Source: Salpingoeca rosetta
Lineage: Eukaryota > Protista > Choanoflagellata
Length of the DNA stretch: 64,000 nucleotides
Reading direction: 5' to 3'
Assembly (NCBI GenBank): GCA_033442325.1
Contig: JAWQFM010000003.1
Coordinates: 1,394,473-1,458,472, forward strand
In this document: piece by piece, positions 1-64,000 of the stretch
Layout of the letters: every line of letters begins with the position of its first letter
Position numbering within the stretch: position 1 is the first letter of the stretch
The notes under the pieces: model-generated
The model's input: only the letters and a program-made list of their open reading frames with translations
What the model was told of the DNA's origin: nothing
Databases searched by the model: none
Program-made: the position numbers and the translations under genes

Positions 1-264
1 GAAATGCAACACATGACAAGCACCCTGCAGCAGCACACCATCTCTGAAATCAAAACAAACGCAACGGCGTCAATACAGAACGCCCTGGACACAGCCACCG
101 CATCGGCCCAAAAGATGAAGCAGCTCTTCGAGGAGACGCAGGCAGCAAAGGTGTGTGTGTGTGTGTGTGTGTGTGCGTAGGTTGGCTGGATGTCTGGTCG
201 TAGTTTGTGGCTGTGATGGCGTGATTGCCTTGCTCTCATGCCTGTTCGTGCACACACACACACA

Positions 265-360
<96 letters not shown>

Positions 361-459
361 GACGATAGGTCGCTTTATCGCCCCGAAAAAACTGCACGAA
401 ACGCAAAACAAGATGTAATAAGAGAAGCTATATCGTCAACACAGAGAAGAGAGAAGTAA
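1..459 (+). CDS. 3' end of unknown gene (exons 1-150 and 361-459), possibly coiled-coil
   Basis: Frame 1 open across 1-150 (EMQHMTSTLQQHTISEIK...EETQAAK), GT donor at 151, (CT)n-TAG acceptor at 360, in-phase exon DDRSLYRPEK...RREK then TAA 457-459. No recognisable family. Confidence 0.45.
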
Positions 460-469
460 GACAATAACA

Positions 470-569
470 NNNNNNNNNNNNNNNNNNNNNNNNNNNNNNN
501 NNNNNNNNNNNNNNNNNNNNNNNNNNNNNNNNNNNNNNNNNNNNNNNNNNNNNNNNNNNNNNNNNNNNN
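470..569. other. Assembly gap (N run)
   Basis: Run of N. Confidence 0.99.
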
Positions 570-585
570 AGGGGGGGGGGGGGTG

Positions 586-668
586 TCGCTTCGCAAACAG
601 GACATCGCGCGCGTGGGCCTCAAACACACGGAGGTTTCCCCACAGCGCACATCACACGAGCAGCGTGC
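586..668 (-). promoter_or_regulatory. Candidate type II SECIS element in SelK 3'UTR
   Basis: Minus strand: CGCUgcUCGU-GUGAU-GUGCGCUGUGGG-G-AAA-CCUC(loop)GAGG-CCCACGCGCG-CGAU...GCGA-AGCG. Has UGAN/NGAN core, GC-rich helix II (needs two bulges), unpaired AAA and apical mini-stem, ~190 nt after the SelK stop. Confidence 0.7.
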
Positions 669-848
669 AACACACGCGCACAGGCACTCGCAGGCACACA
701 CAGGCACACATGGAAGAACATGTGTGCATTTGCGTGCGCGTTTGCATGTGTGCCCGCGCGAGGGCGTGTACGGGCTGCTCATCCTGCTTGCACGTCACCA
801 ACTCGTTGCTTTCAAGCGCAAGTTGCGAAAACAGGAGCTTGAAAGCGT

Positions 849-2110
<1,262 letters not shown>

Positions 2111-2539
2111 TGTTGGTGGTGTGGTTGTGCCTGCTAGCTGGCTGGAAATGCCAACCAACAACAACGCCACAGCCGCAAACCATTCCCGCAAGCGACAGCA
2201 CGAATTACAGGTAAGAATTTTTCGTTAAAGTCTTAGGTGAATTATCTGCGAGACAAAGGACTACTTGGCGCTGCTGTCGTGCAATTTCCTCGTGTCTGCG
2301 ATCCACACGCACAACGACGATTGTTGTCCTGCACCGCTGCACCCACGTTGCCTTCGACTGGAAGAAGCCAAGACAAGCCAAGAGAGGGAAAAGGAGAGCC
2401 GCTGTGCCTTGGAAGAACACGCACGCACACACACACTCTCTCTCACGCACACACACCCCTTTTCCAGTCAAAGGGCAGGAGCGAACAAGGCAAATCGCTG
2501 TCGTTCAACGCAAACAAAAATACAAACACAAACACAACC

Positions 2540-4381
<1,842 letters not shown>

Positions 4382-4874
4382 CTCCTACGTGGCACGGTTC
4401 TGTCCGTTGTTTGTGCCTTGTCTGTGCATACGCTCCACATGTCCCACAACATGTGCCAACGCAAGTATATTTCTTGGGCTTGGCGATTGCCCCATCGATT
4501 TACTGCCCGCGCCCACTCGCAAATACACACACACACATACACACAATATACACACACATACACATCTCCCTGTCTCTTTCTTGACCCTCCGGTTGGCGCG
4601 CAACACATGGTTACAATGCAGTACAACGACACCATGATGATGACAGAGACGATAGGATGCTGGAGTTGTCACTGTTCATTGGACACTCGACACACAGGCA
4701 CACACGCCCAGACACACAGGCACACAGAATGACGCATACGCATTGGGACGAGGGTTGGCATGATCGGAAAAGAAGCACACAACACTACACAGCACCCCCA
4801 CAACACTACAGAACTCCACAGCACTGCACAAACAACAGCTCACGATACAGCACACGACACAGCGCAAGCGGTTT

Positions 4875-5869
4875 TCACAAGAAGGCGGGCATCTCACCCC
4901 GCTTGTCCAGGATGTGAACATACTTGCGCCTGCATGTACAGCACAAACCAAGGGTTAGAGGTTGCGCGCAACGTGGGTGCTCAGCGTGGAAAAAGGTGGA
5001 TATGCATGCCAGTACACAAGTTGGCGTGTGACAGTACAAGCAGGGGGTAAAAAATAAGACATACTTGTTTGGGCCGTCACGCGTGCGGGTAAACTTAACA
5101 AAGCCATCGGTCAGTGCATACAAAGTGTGGTCACGGCCCATGCCGACCTATAGCAACATGAAACAGACCAAAGGGGGGGGGGGGAGGGTGCGTGTGTGTG
5201 TGTGTGTGTGCGTGTGTGTGTGTGTGTGTGTGTGAGTGTGTGTGTGTGTGTGAGTGTGTGTGAGTGCGTGTGAATCAGTGTGTAAGTGGATGAGGAAGTG
5301 TGAAAGGAAGGCTTGAACGCGTGGTTGGATATATACGTACGTTGAGGCCCGGGTGGACGTCTGTTCCTCGCTGTCGCACAACAATGTTTCCAGAAACCAC
5401 AGCGCACCCTGCAAGTCGCAAATGCGCGACACAAGCAAGACGAACGCCATGGTGAAAAACAGTGAACAAGGCACACATACACAGACACACATAGACACAC
5501 ATAGACACACACAGACACACACAGACACACACAGACACAAAGATACACACATGCACACACACAAAGATACACACACACAAAGATACACGCATGCATGCAC
5601 ACACAAACACGCACACACACACACACAAAGATACACGCATGCACACGCACACACACATCTACATGCACACCTTCTGATTTCTTGATGCCGAGGCGCTTGC
5701 CGGCCGTTTTCCTGCCATTGTTGGTGGAGCCGCCAGCCTTCTTACTGGCAGCACGGGAAGCCACAAGCAAGCACGGCACACACGCTGCCTTTGCAACAGC
5801 AACAGCAGGTGCAGCAGCAGCAGCGCGAGCCGCCGTCAACCACCTTCCCCCCATCAAACACGCCATCAT
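4875..5869 (-). CDS. MRPL27: Mitochondrial ribosomal protein L27 (bL27m)
   Basis: Four exons: Ala/Arg-rich presequence then ASKKAGGSTNNGRKTAGKRLGIKKSEG / CAVVSGNIVVRQRGTDVHPGLN / VGMGRDHTLYALTDGFVKF / RKYVHILD...AFL*; classic L27 signature. Confidence 0.93.
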
Positions 5870-6075
5870 GTTGTTGCTTTTTCTCCTTTGTGGTGAAAAT
5901 TGACTTTGGATGCAAAGGCAAATTTGCCCTTTGCGCAGCGCAACAAACACGACCCGACGAAACAGCAAGCAAGAGAAGAGAGCGAGACGTGAGGCGGTTG
6001 GTGGCTGACACCACACAAGGACACACCTCGCGGACACACCCCAACACACACACACGCACACACACACACACACAC

Positions 6076-6112
<37 letters not shown>

Positions 6113-6223
6113 AACACAGGCAAGCATTCACGCCGAGGCAAGCGTGCGTAGTTTTCGACAAGCAAAGCCAGCAAAAGCCAGCAAGCAAAGCCAGCAAAGG
6201 GGAACACAACAGAAGTAAGGAAG

Positions 6224-7143
6224 ATGTTGCGCCGGCAAGTCTTGGACCGGCGATGCAGAGCTTCAACCAAGGACCCACACTCGGAAATACGGCTTGAAGA
6301 GCCCGCCACAACATTTGGACGCGGGTCACGGTGCAACGTCAACTTCGACAACCTGTACATCTCCCGCGTGCACGCCACCATTGAGAAACAGCAGGACGGA
6401 ACGTACCTGCTCAAGGTGGGCGGGCAAAACGGCGCCTGTGTGAACGACGTCGTGCAACGAGAGGTGAGCCCCGAAAATCACGCACGCGCACACGCACACG
6501 CACACTGCGAACTAACTCAAGTTGCAGGCAACTCTATCGACTCATCTACGCGTGTGTTGTGCGTGTGTGTGGTGTGTGTGGTTTTTTTTTTTGACACGTG
6601 TTGGTGGCTTGCCTTTATTGCTGTCCTCTGTGGATTCTCTGAACCTTGCTTGTGAAGCTGTTTTGCTGTGGCTTGTCGACCCATGATGGCCGGTCGACCA
6701 CGTTCTCATCCATGTTTCTGCGTGTCCGCATGACGCGTTTGCTCCTTTCATTGGCTGCTGCTGTGCCGCCAGGTGCAACTGCGGGATGGCGACGTGATTT
6801 CCTTTGGTGGCGTGCCCCCAAACCACGCGCCCGGCGCTTCTTGTCAGGCAGAAACGGACCTCAACTACATCTTCCAAACATCAAGCTCAAACCAGCAACA
6901 CCCAGTCAGTGTGCGCGCGTGTACGCGCGCGCGCGTGTGTGTGCACTTGTGTGTGTGTGTGTGTGTGTGTGTGTGCACTTGTGTGTGTGTGTGTGTGCAC
7001 TTGTGTGTGTGTGTGCACTTGTGTGTGTGTGTGTGCACTTGTAGCCCCCAACTCAAGATTCTTTGCCGCGGCACTGACATCAGCGTGGCTTGTCCTCGAT
7101 TGTTTGTGCCAGGGCACGCTTGACCCAGGGAACTGCAATAATC

Positions 7144-7232
<89 letters not shown>

Positions 7233-8520
7233 ACGCTGGCGTTGGCTGATGCAGAGCAACACCAACCAGAGGCCAAGTCTGCCACGACCAGCAACGAGCC
7301 AGCTGAAGTGGTCATTCTTGATGACGAAGAAGATGATGATGACGAGGATGACGACGACGGGAATGATGGTAGCGGCGATGGGGTGGAAGTGCAGTTGCAA
7401 GGGGAAGAGCGCAATGCGAAACGCTCCGCGTTGCAACGGGCGAAACGGTCCACAAGCGCCACCAACGGCACAAGCAACGAACGTGCCGCCACAGTGACGA
7501 TTGACCTCTCTGATGAGGACGACACTGATAAGGGCAGCCAAGACACAGCAGCGGCCGTCCACACCATCGACGACAACGACGACGACGATGGTGATGGTGA
7601 TGGTGGCAGCTCGAAACGGGCAAAAACCGCGGCATCGTCGCCGTCTGCTGCCGCCAAGCAGCTTGACATGACGTCGGAGTGCGAGTGTGCCATCTGCATG
7701 TCCATCATGGCGCTTCCCGCCACATTTGGTTGCGGCCACAGCTTCTGTCGCCTGTGCACCCTTGAACTCCTCAAATCGTACGTGTGTGTGTGTGTGTGTG
7801 TGTGTGTGTCTGTGTGGCTGTGTGTGGCTGTGTGTGTGTCTTCTTACCCTGTGCTGCGCGACGCTAGTGCTGCGTGACGCTCGTGCTGTGATCACCACAT
7901 CCCCTCTCCCGACCTCAATCACCGACACCTCCCCCCCCCCCCCAAACACACACACACAAACCGCACCCACCAGCCCGAACGCGCGGTGTCCGCACTGCCG
8001 GCAGCCCGTGAAGCAGGTGCTTGAGCGCAGCTTCATGGTGGAGAGCGTCATTGAGCGTCTCATGGCCACCAAGCCCGACGACGACGAAGCCAAGATCGAC
8101 TGGAAGGAGCGCGTGCAGGCTGCAAAGTCGCTGCCCGCGCCAGCCGTTTGCACACGCGCTTCACGCTCGGCGGGGATGTACAGCGGCGGCTATGGTGGCG
8201 AGTACGTGCAGGCCATGCTGCACCGGGTTGGCGCGGCGGCAAATGCGCTGGGCCAACACGTGATGGCGTTTCCCGGTCATGCTGCCCAACACCACCAGCC
8301 CCATTACCACCCACTACCACCACCGCCTCAACCGCAGCAACAGCAACAGCAACAACAACAACAACAACAGCAGCCACGAACGTCTGGGCACTGGAAGTTC
8401 TCGTATGCGACAAACGGGCGGGCGATATGCCGCAAGTGCTATCAGAACATCCCCGTGCGATCCGTCCGCGTCGGCCATATCAGCGGGGCAACAACACGTG
8501 CGTACGCCGTTGTTTCTTTG

Positions 8521-8565
<45 letters not shown>

Positions 8566-8938
8566 CGTGTGCGTGTGCGTGTGCGTGTGCGTGTGCGTGT
8601 GCGTGTGCGTGTGCGTGTGCGTGTGCGTGTGCGTGTGTGTGTGGCGACTCTCACCCTTGCCCGTTGCGCATGTCCTGAGCAACGCCTCCCACCCTCTCCC
8701 GACTCCTTGCTCATGAATTGGACGTGCCACTTGTGCTACTCGACAGGGTATTTTCATCTGCATTGTGGCGTTCACTTGATGATGCAGCTGCGACTGCAGC
8801 CAGGGCCACAACAACTGGCTGCCCTGACACAAAGCGATCAGGTGCGTGTGGTTGTACGTTTGTGTATGCTGTGTGCGTTACGTGTCACGTGCGTGTGCGT
8901 GCTCTGTGTGCGTGTGTGTGTGTGTGTGCGTGTGCGTG

Positions 8939-9000
<62 letters not shown>

Positions 9001-9173
9001 CGTGTGTGTGTGTGTGTGTGTGTGCGACGTGTGTTATGTGTGTCCATTCACTGCACACTGCACACTGTACGCGATGCCTCATCCCAGGCCACCCTTTGCC
9101 CAAAACCCCGTTCACTCACCCAAACCATTCGCGTGTGCTCTGACAGCGCAACGTCCAAGATCTGTTCCGATGA
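6224..9173 (+). CDS. FHA + RING + PARP-type zinc finger protein (RNF8/CHFR-like E3 ubiquitin ligase)
   Basis: About 6 exons. FHA: TTFGRG..C......ISRVHA..NG..VN / LRDGDVISFG. RING C3HC4: CAIC..CGHSFC..C / CPHCR. C-terminal YATNGRAICRKC..IP..SVRVG / YFHLHC. Last exon RNVQDLFR* ends at 9173. Confidence 0.85.
7143..7232 (+). repeat. Pure (CAA)n repeat encoding ~30 Gln inside the FHA-RING gene
   Basis: Uninterrupted CAA run in the frame continuous with the RING exon. Confidence 0.85.
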
Positions 9174-9542
9174 GTGCATGGCGTCCTGCGACAAGAGGCA
9201 CGCCGCATCCCCGCTCGCTGCCTCTGTCGCTGTCTCGTCTTGGTTCCTGTAATGCTGCTGTAATGTAAACTTGATTGACTCTGGTGTTTGTTTCGGGCGT
9301 GTAAACTAAAGTGGGCGGCTGGCGCTACACCGCTTCCCTCCTCCTCCTCCTCCTCCTTCTTCGCCGCTTGCCTGCTCCATGTTTGTTTTTGTTCTTGTTT
9401 CTCCGACTACGATGACTTGTAAACGTATCAACACTTGTGTGCTAGTCGGCATCAGTGGACGAATGGATGTGTGTGTGTGTGTGAGTGTGTGTGAATGAGT
9501 GATTTGCCATCCCAATTGGTTTCATGGTCCTTCCACCTTCCA

Positions 9543-9645
<103 letters not shown>

Positions 9646-9882
9646 CACACACCACCCAAGAAACAAAGTCCAGATCAGATCATGGCGGGTGGTAAAATTT
9701 GCTGCGATGTTCCTAATTTTCATCAATCCACAACTCTCAACGACTTCTTGGCATTCAAATCAACAAGAAGAACAACACCAACAAAGACGCCACCAACAAA
9801 AGGACACCCTTCCCTTTCTGTGCCACACACACCCCTTCAGAAGATACAGAGAGCCAAGCACAATCAAGCGAGCAAGGGGAGG

Positions 9883-10253
9883 ATGGTGGCGTTGGTGCGC
9901 GCCTTGTACGATTATGCAGGCGATCCTTCAAGGTAACAACACAACACCCCAATGCACGCGCAGCTTAGCCAATGTTGCATGCGACCGACCAACACAACAA
10001 ACAATGCAGCGGCTTGTGGTCATGTTTGTGTTCTGTGTCTGCTTCGTTTTGGCCGGGTGTTGTCCTTCCGTTTTGACGCATGGACTTCCTGTGTTGACCC
10101 CTTTTGCCCTGCAACTGACCTTGTCTTCCCGCTCTCACACGTTTGTCGTTCCTGCCCATATGCGCCACCGACATCCCATTCCAACCTCTACTTTGTCGTA
10201 TCCGCCTTTTGCTGACGCCCATGTGCCTCCTCCTCCTCCTCCTCCTCCTCCTC

Positions 10254-10286
<33 letters not shown>

Positions 10287-11413
10287 ACATGGTTGGCACA
10301 GCAACACCCCGGCGTTTGCCAAAGGGGAGATCATGACACTGATCACACAGCACCCAAACGGGTGGCTGGAGGTGGAGAAAACAGATGGCACACGCGGGTA
10401 TGTCTCCCCAGCATGGGTGGAGAGCGTCGCCAGCAATGAGAAAACCGCGGCTGCAGAGGAGGAATCCAGCCCCGAGCCAACGCCCGACGAGCAGCACGGC
10501 GCTACTGCAGCACAAGAAGGTGAACAGGCCCAGAAAGTCCACGCGCAAGAGGAGCACGCGCCAACGTCGTCAGCCTCGACGCAGGGCAGCAGCGCGAGGA
10601 GCAGCGAAGCAGGCAGCATGGACCACGCGCCACGTGACCAAGAAGACGCACACGACCCCAACAAGGCCACGGAACAGGGGAGCCAGCCGTTGAGCAACGG
10701 CGACACGCAAGTCCACTCGCCATCAAAGCCGGTCTCCGCTTCCTCCAGCAGCAACACCCTGACGGTGGGCGACGCCAAACCCCAGCTCGAGCGCAAACCC
10801 ACGGACTGGGGCAACCTCACGCCAGACACCCGCCCGCTCACCTTGCGGCAGGCACGCGCGGAGAAGCCGGCACCACCGGTCCGCAAGTCGTCAAATCTGA
10901 CGGTGAAGCTGGAGACGAGTCACGAGGACGCAGATGCAAACGAGTCCACGACGGACGACCTTGTCCTGTATGGCCACGACGACGACGACGACGACAATGA
11001 TGTGAACGTGGACAGGAACAGAGGCAGCCGTGTTGGCAGTGGCGATGGTGGTGATGGTGGTGATGGTGGTGATCAGCATGCGCAGAGGAGTGATAGACAA
11101 CGACTGGCGCAAGCACAGGATGAGAAGCAGGGTCATGTGCACGCGGCGATTGCCAACGCGGTGCACGGTGAGGATGACGTGGCCGAGGACAGCGATGACA
11201 TGTACGACAACATCCACGATGGCGAGCTCCAGGAGCAGCCGGAATCCGACGCGGGCGCACACGCGCACGGCCGAGGGGACGCACAGCCGCCGATCAAGCC
11301 GCCGCGCCTTCACATCACAGACGACGACACAACATGTGACACTGATGGCGGCGGTCGCAGCACGCGTGGTGCTGATGATAACAGCGATGCACACACGTCT
11401 CAACACAACCACG

Positions 11414-11463
<50 letters not shown>

Positions 11464-13407
11464 GTGAGCCATCGTCGTGATGACAGCTGGAGCGACACGC
11501 GTTCAGCACCGGGTCGCGCTGGCGTGAGCGGCCTCTCCGTGGATGTGCAAGCAGCAGCGGCGGTGACAGAGCAGGCGCCAAAGAGTGCACCTGTTCGTCC
11601 GCGCCCAAAGCCGCGACCAGGGAGGCCCGGGCACAGCCGGCAGGGGTCGCACGCAGACAACATCGCACTGCACCCGGCAGATGCAGACGAGGTGCCTCAC
11701 GCGCCCGTGTGTATTGTGTGTGCGAAATGTGTGTGTGTGTGTGTGTGTGATCGTGTGTGTGTGTGTGATCGTGTGATCGTGTGTGTGTGTGTGTGTAGGG
11801 GGCCTGTTTGTGATTGCGTCATCATGTGTGTGTATGTGTGTACTGATGCTCATGCGTGCAAGGGGCTGCGCCCTGCGTGCAAGGGGCTGCGCCCTGTGGT
11901 ACACCAACTCTCCAAACTTACACCCTCACAATTGCATCAAATCAGCATGGCGCCCGTCCTCCCATCTCGCCGAGGCCAAAACGCGCATCTGTGCACGGCG
12001 CTTTCCATCAGCAGCTCGAAGCAACGCTTAAGATTGGCGTAAAGGCGAGTCAGCCAACCCTCACGCGGCTATCGCTGCTAACGCTGCTACTGATGCTGTC
12101 GCTGTCGGTGTTGGGGGGAGGCAATGATGTTGTGAGACTATGTGAAAGTGTGTCCGCGTGTGCCTGTCCAATGGTCGCCATTCATGCCTAATGTGCTCGG
12201 CCTGCAATTTCTCTTCTTGTTTGACAGCCTCCTCGACCGCCAGGACGAACAGTCGTGACCGAAGGTTAGTTTGCTTGCAGGCACGTCCTTTGCTGCTCGT
12301 GTGTTTCGCTGTAACACACACAACTGCTTCGCCACCCAACCCAACCTCACCTCACCTCACTTCACATCGCGACCATTACCACCACCGCCCCTATTTCGAC
12401 GACTCGCAGCACCGCCCCCACCATCGTCCTCGGGTGCGGCAGAGGAAGAACGGCCTGTTCCCTTCAGAAAAGCGCCCGCACCGCCGCCACCAGCGGTGAG
12501 CATGGCAGGACCAACAGGGCTGGGGTGATGCTGTGTTGTGTGGTGTGACGACAGTTTCATGTGTTGGCGCACATGATTGTTTTGCTTGTTTCGTGTGCAC
12601 CCAGCAGGCTTGCGTGCGTACACATGTACGCGTGCACTCTTGCGTGCGTGTATTCTCGCGTGCGTGCGTATGTGCATGCATCGTGCCACCACCATCATGT
12701 ATCCTCATCTCAGCTGGTTGGTTGTCGTACATGTTAGGTGCGGTCGCGGCGGCCAGAGTCGATGGTCTCTGGACCTGCGAGTAGACAGTCTCCACACTCA
12801 ACATCGCCGCACCTCCCAGCTGAGGTGAGGGTAACGCCTGTGCACTGTGCACGTGAAATCGCTTGTTTCGTGCACACTCGCGCATGCAGCAGCTGAAGCG
12901 TCCTTTTCTTGTACATTGCCTCCTTTGTCCTTTGCCTCGTCGCTCCTTTGATCACACACTAACCATTTTGTTTTTCCATTTCTTTATGGGGTATTGCCTT
13001 CCCACCCCACACTCTCTTTGTCTTTGGGAACGGAATTGCTTCGCGAGCAGTCTGCGGATCACAGCGCCACCGCATCGCCGCACCCGCCAGACGCACACGA
13101 GCACGCACCGACAACGGCCCACGATGAACACCACCACCACCACCACCAGCAGCAGCAGCAGCAGCAGCTAGCCCGTGCGGATACGGTAGATGAAGATGAT
13201 GTTGATGGTGTTGATGATGATGTTGATGATGATGACGGTGGCGATGGTGACGATGTCGGTGTCGATGAGGAGAGTGGTGCTGCGATGAAATCGGTTGTGA
13301 ATGTGACAGTTGAAGAGGCAGGCGAAGGGCATCAACAGCAACTGCCGCAGCAGGAAGAGCAAGTCATTTCGCTCAAGGGCCACTTGGAACGGAAGCTCAT
13401 CCGAGAG

Positions 13408-13506
<99 letters not shown>

Positions 13507-13579
13507 ACCCTTGTCGCGGTTGGCGCTCGCCACGACAATCGTGCATCTTACATACTTGTCTGTTTGTGCTCTCGTGCGT

Positions 13580-13611
<32 letters not shown>

Positions 13612-14085
13612 ACGCGCACACCACAGGGCGGGAAAGATGTGCGGCGGCGCCAGTGGCACAAAGTGTATGCGGCTGTAGAGGGCCCGTTGCTCGTCCTCTT
13701 TGGCAGCAAGAAGGACTTTGAGAAGGTATCAAGGATGGTCGCTGATGTTATTGTTGGCAGTGCTCACATGTGTTGTTACGCGGGCGTGACGGCTGGGTGT
13801 ACTGGCTTTGTTAGCTGCGAGATGAATGGGGTGGATGAATGGGTGGGATGGAGGCTGCCAGCTATGATTCACATTTGCTCGTGAATGTGTAGAACCAAGC
13901 ACACAATCACACATGCACGATATCGCGCACGCGCGCAACTCACATGCACATGACGCTGGACCACTGCAGCAAAAGAAGCCGACGTCTGTTCTCGATCTGA
14001 TGCGCAACGACGTGCTGGTCGATGAGGAGTACACGAAGCGCGATTACGTCTTCAAGCTCGAGGGGCCACAGAACAAGTGCGTTGC

Positions 14086-14173
<88 letters not shown>

Positions 14174-14175
14174 GG

Positions 14176-14260
<85 letters not shown>

Positions 14261-14526
14261 GGTTATCTTCCTTGAGTCTCCTCGCCATTCCCGCACTCGT
14301 AGCCAGTCTCACACAAGCACCACGACTTCATTTATGTGTGTGTACAGGATGCTGTTCCAGGCTGGCTCTGAGGGCGAGCGCGTGCGGTGGCTGCAGGCGA
14401 TCAACCGCGTCAAGACAGGCAGCTCAGGCGCCGGCCCAGGTTGTGCATGTATGCATATGTGTGTGTACGTGTTGAAGAAGAAGAGGGCTGCATGTGAATG
14501 TGAATGTGTGCGTGTTGTGTGTTGTG

Positions 14527-14602
<76 letters not shown>

Positions 14603-15565
14603 AAGTGCTCCTCCCACCCCGTCCGTGTTCCTGAGGCCCTTGTTGTGCACTCACATCCTCGCGTGTGCACTGCTCACAATTGTGTGATCATCTTCGCAGC
14701 CGTTGACGACCGACAACGTGCACACACGTTCGCTGGATCGCGACGCGAGAAGCGCAGCCCAAAGCAGCGCAACAAGCGCCACTCCTACATGTGCGTTTCA
14801 CACACGCACATGAGTGCTTCTGTGTGTGTGTGCATGTGTGTGAATGTGTGTGTGCGTGTGCGTGCGTGCATGGGTGTGTGAATGTATGTGTGAATGTATG
14901 TGTGTGAATGTGTGTGTGTCATGAAGGTTACATTCGTTGCGTTTTGACACCCCAGCTCTCGCTCTGTTCCCGTCCCCATCTCATGTCCCTCACCACTTGC
15001 CATGCTCGCACATGCTTGCTTTCTTTGCCAGCCCGGACATGGATGCCGGTTCTCCGAAAGAGAAGGACGCCGGCTATGGATATGTGCGCCGCCGCCTCAA
15101 CAAATACCTCCGCGCCCGTCCAAAGAAGCAAGAGCTCGTCTCAAAGGGCATCATTGAATGTGCGTGTGGGTGTGTACATGTGAGCGTCAGTGAGTGTGAG
15201 TGTGAGTGAGATTGTGTACGTGTGTGTGATGGTGTGTGTACACGTGTGCGTGAGTGTGTGTATGTGTGTGTGTTGTCGTTGTTCGTTGCTTGTGTTTATT
15301 CTTGGGCGTGATTTGCTTGTGATCGACTTGACGGCGACATGTGTCTCCTCTGACCGCTTGCGTGCCTGTAACCCATCACCGCAGCCACTAACTTGTCATC
15401 ACCACCACTGTCACTACAGTTCCTGTCTTTGGCGGGACCATTTCGCACCAAGTGGATCTCGAGCGGTCTGTTGCCTCTGTCCCAAACGTCCCCATCATCG
15501 TCGTCAAGGTATGCGTGTGTGTGTGTGAGTGAGTGTGCGTGTGTGCGCGCACGCGTGTGTGTGCC

Positions 15566-15600
<35 letters not shown>

Positions 15601-16951
15601 GAGTGTGCGCGCGTGTGCGTGCGTGCGTGTGTGACTAACTCCCCCTCCTTCCTTTGTCTTGCCTTCTCTGTGCTTGTACGTCTGCAATTGCCTGTCGTTT
15701 GATTGCTGTCTTGGTGCGACCTCTTTGTCAATGGTTCCTCTTGCTTTCTTGCCGCTGTTGTTGTTGTCCCCGAATTTGCAGTCCTTACACCATGCACATG
15801 TGCACACATGCACGCTGTTGTTGCTTTGCAGTGCGTGCACCGCGTGGAGAGGTCACTGCAAGAGCAGGGCATTTATCGCGTTCCAGGAAATTCCTCACAA
15901 ATCCAACACCTCGTCGCAGAGGCAAACGCAGGTGCGCACAGTGCTGTCCACTTCTTCACACTGTCGGCACTGAATCACGTTGCTGACCTTGCACCCTTCC
16001 AACGAACAAAACGCCACACACGCACAGGCACACACACACGCACACACACACACACACATGCGGGTGTTCACACGTACTCCTTGCGCTGCCCTGACTTCTT
16101 GCATACCCTTCATACAGACTGCACAACGGTGGACGTCGAAGGCATTGACGATGTGCACGGCGCCGCTGGGCTGCTCAAGCTCTATTTCCGCGAGCTTGCA
16201 GACCCGCCCTTCACCGACGACAAATACGCAGACTTCATCGCCGCAGGAAGTACGCATGCGTTCCTGACATGTATGTGTGTGTGCGTGTGTGTGTGTGTGT
16301 GCGTGTGTTTCGGTCACTTGGTTGCTTGCCGCTTTCTCCCCTTCCCCACATCTCCCTCGTGCGTGTGCCCTTCAGCTCCCCTTGTCATTCACTCATCAAC
16401 ACAAACACCCGCGTCACTGTCCATATCACAAACAACAGAGATGGCTGATGCGGGCCAGCGCCTGCAAACGCTGAAATCGCTCTTCCAATCACTACCGGAA
16501 GCAAACAAGGCAACGTTGCTATTTCTCTTCCAGCACCTCGAAAGGTGCGTGTGTGTGTGTGCGTGTGTGTGTGTGCGTGTGTGTGTGTTTGTGTGTGCTT
16601 GCAGTCCAGCTCGTACGATGCTATTCTTCTTGTTGACGCCATATAGTTGCAGTTGCTTCCGCCATTCCCCCCCTCCTCAGTATCTTCGCACATTCACACG
16701 CTTCTTCTTGCTCCTGTCTGTTCGTCTCATGGCGTGTTTTGTTGCTCCACTACCAGGGTTGCCGCCCAGGGCGCGGTGAACAAGATGCACCTGAACAACC
16801 TGGCCATCGTCTTTGGACCGGTTAGTTCCATTCATTCATTGTTGACACTCACCCTTCATAGTGGTGGTGATGATGATGATGACGACGATGGTGATGTGTG
16901 TTGTGGTGCTTGATGTGGTGCTTGATGGCGTTCCTCGTTTCATTTTCTACT

Positions 16952-17010
<59 letters not shown>

Positions 17011-17116
17011 GCTGCTGCGGAGTTCAGAGCCGACACTGGATGCGATTGTGATGGATGCGCCGTTTCAGAGCAGCGTGGTTGAAGAGTTGCTGCGAAACCA
17101 GGACCAACTGGCATGA
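9883..17116 (+). CDS. SH3-PH-RPEL-RhoGAP protein (ARHGAP12/15/27-like)
   Basis: SH3 (VRALYDY..GWLEV..RGYVSPAWV), long acidic/Pro-rich linker, PH (LKGHLERK..RQWHKVYA..KRDYVFKL..LFQAGSEGERVRWLQAI), RPEL (LNKYLRARPKKQELVSKGII), GAP (PVFG..GIYRVPG..AGLLKLYFREL..NKMHLNNLAIVFGPTLL). Confidence 0.9.
14084..14260 (+). repeat. (GTT)n microsatellite directly after an intron donor
   Basis: Long GTT run following GTGCGT donor at ~14077. Confidence 0.95.
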
Positions 17117-17746
17117 AGCGGGCAGTACCCCCCCCCCCACCGCTCGTCACGTCCTCTCCCTGCTGTGCATAGGTCTTCACGCACATGTGCGTGCTTCTGT
17201 TGTTTTCGTGTCACCTTGGATTGGCGTCTTCCATGTTTGTTTGCAATCGCGCATTTGCATGATTGCTCGCATTACGAGTGCTTCGTTTCTTCCTCCACGA
17301 CAGCTGCAGTTTTGGGTTTGCGCTCTTTTCCTTTGTGCACCTTGCATCATTGCTTGGCTGTTTCGCCAATCGGCTCGCTTTTCCTCTGATCACCAATCCT
17401 GCATGGAGGCTCATGTCAGTGTGTCAGCGAGTGAGCCAGTGGGCAATCCCGCCTGTCAATCAAGCAATTATGCTGTCACCGTCCTTGCTGCTTCCCTCTT
17501 CACATCGCCTTCGCACATATTGTTTCGAATAACACGATGAAACCGCTCCCAAGACATTCGCCGTCCTCACAGGATACCCCGTGGACCATGATTACCATGT
17601 TTTTATGTTCACTCTGCCCCCGCACATCACGATTTGGTCAGATCAAACGTGTGTTCGCACGAAAGCTTGCTCTGATGGTCAAGAAACAGTGGCACAAAGC
17701 CAGAACCACGCGACGTTGTGACTCAAACAAAGCAGTAGTTGTTATT

Positions 17747-19880
17747 TCATGCTGCCTCTTGCTTGACTTCTTTCTTGATGTCGCTCTGTCCTTCGCTGGG
17801 CTGTCGCTCGTCGTCTTGGGGGTCTGCTTCCTCCTTCGCCGCAGTGGCCGTGGATTGTGGAATTGCATCAGTCGAGTGTCGGTGTACCAGCCCTTGGAGC
17901 TGTTGGAAGAACTGGAGCTTGTCCGTCCATCTGCGGTTAATGGTCGTTTGGTGAGTGACGGACAGGGCGCATGCATTCAGAAGTAACATAACACTCGATT
18001 GCGACGTTGAGTGAAAGTTAGGGCAAGCAGGCAGGCAGGCATGAACAACATGATGCGTGGCTTGCGGTGCAAATCACAAAACGAGCGTTGGGGGCGCGTG
18101 TGGTTACCTTGGGAATGCTGCGCCACGTGGGCTTGTTGATGGCATCACAAACACGGGCACCCCCTTTTCAGAAGGTTGGGCAAGCGGTGCAGCGGAAGGT
18201 AAGGTTGGCTTGTAGTGATGGACAAAACAAACAGGTGAAACAGAAAACACACTGTATAAATACACGCACACACACGCACTGTCCACATACACATACACGC
18301 ACACACATACACACACAAACACGCACACTGTGTACATACACAAACACACACACACACAGAGTGTACATACTCAGTGTCAACGCGAGTTGTCTCATCAAGT
18401 GTGGATGATCATATCGCATCAAGTACGTACGTGAATGCTGGCGTCTTGCAAACCATATGAACAGCGCTTCTGATTCGAAAAGATTTCGTAAATGCCTGAT
18501 GCACACAACATGACACAACATGACACATGACAAAGCACAATACATCACGCACACACATGTATGCACACACACATGTATGCAGGTGCGACAGTGATGAGTA
18601 CACAAAAATCAGGAAGGAACGATGGCTGATTGCTTGCAAGCAAGCAACAGGCGTCAGAAAGGCGCACAGCTGGGCGTACCTTTGCCGTTGAAGCAGACAA
18701 CACGAGGTCGATAATTTGCCACCACTGCCATGACGTGCTGGGTACCGGCCTTGATCTCGTGTCTGGCACCAGAGAAAATAGAGTTGTGCAAACACACATC
18801 AAGGTGAGGAGACAAGCATAGGGAAAGCAGGTGATGTGATCAGCAGCATAACAGAGACATGGAAAACAGGGTGCGCACGCAACAGTACCGATGAGTTTGC
18901 TCGATGAAACACCCAAAAACACGCGCATACACGCGCTCATGCACAGGCATACACAAGCATGCACAAGCAAAAACACGCAAGCATGTACAAGTAAACACAA
19001 GCATATACAAGCAAACACACGCAAACACACGCCAACACACCCACACATGCAGACACATGACCTGCTTCGCTCACTTGGGGAGATCTGCCATGCCGCGGGT
19101 GGTGCGGCTGACCATGTTGGTGAAGCCGATGCCGTAGTTGATGCAGTTGAGGTCATCCTCGTAAGAGAGGCGAACGCCCTGCGGTAGCAAGCCAGACGCA
19201 TTCAGGCATGGCCAAAAGTGGTTGCCGGGGCCAGCATAATGGTGACCGCGGGCACTGCTCCACACGCCTGGATTGATACCGACAAACAGCACAGCCAAGT
19301 CGTCGCTCAGGATATCTGGTAGCTTGAGCTGTAAGGCGTCAGCTTCGCGCACACCAGCGCACACACGGCCCTTTTTGAACACGCGCCCGCGGGGCACGAG
19401 GCGGTCCAGCCGCTTGCTGAGGCTCTTGCCGGTCCTGTGCTCTTGCTTTCGAAGTTTCGCACGGGTCTTCTTCGGCGAGGATGTTGGTGACGGAAGCTGC
19501 CGCTTATGGTCATCGTGGTGGTGGTTGTGGCTGCTGTGGTTGTGTTTGTGTGCTTGGTTGCGGATCTGTCCCTGGTCGTGGGTGTGGTGTTGTTGGTGGT
19601 GGTGACGTTCTTGGGCTGCTGTTTCACTCGAGGCTGCCTGAGCCTGGGCAGCGATCCTGGCACTTCGTCGCCTCTTGGCGATGAACGTTGATAGCGATGA
19701 CTTTGTCGTCGTCCTCGTTGCCGTTGCCGTTGCCGTTGTCGCTATTGCCGTTGTCGCTATTGCCGTTGTCGCTATTGCTGTTGTCATTGTTGTTGTTGTT
19801 GTTGAGGAGCTGGATGTTCTTGTCTCGCTCTCCCCTGGCTCCTCCTGCTCTGCCTTGGCTACCCTTGTTGTTCTACCCAT
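17747..19880 (-). CDS. TDG: G/T mismatch-specific thymine/uracil DNA glycosylase (TDG/MUG family)
   Basis: LPDILSDDLAVLFVGINPG..GHHYAGPGNHFWPCL..YGIGFTNMV / RPRVVCFNGK / GIYEIF / VFVMPSTSPR / DKLQFFQQL. Start uncertain (ATG at 19880 or 20111). Confidence 0.92.
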
Positions 19881-20757
19881 CGTGCCAGGCAAATCCTGCT
19901 GGTAACCTCGTGCCCCTGCTTCTTGTGCTACGCTTGCTTCTTGTGCTGTTGTTGCCTCTGCACTGCTCTGGCTGTGAATGCACGTGTGCGATTGGCGCCG
20001 GTTGTGCTGTGGCGTGGTCGTCGCCTTGTTCGCATCGCTGCACCTGCTCTTGGCTGTCCTCCCACCCACAGCGTCAGCAGCGTTGTTGGCTGGGAAGAAC
20101 CGGCTGCGCATTCTATGTAAGATTCATGCGAAAATTCTGGCCACTCTGAATTTGGATAAATGTTTGAAGATATCGCACAAGAATCGATGCACGGCTCAGC
20201 ATTCACGCCGGCAGAGTCCAGCCAAGCACCACACCCCAAACAGCAACAGCGTGCTGAACTGCAGAGCGAGGTAATGCAAGGTGCTGTGCTCGGTGTGACA
20301 TGGCGTTGTGCTTGGCAGATCTGAGGAGGGGGAAGGGAAGGGAGGGAGATACTGCAATGGCGATGATCCCAGGAAGCCAGCACAGCACAGGCACACGCCT
20401 GTAGTTCAGCTCGTCTCACACATTCCATGAGCGAAACACTCACTCTCAACACCCCCCCCCCACCACTGCTGTTTTGTACTGCGCTTCCTTGCTGTGCTCT
20501 GCGACGTCATTCTCCACTCCATTCCACTCCACTCCACCCCACTCCGCTCCACCCACTCCGCTCAACTCCACTGTTCGCCTTTGTGTTGTGTTGGTGTTTC
20601 GTTTGCAGCCAGACCCAGTGACAACGTTGCTGCTTACGCGTGTGCGTGCTGACCTGAGAACAGCAGGCACCAAAGCACCCCCTCCGCCTCAACCCAACGA
20701 CAACGACAAGTGTTGCTCAGTTGCAGCAGACAACCCTCGGCTCAACTGTGAAGCACC

Positions 20758-36963
<16,206 letters not shown>

Positions 36964-37416
36964 TTGAGCGAGTGGAAGGAAATGAACGGATGGAAGAAGT
37001 GACAAGATGGGATGAATGGATGCGACCAGTGGTGGATGAAACGAGTGAGGACCGTGAGGGCGTGTGAGGGGCTGTGAGCTGTTGCTGGCGCCTCTGTAGC
37101 TGTTTCTTCTTTTTGGTGCCGGTTGTTTATGAGGAGGATGGAAGACGACGCGATAGTTTTGTATTTTGTTTTTGTTTGTTTCATTGGTGTTTGTGGCCGT
37201 CAAGGTGGTCCGTGGTGACTTGTGAGCGCTGCTTGTTTTCTTTCTCGTATGTGTTGCATTCTTGTGTTCTGCAGCCGCCACGTTGGCGTGCTCGCAGCAG
37301 CTTGTTCATTGTAACGTATGTTGTGTTGATTTGTTTACCCAAGTTTGTGTTGCGATGACTTTCGTCACAGCAATGAACACAGCACAACGCCGTGTCAGAT
37401 CTCATTCAAACACACC

Positions 37417-37454
<38 letters not shown>

Positions 37455-37608
37455 GTACAATTGAGCGCGCGTAAGTGTGGGCCCTCTCCAGTATGAATGA
37501 ACGATAGTTCGATTACAAACGTGTCAGCTCAAAGAGAACATCCACCAAGTCAACATCTATCCTAACGAAACGGGCACATTTGGAACCCCCCCCCCCCAAA
37601 CATTGTGG

Positions 37609-38525
37609 CTACTTGTCGTGCTTATTCCCACTCTTGTCGGGTCGCCCTTGTTGCCCAAACTGGTGCTGTAAGCCTTGCGGCGGCTGTTGTTGTTGTTGTT
37701 GTTGCTGCTGCTGGTTTGCATCAGAGCTGCCCTTTTTCTTGGGCTGACCAAACTGATGTTGCAAGCCATGAGGTTGTTGTGCTTGTTGCTGGTTTACATC
37801 AGGTTTGTCCTTCGTCTTAGGCTGTCCAAACTGGTGCTGCAAGCCGTGTGTCTCTTGCTTGCCCTCATCGGCGCCCTTGTTGTTTGAGGAGGCAGCTGCG
37901 CTCCGCCCTTGTCCAAACTGGTGCTGCAATCCCTGATTGGCCGCATCCGGCGACTTTGGAGCAGCGTCCTTTTGCTTTTGCTGCCGCTTGTTGGCGATAG
38001 CACGCTCGAGCTTGGCGAACGCGTCCATGCTGGCGCTCATGGAGCCGCTCGGAGACTTCGGCTGCTTAGCCGTCGCGTCGGACGAGGAGGAAGCAGAGGA
38101 GGAGGAAGAAGAAGAAGAAGACCCAGGCTGCTTCTTCCATCCCTTTTCGTTGAGCTTGCGCTCGTATTCTTGCAGCTGCAGCGCATATTCGATCCACACG
38201 CAGTTTGCGCAGCCACCTTGGCAGCAGTATGTTGGCGGCTGTGGCGGCTCGGGCATGTCGTCATCGTCGTCATCGCCTTTGCCGTTGTTGTTGTTGTTGT
38301 TGTTGTTGTGGGCCGCAGCCTGTGCAGCAAGCTGCCGCCGAGGCAGGATTCGCGTAGCCTGCTGGACGCCGGTTGTCCCAGCCCCATTCCATGGTTGCCG
38401 CCGTGAAGGGCCCTGCATTACCATCATCTGAACGTCCCTTGGAAACGTTGCACGCCCTCTTCTTGCCATCATCATGGTCCTTGCCACCATCATTATCATC
38501 GTCATGGTCGTGGTCGTGGCGCATG
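37609..38525 (-). CDS. Oxidoreductase-like domain protein (OXLD1-like) with C-terminal repeats
   Basis: [23 protein letters not shown] matches the P.P..CC.SGC.NCVW..Y motif; Arg/Met-rich N-terminus suggests mitochondrial targeting; start codon uncertain. Confidence 0.8.
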
Positions 38526-38837
38526 TCAGCACTGCCGCTGTTGCTGTGTTGTTGCAAGGGAAAATAAACCCACACTGTTTATGTTTGGTAAATTGGAGTT
38601 TGCCACAGCTTTGTGTCTCTGTGTAAAGTGAACACCCGCTCTGCGTAGTGTGCATGTGCCACCTGCGCTCTGCAGGTTTGTGCCTTTTTCTTTCCGTGCA
38701 CAAGGAACAACACATCTCCGACCACATCTCAACTTGCACGTGAGAAGGATGAAGAGAAGGATGATGAAGAGATGGGGTTACTGTGGTGGTGCTGGAGGGT
38801 GCATGGTTTTGTTGTTGATGTCGTCGTTGTTGTTGAG

Positions 38838-38969
38838 CTCTTTTTTGTCTTGTGCGTGCGTGCGTGCGTGCCTCATCTCTGGTCTCACACACACCCCGTA
38901 CTCACATACCCCGTACTCACGCACACCAACTCTCACGTTCACACCAACCGCACACACCAACTGACGCAG
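38838..38969 (+). promoter_or_regulatory. Candidate TOP/TCT-like pyrimidine start plus 5'UTR intron of RPS2
   Basis: CTCTTTTTTGTCTT (38838-38851), GTGCGT donor at 38852, branch-like CTGAC and CAG ending 38969, two nt before the ATG. Confidence 0.5.
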
Positions 38970-38971
38970 CA

Positions 38972-39638
38972 ATGGCGGACAAGCAACCGACCGGTGAAAG
39001 CAGTGGTCGCGGCCGCGGCGAGGGCCGTGGTGGCGAGGGCCGTGGCCGTGGTGGCGGTCGTGGTGGTGGCCGTGGTGGTGGCCGTGGCCGCGAGGAGCGC
39101 AAGGAGTGGAAGCCCGTGACCAAGCTGGGCCGCCTCGTCAAGGAGCGCCGCATCAAGTCCATCGAGGAGATCTACCAGCACTCCCTGTCCATCAAGGAGC
39201 CCGAGATCATCGACTTCTTCTTCGGCGACTCTCTGCAGGACGAGGTCCTCAAGATCACCCCCGTGCAGAAGCAGACCACCGCTGGTCAGCGCACCCGCTT
39301 CAAGGCCTTTGTTGCCCTCGGCGACAGCAACGGTCACCTTGGCCTCGGCGTCAAGTGCTCCAAGGAGGTTGCCGGCGCCATCCGTGGCGCCCTCCTCTGC
39401 GCCAAGATGAGCCTCCTCCCCGTGCGTCGTGGTTATTGGGGTAACATGCTTGGTGATCCCCACACCGTGCCCATGAAGACCACCGGTGTCTGCGGTAGCG
39501 TCACTGTGCGTCTCATCCCCGCGCCTCGCGGTGCCGGTATTGTTGCCGCCCCTACCCCCAAGAAGCTGCTCCAGCTCGCCGGTATCGACGACTGCTACAC
39601 GGCTTCCCGTGGCCAGACCGCCACCCTCGGCAACTTTG
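38972..39638 (+). CDS. RPS2: 40S ribosomal protein S2 (uS5), first coding exon; 3' exon not visible (probably in the gap)
   Basis: RGG-rich N-terminus, [59 protein letters not shown] then GTACGT donor at 39639; strongly biased codons. Confidence 0.97.
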
Positions 39639-39895
39639 GTACGTCCTTTAAATGACACACGTGTGCGCTGCCGTTGCGTGTGTTGTGTTTGCGTTTGGTT
39701 GTTGGTGAGAGGCAAGACCCAATGTACACGCGAAGCAACAACAGCTCTGTTGCTTTCTTTGCATCGGGTCCGTGCAGCACAACACGCACTTGTTCTCTCC
39801 AATCTTCTCCTCTCTCCTATCCTCTCTCCTCTTTCCTCTCCCTGTCTCCTCTTTCTCTCTTCTCTCTCTTCCTTTTTATTTGGACTCTTCTGTTT

Positions 39896-39999
39896 CTGGG
39901 ATGATATCAAATCTTTAACCCAACTCTCTGATCTCATGCACGACAAAGTTGTGCTTTTGTGATGAGCTTTCAAGTTCTCACGACAGTCTACTGAGAAAT
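39896..39999 (+). ncRNA. Box C/D snoRNA copy 1 (dual guide; LSU rRNA, yeast-equivalent 2948 and C2959)
   Basis: C-like AUGAUAU 39901, D' CUGA 39928-39931, C' GUGAUGA 39959-39965, D CUGA 39991-39994, terminal stem CUGUUUCU/AGAAAUAG; guides AACCCAACUC and UCUCACGACAGUCUA are antisense to conserved LSU GAGCUGGGUUUAGACCGUCGUGAGA. Confidence 0.9.
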
Positions 40000-40079
40000 A
40001 GCAGTGTCCTCCTCTTCTCTTGTGTCTGATCCCGTCTCTTCCGTCTCTGCTCTCCCCTTTGTTTTTCCTTCCCCCCCCC

Positions 40080-40128
<49 letters not shown>

Positions 40129-40130
<2 letters not shown>

Positions 40131-40232
40131 GGGATGATGACCAAATTTTAACCCAACTCATTCTGATTTATCGCAACAAAGTTGCACCCTGTGATGAGTA
40201 TCTTTCCAACTCACGACAGTCTACTGAGAACA
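40129..40232 (+). ncRNA. Box C/D snoRNA copy 2 (dual guide; yeast-equivalent A2946 and C2959)
   Basis: Perfect C AUGAUGA 40134-40140, D' CUGA 40163-40166, C' GUGAUGA 40191-40197, D CUGA 40224-40227; guides AACCCAACUCAUU and CUCACGACAGUCUA. Confidence 0.92.
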
Positions 40233-40372
40233 GTAGCTCTCGTCGCACACGCGCCCTTTTTGTTGCTGTTGTATCTTCTGATGTGTATTTGTTTCCCCTT
40301 GACTTCCCCCGCCACGTACCATGCATGCTTGGCGGCCTTTGCTCGTCGTCTCTCGTTGCTCGTTCTTGTTGG

Positions 40373-40421
<49 letters not shown>

Positions 40422-40458
40422 GTCTCTCTCTTTCTTCACTTGTGCTGTGGTCGCAGTT

Positions 40459-40537
40459 CTGGGATGATTATCAAATCTTTAACCCAACTCTCTGATCCTC
40501 ATGCACGACAAGTTGTGCTTTTTGTGATGAGCTTTCA
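40459..40537 (+). ncRNA. Box C/D snoRNA copy 3 (near-identical to copy 1, truncated by gap)
   Basis: AUGAUUA 40464, same D' guide with CUGA 40492-40495, C' GUGAUGA 40524-40530, then Ns; upstream flank differs from copy 1. Confidence 0.75.
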
Positions 40538-41156
40538 NNNNNNNNNNNNNNNNNNNNNNNNNNNNNNNNNNNNNNNNNNNNNNNNNNNNNNNNNNNNNNN
40601 NNNNNNNNNNNNNNNNNNNNNNNNNNNNNNNNNNNNNNNNNNNNNNNNNNNNNNNNNNNNNNNNNNNNNNNNNNNNNNNNNNNNNNNNNNNNNNNNNNNN
40701 NNNNNNNNNNNNNNNNNNNNNNNNNNNNNNNNNNNNNNNNNNNNNNNNNNNNNNNNNNNNNNNNNNNNNNNNNNNNNNNNNNNNNNNNNNNNNNNNNNNN
40801 NNNNNNNNNNNNNNNNNNNNNNNNNNNNNNNNNNNNNNNNNNNNNNNNNNNNNNNNNNNNNNNNNNNNNNNNNNNNNNNNNNNNNNNNNNNNNNNNNNNN
40901 NNNNNNNNNNNNNNNNNNNNNNNNNNNNNNNNNNNNNNNNNNNNNNNNNNNNNNNNNNNNNNNNNNNNNNNNNNNNNNNNNNNNNNNNNNNNNNNNNNNN
41001 NNNNNNNNNNNNNNNNNNNNNNNNNNNNNNNNNNNNNNNNNNNNNNNNNNNNNNNNNNNNNNNNNNNNNNNNNNNNNNNNNNNNNNNNNNNNNNNNNNNN
41101 NNNNNNNNNNNNNNNNNNNNNNNNNNNNNNNNNNNNNNNNNNNNNNNNNNNNNNNN
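40538..41156. other. Assembly gap (N run), probably hiding the RPS2 3' exon
   Basis: Run of N; the expected RPS2 C-terminus is absent from visible sequence. Confidence 0.95.
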
Positions 41157-41760
41157 TTCCTCGCCACAGTTGATTCGCCTGTTGTGCGATGCGCTGCAAC
41201 GAAGGATTAAACACGTGCACACCCAACTGCGAGCGACCCCTTTTTTGACGGAGATTGAGCCAGCATCACACTCCTGCGCATGGAGAGAGCGAAAGGTGGG
41301 GGGGGCCACCAATGTCAGTGCCTGCGTGTGTGTGTGGGGGGGGGGGGGGACGGGGGTTGTATCGTTCTGCCGCGCCATCATCCCACACCACACGTTCAAA
41401 TCAAGAAGGGACATGGTGCAAGAAAAAAATTGGTCCAGGGAAAACCAATAGCACACAAGTTGGCTTTGCTGTTTGTTGGTTGTGTGTGTTTGTTTTGTTT
41501 TTGCTTGCTTGTGAGCCACAGATTCGCCCCCAAGCGCCCCACAGCACAGCAAAGCACAGCGCCGAAGGTGTTGCTCCTCTTTCCTCGGTGTCAGCGTTGT
41601 GGGCGCATGCGTCACATGCACGCGAGCTGCGAGCAACGATAGCGTGCATTGCTTGACCAGCAACCAACGGCGTGGGAAAGGAGAAGAACGGAGAGGGAGA
41701 CATCAACAGCAACAAGGCTGCCAGCGCTCAGTTCACATAACAAGGACAAGAGCACACACA

Positions 41761-41937
<177 letters not shown>

Positions 41938-41961
41938 CTTTCCCAAGCGACCCCATCCATC

Positions 41962-43941
41962 ATGGAATGGATGAAGGCTGTGCTGAGGAAAGGGCCAAGC
42001 CCGACCTCGGACACACCACCTGCGCCGACAGAGGATGAACTCGTTCAAGATGAGGAAGGGTATCCCGTGATCCTGTCCACGGAGCGGGAGTTCCTTGCCT
42101 CTCAAGGCCTGATGATTGGCCAAAACGGCGCCGCCCTTTACCACGGCACCACAAGGTCCCATCAACCACTTGTGCTGTCCTGTGTCTGTGTTGTGTGTCT
42201 TGTGTGTGCGTGCGTGTGTGTCTGTGTGTCTGCGTGTGTATCTGTGTCTGTGTGTGTCTGTGTCTGTGCGTCTGTCTGTGTGTGTGTGTGTCTTATGTCT
42301 GTGTATGTGTGTCTTGTGTCTTTACCTGTGTATGCGTCTGCCTGTGTGTGTGTATGTGTCTGTGTCTGTGTCTGTCTGCCTGCCTGTCCGTACGTGTACA
42401 TCGGCGCCAACAGAAAGGCGGGCATCACTCACCAATGCTCTCTTGCACATGCCTCTCATGCATACATCGATCTACATACAGTCCGCCAAAGTACTACGAC
42501 TTTTTGTACAAACTTCCCACAGGCATCAACATGGATCGTGGCGGCTTTGGTCATGCAAGGTACCGTAGATGCTGTTCCAGCACACGCACACATTTATCTC
42601 AACACACAACACACACACGCACACAATCCGCATATGTACACACAACACACACACACACACACATACACATGTACACACAACACACAACACACATGTACAC
42701 ACATATGTACACATACATGTGTACACACGACACGTGCGCAGTCTTATGGTGGTGATCTTGCACTCGTCGCGTGATTCGTGTCCAGGGATGGAACCAACTT
42801 TGGGGCGGTATTCGATGGCGTGACGGCGGGGGGCCGTGTGAACGCATACGCAGCGCAGGCGTTTGCAGAATACGCGTTGCGATGGCTTGCTGTACACAAG
42901 CATCGTCTGCACCAGATAGAGGGCGAGCGGCTGCATCAGGAAGTGCACAACCTCTTCCGACAGTGCATCGCCAAGGAAAACAACCCTGGCGGAAACATGC
43001 AGGCGGAGGGCGGCAGCGCAACAGGCGTCATTGCCAGCTGTCACCGCACGCAACGCGGCCGCCTCATGCTTGTTGGCGCCACCATCGGTGATGCCTCCGC
43101 CATTGTTGTCGACCCGGACGGCGGGTGTCGCATCGTGTCGCGGTACCAGCGCTCGTGCGCAAGCGCCAAGGACACGGGCGGGCAGCTCACCATGTGCATG
43201 GGCGTGCACGGCGATATCAACACCTTCTCCGAACCGCTGACGGAGCAGAGCATCGTCATCCTCACCACAGACGGGTTCACGGACAACATCCTGCAGTCTG
43301 ACTTCTCCAACATCATTGACGTGATCCTGCGTGCGCCGTACTTTGACGACGACCCAGCCATGCGCACCTCCGTTGACAGCGACCTTTCCCGCCTGCCAGA
43401 CCTTCGCGAGCTGCGCCAGCTTGTCGGCCGTCTTGAGAGCCTCGACTCTGTGCCCTGCCGCTCCATGGTCGTGCGCGTGTCAAACTACCTCAAGTGGGTG
43501 ACGCGGGCGCTGCACGCGCGGGAACAGGACTTTTACGCGTTGCAGATTGAGATGCGCGACACAACGGAGGCGTTACTACAGAAGCAGGCGGAGCTGAAGA
43601 GGAGGAAAGCTGCAAGGCTGGAGCAAGATGGGGCGGATGCAGGGGCTGGCACGGGCGCCGCCGACAATGCTGATGGTGCTGGTGATTGCACGGGTGATGG
43701 TGGCGCGGATCAGCGGATGAACGGGGAGAGGATAAACGGCCACGCCGGTGGCGATGGTGGTGATGGTGGTGATGGTGGTGGTGAGATTGCAGCTGAGGAA
43801 GCTGAGGTGCAGCGAATGCAAGAGAAGATCAAGAGTCTTGAGGTGGACTGTGCGCGCCTGCGACAACAGCAGAAGCGACACCGTGTCGCGGGGAAGACAG
43901 ACGATGCCCTCATTGTTGCTCTACGGCCCGTCTGGCTTTAA
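41962..43941 (+). CDS. PP2C/PPM-like protein phosphatase
   Basis: Exons ~41962-42155, 42482-42559, 42786-43941: INMD..FGAVFDGV..ATIGDASA..ILTTDGFTDN..GKTDDALIVAL, i.e. the PPM metal-binding Asp motifs in order. Confidence 0.8.
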
Positions 43942-44959
43942 TTGTTCGTATGTGTATGTGTCTGTGTCTGTGTGTGTCTATGTGTCTGTGTGTCTGTTTG
44001 CAAGTCAATGTGTACCTCCATACAAGTTCATTTGTGTTCGTGTGTCTGTTGCCCCCTTCACCCTTTATCTGCCAGCCAATCCTCTGTGGCATTGCCTTGT
44101 TCTTGTTGCGGCTGTGTGGTCTACATCTGGGATGTATCACGCTCCTCTACCCCCCCCAGCCTCTTTCCCCCACTCATTCTTCTCCCAGCCCCCTCCCACC
44201 TTCTTCTTCACCCTCACCCAAAGCCTTTGTTTTTTTTTTTTTTTTTCTTGTGTTCCCCTGTGCACTTGCGCGTGTTATCCTCCCAAGCAACGCCGTTGTT
44301 CCCTCTCTTCTTGTGTTTGTGTGAATGTGCACAGCACTGTGCTTGTTTTGTTGCAGCGGCCTGTCGTGCCTCCCCCTCCCCCTCCCCCTCCCCCTAAACT
44401 CTCGCTCTTTTCCCCGCTCTTTGTCCTTCGTTCCGTGTGCCTTTCTGCTTTGCTTGCCTTGAGTATGTGAGGGCGCACTTGTACACAACTTGCCGTCCTA
44501 CTTGGCCGTGTCCCCCATCCGTCCGTCCCTTCACCTGTCATGTCACATCTCACCACGTCACATCATTCACTACCGACACATTGCGCGCACCACCATGCAT
44601 CATCGTCTGCTTGCTTCTCTTGTCTGCCCTTTCATCCTTTCATGCGTCGTCCTTTGTTGCTTGTCCTCTTGTATTGTGTGTGTGTGTGTGTGTGTGTCTC
44701 AATTCAGTGTGTATGTGTCGCTTGCTCTGCTGTGACCCCTTGCGTTACCCTCATCCAATACAGCCAGACAGCCGGCCAGCCAGGGAGCAAAGACAAGGAG
44801 AGGGCGTGTGTGTGTGTGTGTGTGTGTGTTTGTGTGTGTGTGTTTGTGTGTGTGTGTTTGTGTGTGTGTGTGTATTTGCATTCTTTTGTGCCGCACACAA
44901 AACAGCTCAGCACCACCAACACAAACAACAAGCAAGAAGTGAAGCAAGAAGCAGGCACC

Positions 44960-46630
44960 ATGTCTGAGCTCGCAGACAAGCTGGCGCGCCGCGCACGCAT
45001 CAACGAGGGCGGTGAGAAGCCTGCCATGGCAAGCTCCTCGCGCTTCAACCCATATGTGGAGTTCCCGGACATGACCCGCAAGGAAATCAAGGAGTACGAG
45101 AAGATGTTCAAGAAGGTGGGCTGTGTGTGTGTGTCTGTGTGTGTCTGTGTGTGTCTGTGTTTGTCTGTGTGTGTGTCTGTATGTGTGTGTGTGTGTGTGT
45201 GTCTGTGTGTGTGTGTCTGTGTGTGTGTGTCTGTGTGTGTGTGTCTGTGCATGTGTGTGTGTGTCTGTGTGTGTCTGTCTGTGTGTGTCTGTCTGTGTGT
45301 GTCTGTCTGTGTGTGTGTCTGTGCGCTTGTCTGAGATATGGGTTCACTGAGATTATCATGCGTGGAGATGATGGTGCGTGCGCGCCCACTAAACAACATA
45401 CTCACTCACTGACGTTCACTCACACACGTACACGTGCGCTACTCCTGCTGTTTACATCTCAACCACAGTACGACACGAGCCGGGACGGCTTCATTGACCT
45501 GATGGAGCTCAAGTACATGATGGAGAAGCTTGAACACCCACAGGTGAGACAACCTGACAAGATGCCTGTAGCCGCGCACAAGTGCCCCTCCCACCTCAGC
45601 TGCACGCCCTCCCGTTCCTCCTTGCCACTGCTGTCATGCACGCGTGTGCACTGCTCCTGCCCCTGACCGTGCTGCTGCTGCTGCTCTCGTTGTGCTTGAC
45701 GCTGTGTCCTGTTGGCAGACCCACGTTGCCTTGAAGGCGATGATCTCAGAGGTTGACGAGGACAACGATGGACAGATCAGCTTCCGCGAGTTCCTCCTCA
45801 TCTTCCACAAGGTAATCAGCAGTCCCACATGTGCTGGGGGCGCGCCCGTATCTGTCTTCTCAGCTGTGCAGCACCGCAGCCTCGTGTGTACTGTCAACAC
45901 TGCGGATCATTCATGTGCTATTGCTGTTGGTTGTTGTTGCTGTTGAGTGTTGGTTGTTGCTGCTGGCTGTTGGTGTGTTGGTTGTGCTGCTAGCTGTTGG
46001 TTGTTGCTGCTGTTCCACCCACTCACGCATACACAACACACACACACACACGTGGCAGGCTGCGCGCGGAGAGCTGCAGGCAGAGGGCCTGTCGCAGATT
46101 GCAGACTCTGTGGATGTGTCGGAGGTTGGTGCCAAGGGTGCTGCATCCTTCTTCGAGTCACTCGCAGCAAAGCAGGCGCAAGCAAACAAGTTTGAGGAGG
46201 AGATCAAGGCGGAGCAAGAGGAGAAGAAGCGCGAAGCAGAACTCGCCCGCAAACGCAAGGTGCGAGCCCTGTGTCTATGTGTGTGTGTCTGTGCTGTGTG
46301 TCTGAGCTGTGTGTCTGTGCTGTGTCTGTCTGTCTGTCTGTCTGTGTCTGTGGCTGTGGCTGTGTCTGTGTCTGTGTCTGTCTGTCTGCCTATCCCTTGT
46401 TTATACATCTGCCTGTACATCTGTCTCTACAGCTGCCTGTACATCTGTGTCTACATCTGTCTTTACATCTGTGTCTACAGCTGCCTGTACATCTGTGTCT
46501 ACAGCTGTCTGTACACTCCGACGCACCTCTGCCCAAACCGCACAAACACCGAAGTCACACTCATGCTCCACCACTTTCACCCCATTTTTACCAGGAGGAG
46601 TTCAAGAAGAAGTTTTCCAACTTCCAGTGA
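44960..46630 (+). CDS. EFHD2: EF-hand domain protein D / swiprosin
   Basis: [35 protein letters not shown] / [25 protein letters not shown] / [29 protein letters not shown] / [34 protein letters not shown] / [11 protein letters not shown]. Likely co-orthologue of EFHD1/2. Confidence 0.93.
46403..46515 (+). repeat. 12-bp-period tandem repeat (TACATCTGTGTC / TACAGCTGCCTG variants) in EFHD intron
   Basis: About nine degenerate tandem units. Confidence 0.8.
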
Positions 46631-47167
46631 CATGTGATGCCCTCACTGCCGCGTGCACACCACCGCATATCACCGCACATCCCAAACCCACCGTGTCTTG
46701 CTTTTGCTTGCATTGCTTGATTGATTGGCCTTGTGCTTGCCCCTGCTCTCTACCCGCACACACTCTCCACATGCCCTTTGCCCTTGTACCATTTGTACCT
46801 GTACAAGTTTCCTTGCAACTTTCCTTGTGTTTGAATGGCTGCCACCCCGTGCCTGTCTGTACACCCGTCATCCTCTCCCGCCACCGCTGCTGTTGCACGG
46901 TGTCCACCTCTTTCCGTGTCCTATCATTGAATGACCACGTGGATCTTTGACTGCTGAGCTGTTGCATTGTCGCATGAATGTATTCACTTTGGCATGCTTA
47001 CATTGCCAACACACACACAAGCACACACAGACACAAGCACATACAAACACAGCATGCACACAATATGACGTGCAGCAACACACATGCACGTCCATTCGCG
47101 CCCAACACCCGCCAGCCACTTCACCAACCACCACCAACACTGTCTTTGTCTCTCTCCCACCCCACGT

Positions 47168-48576
47168 CTACCTAAGCCCCGCCACGGGCCGGATGTTGAG
47201 TGTCTGCAGCACTTCGAGATAGCGGGGGAAGTCCTTGCGCTTGAGGTATTGCAGCAGCTTGCGCCGCTTCTGCACCATTGCCAGCAGCCCGCGCCTGATG
47301 ACCCAAAAAAGGAAGGTTGAGGGGTGACATGGGGAAAGAGTTAGGATTACATGGCCCAACGGGGAAGAGGATGCAATAAGCATGGTGAGGTGACAGCGAC
47401 AATCGGTTGCCTTGGACGCGGTGTCTACACAGTTCACCACCCACTTGCTTGCTTACACAATTCTGACGATTGCCTGCCCCTCCTCTCACCCCCCACGCCC
47501 TCCACGCCCTCCATTCCCTCCGCACCCTTACAGCACCATCGTGTTGTTTTTTCTCTTACCGCCCGTGGTTGTCCTTTCTGTGCTTCTGGAAGTGGGGGAT
47601 GAGTGATTGGATGCGGGCAGTCAGAGCAGCCACCTGCGCAGCCGTCGAGCCGACGTTGCCATCGCGGCCCTCAACCTTGTTAATTGCCTGCGAGAGCACG
47701 TTCGGACAAGGCAACAGATGTTGGAGGTGAGGGTGGGTGGGCGTCAAGACTCAACAACTTGCAACCAAGCTTCAACACAGCAGCCGCCGCCGCGCACGTG
47801 GGCGAGAACACAGCACTGCACGCAAGGCGGGCATCGCAATGAACTTCAAGGAGTTGGATGCACTGCTCACCTGCTGGATGCGCAACTTTGTCAGCTCTGC
47901 TTGCGATGCAAAGCTGGCATGGAATGTCTGCACAGTAGCACAGCAGTGCATGAGAACCGTGACACAAACGCAAGCAACCACAGCCAGCCAGATATCACAT
48001 ACATGAACCACGGCACACACACACACACACGCACACACACACACACCTACAAACGCACGTGTGACTGACTGCACAGACGTATGGCGTTCAAACACAATAC
48101 ATCGCACATCAACACGCTGAGAGATGTACAGTTCTGTGCATGTGAAACGGCACGGCACGACACACCTGTGCGACAATGGCGTCTGCGCCGCACTCCACCA
48201 GCGCGTCCTTGTAGTGGCGAGAAAATTGTTGCGGGTCCTCAAAGTCCGGATGAGACAGCCAATCAAGGTCTGTGTTACTTGCTTCTGCATCGAGACTGCT
48301 CACATCCACGTTGACCACGCGGTCGAGCACAGGGTCGCTCTCGCTATCCGTCTTCCCTGGCACAGCACACGAGTTGGACGTGTGCATGCGAGCGACACGT
48401 GAGGGCACATGCCACTTGCATGCTCGCGCCAGTGCTGCTGGTGCCGCAGCTGTGAGGGTTCTCCTGTAAGAGGGTGGAGCCACGCACGACCCCGCTGCCC
48501 TGGCTCCAGTACCGAGGTGAAGCGCATGGGACCGAGGCACCACGGCACCCACCACCCGCTGCACACGCTGCATCAT
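47168..48576 (-). CDS. MRPS15: Mitochondrial ribosomal protein S15 (uS15m)
   Basis: Presequence exon, then [14 protein letters not shown] / [38 protein letters not shown] / [35 protein letters not shown]. Confidence 0.92.
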
Positions 48577-48709
48577 CGCCGCTGTTGCTCTGCCTTCTTC
48601 CCGTGCGTGAGGTGTTGATAATTGGCGGTGTTGTTCGCAAATCTTCACGACTCACAACTTCGCTCACCGCCAACAACAACCAGCAGCAACCAACAACAAC
48701 CACACCACC

Positions 48710-48790
48710 ATGTCCCTGCCACCGACGGCCACCGCTTCCCTAGTGGAGGAAGTCGACAGTGAGTCTTGTGTCGCTGCGCATGCATATGCA

Positions 48791-48838
<48 letters not shown>

Positions 48839-49767
48839 CGTATGTGTGTGTGTGTCTGTGTTTGTGCATGCGTATGTCTGTGTGTGTCTGTGTGCTTGCT
48901 ACGGGACGGAAGTGCCCGTTGGTCGTCAGTTCGACACACCCATCTCCATGACTTGCGTTGATCTCGCTCACGCCGATGCCTTCACTTGTACGTGTGTGTG
49001 TGTGCGTGCATGTGTGTGCGTTCTTTTGCCTAGAATGCCTCATCTGCGTGCTACGGGATGGAAGAAAGTTGATTGGTTACCTTCGCACCGTCGATCAATT
49101 CGGTGCGCCGAGTGGAACAATCTGTGTGTGTGTGTGTGCGTGTGTGTGTGTGTGTGTGCATGGGCACCAATGAGAATGCAAAGGTGCTCGTGTACACTAA
49201 ATGCAGTGCACAGCACCTTGTATACGGTCCGGTGAATCCAACTTGACTGCCTCAAACACGTGCGCACCCGTGCAAATACACACACACACTCATTTGCGTT
49301 TGCACAAGCCAACATACTGTCGGCAGTCCCTGTATCGAGCGTACCTTTAAATCTTTGCCCGTCCACCTGCTAATATATGCACTGCTTGCTCTGTGACACC
49401 AGCCAACCTTGTGTTCCAGGATGCAGTTGAGCGCATTTACGTGGATGACTATTACGGGGATATCCAGCAAGGCATTGTCATTGTACGCGGAGAGAACGTT
49501 GTTCTGCTGGGCGAACTGGTGCGTCTCAGAACCGCATGCGTCACCGCATCTATCACATCATGCACCGCTGGCTGCATTGCTCTCCCAGCATCTACTTATT
49601 GGCCGGTGAAACCACATCACCACCCTCAGGCCTTTCTTGACTGTCTCACATTTGCCGATTTAGTTTACCAACTGCTTGATGTTTGTTGCTTGCTTTCTCT
49701 CACCGTATCGCAAACACACACACTCACACACACGCATACACACACACGCACACACACCCTCTCTCGT

Positions 49768-49840
<73 letters not shown>

Positions 49841-50088
49841 CATGAACACATACACACACTCCCTCTATCGTATGTACACAAACACTCGCACACGCATTTA
49901 CTCTCACGCACATTCGTTTGCAGGATGCTGAGAGTGCACAGAACAGCAAGTTGACGCGGGTGAGTGCGGCGGACATTCTGCAGAGGAAACAAGTACAGCT
50001 TGAGGAGAGGAAGAAGAGCGAGCAGGAGGAGAGGCAACGGCGACTGACAATGCAGCGTGAACAGCCAGATATTGTCGATGACTTTTAG
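48710..50088 (+). CDS. LSM1: Sm-like protein LSm1 (mRNA decapping activator)
   Basis: TASLVEEVD / KCLICVLRDGRKLIGYLRTVDQF / ANLVFQDAVERIYVDDYYGDIQQGIVIVRGENVVLLGEL / charged C-terminal helix, TAG 50086-50088. Confidence 0.93.
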
Positions 50089-50703
50089 GCAGTGCGTGTA
50101 CCTCTCGTGTGTGTCTCTGTGTGTGTTTGTCCGTCTGTTTGTGTGTGTGTGTGTGTGCTTGTGCATCTGTGTGCGTTGCTGTCGGCTTCTCTCCTTTGTT
50201 ACGATACCTGGCTCGTTCTGCTGTTGTTCGCACACATGTGTTTAAACGTCTGTTCTGTCCTCGTGTGTACGTGTGTGCATGTGTGTGCGTGTATGTGTGT
50301 GTGTGTGTCGTCGGTGTGAGCAGCTGCGTGTTCAGTGGCGCTCGTGCGCCCACGAACTTGTATTGTTGCATGCGCGCGCGCTTCGTGCCATGCCGTTTGC
50401 CATTCATCGTGTCATGTAACTTGTGGAATATTTGGCCACGTGTCACGCAACACGCGCGAGCCAGTGAACATCATTACGAGAAAAAGCAAAGAAAAGGAAC
50501 CAGCCAGACGGGAAAGGGCCGGAAGAAGAAGTAACACACGTCTCGAGTCGTGATGTGTCTCGTCACATCCTATCACATCACACTGCACATCACGGGTAAC
50601 ACGGATCAAGTGAAGCGTGTAACACCCACACGCCACGATATGAAACCTCCCCCCCCCCCTCCAACACAAACACATCACCACCACCACCACCACCGCTGCT
50701 TGA

Positions 50704-54970
<4,267 letters not shown>

Positions 54971-55163
54971 CGTTGTCCGTGTCAGACTCAGTGAAGAAAA
55001 CTAATGCATATCTTCTCTCAATCCTCCACAATACCCTGCATTCGCCAGCTTGCTTGTCTCCACTCCTTGCTTGCTTGTTTTGTGTTTGTTGTCCTTCCGT
55101 CCTCAGCTGTCCGCTGCACCACCGTCACAGACCAACAAGACCAAACTCACTGACCCCAAGATC

Positions 55164-55305
55164 ATGTGCGTGTGCGACCCATCGTTAGGGGCATCGAGCT
55201 GCCGTGTTGCTTGTTCGTGTGTGTGTGTGTGCGTGTGTGTGTGTGTGTGTGTGCGTGCGTGTGTGTGTGCGTGCGTGTGTGTGTGCGTGCGTGTGTGTGT
55301 GCGTG

Positions 55306-55385
<80 letters not shown>

Positions 55386-56424
55386 CGTTGCCCTGTCACA
55401 AACGCCACCACCACCACCACCACCACTACCACCACCACGACTACCACTACCACTGAGGCAATCGTTCATGACTGACGTTTGAGGCTATGCGCTGTTGACT
55501 GGCAGGACATCCACGACACAGGACGACAGTGAGGAGGCATGGACCAACGCTGTCCTCCAGGCTGTACCGTACGTGTGATGCGTGTGCGTGGTTTTTGTGG
55601 GTGGGGGGTTTCGTGTGACTGAAGTACACAGCGTCAGCGCGTGAACACACGCCCGACCAGCACTGTAGCTGGTGCTCACGATGCACGGTTTGTGTGCTGG
55701 TTGCCATCCCAAAGGTGGTACCATCCTGCAACAGATCGGCATCTGGCGGAAGTCATGTTGTTGGACAACGGCGTCAGTGGAAGGTACACAAGACCCGTGG
55801 GATCATGTCATCACCTTCACACGCTCACACACATACATACATTGAGTCGCAGGCGATCACAAACACATCTCTCACTCACACATACTCACACTCACATACT
55901 CTTACGCACCTCACTCACTCACTCACTCTCTCACTCACAAACACACATGTACACACATGCACACACACACACACGCACACACACACGCACACACATACGC
56001 ACGCTCACATACATGTGTTCATGCATCCTGGCGCAATTGATTTGATCCTTGCAGCTATTTGCTTCGCAAGAGCTCGAGTGCACGTGGCTACGTGATGTCT
56101 GTGCGCTGTCAGTCTTCAGTACAACACTTTGAAGTGTCGCCTTGTCCCGACGGGGTACGTTCTTGGCGTTGCCATGCCACCCGCCTTGACTTTGCCCACC
56201 ACGAGATCTTGATCGTACCTCCCTGCATTGACACCAACGCAGCGCACACCTGCATATCCTGCACACATTCACGCCATGCACGCCCATGAACGTGTTTACA
56301 GAAGTCGTATCGCTTGGGATCGCGGGAGTTCAGCACGCTGGAGGAGTTTGTGCAACACGTGGCTGCCAAACCAGCCCTCAAAGGCGTATCAGGTACAGCA
56401 ACCATTCACTGCCTCTGCTTGCAT

Positions 56425-56481
<57 letters not shown>

Positions 56482-57000
56482 GGAGTTGCAGCAGCGATGC
56501 CTGTCCCTCATCTTCTGCGAATTAACCCACTGCTGACACGTGAAGGGTCTGTTATCTCTGCATGCATGCGCGCGTGTGTGATATTGCAGGCTTTGTCACG
56601 GTGTTGGAGACACCATACAACCGCGTGACGTCAGAGGAAAAGAACTTTGCACAAGTGCGTCCTGTGATTGTGCTGCACGTGTTCTGTAATAAATGTCCTG
56701 CCTTGAAAGCCCGAATCGCCACAATATGCACGCCCACCTTTCATCCATCTCGTGTGTGTGTGTTTTCTTGTGCGACCGCTCATGCTCTGTGTTCGTGTGT
56801 GTGTGTGTGTGTGTGCACATGTGCATGTGTGTTGTTTTGGGCACACGTTCACGCTCTGTATGTCTGACAGATAGCAAAACCCATTGGCGGGGAGGCGCAT
56901 CGATTTGTACAGACGCGCAGGGAACCGGACGAGCCCCAGCGGTCACTTGCCAGCGGTGCACGCGAGGGATACCTGGTCAAGCGCGGCAGGGTCGTCAAGG

Positions 57001-57079
<79 letters not shown>

Positions 57080-57833
57080 GGGTACGTGTGCGTGTGTGGG
57101 GGGAAGGGGAGGGTCTTGGAGGCATTCGTGCCCTGCTTGCTTGGGTGTGATTGCTAACAATTTTGCTGTTTGTCTTTGGACCCTGACATGTGTGGTCTCA
57201 CCTGCCACACCAATTACAGAACTTGAAGGAGAGGTGGTTTGTGGTCGATTCAACCAACTTTGCATACTTCAAATCCCAACAGGTGCGTGTGTGTGCGTGT
57301 GTGTGCGTGTGTGGACGCGCGACGAACTCACAGCTGTACGACAATTGTTGATGTCATCGTCTCCACATGTGCTCACTCTTCCCTCCCACACCGCGCCTAC
57401 ACCACCATCACTACCATCCTGCACAAACATCAGACACCGCAAGCCATTCGCACAATCCCGCTCAACCTCGCAGAAAATGTCATTCCGACGATTGATGCGC
57501 CGCGACCAGACCTCTTCGGCTTCGGGTGAGCTGCTCTGTGTCTGTGTCTGTGTCTGTGTCTGTGTGTCTGTGTCTCTGTCTGTGTGTGTGTCTGTGTCTC
57601 TGTGTGTGTCTGTCTGGGCCATTGCTTGTTCTTTGTTTTCTGCTTCTTTCTTTCCCATGCGCTCACATTGTAAACGAATCTACGCTGCTGTTGCAGGATT
57701 GCGTTTCCCAAGCGAACCTTTCGTCTCTTTGCACACACCCTCCAAGACAGGAAGACATGGGTGGAATTCCTGCAGTGGGCGCTGGTAAGCAGCAACACGT
57801 TGTGCCTCTGTGTGTGTGTATGTGTGTGTATGT

Positions 57834-57869
<36 letters not shown>

Positions 57870-58136
57870 AACGTTGTTGCTTGTGGTCTTCTTCCTCCGT
57901 TCGCACTGGCACAAATGCATTTCCTGAAATACACACTCTCGGACACTCGCACACTCACGCACTCACACTCACTCACACACTCACACTCACACTCACTCAC
58001 ACACACGCGCGCACAATAACCGCAGAAGGCGAGCAAGTCTGGGGAGTCGGGTGGGAGCCGGTACGTGTCCCTGCAGCCGCTTTTGGACGAGCAGCAGACG
58101 GCAGCGGAGGACCAAGACGATCAGGCTGACGACTGA
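55164..58136 (+). CDS. DAPP1: DAPP1/Bam32-like SH2-PH adaptor
   Basis: SH2: WYHPATDRHLAEVMLLDNGVSGSYLLRKSS..YVMSVRC..VQHFEV..FSTLEEFVQH..VLETPY; PH: REGYLVKRGRVVKNLKERWFVV..RTFRLFA..WVEFLQWAL; last exon 58026-58136. First exon and start tentative. Confidence 0.82.
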
Positions 58137-58293
58137 CGACATGCACGCAAATTTGCATTGACACGCGAATCTCTGTGATGGGCTTTTGATGAGTGCACGC
58201 ATATGTGCGTGACAGAGAGTGATTGCTTATGCTCATGCGTGTGTGCGTGCGTGCGGGTGTGTTAAGAGAATGAATGCGTATGGTTACGCTCGC

Positions 58294-58324
<31 letters not shown>

Positions 58325-58906
58325 AGTGTGTGTGTGTGTGTGTGTGAGTGAGTGAGAGAGTATTTGTTCTCTGTGTGTCCAGATGCCTTGTGCTGTTTAT
58401 GCAACTTGACTGAAATGATTTGATGATGGTGACGTGTGACGCCTTTGCAGACAACAATTAACATCCTCGAGAATCCGTTCAATGTGTCACTTGTGTACAT
58501 TCAAGCAACAAAAGAAGAAGGGGTGGGGACAACGCTGTGGTGGTATTCAATAACCAAACTAGCACAGAGCAAGAGATCAGCAGTCCACTGTGGTATTCAT
58601 TCACACAGAGAAAAGGGGGGGGGGGTAACCGAGATGGAAGCGGGGTAAAGATGGCACCATGTCGACAGAAGGCACTCGTCAAAGAAAGCAAAGGTGTCCC
58701 ACTTTGTGCGATTATGGTCGTACGTGCATGCAAGACATGGTATCATGACTGAAACAAGCAAGTAAGCTGCTGAGGGGGAAGAAAACAACAAAACACAGGG
58801 TAAGGTGTGGATTTGATGCACCACATCAAATAGAAAAACATACATGCAACAAAAAACAACACCAAGTCAACAATATGAAACGGCACGCACACACACACAC
58901 ACACAC

Positions 58907-58964
<58 letters not shown>

Positions 58965-59020
58965 GCACAGTGTACAAGTGTGTGGGTGTTCCTTTCAAGT
59001 GCACACAGCGTCTGCAGCCA

Positions 59021-59486
59021 TCACATTGGAACATAGCTGGAGCGTGCTGTGCCGTGCCCAAGCGTTAAAGGCTCGTTCGGTTTCTGCCACCCAGTAACAC
59101 AAATACAAACGCAGACGCACACGCACACAGCACAGGCACACAGGCATTGTACATGACGTGAGTGTCGACATTGTGATGGTGTCCTCCATTCATGGGAACA
59201 AAACATTGAAAACACATGCAAGCACATACAAACTTGCACGCATGCGAGCACAGGCAAGCACGCAGTTGTCGAACGCACGTCTGCGTATTGCTCGTCGAGG
59301 GCAATGGAGGTGCGACGCGTACGAGAGCGCATAGCTCGAAACGACGCCTGCAAAACCAACCAATCGCACAGACACACGCACATACATCATGAGGATAAGC
59401 GCAACGCTAGACATCAAGGCCATGTGCGCAAGAAGCGCGCGCACATGTACGCTCAGATGCGCGCACACTTCCACACTTCCACACTT

Positions 59487-59566
<80 letters not shown>

Positions 59567-59765
59567 ACACACACACACGTACGCACGGCTGCTCGCATCA
59601 CCTTTCTTGGGGGATCGCGGAGAAGGTCTTGATATTTGTCCGCCTAAAACAGCCACACAAATGTAGTGACAGGGAGAAAAGACAGTGAGATGAATGAGAC
59701 AAAGAGTCATAATTTGAATGCGTTGTATTGCGTCTGCTATGGATCCTTGAACCATTTCACATCGT

Positions 59766-59801
<36 letters not shown>

Positions 59802-60089
59802 ACACACGCATGCACAATAGTGAGCGAAGCAAGGACGGCCGCGTGTGGATACCGTGGCTGTGCTGGGCTTGTCCCGATCTGTGCCTTGCAACACGCGGAA
59901 GCGGGTGTCCTGCACAACGAGCTTTGACTGCCATTCCTGTTTCTCACGGCTCCTGGCTTCTGACTCGTCATCATGTGACTGTACACATGGAACACCGGGT
60001 CGTGACCGCAAAGTGAGACTTGGCATTGGGGCAAAACACATCGGGGTGCAAGTTGTGATAAACGTGAACATGCGTGCACGACCGCACAC

Positions 60090-60142
<53 letters not shown>

Positions 60143-63100
60143 CGTGAAGATTTGCGATGGAGTGGAGGGCACGTGACCGGGGACAGAGGAGGTGCGACGC
60201 GACTGCACACGCATGTCCTTATGGCGCTCCTGCCACGGAAGTGGATTCCTGTCAAACGTGAGTTTCGCGCGGTTGACGAGTGACTCATCATACTCCTCTG
60301 GCTCCCGGATCGTGCTGACGGTTGGGCGGCTCAGGTCCACGCTGACGCGCGTGTTGGTGTCAAAGCCATTGCGTGTGCGGAAGCGGCGCTCAGATGCACG
60401 GCGCTCCTTCTGTTGGTGTGCGCACGTGGTCGGTTGTGTGTGGGTGTGTGGGGGGGGGTGTGGGTGTGTGGGTGTGTGTAGGTGTGGGTGTGGGTGCGTG
60501 GATTGGTGAGAGACAGGCAGAGAGAGAGAGAGAGAGCTCATTTCAGGAGAAGCACGTTGAGTGATTGCATGGAATACAAGCGCACACAACACACCACACA
60601 CACACGCATGCATCTACACGCAAACACACACATGCTCTCTCTTCCTTTCTCTCATCAGCACACACACATCTGTCCCAGCACTCGCTCACACAACCACACA
60701 CACGCACTCTCACACCACAACCCTAGTTCACGCACACCCTCGACTGCCACGGCTCTCCACGCTCTGCCATTCGCACCTTCTGAGCCGCCTCTGGGCTGTC
60801 GGCCACGGAGAACGAATTGTTGACGTGGTGCGTGTCGCTGTATGAGAACAGGCCCTTTCCGCCGTGGCGCTCAATCAGCGTGTGCTTGAGGTGTTCCCGT
60901 GCAAGCACAGACGTGTTTCGCCTCATGCTGCTGTAGTGGTGGTGTTCGTCCGGCACGTAGTACAGCACATTCTCGGCCTGGCTGGCGCGCGTGGCGTGGT
61001 TCATCTGCGACTGCCTGCGCACAGCCTGGATGTTGGATGTCATGTAATCCAACGGCTCGCGTGGCGTCTGCCTCCGCTTCTCAAACTCGGGGTTGGCCAT
61101 GTCCAGTGGCGGTTTGATGACGGGCCGGTAGCGTGCGCGTGTGTCCGTTGCGCGTGCGCTCGCCCTGACCAGATCGTCGAGGCCCTCAAGATCACCGGCA
61201 TCAAACGTCTGCCTTCGATCCTGCACAGCGTCGTCCTGCAGGGCGAATGTGCGCGCAACGCTGACGAGGTCTGTCACCGTTGGGAAGAGGCGGCCGCGAA
61301 CAACGGCCTTGATGCGCGTCAGGTGCTGCAGCTCGTGGATGCACGTCAGCCCTTGCAGGCACTGGTGCAGTGGGTGGCCCTGGGGTTGGGGGTTTGGTGT
61401 TGATGAAAATGGGGCTGTGAGTGAGACAGAGAGATGGAGAAACACACAGGCACCCAAACACATGGAGAGACAGAGATTGACACAAATAGAGAGTGAAGAA
61501 GAGAGCTGGTGGCAAAGGAAGTGACAAACAACGACAACTACAACAGCGACAGCGACAACGACAACGACGACAACCATAACAACGACAATGATAACAGCGA
61601 CGACGACAACGACAAACAACGCGATTTGACCACGCTCTACGTTGCCATACGTGAATGTAGAGTTCCTGCTGTGCGAGGTGATCCTCCACATCGACGGGAA
61701 TGCTGATGCGCTTGATGGCGATGCCAAACCACGTGTACAGCCGCTCAGCAAAGCCGAGCTGGCGGGACGGGAAAAGGTGGTGTGATGTCGAGGTGGAGGG
61801 GGACGAGGAGGAAGTGGTGTCAATGTGAGTAGGTTACGACAGCATGAAACAAGGGCAAACAGACCCCCCCCCCGCCTCTTGCTTTCGTGTACACAATCGC
61901 GCGCACATGCACACATACCAAAGTGCACAAGTACATGATGCAGGCAGTGGCAGTGACCTACCTTTGAGTTGTACATGGTGCGGAAGTTGAACACATCTGC
62001 GCTATCGGGCCAGCCAACGGTGGAGAGAAGATCATCTAGTGGCCCGTTCAACAAGCCCTCCAATATCAACACGATGTAGGACGGTGTCCTGGGGATGGGC
62101 GAAGATACAGAGAGGTGAGGTGAGGCGATGCTTGCATGCATGTGCTGTGCACATACGCAGACGAGGGCGCTCAAACCTATCGGAAACAGAGACGATCACC
62201 CACTCCAGAGCCACACCATGCACGCAAATCACGGGAAGCTACGCGCTACACACACACACGCACGCACCACACACACCACACACACCACAGACAGAGACAC
62301 ACGACCATTGCGCCAACTCACTCGATCTGCACGCCCGTGATGACGTTGAGGTCTGGATCCTCGCCCTGTTCCTCGGACAAGAAGTACGTGTCCAGCGCCG
62401 TTTTCCGTTCAGATGCGGGCAAACTGTCGTGTAGCAGGCAATACATACACGCACGCATGCACGCACGCACACAGAACAGAGCACAATATGTGTGGTGAGC
62501 GCGTAGGTCAACACATTTATTCAGGATGGAGTGACGTGACACAAACAGGCACAGGCATCACATCACGACAGCGGACGTGCACGCACGCACACACACATGC
62601 ACACACACTATTGCATTCGTGTGCAGGACTGAGCGCGGGATGACGCACATGTTGAGATCGAGAGTGGCCATGTTCAGGTCGTGGATGAGTGTACGAAGCT
62701 TTGTGATCCACACAATGAAATGCGGACGGCAAACAATCACCATTCGCCCAAATGGCCGTTTCACCCATTCGACTTCTAAAGAGTGGATAGATGTTGGGGA
62801 TGATGATGACAACAACAACAGCATCGTGGGTGCACATGTAAATAAAGTGCGTGTGTGTGCAGGAGATGCAAGGTATTTGCATGTGCATTCTCATGCCATG
62901 TCTGCACATATAGGTGCCAAGCTGGGCAAGTCTTGATCTGTGCGCATGAGTGTGTATGTGTGCTTGAGCAATCGTACCGCCTGCGGCGCCTGTATCTGCG
63001 GACGCGGCACGGGAACACGTGATGGCCGTGTATGCGCTCCCCGTCCTCGCACTCGCCGCTGTCGCACCGCTGACGGCCCGCTTGCCGCTCACGCTTCGTG

Positions 63101-63245
63101 CGGTCATGGTCGATGCTGGTCGCGATGACATTGGGCGCGGCACCGTGACCGATCGAATCGACGCCTTCTTGCGCCGCTTGCGGATCTCCTGCTCCGTGGC
63201 CACGCCGGCACGAATCAGCATCTGCCCGTCATCCACATCCTGCAG

Positions 63246-63290
<45 letters not shown>

Positions 63291-63308
63291 CGCGTGTGTG
63301 TGTGTGTG

Positions 63309-63359
<51 letters not shown>

Positions 63360-63656
63360 ACGCGTGTGTGTTTGTGAGAGAGTGAGAGAGAGTGTGTGTG
63401 TGTGTGAGGGTGTGTTAGCATGTGCGTTGGGATGTCGTCTAAGCAACGGCCGGTGACACAGCCAACACAGCAAACAGTACAGCATGGTACCCTGTAGAGT
63501 AGCAGTTGTGTCACCTCATCGAATCGACGCGGGTGCATCAGCTCAACCGTCACCTCGAGTGTGGACCCTAAACAGTGACATGGCAAGCAGTGAGCAGCAA
63601 CGTGCATGCATGTGGCATGATGCGTGCCGCACGACCCAAGGTTGTACATGTGTGCG

Positions 63657-63692
<36 letters not shown>

Positions 63693-64000
63693 CGTGCCGG
63701 TACCTGCACTGATGTAATGACCAGGGTGCATGGCTTTGCTTCCTTGTGATCCGTTGAGCGAAAACCGTTGAGGCTCTACGAGCATGACCACGACGTGAGC
63801 GTGTGTGGGAGTGTGCGTGTGAGTATGCGCGTGTGTGTATGAGCGTGTATGTGTGTGCCCATGCTTGTGTTGAGAGTGCACGTGTGAGGGTGCATGCGCT
63901 TGCGACAAGATTTGAGCATGCAACAGTACATGCGCGTGCACTTGTGTTCAACAGGGCCCGTGGTTCGGTCTTGCGAGCGTTCTCACCTCGTTCTTTGCAG
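59021..64000 (-). CDS. CFAP92-like (cilia/flagella-associated) protein, 3' part; 5' end outside window
   Basis: Spliced exons PFGRMVIV..DLNVITGVQI..IVLILEGL..MYNS..RLY..LYIH..RLFPT..HHYSSMRRNTSVLAREHL..FSYS..RNGF resemble, from memory, the CFAP92/KIAA1257 C-terminal region; last exon KPNEPLTLGHGTARSSYVPM*. A gene here is well supported; the family call is less so. Confidence 0.55.

Follow-up and report, generated by a model that had tools for sequence, protein, structure and literature searches.

The window analysed here, that is, the whole stretch of 64,000 nucleotides from Salpingoeca rosetta, contains within positions 39892-40537 three related box C/D snoRNA units on the plus strand, all of them in the sense orientation of a uS5/RPS2 gene, within the one intron that interrupts its coding part (Table 1). 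Translation of the exon 1 open reading frame yields uS5, with matches to PF00333 and PF03719 and 70-85% identity. The intron can be followed downstream of its 5' splice site as far as an assembly gap, which in the window also hides the D guide and D box of the third unit. Exon 2 was not found downstream of this gap in the window, and the window also lacks the 3'-UTR consensus that reads give for the second expressed copy of uS5.

A second, nearly identical uS5 locus lies on contig C14 (G000:C14:794000-801000, L009), where the gene is free of gaps. Its intron is 1104 nt long and holds the same three units, copy 3 being identical to copy 1 and copy 2 being 100% identical to its counterpart in the window. 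Against window positions 38700-40537, coding exon 1 of the C14 gene is 100% identical and the introns differ mostly in microsatellite length; the paralogues differ in the 5' flank and 5'-UTR exon and, as judged from read ends, in the 3' UTR. Because the two loci, on C3 and C14, are so alike, their comparison is uninformative on selection acting on the snoRNAs, and this line of evidence was dropped. Within a stretch of 76 nt, four single-base indels distinguish window copy 3 (40461-40530) from the C14 copy, and they are situated beside the gap and outside the boxes and guides; none of the four is listed among the RNA reads on the C14 locus, and they may be low-quality sequence or errors at a contig end.

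Table 1. Positions of the snoRNA units, the host gene and the predicted rRNA target sites (window coordinates unless another contig or locus is named; LSU, large-subunit rRNA numbering).
Feature	Position	Strand	Remarks
uS5/RPS2 exon 1, coding part	38972..39638	+	ends ...GNF; 5' splice site G|GTACGT
Host intron, visible part	39639..40537	+	remainder and exon 2 in N run
snoRNA copy 1	39892..39999	+	predicted LSU sites: U3838 for D', C3849 for D
Copy 1 terminal stem	39892-39896 with 39995-39999	+	
Copy 1 C box	39898-39904	+	
Copy 1 D' guide; D' box	39917-39927; 39928-39931	+	
Copy 1 hairpin; C' box	39938-39954; 39959-39965	+	
Copy 1 D guide; D box	39976-39990; 39991-39994	+	
snoRNA copy 2	about 40127..40231	+	predicted LSU sites: A3836 for D' (12 bp), C3849 for D
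Copy 2 C box	40131-40137	+	AUGAUGA also readable 3 nt further on
Copy 2 D' guide; D' box	40150-40162; 40163-40166	+	guide holds the extra AU
Copy 2 hairpin; C' box	40173-40185; 40191-40197	+	
Copy 2 D guide; D box	40210-40223; 40224-40227	+	
snoRNA copy 3	40454..40537	+	5' three quarters only; ended by N run
Copy 3 5' stem strand; C box	40454-40459; 40461-40467	+	
Copy 3 D' guide; D' box	40481-40491; 40492-40495	+	
Copy 3 hairpin; C' box	40503-40518; 40524-40530	+	
N run, 619 N	40538..41156		hides copy 3 3' end, rest of intron, exon 2 and uS5 3' UTR
Complete copy 3 at C14	L009 3265-3366	-	
D' guide, copies 1 and 3, best site	LSU U3838		10 Watson-Crick pairs, positions 2-11
D' guide, copy 2, best site	LSU A3836		12 pairs, positions 2-13, one G.U
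D guide, all copies, best site	LSU C3849		14-15 pairs, one A:C at position 6
T-bearing rDNA segment	L001 1500-1552 (G000:C3:1882829-1882856)	-	
T-bearing rDNA segment	G000:C8:2022597-2022624		

Expression of the host gene

Reads from one RNA-seq run, an ordinary paired 101-nt transcriptome library, were aligned to the C14 uS5 locus (2,051 letters). Exon 1 is joined exactly to exon 2 in 9205 spliced reads, with GT..AG on the gene strand, and the exons are covered at a depth of 5,000-10,000, while depth over the intron is flat at 9-31, the level of pre-mRNA. The reads also show distinct 5'-UTR exons for the two uS5 paralogues, both of which carry a 5'-UTR intron, and it follows that both genes are expressed. 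In this one standard run there is no snoRNA-shaped peak over the intron and no piling up of read starts or ends at the snoRNA borders; because a paired 101-nt library is ill-suited to RNAs of ~100 nt, this neither shows nor excludes mature snoRNAs. Two further features of the reads concern the exons. A 26-nt joint that "goes back" occurs in 22 RNA reads in the part of uS5 coding for the Arg-Gly repeat (L009 4702-4727), and at two exon positions (L009 4726 and 2947) about 72-75% of the reads differ from the assembly; together, the joint and the mismatching positions point to reads and an assembly that differ in strain or copy.

Anatomy of the snoRNA units

Each unit is built as a box C/D snoRNA with two guides, and the features expected of this RNA class, namely C and D boxes, a terminal stem, D' and C' boxes, and guides of at least 10 nt whose position 5 falls on known modification sites, are found in them. 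The C box reads GGGAUGA in all copies, with G instead of U at position 2 of the RUGAUGA consensus, and the D' box (CUGA) and C' box (GUGAUGA) are invariant and separated by a hairpin of 5-7 bp. The D box is CUGA in copies 1 and 2 and in copy 3 of the C14 locus. Copies 1 and 2, which are 78% identical, carry the same D guide, CUCACGACAGUCUA, whereas there are two forms of D' guide: copies 1 and 3 have AACCCAACUCU, and copy 2 has AACCCAACUCAUU. A preliminary description of the locus had reported three related C/D snoRNAs of ~100 nt with a D guide common to copies 1 and 2 and a D' guide that sets copy 2 apart from copies 1 and 3; the boxes, guides and stems on the plus strand confirm this, and the guide letters it gave are exact.

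Copy 1 has a terminal stem of 5 bp, copy 3 one of 6-8 bp and copy 2 a weak one of 3+2 bp; the stem sequences differ among copies and yet pair (GUUUC/GAAAU in copy 1, CAGUUC/GAACUG in copy 3). [quoted passage not shown] Folding of copy 1 returns the terminal stem together with a 7-bp internal hairpin (z -2.0), and C14 copy 3 folds with a perfect 6-bp terminal stem that extends to 8 bp (z -4.1). A candidate H/ACA snoRNA in the 5' part of the intron was rejected, its fold being no better than those of shuffled sequences (z -0.4).

Predicted targets in the large-subunit rRNA

Each guide was slid exhaustively along the rDNA unit of the same genome, with the LSU numbered from its Rfam-defined 5' end; the target region reads GAGTTGGGTTTAGACCGTCGTGAG at both rDNA loci. 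We take the best sites, U3838, A3836 and C3849 (Table 1), to be the equivalents of yeast C2948, A2946 and C2959, respectively, by alignment with the yeast and E. coli sequences; yeast C2948 corresponds to E. coli C2579, beside the peptidyl-transferase centre. The site equivalences are consistent with a published table of modification sites (PMC8817022). On the rRNA, the D' and D duplexes abut (3844|3845). The inserted A of copy 2 pairs with an rRNA U and the following U with G (U.G). In both rDNA copies the D target is followed by C, so that the D guide is mismatched there and a second C-to-U change in the rRNA is not indicated.

Where yeast has C2948 and E. coli has C2579, the LSU rDNA of this genome carries T, within the otherwise universal segment GAGCUGGGUUUAGA; C is expected at this site in other organisms. 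At the two uS5 loci, all six guide copies carry the A that matches this rRNA U, whereas every homologue recovered from other organisms carries G, a case of guide-target co-variation. Two other potential sites of the D guide were considered and rejected, the first of them as the main target. This one, at LSU C2804, forms 10 bp with two G.U pairs and is shorter, the guide being conserved as far as Dictyostelium; the other, a perfect 14-mer match on contig C10, lies in GC-rich, coding-like sequence, and ~0.4 such matches are expected by chance.

Searched in silico against the genome's own rDNA, the targets agree with earlier proposals that the D guide is directed to the C2959 equivalent (here with an A:C mismatch at position 6), that the D' guide of copy 2 is directed to the A2946 equivalent, and that each RNA would clamp two adjacent rRNA segments, the predicted pairing segments being contiguous. 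The proposal that copies 1 and 3 target C2948 holds for the position, the 2948 equivalent being their best site, but the base to be modified is U, not C.

Rfam similarity and other guides in the genome

At gathering thresholds, Rfam gives no match over the whole window. Below threshold, two families recognise the units. RF01566 (DdR16) scores 35.9, 35.9 and 32.0 bits in the locus, short of its threshold of 70, with E 0.001 for copy 1 and E 0.007 for copy 2 (32 bits) and an alignment that spans both guides; in a whole-genome search its scores are 26.9 and 22.2 bits. RF00328 (snoZ161_228, the plant Z161/Z228 family of clan CL00056) reaches 37 bits (E 3.5e-5) against a threshold of 45, and this match covers only the half from C' to D and the downstream spacer. 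Copies 1 and 3 have the layout of DdR16, with D' on 2948, D on 2959 and A at position 6, and in copy 2 the D' register is shifted by 2. The preliminary description had named SNORD29- and snR69-type families for an Rfam check; these gave no match in the locus at E <= 10, and the similarity that does appear is the sub-threshold one to DdR16 and Z161/Z228. Copy 2 would work like U29 but is not a member of the SNORD29/snR71 family.

Genome-wide pattern searches in the right registers recovered these six copies as the only ones with snoRNA anatomy and no other convincing guide, and genome searches with SNORD29 (RF00070) and DdR16 (RF01566) added none; a perfectly paired guide for C3849 was not found in the genome. 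The pattern matches L013-L027, L044-L046, L048 and L049 were rejected for want of box C/D anatomy, L017 alone among them being kept as a weak candidate. In L017 (G000:C29:296170-296620, plus), AGTGATGA stands about 100 nt upstream of a guide that ends ...CACGACGGTCG before CTGA and whose position 5 would fall on the C that follows the C2959 equivalent; since other snoRNA features and an Rfam match are lacking, it is probably a chance occurrence. The best whole-genome match of RF00070 (26.5 bits) belongs to a separate snoRNA with a guide for another part of the LSU. This box C/D snoRNA (G000:C5:950114-950190, minus; L055 1501-1577), which came up as a weak SNORD29 match, is well formed and has a long terminal stem; the D guide can pair with the LSU segment GUGAAGAAAUUCAA, which we take to be the U18/snR58 region of yeast.

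One further locus bears on the A3836 site. A box C/D snoRNA with a single guide is possible in a 120-nt intron of a myosin motor gene (L047, G000:C21:581720-582140, minus). There, a stretch able to form 12 bp in the A3836 register (G000:C21:581921-581934, minus) stands directly before CUGA and 23 nt from the 3' splice site, with GUGAUGG near the 5' splice site, about 80 nt upstream of the guide. Its C box is defective, and neither a C' box, a second rRNA target nor an Rfam match was found for it, so L047 ranks as a weak extra candidate guide for A3836. The idea that a single family covers all three neighbouring sites is accordingly upheld by the in silico targets but qualified by this candidate.

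Homologues and the origin of copy 2

A Logan contig from a related organism (L050) encodes a uS5 that is 85% identical and has an intron at the same codon, in which a single snoRNA resides. Between L050 and the copies described here only the boxes and the two guides can be aligned, the remaining intron being unalignable; the C box of L050 is AGGAUGA, and the D' guide, which has G at position 5, follows the 2948 register. Since the relative has one copy and that copy is in the 2948 register, the single-register state is ancestral in the lineage and copy 2 is derived, by duplication and an AU insertion beside the D' box. The suggestion that the locus captures neofunctionalisation of a guide in the act is supported in so far as copy 2 is the derived paralogue and is predicted to be retargeted, but the novelty claimed for it was overstated, because precedents exist (see below). 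The uS5 proteins P0007 and P0008 come from intronless contigs and add no further relatives.

Metagenome contigs were scanned once for the two-guide layout, and 16 loci were returned (L028-L043). In these and in L050, the guide order and the D guide are as in the window copies. The D' guide is in the 2948 register in half of the metagenomic loci (L029, L033, L035, L037, L038, L040, L041 and L042), as in L050, and in the 2946 register in the other eight (L028, L030, L031, L032, L034, L036, L039 and L043), which form two unrelated-looking groups; in one of these groups the D' box would be UUGA. No cluster mixing the two registers was found among the 16 loci and L050. L041 also lies in a uS5 gene, in another intron. 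L030, L035 and L029 are clustered with other snoRNA-like units (weak DdR13, snR56, SNORD33, U30 and SNORA16 matches), which places them in multi-snoRNA loci of eukaryotes, and in L034 and L043 the units recur head to tail about every 94-108 nt.

Opposite the C2960 equivalent, guide position 6 (window 39985 and 40218) is occupied by A in this genome, in Dictyostelium and in 13 of the 16 metagenomic loci, and by U in the relative (L050 1121); G stands there in a single tandem-array group and in plants alone. Position 6 is a widely kept non-Watson-Crick position adjoining the predicted methylation site. The units are not a product of chance, given that boxes and guides are invariant in the relative and the 16 metagenomic loci and that the sub-threshold Rfam matches are non-random. 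Selection on the guides is indicated by the confinement of alignable intron sequence to boxes and guides in L050, by the pairing of the bases inserted in copy 2, by the G/A difference that follows the rRNA, and by terminal stems that pair in spite of their differing sequences.

Interpretation and alternative explanations

The reading we favour, with a probability of about 0.7, is that the coding intron of uS5/RPS2, a highly expressed gene of Salpingoeca rosetta, houses a family of dual-guide box C/D snoRNAs serving three sites, one member of which, copy 2, has been re-aimed. The snoRNAs would be cut and trimmed from the spliced uS5 intron to give stable RNAs and would assemble with Snu13, Nop56, Nop58 and fibrillarin, whereupon the two guides of each RNA would pair co-operatively with one continuous ~25-nt stretch of LSU rRNA bordering the peptidyl-transferase centre. 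The shared D guide would set position 5 on C3849 (yeast C2959), tolerating the A:C at position 6; in copies 1 and 3, position 5 of the D' guide would fall on U3838 (yeast C2948). Copy 2 would have arisen by duplication and by insertion of AU directly upstream of the D' box, which would slide the register by two onto A3836 (yeast A2946) and add two pairs to the duplex; three methylations are predicted in all. Points that weigh against this reading are the flat intron coverage in the RNA-seq run, the GGGAUGA form of the C box, the weak terminal stem of copy 2, the A:C mismatch beside the D target and the sub-threshold Rfam scores.

Copy 2 might be redundant or drifting and kept only for its D guide, its shifted D' guide being of no use and A3836 being methylated by another snoRNA or not at all. 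It has the weakest terminal stem of the copies, and L047 offers a 12-bp guide in the A3836 register before CUGA with GUGAUGG upstream; however, L047 is itself impaired by its defective C box and its lack of a C' box, a second target and an Rfam match, and copy 2 retains canonical D' and C' boxes, inserted bases that pair with the rRNA (A-U, U.G) and complete identity at both loci. Because A2946 is methylated in yeast, human, Arabidopsis and Dictyostelium (PMC8817022), a guide for its equivalent is also to be expected, and we regard a redundant copy 2 as unlikely. Alternatively, the D guide might direct no methylation on account of its A:C mismatch and instead serve as an accessory anchor beside the D' target or as a chaperone of rRNA folding. 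The mismatch at position 6 faces a C in both rDNA copies, the relative has U there, which is also unpaired with C, and yeast snR69, snR71 and snR73 keep extra complementarity flanking their sites, pairing that aids methylation (PMC3116282). In Dictyostelium, however, the same A/C guide is the only one assigned to the detected Cm3292 (PMC8817022); moreover, a duplex of 14-15 bp in exact +5 register is conserved across very distant lineages, and the genome holds no perfectly paired C3849 guide. We judge a purely accessory role to be quite improbable.

It is scarcely credible that the units are unexpressed intronic relics, that is, snoRNA pseudogenes. This would accord with the missing snoRNA-shaped peak in one RNA-seq run, from a library ill-suited to ~100-nt RNAs, and with the sub-threshold level of every Rfam score, but it is contradicted by boxes and guides that stay invariant across the genome, the relative and the metagenomic homologues while all else diverges, by compensatory changes in the terminal stems, and by a guide that co-varies with a change in the genome's own rRNA. 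The three snoRNAs are real and probably functional. A more ambitious version of the favoured reading joins several of these observations: a near-universal C (yeast C2948) would have become U and all guide copies would have followed from G to A; a U29/snR71-type gene would have been lost, leaving the Am2946-type site to be served only by the retargeted paralogue; and the position 6 pair would be a selected feature and not a tolerated defect, since a non-Watson-Crick pair is kept there across distant eukaryotes. We offer this combined scenario as a speculation whose parts are rather doubtful in conjunction.

Implications

If the favoured reading is correct, the locus would provide a clean eukaryotic case in which tandem duplication followed by a small indel gave a guide a new aim, a relative having kept the unshifted form. 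The guide also varies together with its rRNA target. The homologues show that the 2948/2959 dual guide of Dictyostelium is widespread among eukaryotes and not specific to amoebae. Three neighbouring methylations in a genetically tractable choanoflagellate would also offer a test of the effects of register, mismatches and neighbouring pairing. The general understanding of how snoRNAs work is left unchanged, as the kind of RNA, the two-segment architecture and the evolutionary mode are all known already.

Comparison with known guide systems

Our search of the literature found nothing on choanoflagellate snoRNAs, and the closest known counterparts are CD15 and CD23 of Dictyostelium (RF01566). In CD15, box D is directed to 26S C3292 and box D' to C3281, 11 nt apart (Diesend et al. 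2022, PMC8817022). CD23 is a paralogue that shares the D guide and for which the A/C pair at position 6 was noted, and both RNAs were probed with the same oligonucleotide, complementary to that shared guide; RiboMeth-seq revealed all of Am3279, Cm3281 and Cm3292 (PMC8817022). The units described here have this same layout, with a D' guide to the GAGCUGGGUU segment in the 2948 register and a D guide CUCACGACAGUCU that places A opposite C at position 6. Given this precedent, neither a 2948+2959 dual guide nor the position 6 mismatch is new, and predicted 2946+2959 dual guides already exist in other eukaryotes represented by metagenomic loci. Three differences stand out: the CD15 and CD23 genes are intergenic, whereas the present units lie in a uS5 intron; D' guide position 5 is A here and G in CD15/CD23, because the rRNA base here is U; and the A2946 equivalent is served in Dictyostelium by the unrelated CD11a/b, but here would be served by copy 2, a paralogue of the same family.

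In other lineages the same sites, Am2946, Cm2948 and Cm2959, are served by yeast snR71, snR69 and snR73 and, in vertebrates, by U29 (SNORD29) and U35 (SNORD35) (PMC8817022). The yeast, vertebrate and plant guides are separate single-site genes and not one family and, so far as the Rfam consensus shows, carry at position 6 a G where the units here have A. The C2959 guide of plant Z161/Z228 (RF00328) matches the D guide here but sits at the D' position. The flanking complementarity of the yeast guides would fit either descent from, or convergence on, pairing with two segments. Pairing of D and D' guides with neighbouring rRNA segments is also found in U24-type guides (yeast C1437 and C1449/G1450; Dictyostelium CD19, 12 nt apart), which belong to an unrelated family and act on a different rRNA region (PMC8817022, Table S7). 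For the shift in register itself, the nearest parallel is the "target migration" of sR56 and sR57 in Pyrobaculum, paralogous dual guides whose cores are offset by 2 nt through indels, with a 2-nt shift in target (PMC6009581); these RNAs are archaeal, have other targets and are not intronic, but the indel mechanism is the same as that which distinguishes copy 1 from copy 2.
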